Assembly (NCBI GenBank): GCA_964016885.1
Contig: OZ024743.1
Coordinates: 110,546,001-110,610,000, forward strand
Origin: Eledone cirrhosa
Taxonomy: Eukaryota
DNA: 64,000 nt
Direction of reading: 5' to 3'
In this document: piece by piece, positions 1 to 64,000 of the stretch
Position numbering within the stretch: the stretch's first letter is position 1
Layout: the number at the start of each line of letters is the position of its first letter
Notes under the pieces: model-generated
Seen by the model: the letters and a program-made list of their open reading frames with translations, nothing else
Databases searched by the model: none
Told to the model about the DNA's origin: nothing
Made by a program: the position numbers and the translations under genes

Positions 1-235
1 AGACTGCGAATAATTCCCCTTTTTGGTAATGTTGAGCATGTTATTCTTCACTTTTTTAATTTTATTACTCCAAGATGAACTTACATAGGAATACATGTGA
101 AATCATAAACTCGTCATCTACGTAAACCTCTTGTTGAGTCAAGCAACGACATATACTAAAACTATCCATAATAGGAAGTTTTCACAAGGTCTATTTCGAT
201 TACCTATAACGATATTTTCTCATCGTTAAAATATG

Positions 236-267
<32 letters not shown>

Positions 268-280
268 TATTGTATATATA

Positions 281-364
<84 letters not shown>

Positions 365-369
365 CATAT

Positions 370-450
<81 letters not shown>

Positions 451-460
451 CATATATATA

Positions 461-1797
461 GGAACGAGTAGGACCCTGACGTCTCAGCTCATGTCATTTC
501 GACGGCTAATTCTGGACTAAATGAAATGTTTTATTCTGGTACATGAATAGCCGAGCTTCTCAGGGAATAATTGCATGTATGGTAAAAGTGATTGTCACAG
601 GGATTGGTAAAAAGTTTCTTGATGAGACACACAATTCTATCATGGAATTTTGTGGAAGGAATGGGTAGCTGAACTTGCCAGTAGAAGAAAGAGGGAGAGG
701 GAGTGGAGGAAATCCCGTCGTGCGTTGATAGTGCCGACTACAGCAGAATCCTAAGGATAAGAGGTCAAGAAAAGTATACTAGGGAGGGGGAGGGGGAGGA
801 AGTCAAAACAATAAGTAAATCAATATGGAGTAAATATATAGAAGAATAATAAGTATGTTAAAAATATAAAAAAAAACAATTTCTGATTACTATTCCCCTA
901 CATTTGGGGTGGGTGTGGGTGGGGTGGATTTGGGCTGTTCTGAATTAATTTTTCGTATATATTGTACAAGCATTTATTTAGTTAGTATAATAATTTATGT
1001 ATCGTAGCGGTACTCTTATATATAGTATTAGTATTCATTTTCGGGATTCTGAATTATTATTTCGTTTTAGTTTCGGGACTCGGAATTATTATTTCGTAGT
1101 AGTTTCTTTAGTATTTTGGCCCCCTACTCGTTGACCTGTCACTGTAAGATAGATATGGATGATTACTACTAACTCATAAAATTCTTTCAGTACAATCCCG
1201 TATTTAATATTCCGTCCCACCTATTAAACTTTCCTGTAGTTTGGCAGTACCAGTGAAAGACTTGATGATTGTGGTAAGGGAATAGTAACCAGAAATTGTT
1301 TTTTCATATTTTTAACATTCATATTATTCTTCTATATATTTACTCCATATTGATTTACTTATTGTTTCGACTTCCTCCCCCTCCCCCTCCCTAGTATACT
1401 TCTCTTGACCTCTTATCCTTAGGATTCTGCTGAAGTCGGCACTATCAACGCACGACACGGTTTCCTCCACTCCCTCTCCCTCTTTCTTCTACTGGCAAGT
1501 TCAGCTACCCCTTCCTTCCACAAAATGCTATGATAGAATTGTGTGTCTCAACAACACACTTTTGACCAATCCTTGTGAAAATCACTTTTAACATATATGG
1601 AATTACCCCCTGAGTAGCTCGGCTATTCATGTACCAGGATAAAACATTTCATTTAGTTCAGAATTAGCCGCCGAAACGACATGAGCTCAGCCGTCGGGGT
1701 CCTACTCGTTCCTATTACCCACTCTACTACCCTAAGTATTGAGTTCTTTGATGCGAAATGGTCCATCTGGTTCCTTACCACATTTCCTTCCCTTCGT
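461..1797 (+). mobile_element. PLE terminal-repeat (pLTR) fold-back element, family A, in (TA)n
   Basis: Left arm 461-897 is the diverged reverse complement of 1278-1712. An unpaired ~85-nt tail follows (tattacccac...ccttcgtt) and runs into (TA)n. Carries an HHR. Confidence 0.8.
1605..1700 (+). ncRNA. Type-I hammerhead ribozyme (family A; long stem II insert, degenerate core)
   Basis: acccc-CTGAGTA-gctcggcta...tagccgcc-GAAA-cgac-atgagctca-gccGTC-ggggt. Stem I is acccc/ggggt, stem II cggcta/tagccg, cleavage triplet GUC. Confidence 0.6.
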
Positions 1798-1857
1798 TAT
1801 ATATATATATATATAAATATATATATATATACATATATATATATATTTATATATATA

Positions 1858-1924
<67 letters not shown>

Positions 1925-1926
<2 letters not shown>

Positions 1927-2679
1927 CGAAGGAAATGTGGTAAGGAACCAGGTGGACCATATCGCACCAAAGTACTCAATACTTAGGGTAGTAGAGTGGG
2001 TAATAGGAACAAGTAAATTATTTCGTGGTAGTCTCTTTAGTATTTTGCCCCCCCCCTTTGTTGACCCGTCACCGTACGATACACCGTACGATACCTCGTA
2101 TAAGTGTCCCTCTATTTCCGTCCCACCTAGTTTATTTTTCTTATTATTATTTATTTTTTTATTCTTCATTATATATTTTTTAAAAATTTATTTATCTATT
2201 CTTTTATTCACTTATTTGTTTATTTATTTATTCATGTATTTCTTTAGCCTAGCAATAGCGATAGATTTAAGTCTTAGTAATCAGACTTTGCTTATTTTTT
2301 TTTCTCTCTCAGTACTTTTTATAGTTTTACCCTTCATTGTTCTACTTACCGTTTTGACTTCCTCCCCCTCCCCCTCCCCAGTCTCGTCTTTGACCTCACG
2401 CCCAGCTGTAGCAGGCTCTACCAACACATGAATAGTTCTACTCCACCCCCTCTTCCGTTTTCTCCTACCGGCAGGTTTAGCTTCCCCTTCCCCCACCAAT
2501 TTGCCATCACAGATTTACTACTAACTTGTGTGGTGACCAATCCTGGTGATTATCTCTTTGACCATATATGGAATTACCCTTTGATAAGCTCGGCCATTTA
2601 AATACCAGAATAAATTTTCATTTAGTCCAGAATTAGCCGTCTAAACGGCTTGAGCTCAGCCGTCGGGGTCTTACTTGTT

Positions 2680-2681
<2 letters not shown>
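1925..2681 (-). mobile_element. Family A pLTR element in opposite orientation
   Basis: Reverse-complement tail (acgaaggaaatgtggtaagg...) at 1925-2005. Inverted arm ends cttgttcc|tata at 2681. HHR-like motif with TTGATAA core at ~2576-2670. Confidence 0.75.
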
Positions 2682-2740
<59 letters not shown>

Positions 2741-2866
2741 GTAAGCAAAAGGGACATTTAATTTGTTGGTAAATAAACAAAAATAAAATGTTTATAACTG
2801 TTTACTGGAGTATAATATTCAATGATATTAAATAAATTGAAACTAATATCATTGAATATATATGTG

Positions 2867-2914
<48 letters not shown>

Positions 2915-3030
2915 TGAAACAAAATGAAAACGAAATTTCATTTCTCACTCTTAGTATGGCACTTACTTAAATGTAAGTATGCATGTATACGTACATACAT
3001 ATATGTATACAGACGTACAGTAGCATGCAC

Positions 3031-3061
<31 letters not shown>

Positions 3062-3298
3062 CATATGCATACAGGTACACATACATATATGCACGTATCA
3101 GTTTAGCGGCGCTTATTGTAACGTCGCTTTGTTCGTTTGTAAACAAACTAAACAACCTGAATTTATGCCATACGGCGTTAAGGCAACCACGTCACCTTTT
3201 TGTTCAACAATGACACAGGAACGATGTACTAGTTTCAAGGATGTACTTCATAAGGAAAGTATATACTTTCGAACGTTCAACTATCTGGCAGATGGGTA

Positions 3299-3343
3299 AA
3301 CGGTGCTGATGATAGCTAACAAGCTTGAAACTAGTACATCGTT
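3299..3343 (+). ncRNA. Minimal type-I hammerhead ribozyme, canonical core
   Basis: aacggtg-CTGATGA-t-agct(aaca)agct-t-GAA-ACTAGT-A|catcgtt. 7-bp stem I, palindromic stem III, predicted cut after 3336. Confidence 0.9.
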
Positions 3344-3770
3344 CCTGTGTCAGTGTTGAACAAAAAGGTGACGTGGTTGCCTTAACACCGTATGGCATAA
3401 ATTCAGGCTGTTCAGTTTGTTTACAAACGAACAAAGCGACGTTATAATAAGCGCCGCTAAACTAATACGTGCATATATGTATGTGTACCTGTATGCATAT
3501 GTATATATATATGTATATATATATATATATGTGCATGCTACTGTACGTCTGTATACATATATGTATGTACGTATACATGCATACTTACATTTAAGTAAGT
3601 GCCATACTAAGAGTGAGAAATGAAATTTCGTTTTCATTTTGTTTCAATTTATCGTTTTCGGTATGCCTGACCGATTTAACTCACTCAATATGCAAATTAG
3701 GCTGCTCAGCCGTTAATTTTCATAAGGAAAGTATATACTTTCGAACGTTCAACTATCTGGCAGATGGGTA

Positions 3771-3815
3771 AACGGTGCTGATGATAGCTAACAAGCTTGA
3801 AACTAGTACATCGTT
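3771..3815 (+). ncRNA. Minimal type-I hammerhead ribozyme, second identical copy
   Basis: Same sequence as 3299-3343; predicted cut after 3808. Confidence 0.9.
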
Positions 3816-4055
3816 CCTGTGTCAGTGTTGAACAAAAAGGTGACGTGGTTGCCTTAACACCGTATGGCATAAATTCAGGCTGTTCAGTTTGTTTACAAAC
3901 GAACAAAGCGACGTTATAATAAGCGCCGCTAAACTGATACGTGCATATATGTATGTGTACCTGTATGCATATGTATATATATATGTATATATATATATAT
4001 ATGTGCATGCTACTGCACGTCTGTATACATATATGTATGTACGTATACATGCATA

Positions 4056-4140
<85 letters not shown>

Positions 4141-4263
4141 CTATCTCCTGTTATTTTATTTATAATTACATATATATATATATATAACAGAATAATATAT
4201 ATATATAACAGAATATATATAAATATATATATAACAGGATAATATATATATATATATATAACA

Positions 4264-5341
4264 GAATTTAGGAAGGCCTTTGATTCTGTGGACCATTACT
4301 GCCTGATGAAGATCTTACAAGCTTATGGAATCCCCAAGAAGATAGTGGACCTGATATCACTGCTCTACACCAACACCAAAGCCCAAGTCATTATACCTGA
4401 TGGGATGACAGAGTTCTTTGAGATACTGGCTGTAGTGCTCCAGGGAGATACATTGGCTCCTTACCTTTTTATCATCGTAGTGGACTATTGTATGCGCCTT
4501 GCACTGGAGAAACACCAGGACTCTGGCTTTACTGTAGCACCGGCTCAGAGCATGAGAGTTAGGGCGAAAAAGTATCGGATGCTGAATTTGCCGACGACAT
4601 AGTTTTGGTGACAAATACAGTGAAGGAGGCAGAGGATTTGATGTGGGAGGTTGAGACTGTGTCGATGAGTGTGGGGCTGAGAATGAATGAGACTAAAACA
4701 AAATATCTGGTAGAGAATGTTGAGAAGCCAGAGGGGATCACTAATGTAGGCGGGAAGCCGCTGAAATTGGTTGAGGACTTCCTGTATTTGGGAGCGAAGA
4801 TTGGGAATACGGAGGATGATGTGGTTGAGAGGAAGAGCAAGGCCTGGGCGGCGGGCCACAGCTTGAGATCGGTGTGGAAGTCGGACCTTCGTAGAGACCT
4901 GAAAATCCGCCTCTTCATTGCTGTAGTGAAGTCTGTGCTGCTGGATGGGTCTGAGACTTGGACACTGACCAGGAAACTCACTCAGATGGTGGATGGGTGC
5001 TACACGAGAATGCTGAGGATGGCTCTGAAAACATTAATCAGTATACACTGAGGATGAAAAATTCAGAGCTGTATGGGAGCATCACAAAAGTCAGCTCAAA
5101 AGTGACACAGAGGAGACTGAGGTTAGCTGGACATGCTCACCGACATCCAGAGTTGACATTGCTCTCAGTACTCCTTTGGGAGCCCCTACATGTACGGACT
5201 AGAAGAGGAAGACCAAGGTTAACGTATGTTGATGCCCTAAGGACAGACACTGGTCTGTTGGAGATGCAAGACGTGGCAGCGATAATGAGGGACAGAGACC
5301 GCTGGAGAGAACTCGTCCATGGATCTCGGGAATTTTACCCG

Positions 5342-5343
<2 letters not shown>
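4264..5343 (+). mobile_element. 5'-truncated RTE-like LINE; frameshifted RT C-terminal half
   Basis: [26 protein letters not shown] (after a frameshift), GLRMNETKTK, EDFLYLG, GSETWTLT, RRLRLAGH, RGRPRLTYVD, DRDRWR. Confidence 0.92.
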
Positions 5344-5394
<51 letters not shown>

Positions 5395-5423
5395 TAAATA
5401 AGTTAACAGGATGTTGGACTGGA

Positions 5424-5532
<109 letters not shown>

Positions 5533-5794
5533 TGAATTCAAATATATAGTGCTAGGAAAAACAAATGACTGGGAATAAAGTAGAAGTCTGAGGAGAAAGT
5601 TTAATTAGAACCCGTATATGAACAGATGTTTCAGTAAAACAATAGTCTTTATGAATGTATAATAATATTTACACACGCACAAACACACACACACACATAT
5701 GCACATATACACATGTATATATATATATATATATACGTATATATACGTAAAATGTGGGTACAACCGGGCACACCAACATATACATGTGAGTATG

Positions 5795-5839
<45 letters not shown>

Positions 5840-5984
5840 TTATTTATATATATGTATATATATATACACAACTCACATGTATATGTTGTGTGTGCCCGGT
5901 TGCTCACATGTAACATATACATGTGAGTATGTATATATATATATATATGTATATATATACACACATATATATATATATATATAA

Positions 5985-6050
<66 letters not shown>

Positions 6051-6057
<7 letters not shown>

Positions 6058-6235
6058 TAACCGATTAAAGTTTAAGCAAAGAAGATCCGGCTAAGAGTGA
6101 AAGCAGCGATTCTTTGCCTAAATTTTAATCTGTTATTTTAATAAATATTTGCTCTACGGTTCTTATATATTTGATACATATTTATCGTTATCGAGCCCTT
6201 TTTGGAATTTAGTCTTCAAATTTATTATTAATACT
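6051..6235 (+). mobile_element. Family B short fold-back element in (TA)n
   Basis: ttaaaataac...aagcaaagaa is inverted against ttctttgcctaa...gttattttaa, followed by a tail. Related copies at ~9868-9921, 12192-12217, 25411-25640 and 36162-36287. Confidence 0.7.
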
Positions 6236-6248
6236 ATATATATATATT

Positions 6249-6279
<31 letters not shown>

Positions 6280-6294
6280 GTATATATATATATA

Positions 6295-6348
<54 letters not shown>

Positions 6349-6361
6349 TATATATATGTAT

Positions 6362-6430
<69 letters not shown>

Positions 6431-6680
6431 TATGTAATTGCGTCGGAACCCCTTTTCCACGTATTTTAATTCACATACACGTTAACTGCTCCTACCTACA
6501 TTTAGTAATATCTGTACCAGTGAATGTACTAATGTATATTTACAGAAATTATATGGATTTATATTCGATTTCCTCTAAGGTAAAGCAACCAATAATTCAG
6601 TGAATGTGTACATGCAATGTATATCATATATGTGAAATATATATATATGTATATATAAATATATATATATATATATACAG

Positions 6681-6724
<44 letters not shown>

Positions 6725-6787
6725 TGGCACTTAGCTCAATTGTGTGAATTCATGTATTTGGTTAAGAAAATGCACATCGTTTGTTTA

Positions 6788-6968
6788 ATAATTGTTTCTA
6801 CTTTAGGCACAAGGCTAGCAATTATCACAGTGTATTACTGCTACTTTATTGTATCGACCCCGTAAGGATGAAAGCCAAAGTAAACCTCGGCGGGATTTGA
6901 ACTCAGATCGTAAAGGGAATTAACTATACTGGAAAGCATAGCGTCTGAACCTCTACCGATACTGCCAA
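6788..6968 (-). mobile_element. tRNA-derived SINE (Deu/Nin-like central domain)
   Basis: Reverse complement of the 18167-18355 copy: A box tggcagtatcgg, B box gagttcaaatccc. Confidence 0.85.
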
Positions 6969-7334
6969 TAATGAAGGTGTGAAACACATTCACAAATGCA
7001 TTAACACATACATAATAATACCAAGCGATGGAAACTATAAATAAATGATGAAAATATATATAAGGAACTGGATTCCGAGATCTCCTACCAGTAGAACTAA
7101 TCTGCATTTCGGTGTCGATGGTGTTTTGATAATATTGTACAGCAAAGATATAAGAAATAATACATGAAAGAGATTACGGATTAGTTAAATATGTATATTT
7201 ATTTTCTACGCTGTAATGCTTATTTTTTACAGACCTTATATTCTTTTGAAGAGTTCATACACACACACACACAAACACACAGACACACACACACATACCC
7301 CCCCCACATATATCCCCCCCCCCTCCCACATATA

Positions 7335-7393
<59 letters not shown>

Positions 7394-7914
7394 TATGTAT
7401 GTATATGAATATGTAGTAAAATATCGCTGTATGTGAAAATGGATAAAGAAAAACTGTTATCGATCTAGTGTGAGAACAGATATGTGTGTGTATATCTATA
7501 TGGGTAATATGTATATATGCATGTAGTAAAATACCGGTATATGTGGAAAACGATAGAGAAAGACACTTCTGCATCATTTGTGTGAACGGATATATTATGT
7601 ATACTTTTACCCGACATAGATATATATATATAGTGCTATGTACCATGGAGTATATATACATTTATATTTATACGTACAGGGCTATATACCTTAGTGTATA
7701 TATATATATATAAATATATAATATATATATACTTCAAGGAAAAAACAAACAGAGGTCCAAACGTCTTATTAATTTCACGCTCTATATTTGAAAGAGAAAA
7801 GAATATTTGACTAGTATTTGCTTTTCCTTTCATAGACAATGTTCTTTACTCTGGTGGTTTTCTCACTCCCACAACTAAACACATACCTCTATGTGTACCT
7901 CTCTCTATATACTG

Positions 7915-7952
<38 letters not shown>

Positions 7953-7955
<3 letters not shown>

Positions 7956-8237
7956 AAAGTTCTATTTAAATTGTTGGGATACAATAAAATATTTTTATAA
8001 CTGATATAAAGCACTCAACAAGTATTTGGAGTAGATATACGATATTAATTAACTATCCTGATGTCTTCCAAAAGTAACGGTTGCATTTTGAAAGGGTACG
8101 TCAATGTTTATTTATAAAACTGGTATATATTGTATTTTGTCTGATGAAGGCATACTATAATTTAACTTGGTATCCTTGAAATATGTATAATGAAATAAAT
8201 ATGGTTTTATAAATATAGTTTCCATTTGTTAATATCG

Positions 8238-8238
<1 letters not shown>
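7953..8238. mobile_element. Family I pLTR fragment with HHR, in (TA)n
   Basis: Homologous to 38598-39043: tail in one orientation, HHR-bearing arm in the other. Confidence 0.75.
8134..8197 (+). ncRNA. Type-I hammerhead ribozyme
   Basis: attttgt-CTGATGA-aggcatac...gtatcctt-GAA-ATATGTAT-A|atgaaat. Stem I pairs with two G-U wobbles. Confidence 0.75.
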
Positions 8239-8272
<34 letters not shown>

Positions 8273-8325
8273 ATATTACTCCCTTATATATATATATGTT
8301 TATATATATATATGTATACATAAAT

Positions 8326-8409
<84 letters not shown>

Positions 8410-8539
8410 GGAGAGTGAGAGAGAGGGGGTTGAGTGTAACAAAGTTTCTGTAGGTTCACCGAGCTGAGTACTCGATGCTTTTGTTCAGGTCAGTGTGGAG
8501 GTGAAGAGCCAGACAGAGTGTAATATAATAGTAAATGAC

Positions 8540-8663
8540 TACGATCTGAGTTCAAATCCCGCCGAGGTTGACTTTGCCTTTCATCCTTATGGGATCGATA
8601 AAATAAAGTACCAGTAATGCACTGGGTAATTGCTGGCCTTCGGCCTAAAGTAGAAAAAATTAT
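8540..8663 (+). mobile_element. tRNA-derived SINE, 5'-truncated
   Basis: ctgagttcaaatcccgccgaggttgactttgcctttcatcc...gtaccagtaatgcactgg. Confidence 0.85.
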
Positions 8664-8682
8664 ATATATATATATATATATA

Positions 8683-8875
8683 GGAACCAGTAAGACCCCG
8701 ACAGCTGAGCTCAAACCGTTTCGACGGCTAATTCTGGACGTCCAGAATTAGCCGTCGAAACGGCTTGAGCTCAGCTGTCGGGGTCTTACTGGTTCCTATT
8801 ACCCACTCTACTACCTCAAGTATTGAGTACTTTGGTGAGTTATGGTCCACCTGGTTCCTTACCACATTTCCTTCG

Positions 8876-8877
<2 letters not shown>
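8683..8877 (+). mobile_element. Family A mini fold-back
   Basis: 57-bp arms 8683-8739 and 8740-8796 with one mismatch and no loop, then the family tail and (TA)n. Confidence 0.85.
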
Positions 8878-8943
<66 letters not shown>

Positions 8944-9152
8944 ACAGGGAGAAAAGACGATTATGAGGAAGAAAAATATATTGTTTTCCCTTTTTTTTTG
9001 TCTCTCTCTCTCTCTTTTCTGGATTAGAAACTGATTAAAACGAAATGTTTTACTTTGTGTGAAGTGTTAAGGTATTAGTTGATTTATATATTGTTTAACA
9101 AGTTGATCAAGTTGATATGTATGCATCCATGTATATATATATATATATATAT

Positions 9153-9250
<98 letters not shown>

Positions 9251-9825
9251 GTATACATGTGTGTATGTGTGTCAGCCCGTCTGTGTATATGAGTGTATGA
9301 TTGCCGTTGTTTAATCAGTAATCATATTCATGTCTCTATATCTTTAATAAATTTCCGAGATGTCGAATTAAATTATTTCATGATGTCACTTGTTTAAGAA
9401 AACTATTTGTCACCATTTACATACTTTCAATGATAAATCGTTAAGTGTGTTACCAAGTGGCCCATTACTGGACTAATATATCGCCATTCACGCACATAGG
9501 CGCAAGTATCCTATCAAGAATTACTTTGTATAATATAAAAAGGCACCAGTATTCAATGGTATATTTTTATATTGATTCTGAAATTGTAAGCCAAAATGAG
9601 TCAAATTTTACATTCACAATTGTTGACTTATAAACAATTGAAATCGTACCTTTCATGGACTCTTTTCCATTACACATTTTCCGAATAGAATTTTATTGCA
9701 ATTAATATTTCACAGTTTGGGGACGAAACGTTACCATTTAACGAGCATTTAAAAAGCCGTCTAAACTATCTAATTGTCGTTTCATACACCCACATTACAC
9801 CCTATCTTTCTCCCCCCTCTCTCTC

Positions 9826-9856
<31 letters not shown>

Positions 9857-9917
9857 TTGATATATATTTATCCTTATCAGGCCTTCTTTCGATTTTAGTC
9901 TTCAAATTTATTATTAT

Positions 9918-9948
<31 letters not shown>

Positions 9949-9980
9949 AGAACAAAAGATGGTTAAAAGAGTTCCATGTA

Positions 9981-10047
9981 TTTTATTATGCGCATTTCAA
10001 AAACAAATATCATCATGCAATAATAATTGTGTTTTCATCAGATAAAA
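9981..10047 (-). ncRNA. Type-I hammerhead ribozyme (family G pLTR fragment ~9948-10110)
   Basis: Minus strand ttttat-CTGATGA-aaac...gttttt-GAA-ATGCGCAT-A|ataaaa; homologous to 58220-58286. Confidence 0.8.
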
Positions 10048-10126
10048 TAGGATGACATGATATGAAGGTTAAAACACACTTGTGGATAGTGCAGTTTTAA
10101 ATCAACATATGAGAAGTAGTTTTAGA

Positions 10127-11087
10127 TGTATATATATAAAATTAAGTATGTGTTTCTGTGTGTCTGTGTATTACCTATAGGGTCCTACAAGTTACGACCG
10201 ATGTTCATGAAACTTTACAGGCTCATAGATTAGTCATCATGTGTTCTATATATCAGCGTATCGTTTTTTTTTTTTATTCGGGGGTCATTCTGCAGATACA
10301 AATCGATAGGGGGGGTCACCTTTTTTTAGGTATCGAAAAATAAGATTTTTGGCTCTAGCTCCCACATTTTGCCACCGATTTCATTCAAATTTTAAAGCAA
10401 AATAGAATTTATCATTGCACATCCTGAAATATTCTGCCTTTGTTGTTCAGGGCCGGCATGGCAGCTGCTTAAATATTCAAAAAATACCTCTTTTAGACTC
10501 AAATTTCCACTTTCTCGGCTCTAGCTCCCACATTAATCAACCTACTTTGTTCAAATTGTACACTACGCTAGATCTGATTATTTCACGTCTTAAAGTGGCT
10601 TTACTTTTTGGATTTTTTGTTCAGGAACGGCGTGACAGCCGATTAAATATTCGAAAATACCACCTTTTCGCTCAAATTTCCGCCTTTTTGGCTCTAGCTC
10701 CCACATTTTTCAACCGATTTCTTTCAAATTCAAAACTTCGGCTCCACCCCACACATAAATCAATTTATTTGGTTCAACTTTTATACTACGATAGAACCTA
10801 TCATTGTACATCTTATAGATGGTCAAATGCCAAACGATGGCCACTGACGTCGTCTGAGCTTTTAGTTGTGTATTTGAGAAATTTGGCTTCGTGTTAGAGG
10901 TCATTACCTCACTCCCCCAGCATGCCCCTTCGTCAGTCACCCGCGTTTCTCAGTGATAGAGATCATCACCCCCTACCCCGCATGGCCTGTGTGTGGCCAT
11001 AGATGTGTCATCGAGAAGCAGTCACTAAGATCAACACCTTTTCATCAAAGCAGATATTATTTTTCCTACTCAGGCAAAGTTGGCTAG
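10127..11087 (+). mobile_element. Non-autonomous Helitron-like element
   Basis: Head tatatatataaa...tgtgtgtctgtg, three ~170-bp internal repeats (ggctctagctcccacatt at ~10351, 10517, 10690), 3' end ggCTAG|t. Confidence 0.6.
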
Positions 11088-11115
11088 TATCTATATATAT
11101 ATATAATCTTCTTCG

Positions 11116-12125
11116 CTAAACTCCGTTAGTTTCAGACTGCGCATCAACATGTGATATTTTTCTCCACAAAGTTCGATCACCAGCAGCAGAGTTTAAAGAG
11201 CAAAGATGAAGTCCAGTCCATAAGTTGACATTATCAACCCAAGGTTTTTCTTCTTTTACCAGCCAACCTTTTTTCCAGGACGAACCTACTAATACCACGA
11301 ATGATCTTTTTATATGACCGTATAATTTGACTAAACTTGACTTGACAATTGATGTAATTGGTCTAACCTTGGTAATGTTGAGCAGTTCACTGATACAGAT
11401 ACGGTCGCTGAGCTGCTTGCCAGTCATAAGTCTCATAGTGTGGTTTTGGAAATGTAGAGAGCTTCTGATGTGAACTTGTCGTCCAATTGACACAGTCAAG
11501 ACCATAAAACACAACTGGTAGGATGTAAGTGTCGAAGATCTTAGCCATCAAATGATAGGAAACTCGTCTTTATGTTAGTAATTCCTTGCCCTTGTTGTAA
11601 GGTGCCCAACCTAGAGTGATGCGATACTGCGCAGCAATCATTCCATAGTTGTTTGATGATGGTTTGTGACCGAGATATACTAACCACGTAATTTGAGCAA
11701 TTTGCTTCACACATTTGAAGCGAGGAAAAAGCCCTGTACTGGTAAACATATACTGAGAGTTCATCAAATCTGGAGGTGATCCAATTATCAAATCACTTCA
11801 ACATCTCCTTAACTTTATTATCACTACAGGAAAGATCCCAGACATGTTCAAGAAAGCATTGATAGTTTTACTCTACGAAAAAGGTAGCAGGCTTGATTGT
11901 GGGAACTATCGTCCTATGCTCCTCTGGCTGTCAAATAGGAGGTAAAATCCTATCAAATCTTAGCTATGCAGACGATCTGGCCATGATGAACTACTCTAGA
12001 ACTGATCTGCATGACTTTCTGAATGCACTGATCAAACATTCGTTGGAGGCTGGCATTCACATCAACATATCCAAAACAAAGTGTATGAAAATTGATAAAA
12101 ACAATGCCAATCTCCAACTCACAAT
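11116..12125 (-). mobile_element. RTE-like LINE with inverted 5' segment
   Basis: Minus 11116-~11705: VYLGHK...RITLGWA, KLYGHIKR, PWVDNV, DRTLWR. Plus ~11705-12125: LKRGKSP, GKIPDMFKKALI, GNYRP, [deletion], LSYADDL, INISKTK. Confidence 0.85.
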
Positions 12126-12150
12126 ATCTTTCTCTGTCTCGCTCTCCTTA

Positions 12151-12195
<45 letters not shown>

Positions 12196-12216
12196 ATAAT
12201 AATAAATTTGAAGACT

Positions 12217-12272
<56 letters not shown>

Positions 12273-12436
12273 TAAATGGCATTGTTAATTAATAAATAAA
12301 TAAACTAATGCCATAACACTTCACACAAAGTAAAATATTTCGTTTTAATCATGTTCTAACCCAGAAAAAAGAGAGAAACAAATAAAAAGGGTAAGTAAAA
12401 TATGTTTCTTCCTAATAATCGGCTTTTTCTTCCTGT

Positions 12437-12527
<91 letters not shown>

Positions 12528-14107
12528 CGTGTGTGTGTGTATGTGTGTGTGTGTGTGTGTCTTCATTACATTAACTACTTGTTCCTGATGTAATCATATA
12601 TCACTGCACAAATATTCAATTATCGTTATTAGGAACAGGTCTGCCCACGTTAGTCTGATCTCTTGCTTTATTTCAACATATACAATTGAAGGTTGTTTGT
12701 TTATTGATTAACGTACTACGTATTCCCGTTTGATCTCATTATTGACCTTGAATTATCTTTAATATATAAAATATGTCTAATGCATAATAACATTTTATCC
12801 TATTTAATGATATAGCCGTGCATCATTGTTTGTAACATAACACTTCTATTTAAATATATTCACATACATATGAACACGCATATTAAGACGCGTGACGTAT
12901 GATTATGCCGTTTAATTCATGGTCATAATGCCGTATCCTTGCTGTCAGGATCTTGGGAGGTGTTGAGTCCTTGAGAAAGTTACCTCAATTCACCATTCTT
13001 CACTTTATTTAGCAGAGGCTAATGTGTACACAGAATCAGGGTTAGACCTTCCTGATAGCGTTGGGGTACTCTATCAATAAAATAACCAGAAAACCACTCA
13101 GGAAATACAACCGTGTAAGAATCCAGCTGCATATACATATTGTAGCCGAAAACTGCAACAAAACTAATACGTCGATATCATATATTTTCTATCTAATTGT
13201 GTGTGTAGTGATAGATTGTTTAGTGAAGGCTGCTTTGTATTTTAATGGAACATTTCTGCAACGCATTCATCGAAAACTAAACCCGCGTGTTTGGATATAT
13301 TTTCCATTATTTTGCCGAATATATTCAAATTGATGTTGGATTACACAAGTATTTCTATCTCTACAGCACTGGAAAGATCTTCTTGATAGCCTGATCTTTT
13401 GTACACATTCCTACCTTTAAATCCCCACTGATAGTAAGCAATATGCTGGAAATATTCTCATAAATAAAGAAGTTCATTTTCTATTAATACGCTTTGAACA
13501 ATTCAATTATATAATATACTGATTATCGTCTTAAGAAGTAATTATAAACGTACAATAAATCGATAGGCGACTTGACGTTTTATCAATACACATGAATTGA
13601 AAGAATATGTGGTGAAGGAACGTTGTTCGGGACATTGAAATGAATATTATTTCTTAATGATACATTATCGAAACGTTGCTGCTCATTTAATAATCGAATC
13701 CGTTATAAAATGAAAATTATTGAACAGAAAAAAATGCTATTGCATATCATATATGTTATCTCATTCTAATGGCAATAAAACAACGTATGATACACTAAAT
13801 AATCCAAGGTTTCGGAAATATGGAATATTAGTTGAACTGCATAAGGTAATTTATTTTTTCGCTTGAAAATCAATAACTTTTTTTTACTATATGTTGGAAT
13901 CTACCCAACAAATCATCAAATGATAAAATAATATTTAAATGAATAAATGATGTACTTTTTACATTATATATAGATATAGAAATGTGTATGTGTGTGTGTG
14001 TACATGATAAAAATGGTACATTGGAATGAATTATAAAGATATTAAAATATGCGCGTGCGAGTGAGATGGAGTAGGAGAGAATTAGAGAGAAGGGGGGAAG
14101 AGAGAGT

Positions 14108-14111
<4 letters not shown>

Positions 14112-14199
<88 letters not shown>

Positions 14200-14211
14200 G
14201 AGAGAGAGAGA

Positions 14212-14273
<62 letters not shown>
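14112..14273. repeat. Compound (TA)n(GA)n microsatellite, one of dozens of (TA)n/(CA)n/(GA)n tracts
   Basis: Direct reading. Confidence 0.95.
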
Positions 14274-14276
<3 letters not shown>

Positions 14277-15877
14277 CAATTATCTTTTGAGCAGAATTTG
14301 GAAAAAAAACGAGAATAGGCATCTCTTATGTTTGCAAATTGTAGGAGTTACATAATTTTAAAATTTTAAATGCATGCAGTTTGATTTCTCCATATAAAAT
14401 CCCTGAATTTAAAGGTATATTCGGGAATGTTGATAATTTTATTGGCAGTTACAAAACATACCGTGTGAAATTATTTGAAATAATTCATTGAAACTGCATA
14501 AAAGATGATATTAATACATTTGTGGAGGTAAATTATTGACATGTTGGTATCCTCATTCATAACGTTGTAGACGGCTTCCCTCGGCAAAAGATGCACCATC
14601 TGTAGATTATGGAAGAATGGTACTGCCCAATAATATTTATATCTTTCACCTTTAGTTTATATTTAATGTCTTTAGCATGTTCACTCAGTTTTGTCTCTTC
14701 CATAAGGTTTTTTTCAATCATACCTCAAATGCTTTGATGAATCAGACTTCATTCTGCATTCATTAATTTTTCTGTAGGTTCAAGAAAAATCCCCATAGTA
14801 GACGGTACGACTGCTGAAAGACCAAGCAACAGGAAATAATATCAATTTCGTGGAAATTCACAGACACTATTTTATTAACCTATCAACATGTTCACCATTG
14901 TATATGATAATGAAATAAACCGAAAGACAATTCTAATGGGTGTTAATATTTAAAGACTAATTCTCCGAATAAAAAACAACATATGTTCAAGGACGACATA
15001 CATTTAAGCGCATTATAATATAGATAGAATCAGTTCATTTTAACACCACTTACCCGTGCTGGAGTGAGCAGAAATTTCGAAACCATCCCAAGTACTAGAA
15101 ACATATCACTCACTGGTTACTTTCCTCAAGTCCCTCATGGAGGGTTTGAATAGTAGAATGGGTGATGGTGTTTGGGATTTGATTAAACTACTAAAAATAT
15201 TGCCCGACACCCGTTTCACTGATGAAATGAAAACCAAATGCTTTATTTGTATTCCGTTTTGCAGTAATGCACTCATTTTGAAATAATGTGGCAATGATTG
15301 AATATTTAGGTCATCCAGATAATAAAGACTAAATTGTATTTTAAAGCGAAACATTTTTACAAATATTGACCATCAAATGAAAACGGAAATTTTAAAATAT
15401 CTAAATATTCAACTTCTTTACAAAAAAATATAGTGGAAATCATTGCTGGGAATTTCTTTGTAACAAACGAAATGTCATAAAACGAAAAGTTATTCTGATT
15501 AAGAAATACATGTAGTTTATGGTAAAGTGCAGAAAAATAGATTGATGTATTTTCAAAAGAAGAAAAACCTATAAATACAAACACTACCAAAAGCTGCATA
15601 GTTGTTAAACTGATTTTATTTGTTTTTATTGATCATTATTTTTTTCTTAATTGTAGATTCCAGCATTTTTTTGTATTATTTCTGCATACGATTTATTGGT
15701 GGTGTCCTATTTCTTGTTTGGGTTTTGACATTTCAAACTTCGAGAAAAAATCTCTACCTGCAAAAAATGTATAAGCGAATTTACTCGCAGTAACTGACGT
15801 CAACATAAAACAAATCCCAAATAAGTGGGTATATTAAAAATAAGTATATATAGTACATACATTGAAAATAAAACATA

Positions 15878-15934
15878 ATACCTTATCCTAGGTTCATTAA
15901 ATATCTAATATTTAATGAACCTAGGATAAGGTAT
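15878..15934. repeat. Perfect 27-bp inverted repeat with 3-nt loop
   Basis: ataccttatcctaggttcattaaatat-cta-atatttaatgaacctaggataaggtat. Confidence 0.95.
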
Positions 15935-16296
15935 CTAATGTTCCTCAAATGGATTTTTATTACATTAAATTTGCAAATAAGTAACATAATATAATTTAGC
16001 ATAAAAAAAAATGAAAATATATACATTTAAACATTTCTCATGGATGCGATTGCAACATGATTTTATAATATGATGCCTTAATTGCCCATATCATAACAAG
16101 GCACTGACAATATTGAAGCAATGCAATATTCTCGTTGCCAGCATATCACCTACCGATAGTTTTGTATCTTGGACTACAATATATGTTTAGTATTTTCATG
16201 GCAATATAGTAGAAGAGGGTTTATAAAAGCTTTGGTATTTGCGCTGTGAAATTAACAATGTTGAATTGGTCCTCGCAATAAAACTGTTTTCTATAA

Positions 16297-16483
16297 TAAT
16301 TGTTTCTACTTTTGGCAAAAGGCCAGCAATTACCCACTGCATTACTGGTACGTTATTTTATCGAACCCCTAAGGATGAAAGGCAAAGTTAACTTCGGCGG
16401 GATTTGAACTCAGAATTGCAAGGGCGTAACTCTATACGTCAAAGAATGGCGTCCTACCCTCTACAGATACTGCCAATCCACCT
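16297..16483 (-). mobile_element. tRNA-derived SINE
   Basis: Full-length reverse complement of the SINE consensus. Confidence 0.85.
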
Positions 16484-16969
16484 CAGTTGACAATACAGAC
16501 TCTATAATCATATATGATATTTATATTGTAGGGTGGGTAAACTTATTTATAAATAATACTAATATATATTTCGACGCTAAAGTGTTGATATTAGACCCCC
16601 CACCCTCCCAAAAAATGCCAACAAAACAAATATAATGCAATAAATGTAGCAATCGAATGGTGAATCCAAATTCTTTAAAGAAAGATATACGGCATATATT
16701 TTAGATTCAACATAGGCTCAGAAATTTTAGATTTTAGATGATTTAATATTTCTGAACAGTTCGTAGTTACTATCCCTTTGATAGGTTGTACAATGGTATG
16801 TGGCAACTAAGTGAAAATGTTCAAATATCGTAGGGAAGCCAAAGTAAGAGCGGTAGGCTAAGTATAGAATATGTGAAGAGAAAAATAACAAAAACATATA
16901 GAAACGTTAGAGTCTCTCTCTTACGCACACATAAACACACGCACACACGCGCACTCTCTTTCTCTCTCT

Positions 16970-17065
<96 letters not shown>

Positions 17066-17208
17066 ATATATATATATATACATATACATAAACAGATACA
17101 TACATAAAGCTAAAGTATGTTATTTAGGTCATCGCCTCAGGGTTCCTATATTGATTTCTAACATGTGGCTTGGATAATTTTCTAAACACTGACACACAAC
17201 CACATAAC

Positions 17209-17304
<96 letters not shown>

Positions 17305-17447
17305 TGAATGAGTAGGACCCCGACAGCTGAGCTCAAGCCGTTTCGACGGCTAATTCTGGACCGTACCTATTACCCACTCTACTACCCTAAGTATTGAGTA
17401 CTTTGGTGCGTTATGGTCCACCTGGTTCCTTACCACATTGCCTCATT
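17305..17447 (+). mobile_element. Family A mini element (inverted arm joined to tail)
   Basis: gagtaggaccccgacagctgagctc...ctggac followed by cctattacccactctac...accacatt. Confidence 0.8.
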
Positions 17448-18166
17448 ATATATATATATATATCCATATAATCTTTTCTTTCATAGCTCACTCTCTGTCT
17501 TTCTCCCATGTGAATACAAGTTTGGGTTTTTGTATAAGAAGTCTTTTTCTAAATTCTTTTTTTCACTTTGTTCTACGTACCGTAAGAATTCTTTGTAAAA
17601 TACTATTTTATTACAAATGTCTTATTCTGTAAGACATTTGTTTAGGATTTCGTTAGAAAACATCAAAATATTTTCAATATACTATATATACTTCAATGTA
17701 CTATTAATCATTTATACCATGTCAATACCACATACATCACTATTTGTTTCCTTCCTACAAATAAACATAATGGAATAACAATATAATAACAATATCTATG
17801 ATAAATAATAGATAAAGAAATGAGACAGAAATATTATTACGAATATGTAATAACAATGTTTCATAAATTAGTTTCATCATGGATTGTTCATATTATAATC
17901 TCTAACATAGTAAGTGATGCGTTAAAAATATATTCGAACGTAAAGCAAAGAGAACAACGAAGCATTATTTTTGTTCAACGTTTGAAGAAACGAAAATATG
18001 AGCTGCCCACATCGATATCAATCTTATTACCACCTGACATATTTTAAGTTGTTTAGTATCAAGATACAGGTGAAACTCTATAAAGGGGAAAGCTAATGTT
18101 GCTAAGCAGATGTGTTTGAGATAAACTACATCCAGTGTATGGTCTGTCTTCATTATATATATATAG

Positions 18167-18355
18167 GGGCGGTGGATTGGCAGTATCGGTAGAGGGTCGG
18201 ACGCCATGTTTCCAGCATAGTTACGTCCCTTTACGATCTGAGTTCAAATCCCGCCGAGGTTGACTTTGCCTTTCCTCCTTACGGGGTCGATAAAATAAAG
18301 TACCAGTAATGCACTGGGTAATTGCTGGCCTTGTGCCTAAAGTAGAAACAATTAT
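18167..18355 (+). mobile_element. tRNA-derived SINE, full length
   Basis: A box tggcagtatcgg, B box gagttcaaatccc, central gcctttcctccttacggggtcgataaaataaagtaccag, tail gtagaaacaatta. Confidence 0.9.
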
Positions 18356-18599
18356 ATATATATATATATGAAAAACTTAGCACATCCAATATGAGGCCCA
18401 TCATATAGTAATTGTGTTTGGGGGTGTTGTGAACACAGATGTGAAACGTCAAATAAATGTACATTGTGATATTAAATACTTGCAATTTCTATTATGTTAT
18501 TGAGTACATAAACTTTGGACTGTCAAACATATACATCTGTGAGGAAAGAGTTCATTTTTTTTTCCCTAAATAATTCCAGGTAAAACTGCAATTTTTAAC

Positions 18600-20967
18600 A
18601 CTATGTAGAGTGTGGGAGAGTTACGTGGTAATTGGTTAAGAGAGGAAGGTTGGAAGAGTGTGTTGTATATTGGATATAGAAAGGGAGGAGGGGATTGATG
18701 TTTAATGATGTAGAGAGGAATTTGAATAGAGTTCCGTGTAGTGGATATAAAGAGGGGCAGGTTATGGCGGTAATCCACATGGAGAGGGGGAGAGTTTGGT
18801 GTAAATTGATATAGATAGGGATATTAAAGTAAGTTCCGTTTAGTAGATATAGAGAGCGGGAGGGTTTGATGATAATTGATCTATAGAGTGCCCTTCTAAG
18901 AGAGTTTCGTGTATTATATATACATAGGGGGAGATATGTTGTTAATTGATATAGAACGGGTATTAGGAGAGAGTGTTGTATGGTTTATGTAGAGAGGAGG
19001 GAGTTTGGTGGTAATGGACATATTGAGAGAATTGATATTGATAGGTATTGGTAGATATCGGTATTGTAGAGAGAGAGAGAGAGTTTCGTATTGATCGATA
19101 GAGTGAGAGGGATTGAGAGAGAGTGCTGAATGGTATATATATATAGAGAGAGAGGTGCATAGTTTGGCGGTAAGTGATGTAGTGAGGGGTTTTTTGAGAG
19201 TGTATTATATATAGTGAGGGGGAGAGTATGAGGCTCATTAATACAGAGAGGGGTATTGAAAGAGATTTCCGATAGTATATTTAGAGAGGGGGAGAGTTTG
19301 GTGCTAATTGATATAAAGAGGGGGAATGGGTACCTTGTAGTAGATGTAGAGAGGGGGAGTATGGTGTAAATTGATATAGAGAGGGGGATCGGAAAAGAGT
19401 TATGTGTAGTAGATATAGAGAGGGCGAGAGTTTGGTATAAATTGATATAGAGAGGGGATTGGAAGAGAGTTCCGTGTAGTAGATATAATAACGGGGAGAG
19501 TTTGGTAATACTTCATATAAAGAGGGAGATGGGAAGAGAGTTCCGTTTAGTAGATATAGAGAGAGTGAGCGTTTCGTATTAATTGACATAAAAGGGGGTT
19601 TGAAGAGAGGTCCGTGTAGTAGATATAGAAGAGGGGAGTATTTGGTGTTCCTTGATATACAGAGAGAGATTAGTAAAGAGTTTCGTGTAGTTGATATAAA
19701 GAAGGGGGAGAGTTTGGTGTTCCTCTATATAGAGAGTGGGAGTGGAAGATAGTTCCGTGTAGTAGATATAAAGAGGGGGGAGTTTGGTGCTAATAATATA
19801 GAGAGTGAAATTTGAAAAGCATGTTGTATGTTTGATGTAGAGAGGGGAGAGTTTTGTGGTAATGAATAGAGGGAGTGGATTGATAGAGATAGCTATTGAT
19901 AGAGAAAATGAGTGGGATAGTTTGGTAGTGATAGATAGATTGAGGGGGAATAAGAATGTGTGTAGTATGGTAGATATAGAGCGGGGATAGTTTGGTGGTA
20001 ATTAATATAGCGAGGGGTTTGGGGAGAAGTTTTTGTGCAGTAGATATAGTGTTGATTAGAGTTTGATGTTTATTGATATTGGAAGATAATTCCGTGTAGA
20101 AAATATAGAGAAGTGATAGTTTTATATTAATTGTTATAGAGAGGGGCATTGGTAGTGAGTTCCGTGTAGTAGATATAGAGATAATGAGAGAGAGTCTTGT
20201 ATGAAAGATATACAGAGGGGGATAGTTTGGTGGTAATTGATATATAGATAGGTGTGGGAGAGTGTGTTTTAGAAGGGAATTGGAAGGGAATTGGAAGATA
20301 TTTCCTCGTAATAGATATAAAGAGTAGTAGAGTGTCGTGTTATTTGATATAGAGAGGGGGATTGGAAGATAGTTCCGTGTAGTAGATATAGTGAGACTGT
20401 ATGGGTGATATAGAGAGGGGTATCGTTTAATAGTAAATGATATAGAGAACGGCGTTTGGAGAGTGAGTTTATTATTAGATACAGAGAGGTGGTTGGAAGA
20501 GAGTTCCGTGTAGTAGATATAGAGAATGGGAGAGTTTGATTTTTATTGATATAGAGAGGGGGATTAGAAGAGTTTACCATGTAGTAGATATATAGAGAAG
20601 GCTATACTATGGTGTTAATTGATATAGAGAGTGGGAAGAAAGTACTGTGTAGTAGATATAGAGAGGGCGAGGAATTGTTGGTTGTAGATATACAGAGAAG
20701 GATAATGGGAGAGTTCCGTGTATTAGATAGAGAGAGTATGAGAGTTTAGGGGAGGTTGATATACAGAGGAGTATTGGAAGAGATAAGTGTAGATGTGTAG
20801 ATATTCATAGAGAGTGAGAGAGTGTATTAGTCTTAGATATAGTGAATGGAATAAGAGACGCGGTGTCGTGGTAGGTATAGAGTGTTTGTGTTTGTTTTAG
20901 TAGATACAGAGAGGAGGATTAAAAGATAGTTTTGTGTGATAGACATAGAGCAGGGGAGAGTTTGGTT
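18600..20967. repeat. Diverged ~70-bp purine-rich tandem array (roughly 30+ units)
   Basis: The tagtagatata motif recurs at ~19407, 19477, 19548 and 19617. Unit is approximately gagagtttggtgtaaattgatatagagaggggattggaa + gagagttccgtgtagtagatatagagaggg. Confidence 0.9.
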
Positions 20968-20968
20968 G

Positions 20969-21301
20969 CACACTTGGGTCTCAAATAATAGGAGTGGTGG
21001 CAATAATGTGTGTGGGGGGGGGCTAAATCAGTAATTGTGTAGTGTAAGGGCGTTAATAAGAGATTTCTTGTAAAGTTCTTTTGTCATATAAAAATGTTTT
21101 ATGTAATGTAAAATAAAATTATTATTATATTCTCTTGCTGTTATATCAATATGAAGCACTTGCAATAAAATTTCACCGGAGATAGATTAGCAAAATTTAA
21201 TAAAAATCTGGAGGTTGTTGGTGGAATAATAACCGGTGAGGGGTAAAAATTTACAACTGAATAAACGGGAGGTGGGGTGGATCGTTCAAGACCTGAGTGT
21301 A
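20969..21301. mobile_element. MITE-like element with degenerate ~20-bp TIRs
   Basis: Left acactTGggtctCAaaTAat versus reverse complement of right acactCAggtctTGaaCGat. Confidence 0.5.
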
Positions 21302-21485
21302 CGTGAATTATTGAAAAACGTAAGAATAAAAACTCAATACCGAAGTAGAGTTTAAATATTCATTTATTATGGCTAAGCCTTGTTATTCTAGAGTCATACC
21401 TGCGTACTCACCAGGCAAGACTGGTGCTCCCGTGAATGCGCAGATGAAACTTTAGAGTAACTAAGCTCACCAACAGTCATAATAA

Positions 21486-21523
<38 letters not shown>

Positions 21524-21528
<5 letters not shown>

Positions 21529-21620
21529 ACTCAATACTTGAGGTAGTAGAGTGGGTAATAGGAACCAGTAAGACCCCGACAGCTGAGCTCAAGCCGTTTC
21601 GACGGCTAATTCTGGACTAA
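21524..21620 (-). mobile_element. Family A fragment in (TA)n
   Basis: aagtactcaatacttgagg...gagctcaagccgtttcgacggctaattctggactaa. Confidence 0.85.
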
Positions 21621-22244
21621 AAATATATATATATATATATATAGGTGATGAATAAATTGGGTATAATATCAGTTTCTTAACAAATGCGAAGATGTTCGAT
21701 ATATTAACGTCTTATTAAAGTACACATAGCATATGCTTTTTTTTATTTACAGTATATACTTTCACTGGCGTCGATTATATTTTCTCCCAAGCTACCAAAA
21801 CATACATCTATTTGGTTATGCGTTAAAATGTATGCACTTGTTATGCTTATCGCATATCAACATTTTTTGACCATTTTAGAGCGAAAAATAGCTAAACTAA
21901 TCATTAAAACAAAATTGCCTAAGTTTGGCCCCCGAAATACAAACATGTTTTTACCGCCCTGTTACTGGTCTCTTTTTCGATACTAATTAGGTAAACATTT
22001 TTCAAATACACTTGGATACTGTAACATATCAAGTGTAAGTATGTATGTCAAAAACAAGTAAATACAAATATAAACGGAGTAGTGTTAATGAAGGTTCATG
22101 TGTTTTTCTCGTCAAGCGAAGAGTGATTGTGCGTACATTTGCAAATTACAATAGTTGAAGAAATGAAGAAAATTTAGAATGGTTGAAACAGGAATGAATC
22201 TTGTGAATTTTCCTTTGCCTATATATCTATATTTAAACGAATAA

Positions 22245-22372
22245 CACGCAGCACATTATTTCACATTGCTCCTTCTACCTGGAGTTGCGACCGATAGATA
22301 GTATTAACAATTGGAAAGACCAATGGATTCATTGTTTCCACGGTTCGATTGGACGAAGGTCGATCGACTGTC
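22245..22372 (+). mobile_element. 3' part of second SINE family
   Basis: ttgctccttctacctggagttgcgaccgatagatagtatt is shared with ~61788-61830. Confidence 0.7.
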
Positions 22373-22409
22373 GATATATATATATATATATATAAAATTT
22401 ATCGATTAG

Positions 22410-22484
<75 letters not shown>

Positions 22485-23789
22485 CTTTTTCCCGTCCACT
22501 CTTATTTTTAAATATATTGTATATTATCATGTGGGTATATGACATTCATTTCTAATTTTCATATAATACCAGGCCTTTATACCGAGGTCTACCTAATTTG
22601 GCAGTCCTGTCAGTAATTGTAGACTAGGGCCTATAGTTTAGTTGTGTCAACTTGCTTAGATGTTAATCTATGAAATATAAACCTGAGGCATCCGAGTTTC
22701 TTGGTCTTGTCATTCCACGTCATTCCATCTATCACATCAATTCGACCTTGTTGGGTCAGGAAGTGGCGGTACAATTGTACCAGCTATGTCCACTCAAAAT
22801 AGGCTCAAACCCACACGCGCATCCTGTACACTACAAGTTCATTTACCATCAGTTGTATGGTAGACAATACCCTAAAAAATGGACTTTAAATACATTTGAA
22901 ATATATCAAAGAAAATATGTAAATGACAATAACTTCTTGGTGAACTTAAACACACTATGAAACGTGCTTGCTAGAAAGTACGTACTATATTTCATGGCAA
23001 ATTGATTCAAAGACCAGGTAGACGACTCACATTGATTGATAATTAGTTGAAATGATATTCCTTATATCAATTAGCTCTCTCTGAAACACGCCTACTGGTG
23101 ATGGTTAGTTCAATGAAAGTGGGTTTGGTTACAGTTCCCTTTGGGAAAGTGTAGCAGGTGGTCAAAATAGAGAATCAGGTGTTGACCTGAATGTTAGAAA
23201 ATATATCATCACATATTTTTGAGAACTATCCCAGCTGTTCCTTAGATCGTATTATATGTCACCCGCATATGAACTAATAAGATGCCTTACAATAATTGCT
23301 CCCACAATTTCACACCTAAGAGAATCTATTGAGCAATTATGCAACCCCCATGGAGAATTAGTGAAACATAAGCCAGCTGCGGATAGTCTAGAAAGTATAG
23401 GTGGATATGATTTCATAAAATTGTCTGATTTGGGTAAACATGATGAAGGGATATGTAGATGAAATGAAGTTTCACTCCTTGCTGTCTGAAAGGAACATCG
23501 ATTTACAATAAAAAAAAACTTTCTTCCAGCAGAAGAGAACATATAATATAACTTGGATTCTCTCATATTTCCTTGTACACAATGGAGTTCTCAAACAGCA
23601 CCATTTGTGCCAATGTCAGAAAACTTCTTTCTCTTTGCCAGATAATGCTTCTTCTGCAATTAACGACGAGGGTTTCTAAATCTAAATAGAAGATCACAAC
23701 GCAATCCTCGATCTAATGAAAGATTTTCCCAATTCTGAGATACATTCAATCTGTCTACAGAAAAGGAGACCACTCAAGCATTTCAGAAA

Positions 23790-24420
23790 ATGCAGTACTG
23801 CATGAACTCCTGGTTAGCTTTAACATCTCTGTCATATGCATAGAGGTACTTCAATTAAAGTACACTAACATTTTCCAGCTATTATTGCACACAATGTTGG
23901 TGGAAATACCAGGTTCGCGTGTTCAGCCTCCGCAAATATTCAAACTGCATTCACTGATGGAGATAGGATTATCATCAAAACTTCATTGTTACCCTTAGTT
24001 ACATTAATTCGTGAATTGAACTATTGAAATATTTGAACGGAAATTACAGAGAATCTCCAAATTTGTATCTCCTCAAAGCTGCCGTCCTGTCTCAGAAATT
24101 GAATACAATGCTTTTGGTAAGAGGAGACTTCAATTGGCAAGTTACTAATCATTTCTCATATCACACACAGATCTATACTAGTGGTGAACATCTCGATTTT
24201 GTCAACTTTTACAATCTAATTACTGCTAATATCTTTTTCCATAAACCTCGAATGTAGTTGCAAACCGTTAAGAGATGATGTAACACACATTGATTGTTGT
24301 CTCTCCCGGAAAAGATGGCGTATAATCATCCAGGTTTTAACACACCCCACTCCTTAGGTTACCATAATTTTGTATAAACCAAATTCAACTTCTGTGTCCG
24401 AAAGCGTAAAGTTGTATCTC
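23790..24420 (+). pseudogene. Decayed LINE AP-endonuclease fragment
   Basis: LLVRGDFN...FSYH...SGEHLDF...NLITANIFFHK resembles the RTE-type endonuclease GDFN/NG/NT-F motifs. Confidence 0.55.
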
Positions 24421-24577
24421 ACTGACACCTTAACTAGCGTACAATTTAGCGTACAATAGTCTGTGATAAAGACAACACAATTGCATATCACATTGACAAT
24501 CTCCCTGGATCACAATAAGTGTTAGTATATATGCATATAAACACATGCATACACATACATTATTGCACACACACATA

Positions 24578-24620
<43 letters not shown>

Positions 24621-24682
24621 CCAATCTGTCCAATTCGATTGTCTACCAGCATATCAGGAAAGACATTATACATTTTCTATGT

Positions 24683-24744
24683 ATTTTGTCTGAGGAGAAC
24701 ATGTTTTGCTTTATGTTATACATCTTCGAAAACTATAATGAAAT
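24683..24744 (+). ncRNA. Degenerate type-I hammerhead in a pLTR fragment (~24620-24790)
   Basis: attttgt-CTGAGGA-gaacatgt...acatcttc-GAAA-actata-atgaaat. Same stem I as the 8134 HHR; stem III is weak. Confidence 0.55.
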
Positions 24745-24784
24745 AAATATAGATGATATAAAGTATATATCTTTCCTTTATTAC

Positions 24785-24846
<62 letters not shown>

Positions 24847-24849
<3 letters not shown>

Positions 24850-25355
24850 TGAAAACAATGAAATTAAAAAAATCAAGTCATTAGAGATATACTTCACTGC
24901 TTTACGATCGTTTCTAGATGATGATAATACATTGTAGCTATACTCCGTTATTGATCTATGTAAGGTTATTTAGAAAATATCGGATAAAGAGAATATTTAC
25001 TTACATGCATATCACCAGCTGTTTTCAAAAGCTTTTGAGTGCATTTGAAAACAGCTGGTGAAATGCATGTAAGTAAATATTCTCTTTATCTGATATTTTG
25101 TAACTAACCTTACGTAGATCAATAACGGAGTATAGCTACATTGTATTATCATCATCTAGAAACGATCGTAAAGCAGTGAAGTATATCTCTAATGACTTGA
25201 TTTTTTATTTCATTGTTTAAACTTATATCATGACTCTGTTTTCCTTTTAATGTTTTATTGTTTTCCGAGATTTATCTTAACGTACAACATTTTTAACATA
25301 TGGATTACATCGAGTTCTTCATGCAGAATAGACCCCACAACTTACTGTGGATACC

Positions 25356-25360
<5 letters not shown>
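24847..25360 (+). mobile_element. Family D fold-back element in (TA)n
   Basis: ~180-bp arms 24847-25029 and 25044-25226 plus a ~135-nt tail. Contains GAA-ACGATCGT-A, a palindromic stem III-like motif. Confidence 0.75.
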
Positions 25361-25410
<50 letters not shown>

Positions 25411-25417
<7 letters not shown>

Positions 25418-25640
25418 TAACATATTAAAGTTTAAGCAAAGAATCGCTGCTTTCACCCTTAACGGGATCTTCTGAAATTTGTCTCAGAAGATCCCGTTAG
25501 GGTTGAAAGCAGCGATTCTTTGCTTAAACTTTAATGTTATTTTAATAAATATTTGCTCTACGGTTCATATATCTTTGATATATATTATCCTTATCGAGCC
25601 CTCTTTGCATTTTCGTCTTAACCTTTATTATTATTACTAT
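25411..25640 (+). mobile_element. Family B fold-back element
   Basis: Arms ~25412-25475 and 25484-25545, then the family B tail. Confidence 0.8.
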
Positions 25641-26541
25641 ATATATATATACAGATTTATATACTGATTATTCATATTTTTCAGTTTCAATCAGTCTAAC
25701 TTTCTCTCTCTCTCTTCCCTCTCTCTTTCTCCATCACCCTCCTGCCCACTTTCGTTCTATGGATGAAATTGTCTGTGTACTGAGCACGATGTAAATGGGT
25801 TCCGTCAGCTTTAAAATAGGAAAGTCTCACCATTTGTCATGATGACATCACTACGTCTACAGCAGGATTCAAATACCAAGTTCTTGTTTTTTTCTTTATT
25901 AATTGTTTGGCAGACACCGGGTGGCTAGCTGTTCAGGATTGTTAACATGTTTTTGCATCTTCGAGTTGATCGTGTTGTAAAATGTATTTTTTATGGTTTC
26001 AAAATGGTCTTTTAGATTGAGTCGTTGTCTGTGACTATGAAAATTCATTGGTCATTCCTTTCTTTCAGTCTCCAATGTCTGTTTTTATTGATTCCCGTTA
26101 ATGCCCTTGCGAAGCATCGATTTTGTTTATGATTTTATCCAGATCTGGGTGGAATTTTTCCTGAACTTGACGGTCGTCTTGTGTCCTATCAACAATCGTT
26201 GCAGCTTTTCGTGGAGAAGATTTTTTTTTGTGATTCAATGAATATCTATCTGATTCAGCAGGTTTCTATCAAAACACAAACATGAATTTATAGATATGAA
26301 ATTACAAAACACGCCCCCCCCCCCACACACACACACACATAACACATACACACACATATATATATATATAGAGATATAGATATAGATATGTGTGTGTGTA
26401 TGTATGTAAGTATGTATAAGCATGTTTCTGTATATATTTACAACTGAATATAAATTTGGAAAAATGAAGTTCTGCAAATTATACTTTTTAAACATATATA
26501 GAGTTTGAGCTATTTAAGGTCTGGTATATCTGAAAGAGTTT

Positions 26542-26587
<46 letters not shown>

Positions 26588-26775
26588 AAATAAATTTAGT
26601 CAAATTAAATTAAAGGAGTCATGTCCGAGGTAATATTTGAAGATCTAGTTAAGATTTAATTAGTTACCTACCTAGCTGTGTGTGATTACACACTTTACAC
26701 ATTATGCCCTGTGATTGTTTCATGTGTTTATTCTAAATATATATATATATATATGTCAATCAATTTCTAGTTGAT

Positions 26776-29700
26776 ATCTCTCTATATATATAACGGTAGA
26801 TGTCTGTCTGTGTGTGTGTATGATTTTTATGCATTTCCACATTTTGATGATTTTTTTTTCCAATGTGCTCCAAATTTACCAGGGCAGGTCAACGCGTAAT
26901 TATTTTTGCCAAAAGTTTCCTGCTTCTATGAAAGAAAATCGATAAAGCTAAATACATGATGTAACCCTCTCTCTTACACGCTTCATACCTCTCACTACTA
27001 CCATCAAAAATATATGAAACTACATACATGTCGCAACACTCTTTAACAGGTTCATCCTTTCCACTACTCAACTCTCAATCTTCTCTGCAACTCTCTTTAA
27101 AAAGGTTCATCACTCTCTCTACTCCTCCCTCAATCTCCTCTGCAACTCTCTTTAAAAGGTTACTGCCTCCGTCTACTACTCTATCACTATTAAAACTTAG
27201 AACAACGACACAATTCTTTTGAAGGGACGCGAGACAAACTTTGAAACCTAAGCAACACAACAACCATAGATTTACTCTCTCCGTCGCTCTTCCCTCTCTC
27301 TACAATAAATTATGCCCCCTCTCTATAATTTAACTGCTTTACTCTCTTCATGCTTCGAGGTTTAACACTAGCTTCATTCTATCCGTCGCTCTTCTTTCTA
27401 TATATAGTAGATCATGCCCCCTATTCGTTTGGGAACGCGAAAAAAACTTTGAGAAGACATCATTTCATACAACAACAAACAGTCATAACGACACTGATAC
27501 ATCAAATATCAACATTTTAAAAGCCGATAACATTAAATACATACTGCTCTCTCAACGTTACATTTTACACAGTTACATTTTACATAAAATAACAAATATT
27601 CAAAAGCAACAGATGAATGTATAAAACAACAAACTCTATGTCGCTCTTCGCTCCCTATATGACAACACTGCAGAGAGTGAAAGAATGTATATGATCAAAT
27701 GGACCGTTCCGTATATTTCCCCTCTCTATAATTTAACTGCTTTACTCTCTCTGTCGCTCTTCACTCCCTGTATGATAACACTGCAGAGAGAGAAAAATGT
27801 ATATGATCAAATGGAGCGTTCTGTATATTCCCCCTCTCTATAATTTAACTGATTTACTCACTCTGTCGCTCTTCACTCCTATATGACAACACTGCAGAGG
27901 AGCGTTCCGTAATGACATACGGCTTATCTGGGGTATTTTCAATCGGATTATTGCAAATAACAACCCGCTAAATAACACTGCATATAACAGTTTAATGCTA
28001 TAGACATATGAATCGGAATGTAACCCGTGAACTTTTTCCTGGGCAAAATTATTCGAACAGACATGACCTCATTGCCAGAGTGTTCAGACTGAAACTGTCT
28101 AAACTCATGGCTTTAATCATAAAGGTCAGGTATTTGGAGCTGTAAAATGTGAGATGTTCACCGTCGAATAGCAGGGGCGGTACATCGGTAGCAATGAAGC
28201 TTTTTGGCGCCTATTTGGTTTACCCCTACACAAACGTCACCCCGCCATCGTACAGCTTGCGGTACATTTGGAAAATGGGCAAAGTGTTTACTTTACGGAC
28301 CAAGCCGCCGCCAAGTTGGCCGCCGATCCGAAAGAGACACTCTTCAACTTTGCCAGTTCGATACATTTGCGCAAACAATTGTGTACTCCCAGGTTCCATC
28401 CTACTTTATATGGTCGAAAAACACTTGGGTGCCAAGAAATTCAGGTCAGGCTGCTGAAAGACATCCTGGTGTAAAATTTGACAGCTGTCAGCATGAGTGC
28501 TTTCATCTCCGCCTTCTTCTGCATGAAGTTGTAGACCCAAACATTTTTCAGGACATCAAAACTGTTGATGGAGAAATATGTGATACGTACCGGGAAGCCT
28601 GCTTTAGCCATGGTCTATTGAAGATGATTCGCAATGGGATTCCACTTTAGCAGAGGGCGCTTTGTTGAGATCACCTAAAGAACTAAGCGAACTCTTTGCT
28701 ATTTTGCTTCAAAAGTGTGAATTGAGTGATCCCGAACTTTATGGGTCAAGTACAGAGACTTCATGTCTCAGGACTTCCTGCGCCTGGCTCATCTGCAGTA
28801 TACTTCAGTGTAAGTTGGTTACAGCGACATTATCTTCAACACTCATTGATATCGATGACTCCCCCTCGACATGGATGGGAGTGAGTTGGCGACGTATGGC
28901 TTGCCGTCAACTGTCAGAGAGGAAGCTAACACCTTGGCCCCGGATTTGTTGCAGGAAACAGCATATGGCATCGAATCTCTTTCCCGATACTTATAGGAAA
29001 ATGAGCCCAAACTTCTGTCGGACCAAAGGTTGACCTATGTAAATATCATTGACGCGGTTCAAAATTAGACTGGGTTTTTTACTTTCTCGATGCTTCTGGG
29101 GGTACCGGAAAAAACTTATGTAACGTAATTGATTCTCGCTAAGATTCTTCAGGAGAAAAATATTGCGTTGGCCGTTGCATCGTCCGGGATCGCTGCTACT
29201 TTGCTGCTGGGAGGCAAGACAGCACATTCAAATTTTAAAATCGCCTTGGATTTAGTAAAAGCTGAGACACCAACATGCAATATCAGCAAGAGTTCACACG
29301 AAGCTCTGGTTCTCAAAAAATATTGCCTCATTGTTTGGGATGAGTGCACAATGGCACACAAGGGTGCCCTTGGTGCACTGGACATGACCCTGAAAGACAT
29401 TATGGATTCTACGGCTCCTATGGGTGCCGTAACCCTTCTGCTATCAGGGTATTTTCGGCAAACACTGCCTGTCATACCCAAAAGGACAAGAGCTGAGGAA
29501 GTGCCTGTCTTAAAGCGTCCATGTTTTGGCTCCAGGTAAAGAGTTTGTACTTGAGCACAAATATGCCTGCTTATTTGCAAGGTGACAACATGTCTGCAGC
29601 ATTTGCTCAGAATAGTTTAGCACTTGCTGAGGGAAAGGTCCTTGCGGATGACAAGGGCGGCATAGCAATCGACTCCCTGTGCAACATTGTGAGCAGCCCT

Positions 29701-30642
29701 TCTGACCTTTGGTCAGTTTTTCGTAATGTCTCATCTAACTTTATAAATATCGATTCGCTCAGCGAAAGAGCCATCCTTGCTCCGAAAAAATACCATGGTT
29801 AATTTTATTAACGAGCAGCTGATTGAGAAAATTCCCGGTAAAGAACACATCTTCAAATCTATCGACCGGACGTCAGAACCCGATGATATCGTTAATTATA
29901 AGGTTGAGTTATTAAATTCCTCGAGCCCCAGGGCTCCCACCTCACATTCTTAAGCTTAGGGTTGGCTGTCCCATTATGCTAATAAGGAACTTGCGTCCAC
30001 CAAAGCAGTGCAGCGGTACTCGCATGGTCGTCAAGTCACTGACGCCCAACTTGATTGAGGCCACCATTGTAACGTGGTGCGGGAGAGGGGTGAGTGTTTT
30101 CATTCCAAGGATGAACCTTTTCCCCTTGGCGTCAGATATCCCGTTCGATTTCCGGCGATCCCTATTTCCGGTGAGATCATGTTTTGCCATGTCCATTAAC
30201 AAGTCACAAGGGCAAACATTGTCGGTGGCGGGCTTCCATTTGGGGGAGCCATGCTTCTCCCATGGAAAAAAAAATTATGTTGCCTGTTCCAGCGTAGGCT
30301 CCCATGAGATGACACGCAATATCGTCTACAAAGAGGTGCTATAGATGTTGATGCAGGTGTTGGAGCTATGCCGTCTGGAAAACTGGTAGGGTCACCCATG
30401 GCGGACAGATGTGACACCCAGCGGCATGAGAGCCACCATCTATCAAATTTGGTCTACTAAATTCGCTATTGGAAGATTATTAACCCATCATTGATTGTCC
30501 AAAATGCTAATTGGTTCGTAACTATTAATAACCGGTTCAACTGCTTTATGCACTTAATTGATAAGCTTATGCCCCTTTCAAGCTACGTTTGTCTGTTTGT
30601 AACTTTTCATAGCAAATGAACACGCCGGGCTAAACTGCTTGT
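26776..30642 (+). mobile_element. Helitron, internally deleted and decayed
   Basis: 5' tctctctatatatataacggtagatgtctgtctg, ~113-bp internal tandem repeats at ~27634-27900, RepHel remnants, 3' end gccgggctaaactgCTTG|t (CTRR-like). Confidence 0.88.
28000..30344 (+). pseudogene. Helitron Rep-PIF1 helicase (RepHel) pseudogene
   Basis: RHDLIARVFRLK, GRYIGSNEA, LAVHLENGQ, LRLLLH, TYREAC, GGTGK, VASSGIAATLL, GKTAHS, LIVWDECTM, FRQTLPV, RAILAP, MLIRNL, FAMSINKSQGQTL, PCFSHG. Many frameshifts. Confidence 0.93.
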
Positions 30643-30643
30643 G

Positions 30644-30676
<33 letters not shown>

Positions 30677-31024
30677 GATCATGTTGCTCTCGAATGTTAC
30701 TGGTAACATGTAACCAACACCTCAAGCTTGCTTAGTGAGGAGGATAACATTTGGACACCCTTTGGGATGAAATACAAAACCCGGCCAAGGGAGGAGGAAC
30801 TAAGCAGAATCAACGGCCATCCAAATAGTATATTTTTTTATGTGGAGAGGTTAAACTCTGGCATAAAAATAGAGGGCTGTTGTTGGACTTTTCGTAGCAA
30901 ACATTTGCACCGAAGATATGTGTCGTCAGTTCCAAAAGTGTGCTTGATCTTACACAAGCTTTCACCAATTAAAACAAAACTGTGTGTGGGTAGTTCGACA
31001 TCAGTTCACTTTCTCACGTTGTCC

Positions 31025-31102
<78 letters not shown>

Positions 31103-31104
<2 letters not shown>

Positions 31105-31536
31105 CGGCGATGAATTAGTTTTGCGAGGTTTTTTATATGAGATGTGTGTCGAAACAAATATTGTTATACTTGGGGAGGGTCATATTTGTGTAATATTGCC
31201 AGAATTAATAACAGAACACACTCACTGTTTGGTTGGTTTTCGCTTTTCGCTTCTGTGTCTTTTATATCGGTAATCTAATTTATTCGGTCCTCAATGTTGC
31301 CATTGACTGACCGACGGTCAAAAATAATACAGATACAATATAGAATAATACAGATACAATATACTCTATATTGTATCTGTATTATTTTTGACCGTCGGTC
31401 AGTCAATGGCAACATTGAGGACCGAATAAATTAGATTACCGAATATAAAAGACACAGAAGCGAAAAGCGAAAACCAACCAAACAGTGAGTGTGTTCTGTT
31501 ATTAATCCTGGCAATATTACACAAATATGACCCTCC

Positions 31537-31539
<3 letters not shown>
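31103..31539 (-). mobile_element. Family E fold-back element in (TA)n
   Basis: Tail 31103-31170 and near-perfect ~170-bp arms 31171-31343 and 31366-31539, with a 20-bp duplication at the centre. Decayed relative at ~34030-34140. Confidence 0.8.
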
Positions 31540-31583
<44 letters not shown>

Positions 31584-34289
31584 TATGTCATTTATTTTGT
31601 CTGACTTGTTTAGCTTGACTTGTATTTTGGCTTAGGTGGTTAATGGGTTCTTCACCGCCTTCTCAGTTTGTATGGTCTTTATAATCTATGTTTATTGCTC
31701 TGGTCTTTTTAGCCCATGGAGCATTGCCAGCATGACTCGGAATTTGCGTTACGTTTCGCTTTTTCTACCCACCGAAATGCGATTCTTGCTGATTTTATAT
31801 TTGTATATATATATATATATATATATGTAGGGGGGGGTGTAATCCCAAAATGTTTCCTATATTTCTGATAATTTTGACATTGATAACTTAAAAATGTCTA
31901 ATACCATTTTGTTAACGAATCACTCACAATGTTAGCATGCAATGATCCTGAATCAGATGCGGCATGGTATCGAAGCATACATGTAGCACACGCCCGTGCT
32001 ATGTTTAATACTTGAACATGTGAGGATTCGATGTGCTGTTAACGACTTCTACTTAAAAAGCGTGATTCGCATTCTACTTCGTGAAATGAAGAATAGATGT
32101 TCAACTTGGACGAAAGAAATCATGATGAAAAAAATTGTTCTATGTCACAGCAACCTTTCCTTTTTTGAAATGTCATGGTTGCAATAGTTTCATACTTTAT
32201 ATTTCATGGATTGATAATAAATAAAATGAAATAAAACAATTGGATGGACTGCACTTGTTCGGTATTTTGAAATTGATCCAATATAAATGTGTCACGTCAA
32301 CATACTCTATTTTGTTCTCTTTCTTTCTACATTCCTTTCCTTGAAATATTCAACTTTCCCTAACAGCCCCACACCTACGTGTGCGTCTCTCTCAATCTGA
32401 AGGGAAATCAACGGAACGGACTGTATTACGTTGTCTGCAGTCGCAGCTGAGTCCGTTTTGCTATGTTACAACGAACAACAGCACATGAAAATATACTGTA
32501 TTTTTTTTCCCGTTTAATAATTTTGCTTTATATATATTTTCTTTCTCTCTTCTTATTTTATATTTTATATTTTATATTTTTTTCTCTCTTCTTATTTTAT
32601 ATTTTATATTTTCTATTGACACATTTGTTCATTGATTTATTTACTTATTTATTTATTTCCTTTATTTCACATGAAACGCTGGCATTAGGTCTAACACATC
32701 TTTCTCATATGACATTAAATCTTTTGTATTTTTTACTTGTGATTATTCATGTAGTTTCTTTGCTGTTACTATATGACAGCAATGAAGTGTGGTTTGATCT
32801 CAGTCCACCTCGTCTTCTATTGAGAGAACCAGCTGTTTGTCATACGCAACGTGACTGTAATCACAAATTAACTCACATTATTTTTTTCTCATTTGGAAGC
32901 CATGCCGAACAAATCGATGTGCACTAACTTTTCCCCAGCTATATATATATATATAAAGAGAGAGAAAGATAGGGGGAGGGAGAGAGACCGAGAGAGCGAG
33001 AGGGAGAGAGAGAGAGCGTGAGGTGGATAGATTTATTCATACAGACGCACAATCATAGATACACACAAACATTCACCTACACCCACACATACACACATGC
33101 ATACGCTTATGCACACCATTATACATATATATCACATAGCCATACACAGTCATATGTTCATAATTACATTTCTGGAATGTCGCATTGCAAAAGTTTTCAA
33201 AAATGCAAGAAATATTATATAAGCCTGTGGTCCGTGTAATACATAACATCTCATTTCATTACTATGCTTGATATCTGATACAAATAAGTAAGAGTTAAAA
33301 ATGTCATTGTATTTCTGTATGACATATTTATTATCCACTGTTGTCTATTTTTAGCACGAACTGTTTCCCGTATGTATTGACATACAGAATATTTTATTTG
33401 CTAACATAGATCATAGAAAACTGAAAGCTAGATCACAATTACTATAAGCTTTGAATTTCATGACGATGTTCATATCATGCATGAAGTTACATTGTAACGG
33501 GTTTTAATTATGTAATATCACTGGCAATATATAATAGGTGAAACGGTTTCATCGATAGCTGGTTGAATGACCATGTTCTATATTGTTATGTTAATGATAT
33601 TGCTGGTGGTTGTATGACGAGGATGGCTGTAAGTTATTTTTACTGTTTGGTTGCATACTAGAGGTGGTTTTTCCAGTTGCGATCCAACTAATGATGTAGC
33701 TGATCTCACACTGGGTTTTTTTTTGGGGGGGGGTCTTTATCATGTTCATTGTGGTTATCATCGTGGATGTCGTTAAGGTGGAGGAAGTAATTACATTGGT
33801 GGTGATTATTGTGGGGTTTTGTTATCGAACCATATCCGATTAAAAATGCATTTCTGACATGCCATTCTTTGTGTCTGAATATTTAATTTATCTTAGCAAT
33901 TGGTAGATAAAGATCAACTGATTTTTTAAACAACGAATGCAATATATCAATTAACCAACATTTACTGCCCTCTTGTAGTCTTTTAATAAAACTATAGAAT
34001 GTTATCTCTCAGATTCAATAGTATATATATATATTGTTTTGTAATTTCTTATCTTAAAATCTGTGTTGAAACTGATATTGTTATAATTTGGGAGGGTGAT
34101 ACTGCCAATAAAAACACATGCATGTGTTGGTTTTCCCTTAAATCTATTACGAACTTCCAGTCGTTTGTTTTAATAATCAGATGGCTGTTTATTTATTGTC
34201 AAATCATTACATATTCTGTGACATCCTCAGTGACTAATTTGTTATTTTTTACTTTCTTTCATTTTATCTTACAGTGTATCCTGCCAGAA

Positions 34290-34620
34290 GGAAATGTCTC
34301 ATGTTGATCCCACTGGAACCCCATGCAAGTTCATCTACGCTCAAATAAGTCATCACACCATCTTGATTAGGGTCTATCATTGGGTTCCCTGGTGGCTGAT
34401 TTCCATCGCAAGATCTGTCCAGCGATACTTGATTGAGATATGTTAATCCCATGAACGTTTTATCGGAGCTGTGATCACCAATTCGGAAAAGTTGTACCTT
34501 TCTTGGGGCGATTCTCTGATATGCGAGCTACACATTCTCTCGAGCAACGTCATTCCAAGTGGCATTCGGAGGGATCCCATTTCGATCGCTTGTATTCGCG
34601 AGCGTATTCTTTCGGCCATT
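34290..34620 (-). mobile_element. RTE (Expander/Rex3-like) LINE 3' fragment
   Basis: Minus translation AERIRSRIQAIEMGSLRMPLGMTLLERMCSSHIRE...LAWG resembles the ERIRSRIQAAEMSFLRR..G..LRDRVRSS.IRE motif. Confidence 0.7.
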
Positions 34621-35213
34621 ACACATATTTCCTGATCCTAGGTTAGTATTGGGATGAATATCGAATTAAACATAACGAATTTAGGCTTCACACCTACCCG
34701 CTTCTTTTGATTACCGAATGTTGAAACTGATGCATTATTGCAACAGCTGCTGCAATTATTCCACTTAACTCCACCCCCTGACTTACATCACTCATAAACA
34801 TGACCAACTGAAATGATCCACCTACTTCAGTGAAACTCCATTTAAATGTAGAATGCACTGCACAGGCTTCCTTGAGAGGTTGCGTGTCTTAGGTTTCGCT
34901 GCACTGAATTTCATTCAAGCCGTGTAGCACTCGGCTTTAAGCCTAACAAGTGATTTATCTTCTATAAATTTAAACGGCCAAGAAGTACTTATCTGTAACC
35001 CCTTATGTGTCACTACCCAACCCCGTATCTGTTATTAAAGATAACTCCGAAGCTGGGAAAATACGTCGGTGCCACCCCCACTTCACCTATCCGCTTTCGG
35101 AAAAGAAATAGATTGCAAGGCTGTTTGGGATCGGATTAGTTTAAAAACACGAAAAAACCTGCGTAAAAGTACTTGTTCACGATCCCCATATATTTTTCAA
35201 TGGGTGTGTGAGC

Positions 35214-35260
<47 letters not shown>

Positions 35261-35314
35261 TGTGTGTGTGTGTGTATGGGCCTCTCTTCCCCCTCTGTCT
35301 CACTTATGTTCTCT

Positions 35315-35414
<100 letters not shown>

Positions 35415-35554
35415 GTAATCTGAGTTTTTAGAGTATTAATAATAATATTCGATTCGTTTGCAATTATGCAAACAAGCCTTATTTTTAAAGCCATGTCAGT
35501 AGAATGATACCCCTCATTCTTGCTCTTGTGTTGGCATATAAACAGAACTGAGAA

Positions 35555-35587
<33 letters not shown>

Positions 35588-35594
35588 GAGATAA

Positions 35595-35629
<35 letters not shown>

Positions 35630-36129
35630 GAGAGAGAGAGAGAGGTGTGTAAGTAAGATGACAGGCTACCGAAAACAAACAAAATAAATGAATAAAAGAT
35701 TTATTTAGTTAGAGAAAGGGGTGTGTGTTGTAGTATTTCCCTCTCTATATTTTGATAGCTGGCGGACAAAGAGACAGTGCCTGTGTGCAGCCTATTCTTC
35801 ACCATTTGCCCCTGCCTATTCCAAAAATTCGAAAAATAAGGTGACAAGTAGATTGATGGAGATGAGATTAATTGAAAACATAAAAAAACCTTCATTATTA
35901 CCACTTTTCTTTAGTAATGTTAACGATGAACTTACAAACAAAGTTGTTTTTATAAGGGTGTCCACAGAGTGTAAGTGATTCAGTGAGTTACTATGGTGAG
36001 TCTAAACTGAGCACAGGCAAGTGTATCTATTAAGTAAAATCTAAAGCCAATACTCTGTAAAAAAAAAAAGCCTAAAAGGTCGGTAAAAAATAGAAAACTA
36101 AATAAATGCAAAAAAAATTCATCGATTTA

Positions 36130-36161
<32 letters not shown>

Positions 36162-36165
<4 letters not shown>

Positions 36166-36287
36166 GATCATAATAAATTTGAAGACTAAAATCCAAAGAG
36201 GGCTCGATAAGGATAAATATATATCAAATATATATGAACCGTAGAGCAAATATTTATTAAAATAACAGCTGTTATTTTAATAAATAT
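36162..36287 (-). mobile_element. Family B tail with short perfect palindrome
   Basis: Reverse-complement tail followed by atttattaaaataacagctgttattttaataaat. Confidence 0.75.
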
Positions 36288-36350
36288 AAATATATATGTG
36301 TATGTGTGTATGTATGTATGTGTGTATGTGTGTGTCTGTGTCTACATGCA

Positions 36351-36425
<75 letters not shown>

Positions 36426-38506
36426 TAGAGGAAGACGGACGGTAACGCATATCCAGTATCAGATAATTCCATTACATCCTTCAGTTATACACATGTCGAA
36501 GGTACCAAAGTGTGGTTATTCACACACGTATTTAGCCTCACTCGCACGCCTTAGCTCAAATACACCTGATCATCCTTCGGTACAACACTTTACAAAGGAT
36601 ACACTGATCCGTAGACCAACATACACTAATTTGGGTGTTAGCGGTATACGACATCAACCACCACTGGGAGATAAGCGATAATAACTTTAAATAGGTTAAT
36701 CATCAGTTTTATGTCAGAAAATTCTCCATACTTTAAATAGTTTGACCATATTTAGTGAACTGTCCTATTACACCAAGCAATGCTATCACCAATGTAATTC
36801 TTTCTGAACCATGCCCACTGACCTGTCAACATGGCTTCAGCAGCAGGCATAAAAGTAACAAAAAAAATATGTTTGTTTACATTTGAAATTCCTCTCTAGA
36901 GAAAACATATTGAATAATTATTGTATAAGGAGATTTTGTTACCTTCGAAATGTGCCTAACATGATTATGCAATGGAATAAAATAACGTTGAACATATGTT
37001 GCCGTCTTCTTTGTTTTTTCCTTTTCTTAACATTGATACTCCGTCTCATGCACTGCACTTAACACCATGTACATCCATGTCATCGTGTGTTTCTGGCCAT
37101 TTACACACTTTATTTCTATTGATTGCTTCAACCAACACTGACTATCAATATCTATCAATATATATATATATATATATGGACTTCAAAATTAAGTTGCTTC
37201 GGTTATATTGTGACATGATTAGTGAATTATAAGTGGTATATATAAAAGACATAAATCTTGGAAAATGTATCTGTTTTGTCCCATGACTCGCGTGTTACAT
37301 TTTACTTTTATACATAGAAAAGTACAACAACAATTTCTCTTTGTTTTCATTTATTTTAGTTGTGTTAATATTAGTAGTATCAATACATTTGCGTTCATAT
37401 CGAAATACAAAATTGATTCATGAAATGTGCCTTCATTTTTGAATATTTAAAGCACCTCAGCAAGTGTTGGTTGAATGAATAGCTTAGTAAGCAATCTGTT
37501 TACCGTTTAGATACTTGACTAAAATTTATCCGCGTATGATTGCAATATTTAATAGTAATCCTGTTTCGGAGAACATCGAATTTGTTTCAGAGTTTTGCCA
37601 CACATGTTTGTGACCATTCTATTTACTCAAATCAATGTTATTAGGAAACGCAATGAAATAATGGATTTTTCCTGAAATAGCTCGCTGAAAATAGAAGAAT
37701 ATCAACTGACATATACTGAGGAAAATTAGATATACAATAGCTTATTTGTTTTGGTGTTAAACATGAAAAATAAAAACATTTTTTTTTAAATAAAAATATT
37801 TTATTTATATATAAAAGAATTAAATACTTTTCAAAGGAAAAAACAATGTAGTGGCAACTGAGATTCTTGCCTAGTATTGATGTATCCATAATTATTTTCA
37901 TGATGGCTAACGTTGGAAAACTTTAAGTGGAAGTATGTGTGCTTCCTACGGCATTATTAGATCGGATTTACATAATTGTTCGTTCTGATCAGTAATCGTG
38001 CGATGGAACAAAACAAAAAGATTAAGACCATACCTATTAAATCATTATTTATATACTAACTATGGTTAGTGGCAAACATTTAAGTCTTGATATTTAACCG
38101 TACTAAAGTCTGCTGGTATTGCAGAATTGTTACATCGTAGAAATGCTTTGCAAGAGTTTAGTCAAAGGATTTTACGTTTGAGTTAATATCCTGGTGAGTT
38201 CAACTTTGCGTATGATTTTGTCTCGCTCTACAAAATAATGTGCTAGTTAAGTATTCGTGTCAATATAATCGACATTTCAAGCACCAACATTTTTGGCTGT
38301 GTGCCTAAAATGAATATCAATACATCTAACACTACAGTGATTCCCATATTTTGTTCATTAGGCATTGACCAAAGGTGCCTTACTCGTAATATTAATACTG
38401 TATGCACACTGTTAAATATGTACATTATATATTTAATTTCTATATTAAAACTTGTGGGTCAAACCCCGTAGTTACTCGCAGTGCGTAGTTAGGAATTTCT
38501 CACTAA

Positions 38507-38572
<66 letters not shown>

Positions 38573-38597
38573 TCTCCATATATATAAATATATATAT

Positions 38598-39043
38598 GTA
38601 AAAGTTCTATTTAAATTGTTGGGATACAACAAGCAAATATTTTCATAACTGATATAAAGCACTCAACACATATTTGGAGTAAAAATACGATATTAACAAA
38701 TGGGAACTATATTTATAAAACCATATTTATTTCATTATACATATTTCAAGGACACCAAGTTAAATGGTGTGCTTTCATCAGATAGAATATAATATAGATC
38801 AGTTTTATAAATAAATATTGACATACCCTTAAATAATGCAACCATTACTGTTGGAAGCTGCCGGATCCGGGGCTTCCAACAGTAATGGTTGCATTCTTTA
38901 AGGGTATGTCAATATTTATTTATAAAACTGATCTATATTATATTTTATCTCATAAAAGCACATCATAATTTAACTTGGTGTCCTTGAAATATGTATAATG
39001 AAATAAATATGGTTTTATAAATATAGTTTCCATTTGTTAATAT
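38598..39043 (-). mobile_element. Family I fold-back element
   Basis: Tail 38598-38689 and ~175-bp arms folding at ccggatccgg (38861-38870). Confidence 0.85.
38729..38788 (-). ncRNA. Type-I hammerhead ribozyme
   Basis: Minus attctat-CTGATGA-aagcacacca(tttaact)tggtgtcctt-GAA-ATATGTAT-A|atgaaat. Confidence 0.75.
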
Positions 39044-39044
39044 A

Positions 39045-39100
<56 letters not shown>

Positions 39101-39295
39101 AGGAAAAGAGTGAGGGCCCCGACGACTGAGTTCCGCCCGTGTCGACAGCTAGATCCGATTTTCGGATCTAGTCGAAACGGCCGAAGCTCAGCCGTCGGGT
39201 TCCTCACTCTTTTCCCATTACACACTTTACTACCCTAAGTATCGAGTACTCTGCTGCGTTATGGTCCACCTGGTATCTTACCGCACCTTCTTTGC
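39101..39295 (+). mobile_element. Family A mini fold-back (divergent subfamily)
   Basis: Arms fold at tagatccga-ttt-tcggatcta, followed by the family tail. Confidence 0.8.
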
Positions 39296-39499
39296 TATAT
39301 ATATAAATATGCATTACCCCTTCGACTTCATCCCAATGCTGTTCACTATTTCCAAAGTATTATTCGTAATAACATCGTCAACATCTTCATTGTGTAGTAA
39401 CTTTTGCCGTGCATCGAAAAATATTCATTGTAATTTAACTATAACTTAGTGTTTTTTTATGGTGACAAATACCTAAACATGTTTGCACATAGTATATTA

Positions 39500-41610
39500 T
39501 CTCAAATAAATATAACCGAATATATATAGATACAACCACACACTCCGTAGCCCAGCACATAGCCGGAATAAATAGGAATAGGCTCACTGCCTCTAATACC
39601 ACTGTAAACCCCGGAGCCATCCAACGGAACCAGCACGCGGGACGCACCATATACCGGACAGGCGCAACTAGCACACCGGAACCCAACGACCCTGTGCTGA
39701 TTGCGGTGGCTACCCAGCCAACCCCGAGTGATGGCAACCACGCGGTGGATGTGATGGGGCTTAAGAAGTCATGCAATTGCAGAGACCCATCACTATGGCC
39801 CCTTAGTAATGAATGCATGACGAAAAACGTATCTACAAGTGCAAGGTCACAACCCCAAACTCGAAGCAGGACTACATAGGATCCACAGCGACGAGCATCA
39901 AAGATAGATGGTATAGCCATCGCCATTCGTTTAACAGAATAGAAAAGAGGAAATGTACGGCTCTTTCTGAATTAATCTGGAAGCTCAAACTTGAAAAGAC
40001 CCCGCACCCTCTGGTCTGGTCCCTGGTTAGAAAGGTTCCCCCAGACAGAGGCGGGTTATATTTGCAACCTATGTCTTAGTGAGGCACTCGAGGTGCTTCA
40101 TGGCGGAACCAAGCTATTAAAGAGAAGGGCTGACTTATTCGGCGCCTGCAGACACCTAAGGACGGGAAATGTCCTCAAGCTATATGTATAAACCCCGGTT
40201 AAGGCCTCCCACAACGACCCCCCCCCACCCCTTGTAGGTCCACTACACCCCGTACCAATGACCAATGGACAACAACAACCACCCATAGTTTGTTGTTCAT
40301 ATGGTGCATAGTCCACCGGATTCTCTACTGGTTAGGAGTCAACAAAACCACTTTTATTGAACCAGAGGACCCCCCGAGAGTGGCCCACACAAGAAAAAAA
40401 ATTATCCCAAGGTACTAACTCTATACGAATGAATGAGTTCCCGCAACTATGCATTGTATGTGTATACTGGGACTGCGTGAATGTATACACTCATGTGAAC
40501 CCAACGAAATACTAATACCCCACGTTGAATTTGAAAAATGTTCGAGTGTATGCTTAAGAGTATATTTGTATATGCTCTCTTGTATGAGTGCACATGTGTA
40601 TATAGACATACACGCGCATCCAGAAGTATAAAAGTATGGGTGGGTATATATATCTGCACTAAGGGATTTGACTAAGCCCCAAAGCCCCAAAGCTATTGCT
40701 GTGAAGATATATATCACACTCTACTTTTGTCTAGTCTAAAAATTAACTTTTCCAAACACGCACTTTACTTTTCTTTAAAAATAACACCCACCTAGTTTAA
40801 TGTCTGCCTTATACTTGGATTTGGGGGCCTCTGTTGTGTATATATATGCACTTGTGCGTACATATATATATACACACACACCTTATGGATTTTTGCGTGT
40901 AGATGTGTGTGTCTGAGGGGGTTGGTGTGAGTGTATGTAAAAGTCAACCAACATAAGTATTTTTTTCTAAAAGTTTTAAACTTTCTAAGCATTTGACTCT
41001 AACCATTATTTTCAGTATTACCACCCCACATTAATTCCTCAATGTGTATGCGTAGATGTGTGTGTCTGTGGAGGTGGGTGTGAGTGTATGTGCAAGTCAA
41101 CCCACATAAGTCATTTTTATTTGTAAATTTTCTAGTATTCTACTCTAACCATAATTTTCAGTAGTACCACTCCACATAAATTCCTCAATTTAACAATGGC
41201 CTGTAGTATCTATTTCATACTATTAACCTCAATTGAATATATATCTGGCCAGGAATGATTTTTGTGAAAATCAGTCATATGGAAGTATTGTCATGTTGCC
41301 TGATGGTTTGAACTTTACAACACCACCTGCCTCTTTGAGGTCAAATACCAACCCAACTAGCATCCACAAACTGACCAATGAGAATTAAGACTATTCCTGC
41401 TGACAACATTAAGACTATTCCTGCTGACATATGAGCTAACAAGCTCATATGTCCCAAGGCTCTGACACCATCACTACTATAAACACAGAGCTGGCATATC
41501 TAAGAACTGACTAACTGCCTGATGAGGTCATAGCCATTCAATGGCTATCATCGAAATATATATTGCAGTAAATAAAGGATTATGAGTTCATGCAGTTGAC
41601 TTATGTTTGG

Positions 41611-41615
<5 letters not shown>
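39500..41615 (+). mobile_element. 5'-truncated Naiad-type PLE (GIY-YIG endonuclease, 3' UTR, HHR)
   Basis: 39760-40191: KSCNCRD..WPLSNECM, IYKCKV, YIGSTATSIKDRWYSHRHSF, TALSELIW, CNLCLSE, CRH. HHR at 41514-41569, then (TA)n. 5' boundary uncertain. Confidence 0.85.
41514..41569 (+). ncRNA. Type-I hammerhead ribozyme, canonical core (family H)
   Basis: actgc-CTGATGA-ggtc-atagccatt-c-aatggctat-catc-GAA-ATATATAT-T|gcagt. Confidence 0.85.
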
Positions 41616-41658
<43 letters not shown>

Positions 41659-41827
41659 GATACTATATATAGCTATGTATATGCTATACTATAAATAACT
41701 ATAAACAGGAAAGGTCAGTAATATATTACTACCTTATTACCAGTAAGAGAAATAGCTGAATGTAAGAACATCAGGTGTTTTACAGAGCAGAATATAAATT
41801 ACAAATTATAAATTATAAATTAAACAA

Positions 41828-43466
41828 TTTATACAATTTGATATCAATTCATACTACACCTCTATTTCCCCTATCCTATTAAATAAGGCACTAATTATGG
41901 CCATGAACAATAGTGACCTAACTAGATTCCAAATTGATGTAATACTTGCGGCCCGAAAAACCATAATTACATTTAAAGATCAATTATAGACCCGCAAGGA
42001 TACGCATAACAACTTTGGCATAACTATGGGATCTAATGAAATTCATAAGAACCTATCCTCCATCAATGGTGGTTTATACCCGATGATGCACTACTCCATA
42101 TAGACTATAACAAATTTAATATAGAAAGAACTAGGAAACTATTACATAACATTTAAAAAAAATTCAACTTAAGTATCACCTTAGATAAAAACACTAAAAA
42201 CGTTAACTTCATTGATGCTACCCTTTACTTTGACACTAAAATATATACACCCTTTCATAAACCTAACGAAAAACTAATTTATGTGGATACCAAGTCTAAC
42301 CACCCTAAATCCATAGTAAACTCAATCACTAAAGGAATATCTAATAGAATCTCTAATCTATCATGTAACGAAACTATATTTAACAATAATTCCCAATACT
42401 ATAATCAGGCGTTAGTTAAATCAGGCCATAAACATGGGATCGAATTCTTACGTATAAAATCACATAGTTACAGCATTATTTCTCACAATATGGCGATGAG
42501 CAAAAATAATAAGAGTACTAGCCACTCTTACTCTAATACGAAGGGTAATATAAAACTTAACTCGCACCAAAGTAAACACCACAACAATATTATAAACAGA
42601 AATACCTCAAAAGATATTACAAAAAACAAAAGTAGAAGAACTAATACATTCTTCAATCCCCCTTTCAATCTAAACATCTCTACCAAATTGCCTAAGGCTT
42701 TCTTCTCAATCCTAGAAAAAAACTTCCCTTCTGGCCACAAATACACACACCATTAAAATAAAAACACCATTAAAATATCTTACTCTACCACACCTAACAT
42801 CGCATACCATATAGCTAGTAGTAATAAAAGGAAGATTAATAATTATTTCTAACTAATTAAAACAAAGCAGGGGGTAAACTTACAGAACAACATAATACCT
42901 ACAAACAATAGTAATAATAGTAATAACACTAATGAAATAAATAACAATTGGAACGACAACCATCATTATCCTAATGCTATCCATAGCAGCCAGACTTGTA
43001 CACAACATAATAACCGGCAAGCTAACATCCAAAATAAATGTAGCTGTAGATCAAATAGAACTTGCCCATTAGGTAATAATTGATTAATCAAAGACATCAT
43101 TTACTCTTGAACGGTCAACACAAACAACTCTTCTAAACTTATATTGGCTCTACTTCGAACTGCTTCAAGCCGAGATACAACTCGCACCTCTACTCTTTCA
43201 AAAAACACAATCTAGCCAACTCCACTTCACTATCTAGCTACATTCACTCTCTGAAAACTAGGAATAGAACATATACACTTCGATGGGAAGTAGTAGGTAG
43301 GGCTACATCGTATAAACCACCGAATACATTTTGTAACCTCTGTCTTCTAGAGACCCGTTCTATAATATTTTCGAAACTAAACCTCCTACATAAAAGGTCA
43401 GAGAAGTTTTCCTCGTGCCAGCACCACTATCGACACTCATTCCATAGCTTTAAACCTAGCCAGTAG
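41828..43466 (+). pseudogene. PLE RT + GIY-YIG polyprotein pseudogene
   Basis: FDINSYYTSI, ITMGS, GLY-DD (frameshifted), VNFIDATL, KPN..SNHP, RISNLS, FFNPPF, NTIKISYS, CSCR...CPLGNN*L, YIGSTS, CNLCLLE, CQH. Contains stops and frameshifts. Confidence 0.9.
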
Positions 43467-44707
43467 TTTATAACAATGTCAGATTTGAATTCCTCACTAC
43501 CATTAACACTTCACCTCTAAGACTTTTCTTCCCCCACAGCATCACACTTTCGATCTGCTCTTTCCTCTACACAAATCCTATTAATCTCAAACATTATACT
43601 CTACAATAACTATTAGAACTAAACATATAGTCACCACCTTTTAATATAAATACTTTAGCTTACTTTTAATATATACAGTAATTGATACATAATATGTATA
43701 GGCATTAAATGTAATATGTGACAATGAATTATATATATATTTATAATTAAATGTATAAATTAATAACATTGTATATAAAGGATTAAATTATTACATAAGT
43801 GATTTATCTAATTTAACATGTACACAGCTATACATTATTCCATATCTTGCCTAGTATTGGGTAGATAACAATCTAATGAAACCTTTAATATATTATGAGA
43901 GAGTAGACTGTATTTAAAATTAAATATAAATATATAACATTATGTAAAGGGGATTCAATTGTGACACTATATAATGTCTATTAGAGCAAACAATTTAAAT
44001 AATTTTAATGAGCTAGTTACCTCCCCTTACGTTCTCCTTAATGTTTTATCTCATATCCACTTCCGGATATTAAACCGTTGGAAAATCTCGCTGTAGAACG
44101 ACTCTTATCCAGGAATATGAATACAATAAGATCAAGTTACAATCCATTACTATAACTAACTAAACACATTCAATACAAACATTAACTAAAATATAACTTA
44201 ACATTAACTAAAATATAACTTAACATGGATGGGAAATTAGTAACTTTCATATTCTCCACACATACACATTTGAACTCTACAGTGACTATCAATGCATTAC
44301 ATCCTCCATAATACACTAACATATTCGCTTAAAGTGCTTGTATTGTATGTAATACCTTGCCATACACTATTCATATATGCCTATTACCTCTGCTTGTTTC
44401 CTTCTCATATATATGACTAACGCATGTGCAATCTCTACACTCTTGAATATGTACTTCTTTCTCAATGCCTCTTTAATTATTAGACTACTCTCTTGTATTA
44501 TCTGTCGCATGTATTCCACTTTGTGCTTTTAATTTGAATTTGAATTTGTATTTGAATTATTGTACAATTCTCGTTTAATATATATATATATGTCGCATCC
44601 ATTACACTCTGTAAATACTAATCTGTTGTTCACAACATCAATATATATGTATATGTATAGTTGTTCAGTGGAATAGGAGGTTAATTATATGTACAAATAT
44701 TGATAAT

Positions 44708-44752
44708 GCTCCGAGGAATCCAAACGAAAGTTTGGAAGAAACAATTGTCAGC
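44708..44752 (+). ncRNA. Minimal hammerhead with CCGAGGA core variant
   Basis: gct-CCGAGGA-a-tccaaac(gaaa)gtttgga-a-GAA-ACAATTGT-C|agc. Confidence 0.75.
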
Positions 44753-44806
44753 GATTAAATGATTTGAACACAACTTTGATACTTGTGTAATTTATATATA
44801 TATATA

Positions 44807-44987
44807 GCAAAAAGTATGACCCCGATGGCAGAGCCCAAGCCGTTTCGACGGCTATATATTCCGTCGAAAAGGCTTGAGCTCTGCCGTCGGGGTCATACTT
44901 TTTCCTATTTCCCACTCTACTACCCTAAGTATTGAGTACTCTGGTGCGTTATTTGTCCATCTGGTTCCTTACCACAATTCCTTTGTT
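44807..44987 (+). mobile_element. Family A mini fold-back
   Basis: gcaaaaagtatgacccc...ttcgacgg versus ccgtcgaaa...ggggtcatactttttcc, followed by the tail. Confidence 0.8.
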
Positions 44988-45058
44988 ATATATATATATA
45001 TATACTCTATATATACACATCTATATATAGATATACAAACTCACACGTAAATACATAT

Positions 45059-45690
45059 ATGAAATACCAATGATGGTTGGAAAATCACTGACGAAGGACT
45101 ATTTTTATCATATGTAACATATGTGCAACCACGCAATATTCTTCTTTCTTCTAATGTGTTTTATATATATTCACCTCGGCTGCGTTTGTCTGTTTCTCTC
45201 TTACTGCTTCCCGTTTTCTCTGTTTCTCTCACCTTCTTTCGCCCTCTCTGTCAGTTACACTTTCTCTCGACTGACCTCTTCCTCGCACTTCTACTCACTC
45301 ACTCTCTGTTTCTCTCCTTCTCACTTCCTCCCGTTTGTCTAACAGTGGGCCTCTTCTTGCTTACATCCCACTCACGTTGGATATGTCTATACCTTTCGCT
45401 CATGAAATCCACCCAGTATATGCTGACCAGGACTACCATGTTGCTTGTTTATTTCCTTTCTTTGGTTTGCTTTTATCCTTCTATGTTGTTCACTTGTCCC
45501 CCTCGCTTTACGCGATTTACTGGTCTCAATAACTTTTTTTAGTTATTGCTCGAACCAACCTGAGGTATCTGTTTTTTAATGCGATGAAATACCAATGATG
45601 GTTGGAAAATCACTGACGAAGGACTATTTTTATCATATGTAACCTATGTGAAACCACGCAGTATTCTTCTTTCTTCTCATGTTTTTATCC
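45059..45690 (+). repeat. ~105-bp direct repeat at 524-bp spacing, with CTGACGA motif (pLTR-like)
   Basis: atgaaataccaatgatggttggaaaatcaCTGACGAagg... at ~45059 and ~45584. Confidence 0.7.
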
Positions 45691-45699
45691 ATATATATA

Positions 45700-46626
45700 T
45701 ATGCACCTCCGCACACACTGACACACCGACTTTCTTCACTTACCATTCTACCAAACTGCTGCTATGCCCTTATCTCTGACCACCTCCCCGCACACACAGA
45801 CACACAACCCTCCTCCTGCCTTGACCCTCTTACCACTTCCTGTTGCGCGCGCACCCCACATTTCCCCCTCTTCCGACCAATCTCTTCACGGATTACACAT
45901 ATTGAACATCGATCCCTAGAATCCACCACATCCCAAGGATATTACCCAGCATTCCACCACATCCTCTACGGAACTACCTTAAGGACTCACCCACTGACAT
46001 ACACTCAAACACTTTTTTTCCCACACGCCACCTACATCCACAACACGCATAAACACCACACACACACGTGCGTACCACCACATATTTACACACTCACCCT
46101 CCGGAATCCTCTCCCCCAAACCCTCTGACCCCTCCCCATCCACACACGCACACACACTCCGACCTATACCCCACCCCACACACACCTCTTCCTAAACATG
46201 CAACCCCGTTCTTCCTCCAACTCTTACTTTCACGCACACACACACACGCACACACACACGTACACCTACACACACACCACCTTCAGCCCTCCCTACTCGG
46301 AAACCCCGCCTCCCTCTCCCCACTCCACCCGCCAACACCCCTACACACCCCACACCCTTTCATCACCTGTTTGCTTCATATTTATTTTTATTTTTATCAT
46401 GCTTTTATATTTAATTTCATTTGTACCGTTTCCTCTCACCCCTTTTTTCTATATGTCTCTCCACCACTCCCCTACACACGCTTGGAACTCTCTTCCCACA
46501 CACTTTTCACCTGAAGAAGGGCTTATGCCCGAAACGTCGTTCCCCACCACCACCCAACTCTCAAGAGCGTGAAACTAATAAACCTTTGTTCGTACTGCCT
46601 CTCTGTTTTGATCCCGTTCAATTTTT

Positions 46627-46630
<4 letters not shown>
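45700..46630 (+). mobile_element. PLE 3' remnant with minimal HHR at 46511-46538
   Basis: CTGAAGA-agggc(ttat)gccc-GAAACGTC is the classic Penelope pLTR hammerhead pattern; followed by aataaa and (TA)n. Confidence 0.65.
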
Positions 46631-46698
<68 letters not shown>

Positions 46699-47445
46699 GT
46701 ATCAAATATATAAAGTTTGGAAGTTATATATTAAAAAAAAAAACATTTTAGTAAACATTTCCAAACGAGAATAAACATTAATTTAATGACAACCTTTTGT
46801 CAAATGATTTTTCATTCTAGAAATATGGTTAAGAATGCTCGCTTTGAATGAAGTGATTCATGAAATGGGCGATGTAAAGTAAAACTGAATTGCTTCAGAA
46901 TTTTAGAAATATGATAGAAACGGAAACTAAACAAATATTCGGAGGAGAACTATATCGTAATTTATAACAGTCGATGGTGAAACCCTAAAGGAAATGAATT
47001 TGCCACGTAATAAAACACATGGAATTGTTATGTCAGTTAGTTTCTCATTTCCGTTTTCCAGTGATTCTCATGTCTTCGCGTGTCAATTGATAAGTTATGC
47101 TCTTTCCGGTGACGATTTCAATATATAATGTAACGTTTAAATATATATATATGTGAATATAATATATATTCGTAAATGCATACAAGCATACATACACGTT
47201 TACAGGCGCACAGATACACACGCAAAAGCACAGACATACACTCATACGCATACAAATATGTATGATTGTCAGTTTTTCAGTCTCTGTGCGTGGGGGAGTG
47301 ATAAAGACAGCTAAATGAAAATGCAGGGTTGTATTTCAAAGACAGAAAAACGTGTAACACAGTGTTTAAAGTGAAGATCTAAGATTCTACATATTTACTT
47401 TATATTTTCAGCTTCGTAAGACAACCACTCTATTTCTCCTTTTCT

Positions 47446-47521
<76 letters not shown>

Positions 47522-48642
47522 TCTCTCTCTCTATCTCTCTCGCCCTCTCTCTCTGTTTATCTATCCATCCACCTCTGTATATATATATACACACTCCTGC
47601 ATGCTTGCTTTCAAACACGCAATTCATTAACGTTCTATTCCCCCTTAAATCGCGGGTGAATTCGCTTTCCAAGGCAGTCTGCCATTGGCATGCATATAGG
47701 ACGTGATAGCAAAATGCATACACGTGCTGTGCTACGGAACCACAAGGCCGTTTCGGCTGCTGCCTCGCTTATGTCATAATCTCCTTAAAGTGATCAGTTC
47801 TCAGAGATGCGAAATCTTTGCTGCATATTCCCGGTCTTGAAAATATATTGGTTTGTTTCATTGTCCTTTGAAGATCATGTTAGTAGTTTTCTGGTTACTT
47901 TTAATTGTTGATCCTCATATAACATCATCGTACCTGCATAAGTGTCACTTTACAATATATATGAATATATAGATACAACAGTTAAAATAAGGCACCCTAC
48001 ATCTGTGTGAATGTGACGTCCGAAAAAGTATCCTCCACTATCAACTAACGTACCCTCCATCTCTGGCTCCCTTTCGAAAAGATGGGCTATGCATTAACTC
48101 GACTCGTAACCAACTTACATAAATTACAAACATATTTTTTACGGGACTAGAGCAACGAATAAAAGTATAATGAGCGAAATAGTATACGAATTAAAAAAGC
48201 TAAGCGATATATATGACACTGCTGATGCACTTTATCATTTGAAGCATAACCTCGTACATTCGAGCTCCTCTGCAAGATCGCAACATCAGCGGCCCGTCTG
48301 AGGATGAAGCCCTACGAGGTGGGATGACTGTTGCAGCGGGTGTCACTTGTCACTGTCCACGGGATTGCTTTCTCAGTATTGTCCGCGTAGCACAGCTCTT
48401 TAACCACCACACCCTAGGCCCAGAGCGCTATCATCCTCCCCATTCCTCTTTCTTTTTCTATTAAACTGTATTTACTTATTACATTCCATAAATAGTATTT
48501 TGAAAATCTAAGGAAATGATTCTGAACGTGGAGTTCACTCTCCCGGGGTGTTAGTTATGAACAATTTGATTGGCAAGTAGAATAACATGTTATGCACTTT
48601 TAAAATGCATTATATTATTACATAGTTATATATTATTTATAT

Positions 48643-48789
48643 TTCCAGCATAGTTACGTCCCTTTACGATCTGAGTTCAAATCCCGCCGAGGTTGACTTT
48701 GCCTTTCATCCTTACGGGGTCGATAAAATAAAGTACCAGTAATGAACTGGGTAATTGCTGGCATTGTGCCTAAAGTAGATACAATTATA
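48643..48789 (+). mobile_element. tRNA-derived SINE, 5'-truncated
   Basis: Near-identical to 18211-18355. Confidence 0.88.
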
Positions 48790-50156
48790 TTATTTCATAT
48801 ATATATATTCAATCCTTGACTTAGAATACGTACAGAATAGTGTACACATTTGTATTGTCATCATCTCGCGATGCAATGTACACAATAGAACATATTGAAT
48901 ATTACATATTTATCTGCAAATTGTTTTTATTACGAGGTACTGTGCTGTCAACCTAGCATCATTGTTATTGTTTAGACATATGTAATAAAGGTATATTCAA
49001 AGGTATTCCAATTCTCTTCTGTGTGGTATTATTAAAGACTACTTCAGCCAATGGGTTTCACTCTTTTATATGACGAAATCGGAGTGAGATTCAATCGGGA
49101 TAGAGTTGGTATTCAGCGACTTCATAGATACTTCTATTACTTTACTTCTGGCGTTGCCTAATATTTTCTAATAAAAACTCTCATTAATCACGCTAATCAA
49201 TATATCTGGCATAATTAACAAATCGTTGCAAAATTATGATATATGTTATTGTCTGTCACACATTTACGTCTCTGATTATGAAACTTTCAAGGAAATTGTA
49301 TGTGTAGATTGAAAACAATAAAGTTGTAATACTGCATAATGCTGGCCATCCTCGTCTAAGTAATTTTACCAATTACAACCAAGCTATTGTTGATATCTTT
49401 GCCTAATAAGTTTCCGTTTATTAATGCGGTAGATTTGGATTCCAAGGATTTAATTGCCATTTGCGGCATTCGAGTAAGAGAGAAGATAATGACATATTCG
49501 ATTGTATGTGGAAAATATATTTAATCGTTAACACAAAATGAAAGCAAAAGTAAATGCAAAAAAAATATAACAAAGTTGAAGAAACGAATAATAATCTATA
49601 TCATTGACACATTCTGGTTAATTTCAATAAAGATATTCAGCAGGTAATAACAACGTAGGTATAAATGTTACGTACTATTTACTACATTACTTCTTGATTG
49701 AATGATTCATGCAAGTATTTGAGAAACAATTACGGCAAATGATTAAAATATTTTCTTTTCTTCTTCGACGCCTATATACTGCTGAAAGCAAACCGTCAGA
49801 CATGCATTCTAGAGGATCCGATAAAAGATGCCTGTTTGGTGGCAAACACTTTCATGGACAACATATGTATAGTAAGGCAAGATAACTTATTATTGTGAAT
49901 GCTTATAAGGTATGAACAAATATGTATATAAGTAAATCGAGTAAAGTAATCGGAATAATATAAAAATATATTTTGCGCCTGAAATGGCGTGTGTAATTAA
50001 AGGGTTCAATTGTCCAAGTAGACAGAACGGCTATGATATTTTGAATTATATATATTTATTGTAATCTTCAGTAATTTGCTGTTTCTGAAACTGACATCTA
50101 CGACAATGCTCAATAATAATTGCTTTAAATAAATCTAACACACCACCACCACCACC

Positions 50157-50214
<58 letters not shown>

Positions 50215-50429
50215 GAGCTACTACTACTACTACCGATTCTGCTGCTACTGCTGCTGCTTCCATTCTTGCTGTTGCTACTAGTAATACAAGTACAACAGCA
50301 ACAGCAACAACTACATCTACTACATCCACCCAAATTAACAAATATACAAGGGGGCGTAGTCCTTACCTCTCTCCCCTAATATGAACTGAAAAAGTTGCTG
50401 AGGGATTGGCCAAAGAGGAAAGTATCACA

Positions 50430-52440
50430 CTTTAGTCCATTTAGGTGCATTCACCACACAACCTCTTTCGGTAAAGCCACGAGGCAGAGGAAAACTTTCT
50501 GTCCTTTGCGGCCAAAAGAGTGTTTGAGCGATAAAACCGGATCTATATAATACGAGATAATAGATTTTCGAGAAAATTTCACAATTCAGTAATGCACGGA
50601 CAAAGAATTGCATGTAGAACACTTTCGTCGCTTTGTAAGCATCTCGGACAGATCCATCTGAGTGCAGTTCCCTGCTTGTAGAGTTTATCGCGAGCCAGCA
50701 GTGTTCTTCTCTAGCACTGCCAAGCCGGATATTTCTGGAAGTTACCCATAGTCCGGGTGCTTGAAGCTGCTCGGGAAGAGACTATTCGGTTTGATTTCGT
50801 TCATACTCAGAGCCTCTCCTAATACGCCATTACACATGCTCACAATACGTCCTCTAGTGAACTCTTGTATCCTATTTCCACTGACGGCATTGCACAAGTG
50901 GTAGAAGGGAGTGAGCACCTGGCAACATTCCTGGATACCGCCAAGACTCGATTTTCACTCGACAAATGACTGCAGCTCAATCAAAGACACGAACTGCGGA
51001 AAGAGCTGCCTGATCTAGAGCAACCACACCCTTTCACTGGTTTGAAAGAACTGAAAGTATGGTAGCCTTATTGAGTGTTTCCTTGCCATCAGACAATGCA
51101 TGCCCACTCTCCTCGTAGAGGATGCTGGTCGCAGATAGAACGACACACCAATGGAACCTGACTCTTCTACAAGAAGCGTATGACCAGGCGTTCCATTTTG
51201 GTGAGATGTGGATAGAAGCAAAGTACGACGGTCAGGCGGTAATAAATAACTGATTCAATGTAGGAGTACCCCAACGTCACTCGTCCATTCAGGGAGAGCT
51301 TTATCTCGACCGATTTCTGGATGAGAATGGCAAACATTAACATTACATCTTCCCAGCCCTTATCCAACTGAATGTCTAGAAAAAAACACAACACCAAGCA
51401 ACTTCAGCGGCCCATACATGCCATGTTGAATGGCATGGATGTGCTTCTCCGTGTGTCAAGCTGCAAATCCAACGTCTTTTCCGGGTTGATCATTTCTCCA
51501 GTCAATCTTTTATATTACTCTAAGTTGCCGATCGCTGCGATATCTGATGATTTCGATACTGTCACAGTGACGTCATCTGCCTATACACACGCAGCCCTTC
51601 CACGTTACAGTTATTGTATGATGCCCTGTAAGAGATCCAGCTGCCACAGTAATGGCTTCCGAGTTAATATATACAGAAGGGAGGAGAGAAGGTCTCCTTG
51701 ATGGAACGATCGCTTTAACTGGAACGGTTCAGATGCCGCTGTGCATTATAAGAATCCAGTCTCTGAAGACAGGTGCGAAACCGTCGGGTTTGAGAACAAG
51801 GAGCTGGAATCTATGTTTGACCATATGGAAACATTTTTATTGGTCTAAATTGATCAATGACCGACCGAAGATAGGTGTATTCCCTAGTTGTTGTATGATG
51901 TATCGCTTCATGTGGATGTTGCCATGTATGGACTAAGTTGTTATTGCATACATCACCGCTTACCTTACAGGAAAAGACCCAACTTCGTTGCTATCATCTT
52001 GGCCAAAATCTTCAAAGCTGTGTTTAGCAGTTATGGACCAGAAATTGTCAATGTTCTCAACTTTCGTCATCAGTGTACTACACCCAAACACGCAGAAATG
52101 GGGATACTCCTGTTCTGCTTCGAGTTGCCGTAGACGGCTTCGATTACATTGGAGAAGATGCCAGGCTTAGTTGCGTAAATCATATAGGGCAATTTAAACC
52201 GGGCAATGTTCATCTCGTTGTAACCACCTAAACTTTCCGAAACTTGGCTGCTGTTATCGTTTTTTTTTGTTTATTTTTGCAGCACTTCAAATCAGACACT
52301 GAGAGTTTTACCTTGTTTTTCTTTTTTTTTATCAACAATTTACCAAACTTTCCTATGAATATAAGCTATGTTCGAGCGTGCCAAGTCGTGGAAAGGCATG
52401 TCTTCCATTTGGCGTGTTGTTGCATGAGTTCGTTCTGCCG
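50430..52440 (-). mobile_element. Decayed L1/Tx1-clade LINE ORF2 (RT and C-terminus)
   Basis: Minus remnants DNFWSIT..LNTALKILA, LINLDQ*KCF (for LDQSKAFD), RSFHQGDLLSSLLY, ADDVT. Confidence 0.8.
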
Positions 52441-52773
52441 TGGTAAATAGTGATGGAACCTCGGCTACTGGTGTTGCTGTTATTGTTAACGTTGTTGAGC
52501 TATTTATTTGTACTGTTTGCTGTGATGGTTGATATACTGCCATTCTGGGATTTGGCGCAGTAATGAGACAGGGCATCGCGTGTTTCGTGGTTGGGATAAC
52601 GCGTGTCTAACAAATTTTTGGGACAATGCCAGCAATTTGAAGGGAAAAGAAAAGGGAAAGTCGATTAAATAAACCTCAGAGTATTTCTGGTACTTTTTAA
52701 TCGACTGCTTAAAGACTATTATTACAAATAGTAGACAACCGTCGTGGTTAATACAGAAACCATTATTACAAAC

Positions 52774-52852
<79 letters not shown>

Positions 52853-52993
52853 TGAGGTGGAGGAGGAGGAGAAGAAGAAGAAGAAGAAGAAGAAGAAGAA
52901 GAAGAAGAAGAAGAAGAAGAAGAAGAAGAAGAAGAAGAAGAAGAAGAAGAAGAAGAAGAAGAAGAAGAAGAAGAAGAAGAAGAAGAAGAAGAA
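52774..52993. repeat. (TAG)n-(GAG)n-(AAG)n trinucleotide tract
   Basis: Direct reading. A (CAC)n/(TAC)n tract also lies at ~50140-50230. Confidence 0.95.
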
Positions 52994-54285
52994 ATTGAAA
53001 AACAACATTACTATTATGTATGTGTCTCACGTTGAAGAGCATGAAATTGAGAAAGAAAATAAGAGAACATTAGTGATAAGAAAACACTATGATTATTGAC
53101 AAAGTTCGGACAGTTCCGTATCCTATCTGCAGAGAAGAAGTTAGTGTAAACGCTCAATAAATGCAATCGTTTAGAAAATAAACACTATCAATCGGGTATG
53201 CTTTTCAGTATAATTGCAATTCATCGTTCGTTTCCGATTGACTGAATATAAGCACATTGATGATGATGTGTGCGGTGGTTTAAGTTTTACTCTAAACATA
53301 CAATTGATTCAGGTAGCTGCAAAAGCGACGGTCGTCTAGTCTGTAGCGCGTGAAAAATAACATCGTTACCGTCTGAGAGTCTCGATTATATGAACATAGA
53401 CCTAGCTGTAGTAACATAAATAGAAAGACTATATTGTTTATTTTGTTTCTTCCTTGTACTTGTTGATTCTTATACTTTATATCTTCACCATCACCACTAA
53501 CAAAATTACCACCATTACATCCAGTAACAACAACTTCGTTTAATTGAGTGATATTGAACGTCTGTAGACGCCATTAACATTGAGAGAAAGAAAATATAAG
53601 GCAGCAAATTGTTATGCAAATAATGAAACAGAATAGCCGAAAGTAAAAATGAAACTAAATCAGTCAAAATCCTACATCGCTCATATGCATTATGGGATAG
53701 AATGACAGACCTTCAATTCGTTGTATGCTTTCCTTTCAATACTCTAGCTTTTATTTTATATGTATTTATTGAAAGATTTGTTTTGCTTCGCTAACGGTTA
53801 CAAACAACAAAAACATGACAGATAAAACATTCAGAAATATGTATTAGGTATTAATGTTCTACACACATGGTCACTGATATATAAATTCTGACACATTGAG
53901 AGTTGCGTATAAACGAACGTTTATATATTTATGGTTTATATGTGTATATTTTCCTTTTCCATCATATACAAAGCAATAGACAATATAAGCACATATAGAC
54001 TCATATTAAATGAATTTCGAATATGTATACATTAATAATTAAACACACACCTCACATTCGTATGTTTTCAAAACATGAAAATATATGTAGTTTATACATT
54101 TTGTGAATACAACAAATATTTAGCCGTCATATATATATATAGGTGTGTGTATGTGTCAGTGTGTGTATGCGTGTGTGGCTGTGCTTCTGTGTATCTGTGT
54201 GTGAGTGTCTGCATGTATAAACATACATATATTTGTATATATATTTATATGCATATATATATATATATATATATATCTATATATA

Positions 54286-54423
54286 GGAACGAGTAGGACC
54301 CCGACGGCTGAGCTCAAGCCGTTTCGACGGCTAATTCTGGACTAAATTTAGTCCAGAAGTACCCTAAGTATTGAGTACGTTGGTGCGTTATGATCCATCT
54401 GGTTCCTTACCACATTTCCTTCG

Positions 54424-54425
<2 letters not shown>
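54286..54425 (+). mobile_element. Family A mini element
   Basis: ggaacgagtaggacccc...ctggactaaa-tttagtccag followed by a truncated tail. Confidence 0.85.
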
Positions 54426-54472
<47 letters not shown>

Positions 54473-54609
54473 TACATCTTTTTCCTGAAGGTTCTTTCAG
54501 AAAACAACACCAAATTTCACTACTAATCATATAAAAAAATTGAAAAAACAGAAGTAAGTTTTACCACAACGTTATGATTTTGTGTTGTTTTTTTCTATTC
54601 AAAAATTAG

Positions 54610-54669
54610 CAGTCTGATGAGGTCATAGCTTTGGCATAATTGTTATCACTGAAATGTATATAACACTGG
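54610..54669 (+). ncRNA. Degenerate family H hammerhead
   Basis: cagt-CTGATGA-ggtcatagc...gttatcact-GAAATGTATATA-ac-actg. Confidence 0.5.
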
Positions 54670-55073
54670 CTATGTATGAATTAAGTTAACTTTAACCTGT
54701 CAAATTACACTTCTAATATATGAATATACTCAGGAGTAAACATACACACATCCATATTCATGTGTCGGAATTAACCAACACATACGCGTATTAATCATAC
54801 ATTTATATATATGGAAGTGAGTGTGAGTATTCAATACCGAAGTAGAGTTTCAATAATCTTTATTATGCCTGTATGTTGAATCTCCAGAATAACAAGACTC
54901 AACACTTAACTATTAACAGAACGGGAATTAGAATATGTCTCATTTTATAGCATGCACATCCATAGCGATTATAGAGGTATCATTCATGTGGTTATATCCC
55001 AACTTAATAAATAGTTGTTCACGATCAGTGTATATATGTATCTCAGTATCATTATATGTTAGTAGGCGGGGAA

Positions 55074-55465
55074 GGGCGGTGGCTTGGCAGTATCGGTAAA
55101 GGTAAGGACACCATGCTCTGACGTATAGAGTTACGGCCCTTGCCATTCTTAGTTCAGATGCCGCCGAGGTTAACTTTGTCTTTCATCCTAACGGGGTCGA
55201 TAACATAAAGTACCAGTAATGCACTGGGTAATTTCCGGCCTTGTGCCAAGCGTAGAAACAATTATATATTAGTAGGCGGTGGATTGGCAGTATCGGTAAA
55301 GGATCGGACGCCATACTTTGCAGCGAACGTTACGGCGCTTTATGGTCTGTGTTCAAATCCCGCCGAGGTTAAATATGCCTTTCATCCTTACGGGGTCGAT
55401 AAAATAAAGTACCAGTAATACACTGAGATAATTGCTGGCCGTGTGCCAAAAGTAGAAACAATTAT
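55074..55465 (+). mobile_element. Two tandem full-length tRNA-derived SINEs (55074-55265, 55275-55465)
   Basis: Each has A and B boxes, the central domain and the gtagaaacaatta tail. Confidence 0.9.
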
Positions 55466-56180
55466 ATATTACTAGCAGCTGCTTACTTTGAATTTGAAGT
55501 AGTTCATACCTCAGCACCTCCAGTTATAGGCTTGCGAAGAAATTACTGCTCGACATCATTAATGTGAATATAATGAAATTAGTTTCGTGGAAAGCAACTC
55601 ACTACAATATTGCAACATTACAGTTGAGATGTATTATCTGAGGTAAACTATCTTCTTCTAATTCTGGCGTAATTATATAAAATGTATATTTAGTAGATTT
55701 ACAAAAGTAAATACATCTTGCAATTAGATACAACAAAATATTTAAAAATTACGGTAAAATTTATTTTCGTTTTTCGGCTTCTGTATACCAAAACAAAAAT
55801 ACCACATACTATCTACAGGCAAAATATGAATTCAGCTCATAATTAAAGTAATATGTATAATATGTATGCATTTTGATTTTTCTAAAAATTACAATTTCCT
55901 GTGAAATCATAAATAGTTTTATAATTAATTTATATATCAAGAAATGTAAAGTTACACATCAATTTCTTTAATGACGTAAAAACATGTGCGAGATATACAC
56001 TATAAATCAACAGTAATCTTTATCTTTCTTTTTCAATTGGCAAAGTATATCGTTACAGGTGAAATATTAACAACGATTGACTGGCTTTTCCTCACCTCAC
56101 TCACACCTAGTCATACAGGCAAACACAAACACACATGCACAGACGCACACACATACAAACACACACACATATATACACAC

Positions 56181-56265
<85 letters not shown>

Positions 56266-56423
56266 CACTCACAAATATGTCTGTGTACATGTGTATTTGT
56301 ATACGTATACGTGTTTATATAAATATATTATATAGACATTTTCAATATATTAACATTTATATATTTAGAATATTAAAAATAGTCGTTTTGGAAGTCTCAA
56401 CAATGCAGATGTGTATATATATA

Positions 56424-56502
<79 letters not shown>

Positions 56503-56726
56503 ATATATATGTACATATATATGTATATATATATATGTATGTATATATATATATATATATGTGTGTGTATATATATATGTACATATATATGTATATATAT
56601 ATATTTATATATATATATAAATAAATGTATATATAGTGTATTTTGCAATACACTTTATGCTCAATTAAAAGCATTTTGAAGACCGTATGCTATTATTTTA
56701 GTGTAGTGACAGACTCACCTACTTTA

Positions 56727-56821
56727 ATCTCAGCAAACAGGGGGAGATAAAGCCGACAAGGCGTTGTTTCTGCATTTGTTAATGCTTATCAAGGCCACTA
56801 CTCCCTCCCGTCTGCTGAGAT
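56727..56821 (-). ncRNA. Type-I hammerhead with U3-A8 core and extended helix I
   Basis: Minus gcc-TTGATAA-gcatt(aaca)aatgc-a-GAA-ACAA(cgcc)TTGT-C|ggc, enclosed by atctcagcagacggg...gggag / ctccccctgtttgctgagat. Confidence 0.8.
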
Positions 56822-57282
56822 CACAGATGTTATATTCTTAATGAATTCTAGTAAATAATCAGGACCTGATTATACAGAGCGGTTGCCGGTCAAGCAGAAA
56901 CTAAAAAATTAGAATAGGAGCTCTGAAATAGCCATATATATATGAATGTATATATAGTGTATTTTGCAATACACGTTATGCTTAATTAAAAGCATTTTGA
57001 AGACAAATGCAGAAACAAGGTCTTGTCGGCTTTATCTCCCCCTGTTTGCTGAGATTAAAATAAGTGAGTCTGTCACTACTCTAAAACAATAGCATACGGT
57101 CTTCAAAATGATTTTAATTAAGCATAAAGTGTATTGCAAAATACACTATATATACATTCATATATATATATGGCTATTTCAGAGCTCCAATTCTAATTTT
57201 TTATTTCTGTTTGACCGGCAACCGCTCTGTATAATCAGTAACTGATTATTTACTAGTATTCTATAAGAATATAACATCAGTG

Positions 57283-57377
57283 ATCTCAGCAGACGGTAGG
57301 GAGTAGTTGGCCTTGATAACCATCAACAAATGCAGAAACAAGGCTCGTCGGCTTTATCTCCCCCTGTTTGCTGAGAT
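57283..57377 (+). ncRNA. Second family F hammerhead (stems II and III partly mutated)
   Basis: gcc-TTGATAA-ccatcaacaaatgca-GAAA-caaggctcGTC-ggc within the same long helix I. Confidence 0.65.
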
Positions 57378-57510
57378 TAAAGTAAGTCAGTCTGTCACTA
57401 CTCTAAAACAATAGCATACGGTCTTCAAAATGCTTTTAATTAAGCATAAAGTGTATTGCAAAATACACTATATATACATTCATATATATATGGCTATTTC
57501 AAATCTCCAA

Positions 57511-57554
<44 letters not shown>

Positions 57555-57562
57555 GTATTGTT

Positions 57563-57633
<71 letters not shown>

Positions 57634-58126
57634 GTATATATGATAACTGTCACTTCTTTACAGAAGACGCGCATCTCCTCAACGAATTCCCTGCTATTAT
57701 GTATTAGCACCAGCTGTATGCTGCTACACAATTTCAAACTGAACAGGCTTAGTTTACGTCACTTTTCTCGGAACATCCCTGTGTTGTGGGTGAGAAGTGC
57801 GTCCCTAATGAAGGCTGCTCAAATGCTCAAGATTATGCCGAAGGTTAACCGTGCAGCGATGTGAAGATAAGGCTCAATACACCAACGTGTAGATTACTGA
57901 TTATTTCCTTCAAACCAATCGACTCTGCACATGTTACCATTCCTCCATTGGGACGTGGGAAGAGATACTTGCATACACAAATGGTAATGGTACGTGTTTG
58001 CGCTACACATAACATCCCAGCAGCTATGTGTCACGTGACAAACCAAAGCAAGGTAAAAGGACTGTTACGAAGAGTGCTAGTGTAATTGTCATGGAACTTA
58101 ATCTCCCCAGGGAGTGTATCTGCATT

Positions 58127-60130
<2,004 letters not shown>

Positions 60131-60570
60131 TTAGGGGTAACTCCACAAGTTTGTAAACATTCCCTTCAATCTTGGAGTATAAAGTATAAAAGATTATGTG
60201 ACCTTGAGCTGTTCCACATTTTGAGTTCGAAGAATAAGTTACTCAACAATAAAATCGAAAGATCAATTTATTGTAACCATAGACTCAAAGAAAGCTTTTC
60301 GCACTAAAAGTGCAAATCGAACCCTTAACCTCTTACTACCAACTGACAAACTGCATATACTTAGACTTTATACCCTCTTATTGTATCTAAACCCTTTTAA
60401 TTAACCACAAAAACCAATACCTATATCCCCCCTTCTCCTTCATTCCTCTTCTATTTCTTCGTTTTCTTCCTTCCTTCCGACCCTTTTCTCCTTTCTCCCC
60501 CTTCTTTGCTTTTTTTTGTCATTATTATCTTTATCTTTATTTGTTATCTATATATTTATCTCTTTATATA

Positions 60571-60643
<73 letters not shown>

Positions 60644-61077
60644 CCTCCCACTATGATCAATTTAATTCTCTTTAACTCATTACATTCCACGACATAAAGT
60701 CTACATATCAAAACTGATCAAGGAATTCTTCCACCTCTACCCCTCCCCCCATCTCAATTTGTCACTCTACTTCCTAACTCTTCTCCCCCTTCCTCTCTCT
60801 CTCTATACTATTCCGTTTGTCCCCTCACCTTCTAATTCCTCTTCCTCTTTCTCTATATTAGTAAATACAATTTAAAAAATTGTTTCTCTATATATTAAGA
60901 ACTATTTCAAGAGTAACTTACTCACTATTTTGAAAATTTGGACTCTGAACAACAATTATAATTAAGTGGCTGCTATTTGCAGTATAGCAATATAATGTTA
61001 CACTTACCAATGAAACGGTCGTAAATACCTGGATAAAATCCTTCTCTTAATGCTTACCTGTGTTTTCTCTTTTATAC

Positions 61078-61115
<38 letters not shown>

Positions 61116-61166
61116 GTGACGAAATATAAGTCAATTGCATGAACTCATAATCCTTTATATATATAT

Positions 61167-61236
<70 letters not shown>

Positions 61237-61242
61237 GGGAAA

Positions 61243-61449
61243 CCTGATATGATGCCTAAAAAACAGTTGTGAGCAAGGAAGTTTCCAGTCAACATATGAT
61301 AAATAAATTTAAAAGGATATAGAAGATTGGAAAATAGGAAGGAAGGGGAAAAAAGTAAGGAAGAGGAAAAAAGGAAAAAGAAAAAAAGGAAAAAGAAGGA
61401 GATGATAACGGAGGAAGAATATAAGAAGGAAGGAGGAGAGAAAAAGAGA

Positions 61450-61530
<81 letters not shown>

Positions 61531-61580
61531 ACTGGAAACGCTGTCACAACTGAAAAGTAATAACTGAATAACGGCTATAA
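61243..61580. repeat. Near-identical direct copy of 58295-58697 (Naiad 3' UTR/pLTR segment)
   Basis: cctgatatgatgcctaaaaaacag...(GA)n...ctgaataacggct is shared; mainly the (GA)n length differs. Confidence 0.9.
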
Positions 61581-61592
61581 ATATATATGTAT

Positions 61593-61670
<78 letters not shown>

Positions 61671-61677
61671 TTGTGAA

Positions 61678-61895
61678 GAGGTGTTGCTAAGTGGTTAAAT
61701 AATTGGATTCATTATCTTGAGGTTGTGAGTTAGATTCTTGGACCAGGCAATGCGTTATTTTCCTTGAGCAAGATAGTACATTTCACGTTGCTCCTTCTAC
61801 CTGGAGTTGCGACCGATAGATAGTATTAGCACCTGGAAAGACTAACGCAAACATTGTTTCCTCGGTCCGATTTGACGAAGACTATCGACCCTTAT
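61678..61895 (+). mobile_element. Second tRNA-derived SINE family (CORE-like)
   Basis: A-box-like tgctaagtggtt, B-box-like gagttagattc, ccttgagcaag...catttcacgttgctc. Confidence 0.65.
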
Positions 61896-61949
61896 TTATA
61901 TATATATATATGCGCGCGCGCGCATGTATGTGTATGTAAGTAAAAAGCA

Positions 61950-62745
61950 AATACAAATAACAACACAATATGTACAGTATTTCGAAGGAATATATTAGTT
62001 TAACGGGTGAAATAGCAGGAGGAGGGTCTTAACGTTTCGAACGCTAGTGCTTCATTAGAATAAAGAATGAGAAATACGAAAGATTGAAGGGAGGGGGCAG
62101 GGCTGAATCGGAAAAAAATGTTTTTAGAGAAAAAAAAAACAGGTCCAATCATGTTGCCATCTCTTGGAAAATACTTGATGCTGACGTTTTGTTTATGATA
62201 TATTTTTTTATATAAGTGGATGTTGGTGGGTGTCTACCTGAAATGGAAAAAAAAAAAACGTTTTGCCAATAGAGCTATACGCATTGATATGCTTATGCTT
62301 GTTTGTGTGTGCGTGTGTGTGAGTGCGTGTGTTATTATACGCCCATACTAAGTTACAAGGATATCTGTGTGTATATGTAAATAAAGGAGTGTGTGCGTGT
62401 TGATACAGAGTTGTGAAGGAAACGTGGATGTGTGTGTGTGCATATTTTGTTGCACTGTATCAACTGTATGTTTCTGTCCATAAAAGAGCCATACGAATCT
62501 AGGGTGAATGCACAAGCGCGTGTGTAATAATGGATGGGTAAACCTATATGTGTAATATTAAAGACATTGGGGAGGGCAATTGAGTCCATGAGGCAAACAG
62601 GGCACAAGGCAGAACATTAGACTCTGTTTAATCCTGGTGCGCGAGGTCTTTGATGCATGATCTAAAAGGACACCAAGGACTGAGAAATGTATGGAAGAGT
62701 GACCGGGGGAACGCAAATGACGGGCTACAGGAGCATCATTACCGT
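61950..62745 (-). mobile_element. PLE endonuclease C-terminus and pLTR, inverted relative to the adjacent RT
   Basis: PVARHLRSPGHS...FSVLG...LMFCL..CLPHGLN. Degenerate HHR CTAATGAAG...GAAACGTT at ~62025-62062. Confidence 0.75.
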
Positions 62746-62817
62746 ATGTATATGTATAAGTAAGTAAGTATAACACCGATATAAAACATGCGGCTCAGTA
62801 GTTACCGATGATGTTGA

Positions 62818-63070
62818 TATTTTCTTCTGTTCGTGTTATAACTACTTGTGCACAGAGGGTGGGATTGGCTCAGTGCACAGTATTTTCTTCTTTTCGTGTT
62901 ATAACTACTTGTGCACAGAGGGTGGGATTGGCTCAGTGCACAGTATTTTCTTCTTTTCGTGTTATAACTACTTGTGCACAGAGGGTGGGATTGGCTCAGT
63001 GCACAGTATTTTCTTCTTTTCGTGTTATAACTACTTGTGCACAGAGGGTGGGATTGGCTCAGTGCACAAT
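62818..63070. repeat. Four near-identical 63-bp tandem units
   Basis: tattttcttcttttcgtgttataactacttgtgcacagagggtgggattggctcagtgcacag, four times. Confidence 0.95.
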
Positions 63071-63202
63071 ATTTCCTCACTTTAAGAAATATATTCACGT
63101 ACAGGCATTGCACGATATAATTAATTAATAATTATTAATAGTGTTATATCGTGCAATGACCATACTCGATAACGAAGGGGCAGCCTTCATGTAAGTATGT
63201 AT

Positions 63203-64000
63203 ACCTGGCCGTCCTATTGTTTCTCCGTGCAACTGCTCCACCGAGATAATTTCTGAATAATTAGACACCATCCTCATCCCATTGGTCGGCAATCTCCCTC
63301 CCACATCCACGATACATATCATGCCCTTAGACTTTTCAAGCTCTTTTCCTTCCCTCTTGGTCCCTCCCACCTTCTCTTTACCCTGGACATCAACTCGCTC
63401 TATACCCTCATTCCTCATGATGGCGGCCTGCGCGCTCTCCAACACTTTTTAGATTTACCCCTTACCCCAGCACTACCACTTTTTTCCGCCTGGCTGAGCT
63501 TGTTCTCACACTAAATGGCTCTTCTTTTTCGGATGAATTTTATCAGCAGGTCTCTGGGGTAGCGATGGGAAGCAGAAAGGGTCCAAATTATGCCACCTCG
63601 TTTCTTGGCTACGTCGAAACCAGATCTTCTCCCAGTATGCCGGACCGACTCCTGAGTTACACGGTGGCTATATCGACGACTGCATCGGCGCCACCATTCT
63701 ATCACGAGAACAGCTCGACTGTTTTCTTTCTGTTGTCCTATCTTTCCACCCTGCTCTCACATTCACCGCCTCCGTCTCCGATTCTTCTGTCGCTTTTCTA
63801 GATATATCTCTATCTATTAATCAATCTGACCACACCCTCTCTACTTCCATCTTTATTAAACCAACAGACTCCCAATCTTACCTCAACTTCATCTCCTCCC
63901 ATCCAACCCACACCAAACACTCCATACCCTATTCCCAATTCCTCCTTCTTCGTCGGCTATGTAGCCAGGACGTCGATTACGAAACCCATTCCCTTCGCAT
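63203..64000 (+). pseudogene. Neptune-type PLE reverse transcriptase, frameshifted, runs off the window
   Basis: PGRPIVS, FTLDINSLYT.IPH, GVAMGS..GPNYA, YIDDCIG, AFLDI, KPTDS..YL...SSHP, SIPYSQFL.LRRLCS. Confidence 0.9.

Follow-up and report, generated by a model that had tools for sequence, protein, structure and literature searches.

A non-coding insertion of 1.15 kb lies in a TA microsatellite of the DNA analysed here (the window, a stretch of 64,000 nt), and consists of 1.7 head-to-tail copies of a 472-base unit together with an inverted partial copy. Judged by its sequence, the element fits the definition of a non-LTR retrozyme: two consecutive units, the second amounting to 0.72 of a period, carry an intact type I hammerhead core; the unit is short, low in GC (472 nt, 35%), arranged head-to-tail and non-coding, with no LTR, PBS or ORF; and it belongs to a multicopy family that is not tied to an ORF in the public contigs compared, which are short and were compared with one tract skipped. 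An earlier note on this DNA had proposed a non-autonomous, retrozyme-like unit inserted into (TA)n in the manner of Penelope, and both the layout of the insertion and the contig family bear this out; we regard a non-autonomous retrozyme mobilised by the enzymes of Penelope-like elements (PLEs) as very probable. We also lean slightly towards the full chain of events, in which the locus would be a dispersed copy of a non-LTR retrozyme, inserted by PLE enzymes from an RNA predicted to have cut itself and been circularised.

The features of the locus, in positions of the window, are:

2856..2910, no strand: (TA)n target microsatellite, left flank (from the sequence)
2909..3239, minus strand: inverted 5'-truncated copy, corresponding to unit positions 3324-3652, its 3' end entering (TA)n
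3240..3246, no strand: 7-nt junction filler, same as 3223-3229 (read directly from the sequence)
3247..3718, plus strand: direct copy 1, one full 472-nt period, 35% GC (repeat comparison)
3296..3346, plus strand: hammerhead 1 (descriptor scan, folding and literature comparison)
3337..3808, plus strand: predicted self-excised monomer, 472 nt (prediction)
3457..3590, plus strand: internal TA-rich degenerate tract, folding into a long hairpin (repeat scan and folding)
3588..3652, plus strand: tail-like segment of ~65 nt between both observed 3' ends, with a T-rich run at its end (repeat comparison and contigs)
3719..4059, plus strand: direct copy 2, partial (0.72 unit), its 3' end entering (TA)n (repeat comparison)
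3768..3818, plus strand: hammerhead 2, same sequence as hammerhead 1, predicted cut after 3808 (descriptor scan)
4058..4136, no strand: (TA)n target microsatellite, right flank (from the sequence)

As the earlier note had described, two hammerheads stand in tandem within near-identical direct repeats: 3247-3587 recurs as 3719-4059 at a period of 472, with 2 substitutions in 341 nt (3464 A/3936 G; 3544 T/4016 C), and the two cores start at 3306 and 3778. The upstream inverted arm was likewise recovered, 2909-3239 corresponding in reverse complement to 3324-3652; over 331 columns it differs from copy 1 by 6 substitutions and an indel of 2 nt. The arm is without CUGAUGA because its start falls within stem II of the hammerhead. 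The filler at 3240-3246, which links the arm head-to-head with direct copy 1, is the reverse complement of 3334-3340, a segment spanning the predicted cut, and we infer that it originated by a template switch. Both outer ends of the insertion enter (TA)n, and no target-site duplication is distinguishable inside these flanks. Position 3247 is likely to be merely the 5' truncation point of the present locus and not a boundary of the unit. Private changes number 1 in each of the direct copies and 6 in the inverted arm; this share of 6/8 has a p value of 0.02 for that arm and about 0.06 for any arm, a hint of either a different template for the arm or a homogenisation of the direct copies. The TA-rich hairpin at 3457-3590, which lies ~120-180 nt past the cut, may, speculatively, be captured and decayed target microsatellite; if so, the unit would be derived from the 3' end of a PLE plus flanking DNA.

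The absence of coding capacity, also claimed before, was confirmed. Of the 140 frames scanned, 7 overlap the element, and these gave no Pfam match; the ATG-started frames on the circularised unit reach at most 48 aa on the plus strand and 95 aa on the minus strand, and they cross the TA-rich tract. There is no credible coding frame in the element. Nor is it an autonomous PLE: in contrast to such elements, no RT or GIY-YIG frame lies between the repeats, whose spacer is 68 nt (3651-3718) and not an ORF. The 64-kb window yielded no tRNA gene, and no internal promoter was identified in the element; an A-box-like match at 3286 is loose and is not followed by a B-box on the same strand. A sigma-70 scan of the element stayed at chance level, this consensus being irrelevant here, and no host exon was recognised among the 275 of 627 window frames scanned, from which low-complexity frames had been dropped.

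Both hammerheads are of type I and have the same sequence. In hammerhead 1, stem I pairs 3300-3305 with 3337-3342 and includes one G·U, a seventh pair (3299/3343) being possible; CUGAUGA occupies 3306-3312, GAAA 3327-3330 and the palindrome ACUAGU 3330-3335, and the cleavage site is GUA. Stem II has 4 pairs and the loop AACA in both hammerheads, and internal loop 1, read by eye with a 6-pair stem I, is GUAA:UCCU. The palindromic stem III (ACTAGT in the DNA) and the cuts predicted after 3336 and 3808 agree with the earlier note. Scanning the window with the hammerhead descriptor yielded 6 cores, whereas 100 block-wise dinucleotide shuffles contained 0.02 on average and never more than 1. The same note had called these ribozymes identical and canonical: identical they are, but not canonical at every position, as positions 10.1/11.1 at the base of stem II form a U·U instead of the canonical G10.1-C11.1. 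Rfam gave no match at the gathering score. The only hammerhead match of the element below that threshold is Hammerhead_HH9 (18.5 bits, E 0.23; cut-off 52). Rfam microRNA matches (mir-297 and others) fell below the gathering score and were rejected, being caused by the TA-rich hairpin. No match was obtained when metagenome and viral contigs were scanned with a hammerhead pattern.

The earlier note had also drawn on minimal PLE hammerheads, a comparison that the sequence of the ribozyme does not bear out. The minimal hammerhead of PLEs has a long stem II (7-8 bp), a short stem I and an extra base between 9 and 10.1 (PMC4209133), whereas the present one has a stem II of 4 bp, a stem I of 6-7 bp and Schistosoma-like loops. 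In the Schistosoma hammerhead the internal loop is UCCA:GUAC and loops 2 follow RNnA (PMC2632901); in the tertiary motif, loop 1 has a 5' U and an extrahelical pyrimidine. By eye, AACA fits RNnA and UCCU fits the loop 1 motif, with an A at 3299 where a pyrimidine is expected. Because GUAA:UCCU and AACA resemble the Schistosoma loop and the RNnA motif, we assign the ribozyme, from its sequence, to the tertiary-contact type of Schistosoma and amphibian retrozymes and not to the long-stem-II minimal type of PLEs. Three features that weaken the ribozyme come together in it: stem III has a single pair, stem II has the U·U at its base, and a purine occupies a tertiary-contact position. Of these, the single-pair palindromic stem III has a precedent in axolotl HHR_Amex1 and the U·U in HHR_Amex2; axolotl retrozymes with such a stem III or U·U cleave better as dimers and give circles (PMC7229834). 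Unlike in the axolotl, both weak features are found here in one ribozyme.

The repeat family was followed in 4 of 24 listed public runs by comparison with one 472-nt period, the TA tract being skipped. Three of them (X1, X8 and X4) are contig runs, with contigs mostly 60-120 nt long; a sample of 12,836,656 raw Hi-C reads of the fourth (X24), about 1 in 100 of that run, gave 0 matches and carries no weight. In run X1, 4812 of 17,142,217 contigs match the unit, with a summed depth of 1.6e5-2.0e6 in the 24 of 30 bins covered. By identity to the window copy these fall into 1261 contigs at 99% or more, 1751 at 95-99%, 1589 at 90-95% and 211 below, that is, 1800/4812 are less than 95% alike and 3551/4812 less than 99%. 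The unit stands as a retrozyme-like repeat, and the "young" attached to it in the earlier note does not hold uniformly for a family in which so many contigs are below 95%. From these matches we infer that the family is likely large, varied and high in copy number, with thousands of copies, summed depth being no copy number in itself.

The joint 3718 -> 3247 is present in 3/3 contig runs (15 contigs in X1, 1 in X8 and 1 in X4), 3650/3651 is also read through by contigs, and in X4 a single contig of 470 nt spans all of the unit apart from the skipped TA tract, at an even depth of 7.1. The share of contigs continuing into unlike sequence is 0, 0.01 and 0 in the three runs. Since the main path closes on itself and practically nothing continues into other sequence, the tandem appears to be real and most copies appear to have no attached ORF; the unit is likely to be non-autonomous and not an assembly artefact. 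The two objections that the earlier note had raised against itself, an assembly artefact and a constant linkage to an ORF, were thus answered in its favour by the head-to-tail joint and by the lack of an ORF-linked majority among the contigs. With short contigs and the TA tract left out of the comparison, a minority of ORF-linked copies is possible. At 3633, 33 contigs of X1 and 3 of X8 have loose ends that lead into T-rich or TA sequence and match the 3' end of the inverted arm; the joints listed from contigs did not include the locus-specific inversion junction. Depth peaks at 3311-3374 and 3599-3646 were considered as common 5' and 3' ends and set aside, as graph branching could also produce them, and run X8, a small contig set without a library label, was discarded as evidence of expression.

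The contigs also suggest that the ribozyme is conserved in the family, because a variant present in 28 contigs, changed at N7, in loop 2 and in loop 1 (to a pyrimidine), keeps CUGA-GA, and because position 3299 has T instead of A in 52 contigs of X1, about a third of its summed depth. No variants of at least 5% were listed at 3300-3392 in the contig comparison.

Some further observations were made on the distribution of the unit. A 466-nt form, without 6 nt at 3444, occurs in contigs of X1, X8 and X4, while the three segments of the locus are all of the longer form. Twelve runs, under nine organism labels, contain at least half of the unit's words; eight further listed rows, with a smaller share of these words, were left out. 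No RNA run is among those listed, which has no bearing on expression. Run X4, the only one compared under a different organism label, has a single contig with 1 other letter and the 6-nt gap at depth 7.1, and a second run from the same sample and organism as X11 contains none of the unit's words. For this presence across organisms, library carry-over of a very abundant repeat seems likelier than horizontal transfer.

The layout of the insertion, as read from the sequence, is a PLE signature: a partial tandem, an inverted truncated arm, two alternative 3' ends and a TA target. Hallmarks of PLEs are a partial tandem, a copy in inverted orientation with a truncated 5' end, and a tail on one side, and (TA)n is a preferred target of Naiad PLEs (PMC8557442). 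The enzyme of an anole PLE cuts both strands of AT-rich DNA and extends both, and it initiates reverse transcription at two sites within the RNA, by which the tail is defined (PMC11167929). The two 3' ends observed here are ~65 nt apart, against a tail of 30-40 in PLEs; the second end could reflect another site of initiation or a deletion that later extended into (TA)n. An autonomous partner was sought among 10 other elements of the window, and no match to the unit rose above shuffles (4/100 shuffles scored as high as the best); the PLE remnants of the window share no sequence with the hammerhead unit in this comparison.

We propose the following mechanism. The family is abundant and arranged head-to-tail, as observed. 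Source copies would be transcribed as multimers, in which two hammerheads would pair via ACUAGU and cut, and a host ligase would close the monomer; comparable circles of coral, mussel and axolotl repeats are closed by an RtcB-type ligase. The PLE endonuclease would cut both (TA)n strands and the reverse transcriptase would start inside the RNA at ~3587 and ~3652. The cDNA from ~3587 would extend over 812 nt and pass twice across the cut site, that from ~3652 would extend over 329 nt and stop 13 nt past the cut, and the two would be joined head-to-head. As both cDNAs cross the predicted cut site, their template would have been a circle or an uncut multimer, and a cut linear monomer could not have served. 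We favour the circle because the ribozyme is kept, the direct copies are unusually alike and comparable repeats give circles, which are abundant for the coral, mussel and axolotl repeats (mussel/coral work; axolotl PMC7229834). A more specific proposal, that the insertions record rolling-circle reverse transcription by a PLE enzyme, with a 472-nt circle copied for more than one round from two fixed (TA)n-primed start sites, is put forward tentatively, as we think it somewhat unlikely in this form; if true, it would provide the first structural evidence found for animal ribozyme circles as PLE transposition intermediates.

Folding bears on whether a monomer would be released, and from where. 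The monomer 3337-3808 has a linear MFE of -158.2 kcal/mol (z -10.7), which comes partly from the TA-rich hairpin, and is 67% paired as a circle. With two 45-nt strands the double hammerhead reaches -20.8 kcal/mol, against -19.0 for two monomers and -21.7 for the dimer minimum, and the inner three pairs of stem I have a probability of 0.18-0.28. In a transcript of 3247-3870 the double-hammerhead fold costs 13.4 kcal/mol relative to the ensemble at 37 C, and in one that includes the inverted arm it costs 102 kcal/mol, with hammerhead 1 paired to the arm at a probability of about 1; the model ignores tertiary energy in both cases. The active double fold would therefore, on these models, be possible and not favoured in the context of the locus. 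The earlier note had expected both a dsRNA of ~330 bp and double cleavage; because the arm sequesters hammerhead 1, the two are predicted to be mutually exclusive in one transcript, which weakens this expectation. Excision of 3337-3808 at this locus would require a transcript starting downstream of the arm, since hammerhead 1 would otherwise pair with it, and upon read-through from upstream the locus is predicted to be a poor source of monomer because the arm would trap hammerhead 1. We doubt that the present locus itself would release 3337-3808 in vivo. Among the dimer retrozymes of Xenopus, 1/9 cleaved in vitro (10.64898/2026.07.22.740005), and in the anole PLE the hammerhead needed protein for cutting and was dispensable for insertion, uncut RNA being the main template (PMC11167929).

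These last reports bear on the alternative that the same family, non-autonomous and PLE-mobilised, has as its template uncut multimers transcribed from source loci in tandem, with weak or no cutting and no stable circle. Such a template explains equally well that both cDNAs cross the predicted cut site and agrees with the weak prediction for the active fold, with unprocessed RNA as the dominant substrate of the anole PLE (PMC11167929) and with the 8/9 Xenopus dimers without cleavage (10.64898/2026.07.22.740005). However, the core letters and the tertiary-contact loops are kept across the family variants, comparable repeats of axolotl, mussel and coral give abundant circles, and the direct copies differ at 2/341 nt whereas 3551/4812 contigs are less than 99% alike, a closeness that fits one template copied twice or, equally, a homogeneous source array. 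On balance we consider an uncut template unlikely, though it deserves to be taken seriously.

An origin of the element as the pLTR, or terminal repeat, of an autonomous PLE, remaining after a 5'-truncated insertion and with no independent life, is improbable. Although the architecture of the element is that of PLEs (PMC8557442), hammerheads are known in pLTRs (PMC4209133) and short contigs with a skipped tract could conceal a junction with an ORF, the repeats are only those 68 nt apart, with no ORF there, and the main contig path is self-closing, with 0-1% continuing into unlike sequence. Moreover, the four other scored hammerheads of the window, long in stem II, stop 38-50 nt short of (TA)n, in contrast to the present element, whose ends are about 250 and 316 nt beyond the cut. 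A local duplication of one monomer at the DNA level, or an assembly error in a (TA)n-rich region, could in principle have produced the tandem and inverted layout, as the region is rich in microsatellites, such structures trouble assemblies (PMC8557442) and the inversion junction is absent among the contig joints listed; yet private changes are present in all three segments (1, 1 and 6), the head-to-tail joint recurs in the contigs of all three contig runs, and the same window has no fewer than five further fold-back inserts, unrelated in sequence, within or next to (TA)n, which makes this origin highly improbable.

The preferred reading, that of a non-autonomous retrozyme mobilised by PLE enzymes, places the element in a kind already described, and it is likely a further member of the known animal retrozymes. 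It resembles animal non-LTR retrozymes (PMC7229834; 10.64898/2026.07.22.740005) in its head-to-tail non-coding unit with a type I hammerhead per copy, a GC content below 45%, a high copy number and a strongly self-paired predicted monomer. The definition given in the preprint, two consecutive units with complete hammerheads, applies in spirit, the second unit being partial here (10.64898/2026.07.22.740005). The unit of 472 nt is above the 150-450 bp of PMC7229834 and within the 51-972 bp of 10.64898/2026.07.22.740005. What sets it apart from these retrozymes is its position in (TA)n with an inverted 5' arm; word searches of the main texts of these two sources, and the papers listed by a wider search of the open literature, showed no such arrangement for a retrozyme.

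With PLE insertions (PMC8557442, PMC11167929, PMC4209133) the element shares the partial tandem, the adjoining inverted 5'-truncated copy and the differing 3' ends, as well as an AT-rich or microsatellite target and a hammerhead with a palindromic stem III (PMC4209133, PMC8557442). Non-autonomous Chlamys elements such as MRC1 are likewise non-coding PLE passengers that form pLTRs and are multicopy and head-to-tail (PMC8557442). They differ in that the Naiad/Chlamys group is without canonical hammerheads, and in that similarity to an autonomous family has been shown for MRC1-type elements and not for the present unit (PMC8557442).

A PLE origin of animal retrozymes has already been argued from shared hammerheads, co-occurrence and pLTR homology, the mechanism being still to be shown (PMC7229834; 10.64898/2026.07.22.740005). 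The element bears on what mobilises animal retrozymes and on whether their circles serve as the template. Here a retrozyme-type unit directly carries the footprint of a PLE insertion, which constitutes genomic evidence linking retrozymes to the Penelope machinery. As the family is large, end positions and within-locus identity can be used to test circle against uncut-multimer templates computationally. Moreover, the inverted arm left by a PLE insertion would, according to the folding models, silence the ribozyme pair on read-through and yield a dsRNA of ~330 bp.

Other elements populate the window. Further type I hammerheads with a long stem II are located at 8141(+), 10041(-), 41519(+) and 58280(-), and all four are 38-50 nt upstream of (TA)n, like PLE 3' ends; by eye, the long-stem-II hammerheads of the window form about three families. 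Those at 38781(-) and 54614(+) were recognised by core pattern only. A GIY-YIG-like frame (atlas score 0.95; no Pfam match) lies in 58182-60031 (-), with a hammerhead and (TA)n ~1.1 kb downstream; this element is likely a 5'-truncated PLE, and its 3' part recurs at 61231-61587. Broken frames at 41900-43400 (+) and 63421-63800 (+), with no Pfam match, resemble by their motifs a PLE RT/endonuclease.

A second non-coding (TA)n family is represented at 458-1797, with inverted arms of 417 nt and two alternative ends ~82 nt apart, and by fragments at 1926-2681, 8683-8939, 17306-17443, 21525-21621, 39099-39294, 44809-44986 and 54278-54424. The descriptor found no hammerhead in this family, which has the appearance of a further PLE-type passenger. 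More fold-back (head-to-head) inserts, within or next to (TA)n, are located at 24853-25218, 31172-31538, 38687-39046 and 56621-57513, the last of which has a partial tandem too.

Fragments of LINE-type reverse transcriptase (RVT_1) occur at 4243-5345 (+) and 11869-12267 (+); the former starts ~185 nt to the right of the hammerhead element and is unrelated to it. Broken PIF1 helicase frames at 28200-30340 (+) are likely a Helitron remnant. A degenerate 71-bp tandem array with a strong GC skew spans 19200-20783, and a near-perfect 63-bp tandem of 4.1 copies spans 62818-63074.

Follow-up and report, generated by a model that had tools for sequence, protein, structure and literature searches.

A probable non-LTR retrozyme family with a covarying hammerhead core and a Penelope-like insertion footprint in the genome of Eledone cirrhosa

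Metazoan non-LTR retrozymes, described from coral, mussel, and axolotl, consist of ORF-less tandem units of 170 to 400 nt with one type I hammerhead per unit, a GC content below 50%, and a self-paired fold, and it is proposed that Penelope-like elements (PLEs) mobilize them (PMC7229834); the family analyzed here resembles them in all of these respects. It likewise resembles vertebrate retrozymes, which are non-autonomous and co-occur with PLEs (bioRxiv 10.64898/2026.07.22.740005). That source argues from 35 genomes, with no mollusc among the groups it names, that animal retrozymes are non-autonomous PLE sequences. Among the PLEs themselves, the Neptune/Nematis-like EN+ elements share with the family tandem and inverted copies, a tail at one end, a (TA)n target, and a hammerhead upstream of the 3' end (PMC8557442, PMC11167929). 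Inverted 5'-truncated copies, the one-end tail, and the (TA)n bias count as PLE traits (PMC8557442). The tail corresponds to the interval between two internal start sites of the reverse transcriptase (RT), both DNA strands being cut and extended, and in vitro the insertion dispenses with hammerhead cleavage and uses unprocessed RNA as its main substrate (PMC11167929). Rare variants of the hammerhead core reduce the rate (PMC7151607). About 1,300 matches with a U3-A8 pair have been reported in Schistosoma mansoni, whose Cercyon PLE hammerheads have both this covariation and the palindromic helix III region in common with the present family (PMC4209133). For a cephalopod, the giant squid, 235 Rfam hammerhead hits are on record (PMC6962438).

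The window analyzed here, a stretch of 64,000 nt of E. cirrhosa (contig OZ024743.1, positions 110,546,001 to 110,610,000), carries at 56611-57517 one copy of a dispersed family of ORF-less tandem units of about 320 nt, with two arms head-to-head between (TA)n tracts (Table 1). The original prediction of a retrozyme-like RNA had named two GTC sites, the sequence TTGATAA in both complete hammerheads, a long interrupted helix I, and four hairpins, and all of these were recovered at their positions: helix I is paired over about 25 bp with an internal loop, and the hairpins lie at 57232, 57257, 57129/57451, and 57430. The tandem GTC sites are indeed present, 322 nt apart, but the first lacks an upstream core because its arm begins in helix II. 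Complete hammerheads were also correctly claimed for both strands, but both have been damaged since insertion: the plus copy has C for G10.1 and its helix III is broken, while the helix III palindrome of the minus copy carries one change, so that neither represents the source sequence of the family. In both, one additional A stands between C11.1 and G12; this trait of the subfamily had been overlooked. The plus-arm hammerhead is probably inactive. No ORF of at least 60 aa lies within 56690-57449, frames touching the ends pass through microsatellite, and the 322-nt unit has a folding z of -4.4, with 0 of 100 shuffles equally stable. Every sequence-level feature of a retrozyme was found except an Rfam match, with cleavage and circles predicted: over 54000-60000 there was no Rfam hammerhead match at E<=1 for these variant and damaged copies. 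The Rfam matches that did occur there were discarded as microsatellite-driven miRNA and similar chance matches.

Table 1. Parts of the retrozyme-like insertion and its target tracts, in window coordinates
Feature	Position	Strand	Remarks
Left (TA)n-rich target tract	56414..56635	.	Overlaps short arm end
Inverted arm, 1.23 units (unit position 72 via cleavage site to 144)	56611..57004	-	Runs 57004 to 56611; ends at "short" 3' end inside left (TA)n tract
Minus-arm complete type I hammerhead	56726..56822	-	Core TTGATAA 56792-56786; helices II and III of 4 bp each; additional A ahead of G12; predicted to be cut after 56755
Forward arm, 1.60 units (unit position 299 via two cleavage sites to 170)	57003..57517	+	Ends at "long" 3' end
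5'-truncated hammerhead (helix II 3' strand, GAAAC, helix III, GTC)	57005..57027	+	Without upstream core; GTC 57025-57027
Complete 322-nt unit between successive cut sites (predicted monomer/circle)	57028..57349	+	
Plus-arm complete hammerhead	57281..57379	+	Core TTGATAA 57313-57319; helix II 57320-57333 (G10.1 mutated); extra A 57334; GAAAC 57335-57339; helix III damaged; GTC 57347-57349
PLE-type "tail", 26 nt, at this end only (unit 145-170)	57492..57517	+	Last 7 nt as in long end of co-resident autonomous PLE
Right (TA)n target tract	57516..57641	.	

A search of the species' own genome (G000; 3.0 Gb) yielded 2,329 candidates, 40 of which were scored, spread over many contigs. Exact matches to a helix III 16-mer numbered 985 for the stage of the window and 493 for an older stage, and exact junctions of the long 3' end with (TA)n numbered 1,015, with 0 matches for the reversed controls in each case; the family occupies about a thousand or more sites in the genome. 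Related copies were also found among contigs of sequencing run X1. Loci were taken from the 30 best matches, from position-ordered matches to hammerhead patterns on contig C1, and from 90 position-ordered 3'-end matches, a sample unselected for the ribozyme and reduced to 89 loci by removal of one segmental duplicate; overlapping duplicates were removed before counting. One insertion plus its flanks occurs both in L037 and in L039 (G000:C1, ~34.67 and ~35.90 Mb), and L274 and L276 form another such pair, as segmental or tandem duplications.

Across the genome, the units measure 316-322 nt and contain one type I hammerhead each, no ORF, and no LTR, and the arms reach about 5 units, so the non-coding, more-than-unit-length tandem copies read from the window are a property of the whole dispersed family. 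In 93 loci, the 3' ends cluster at unit positions ~144 and ~170, and the 5' ends are evenly scattered. These loci include 66 head-to-head pairs (53 long with short, 2 long with long, 1 short with short, and 10 with another end), and 47 of 58 short ends adjoin TA repeats, in agreement with the PLE-style inversion into (TA)n that had been proposed. The family insertions sit in (TA)n, a repeat target that would mask any target-site duplication. A 5'-inverted arm, a tail at one end, and an AT-rich target, the marks of PLE mobilization, are thus all present, and an autonomous PLE of the same genome shows the same pattern.

The compensatory U3-A8 core, a claim of the original prediction, characterizes most of the family, although such a core is not new in view of the Schistosoma matches. 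Among 112 copies from 70 of the 89 loci of the 3'-end sample, the 3:8 pair was UA in 96, CG in 14, UG in 1, GA in 1, and CA in 0, i.e., a type I core with either the covariant or the canonical pair; the parser demanded a near-match to the core, which in part forces the remaining core bases to look invariant. In the same copies, two or three Watson-Crick states are seen for each of helices I, II, and III. The 156 cores of the hammerhead-selected sets comprised UA 143, UG 8, CA 2, CG 0, and other 3. Covariation was assessed in the two window copies and in 32 low-decay copies, left from 33 candidates once L066, with its poly-G insertion, had been removed. Of the 26 helix pairs, 10 changed on both sides, the 4 pairs of helix II all among them, and 98.7% of the cells were paired, compared with 34-44% when slid; the rows are related and were chosen for low decay, and shuffle counts are therefore not probabilities. 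The core lies between three helices, of which helix I is open, as in type I hammerheads, and all three covary. Judged by these double-sided changes, the ribozyme fold is under selection.

A tree of 138 of the 176 loci forms a single ladder that leads from C3-G8 to U3-A8 (branch support 100/98; no intermediate sampled), with a bootstrap that is not fully settled. The switch is followed by three successive changes of helix II, between which the extra A was gained and lost, and compensatory changes along the lineage affect all three helices. U3.G8 was rejected as an intermediate, as it forms a later side branch of 3 sampled loci. The most diverged relative found, a single copy (L080), again has U3-A8, which indicates that the 3-8 pair switched at least twice. 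The flanks also contain other recurrent C3-G8 type I hammerhead families that are unrelated to the retrozyme unit (L032:1747, L037:954, L046:894, and L030 (-)311).

That the family works like a retrozyme is strongly supported. With a probability of roughly 0.7, we regard it as a non-autonomous non-LTR retrozyme of ~320-nt hammerhead units, whose tandem transcripts are predicted to self-cleave and whose monomers are likely circularized and likely reverse-transcribed into (TA)n by a co-resident PLE. The basis of this reading is the combination of dispersed copies, the lack of an ORF, head-to-head arms that pair a long with a short 3' end, arms that continue past the cleavage site, units that were alike at birth, a conserved and covarying hammerhead fold, and a fast source lineage. 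In the proposed cycle, tandem copies would be transcribed and then cut by the hammerhead, probably as a dimer via the palindromic helix III; dimer cleavage is proposed because the monomer is predicted to adopt an "off" fold. A host ligase may circularize the monomer, by analogy with RtcB (PMC7229834). By analogy with the PLE mechanism (PMC11167929), the PLE protein would nick both (TA)n strands and prime two cDNAs at internal sites 26 nt apart; the RT would go around the circle 0.2-5 times, and microhomology would join both cDNAs head-to-head. Every such cycle would pass through a single-unit bottleneck and thereby give rise to a ladder of subfamilies.

The off fold is a thermodynamic prediction on related sequences; for 51 of 62 low-decay copies, the prediction has nucleotides 2.3-G5 paired to the 5' strand of helix III. 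The active monomer fold lies a median of 5.2 kcal/mol above the minimum in the 62 copies, a gap that is 1.2 kcal/mol for the C3-G8 stage. The natural helix III of 8 out of 10 multi-copy haplotypes ranks among the 2-19% of possible palindromes that best stabilize the off fold. The alternative helix is predicted to survive three changes of helix III and to persist along most of the lineage, and it is missing in the youngest haplotype and two C3-A8 mutant copies. Such an off-switch would fit both dimer-only cleavage (PMC4209133) and the unexplained stability of circles (PMC7229834), but the energetic cost of the active monomer also counts against the retrozyme cycle. Further points against it are that only 1 of 9 predicted Xenopus retrozyme dimers was cleaved in vitro (bioRxiv 10.64898/2026.07.22.740005), that PLE insertion does not need hammerhead cleavage (PMC11167929), that the extra A before G12 lasted for several stages, that the U3.G8 branch spread at all, and that two loci, L263 and L182, depart from the common pattern (see below).

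The source lineage itself evolved fast. From the C3-G8 stage to the youngest copies, the backbone accumulated ~0.44 substitutions/site (104 parsimony changes in 237 columns), while the terminal branches drop from ~0.03 to ~0.01 along the ladder. Terminal branches give a slope of -0.059 (137 loci, p=3e-7), and half the divergence within loci, taken at 47 loci, gives -0.078; these slopes correspond to a ratio of 13-17. When 16-mer ascertainment was made equal, the age came to 2.3% for the C3-G8 stage (8 loci) and to 1.8% for the broad stage of the window (40 loci; p=0.11). Six older insertions met by chance in flanks have a mean age of 4.5%, and one of them is at a raw distance of 24% from the youngest copies, which sets a rate floor of about 5-fold. 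On these estimates, change in the source lineage outpaced the decay of the inserted copies (~2-3% ageing) by a factor of at least 5, and of ~13-17 on the tree. The terminal repeat of the co-resident PLE, with ages of 0-2.7% (11 two-armed loci), is near star-like without a ladder, 42 of 47 rows being within 7% of the full-length element L138, a control in which 21 of the 47 rows were picked by an exact 16-mer. The backbone changes are rich in transitions (67% vs 50%, p=0.001), and plus-strand ADAR editing was not supported as the cause (A>G 23 vs T>C 21).

Rapid serial retrotransposition and RNA-to-RNA copying could each explain the fast lineage, and the data do not separate them. RNA-to-RNA replication of retrozymes has been raised as a possibility (PMC7761336, PMC7229834), with RNA heterogeneity and minus-strand retrozyme RNA as published hints (PMC7761336). 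An extension of the retrozyme reading, which we hold only tentatively, is therefore that between insertions the circle is also copied by a host polymerase in the manner of viroids or HDV, and that the genome preserves the fossil series of a quasi-autonomous RNA replicon. The long backbone over short terminal branches, the similar ages of the stages beside the older, distant insertions, the star-like PLE repeat, and the transition bias would all be expected. Many fast retrotransposition cycles through unfixed insertions and an error-prone RT would, however, also speed up the lineage, the PLE control is partly ascertained, and the PLE repeat may be more constrained. In addition, the antisense strand of the unit has no hammerhead core, and the predicted circle is branched, with ~62% of it paired, rather than rod-like. 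Were it true, and we would sooner bet against it, a viroid-like circular RNA would replicate from RNA to RNA in an animal germ line and be archived by a Penelope RT as a dated fossil series, including at least two whole-pair 3-8 switches and a conserved off-switch that protects the circle from self-cutting.

Less probable is a linear template, i.e., that uncleaved read-through transcripts of genomic tandem arrays are inserted, with no circle and the hammerhead kept for protein binding or rare cleavage. The internal start and in vitro preference of the PLE RT for unprocessed RNA (PMC11167929) and the predicted off fold of the monomer speak for it. Arrays copied in this way would inherit unit-to-unit differences and shorten at each 5' truncation, but the units started out alike over a lineage that gained more than 100 changes, with arms of up to ~5 units, and the catalytic 3-8 tertiary pair was switched as a pair. 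In the 3'-end sample, chosen by the 3' end only and with 86 of 89 arms placed, the cleavage site is reached by 68 long arms, of which 63 continue beyond it and 5 end no more than 6 nt from it; stalling at the site was not significant (5 stops vs 2.9 expected, p=0.16). The junction across the cleavage site is intact in 334 of 337 copies with both flanks. Divergence amounts to 3.5% between units within an arm, 3.8% between arms of a locus, and 7.4% between loci, and half of the divergence seen within loci, 1.7%, is no larger than the terminal branch, 2.1%. Only 12 of 179 differences between adjacent units (28 pairs) involve lineage alleles, with 10.6% of columns polymorphic nearby and no mosaic excess. 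Both results indicate units alike at birth, as expected from one unit read repeatedly, and since such arms cross the cleavage site for up to ~5 units, a circular template for insertion is favored. The exceptions are L263, a five-unit array in which three units share a deletion that the other two lack and two share a core mutation, and L182 (1225-1525), in which both arms begin exactly at the cleavage site; the unlike units of L263 are what a linear template would predict.

The candidate partner is an abundant, young PLE family represented by L138 (G000:C1:145868800-145876800), a full-length autonomous element with a 938-aa frame that matches RT and GIY-YIG endonuclease. A CxxxxCxxC motif ahead of the endonuclease makes it Neptune/Nematis-like by published criteria (PMC8557442), its two terminal repeats, 4,979 bp apart, each contain a U3-A8 hammerhead, and a 16-mer from it has 15,204 exact matches genome-wide. 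Named homologues of the protein come from bivalves or their symbiont assemblies. Many of 20 sampled loci of this type show the long/short head-to-head pattern, with an arm half-divergence of 0.9% (9 pairs), and their age overlaps that of the retrozyme. The long ends of both elements are identical in the last 7 nt, beyond which no longer homology was found between the retrozyme unit and the sampled PLE repeats. At L067 (1361-2267), a retrozyme dimer arm is fused head-to-head with the last 96 nt of this autonomous PLE at a 2-nt microhomology, possibly as a two-template chimera. Architecture, age, the 7-nt match, and this one chimera make the L138-type PLE the best candidate partner, not a proven one; other PLE families target (TA)n too. 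Other supposed chimeras were rejected: L172 and L003, with PLE-type repeats head-to-head, are readable as insertions into existing elements, and L035 and L061 are tail-to-tail neighbors within one (TA)n. In the L138 family, which also includes L137, L139, L140, and L144, the terminal-repeat hammerhead combines U3-A8 with GUA at the cut and a helix III that is short and palindromic, and further PLE-type ends with U3-A8 occur in L125, L153, L156, and L161.

Alternatively, the unit might be the terminal repeat (pLTR) of an autonomous PLE yet to be found, the loci being its 5'-truncated copies. The ends, the inversion, and the target are as in PLEs, U3-A8 is common to the PLE hammerheads of this genome, and the loci read around GIY-YIG matches were 50 out of 10,596 candidates. 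Comparison of the unit with these 50 loci revealed no parent PLE carrying the same repeat, only separate retrozyme insertions and matches in TA stretches. The unit itself has no ORF for RT and GIY-YIG and is preceded by another unit, an inverted arm, or unrelated flank, and the PLE protein had no match leading in sense into a retrozyme arm in 160 tested loci (overlapping duplicates included). Truncated PLE copies run back into the body of the element, but retrozyme copies go around the unit again. The possibility named at the outset, that copies are always the terminus of an ORF-bearing PLE, did not hold, as no copy ended a PLE ORF in the sampled loci (for the 60 loci L211-L270 on the basis of flank comparison only). 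A pLTR origin thus appears quite improbable.

The window contains further repeats. Broken PLE RT fragments at 63210-63998 have 35-39% identity to the L138 frame (E 2e-24). On the minus strand, 58182-58290 is a PLE-type 3' end by (TA)n in which a canonical CTGATGA core goes with GAAA and a long helix II. This minimal hammerhead belongs to a different family and recurs in the flanks of L161 and L267. On the plus strand, 54490-54715 has CTGATGAG at ~54614, with a hairpin and GAAA behind it, and ends near TTCTAAT and then TA; a further PLE family, one with a C3-G8 hammerhead, probably has its 3' end here. A TA-flanked repeat of ~140 nt with internal inverted segments (54286-54424), which recurs in L007, L140, L151, L156, and L246 among many, is likely another non-autonomous (TA)n-targeting element. 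Two tandem ~200-nt SINE-like copies (55075-55475; TRF period 200) presumably represent an octopus-type SINE. Tandem arrays are found at 19200-20783 (71 nt, 23 copies, degenerate) and 62818-63074 (63 nt, 4 copies).

A repeat at the level of DNA (minisatellite, MITE, or rolling-circle DNA element), whose hammerhead look-alike is decayed and without function, would account for the missing Rfam match and the damage in both window copies. Short dispersed arrays whose 3' ends are fixed and whose 5' ends are random, together with double-sided changes in every helix and the 3-8 pair, make it very improbable.

Hammerhead descriptors fixed on the canonical CUGANGA would miss most of the family as well as most of the largest sampled PLE family of the genome with its U3-A8 hammerheads, and the family itself is a natural compensatory-mutation series for the hammerhead. 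The mover of animal retrozymes becomes testable through the two-start-site PLE footprint and a candidate full-length partner, RNA replication of retrozyme circles through the rate difference between lineage and copies, and the way in which circles avoid self-cleavage through the predicted alternative helix.

Our literature search, made outside Repbase and most subscription papers, found no cephalopod or U3-A8 retrozyme, no paired long/short retrozyme ends, and no lineage rate. The family is a real non-LTR retrozyme family, previously unlisted as far as searches show, in which the core is a variant one and the genome bears direct signs of mobilization by PLEs. The retrozyme class and U3-A8 are known; the 138-locus ladder with its three-helix compensation and fast backbone appears to be new. 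In contrast to the metazoan non-LTR retrozymes described so far (PMC7229834), the family has had the U3-A8 core for most of its lineage, is known here from genomic sequence alone, and forms dispersed insertions of 1-5 units with PLE inversion, a one-sided tail, and (TA)n targets instead of visible target-site duplications. For the vertebrate retrozymes, mainly of Xenopus and with local tandem expansion, the link to PLEs is co-occurrence and pLTR homology (bioRxiv 10.64898/2026.07.22.740005), whereas here it is the insertion footprint, with only 7 nt of homology to the sampled PLE repeats. The Cercyon hammerheads of S. mansoni are minimal motifs, mostly single and tied to PLE repeats (PMC4209133), whereas the present ones are tandem, with a helix I of ~25 bp, a helix III of 4-5 bp, and both core states in one dated lineage. 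Unlike the EN+ PLEs (PMC8557442, PMC11167929), finally, the family has no RT/endonuclease frame, and the whole element comprises ~320 nt.
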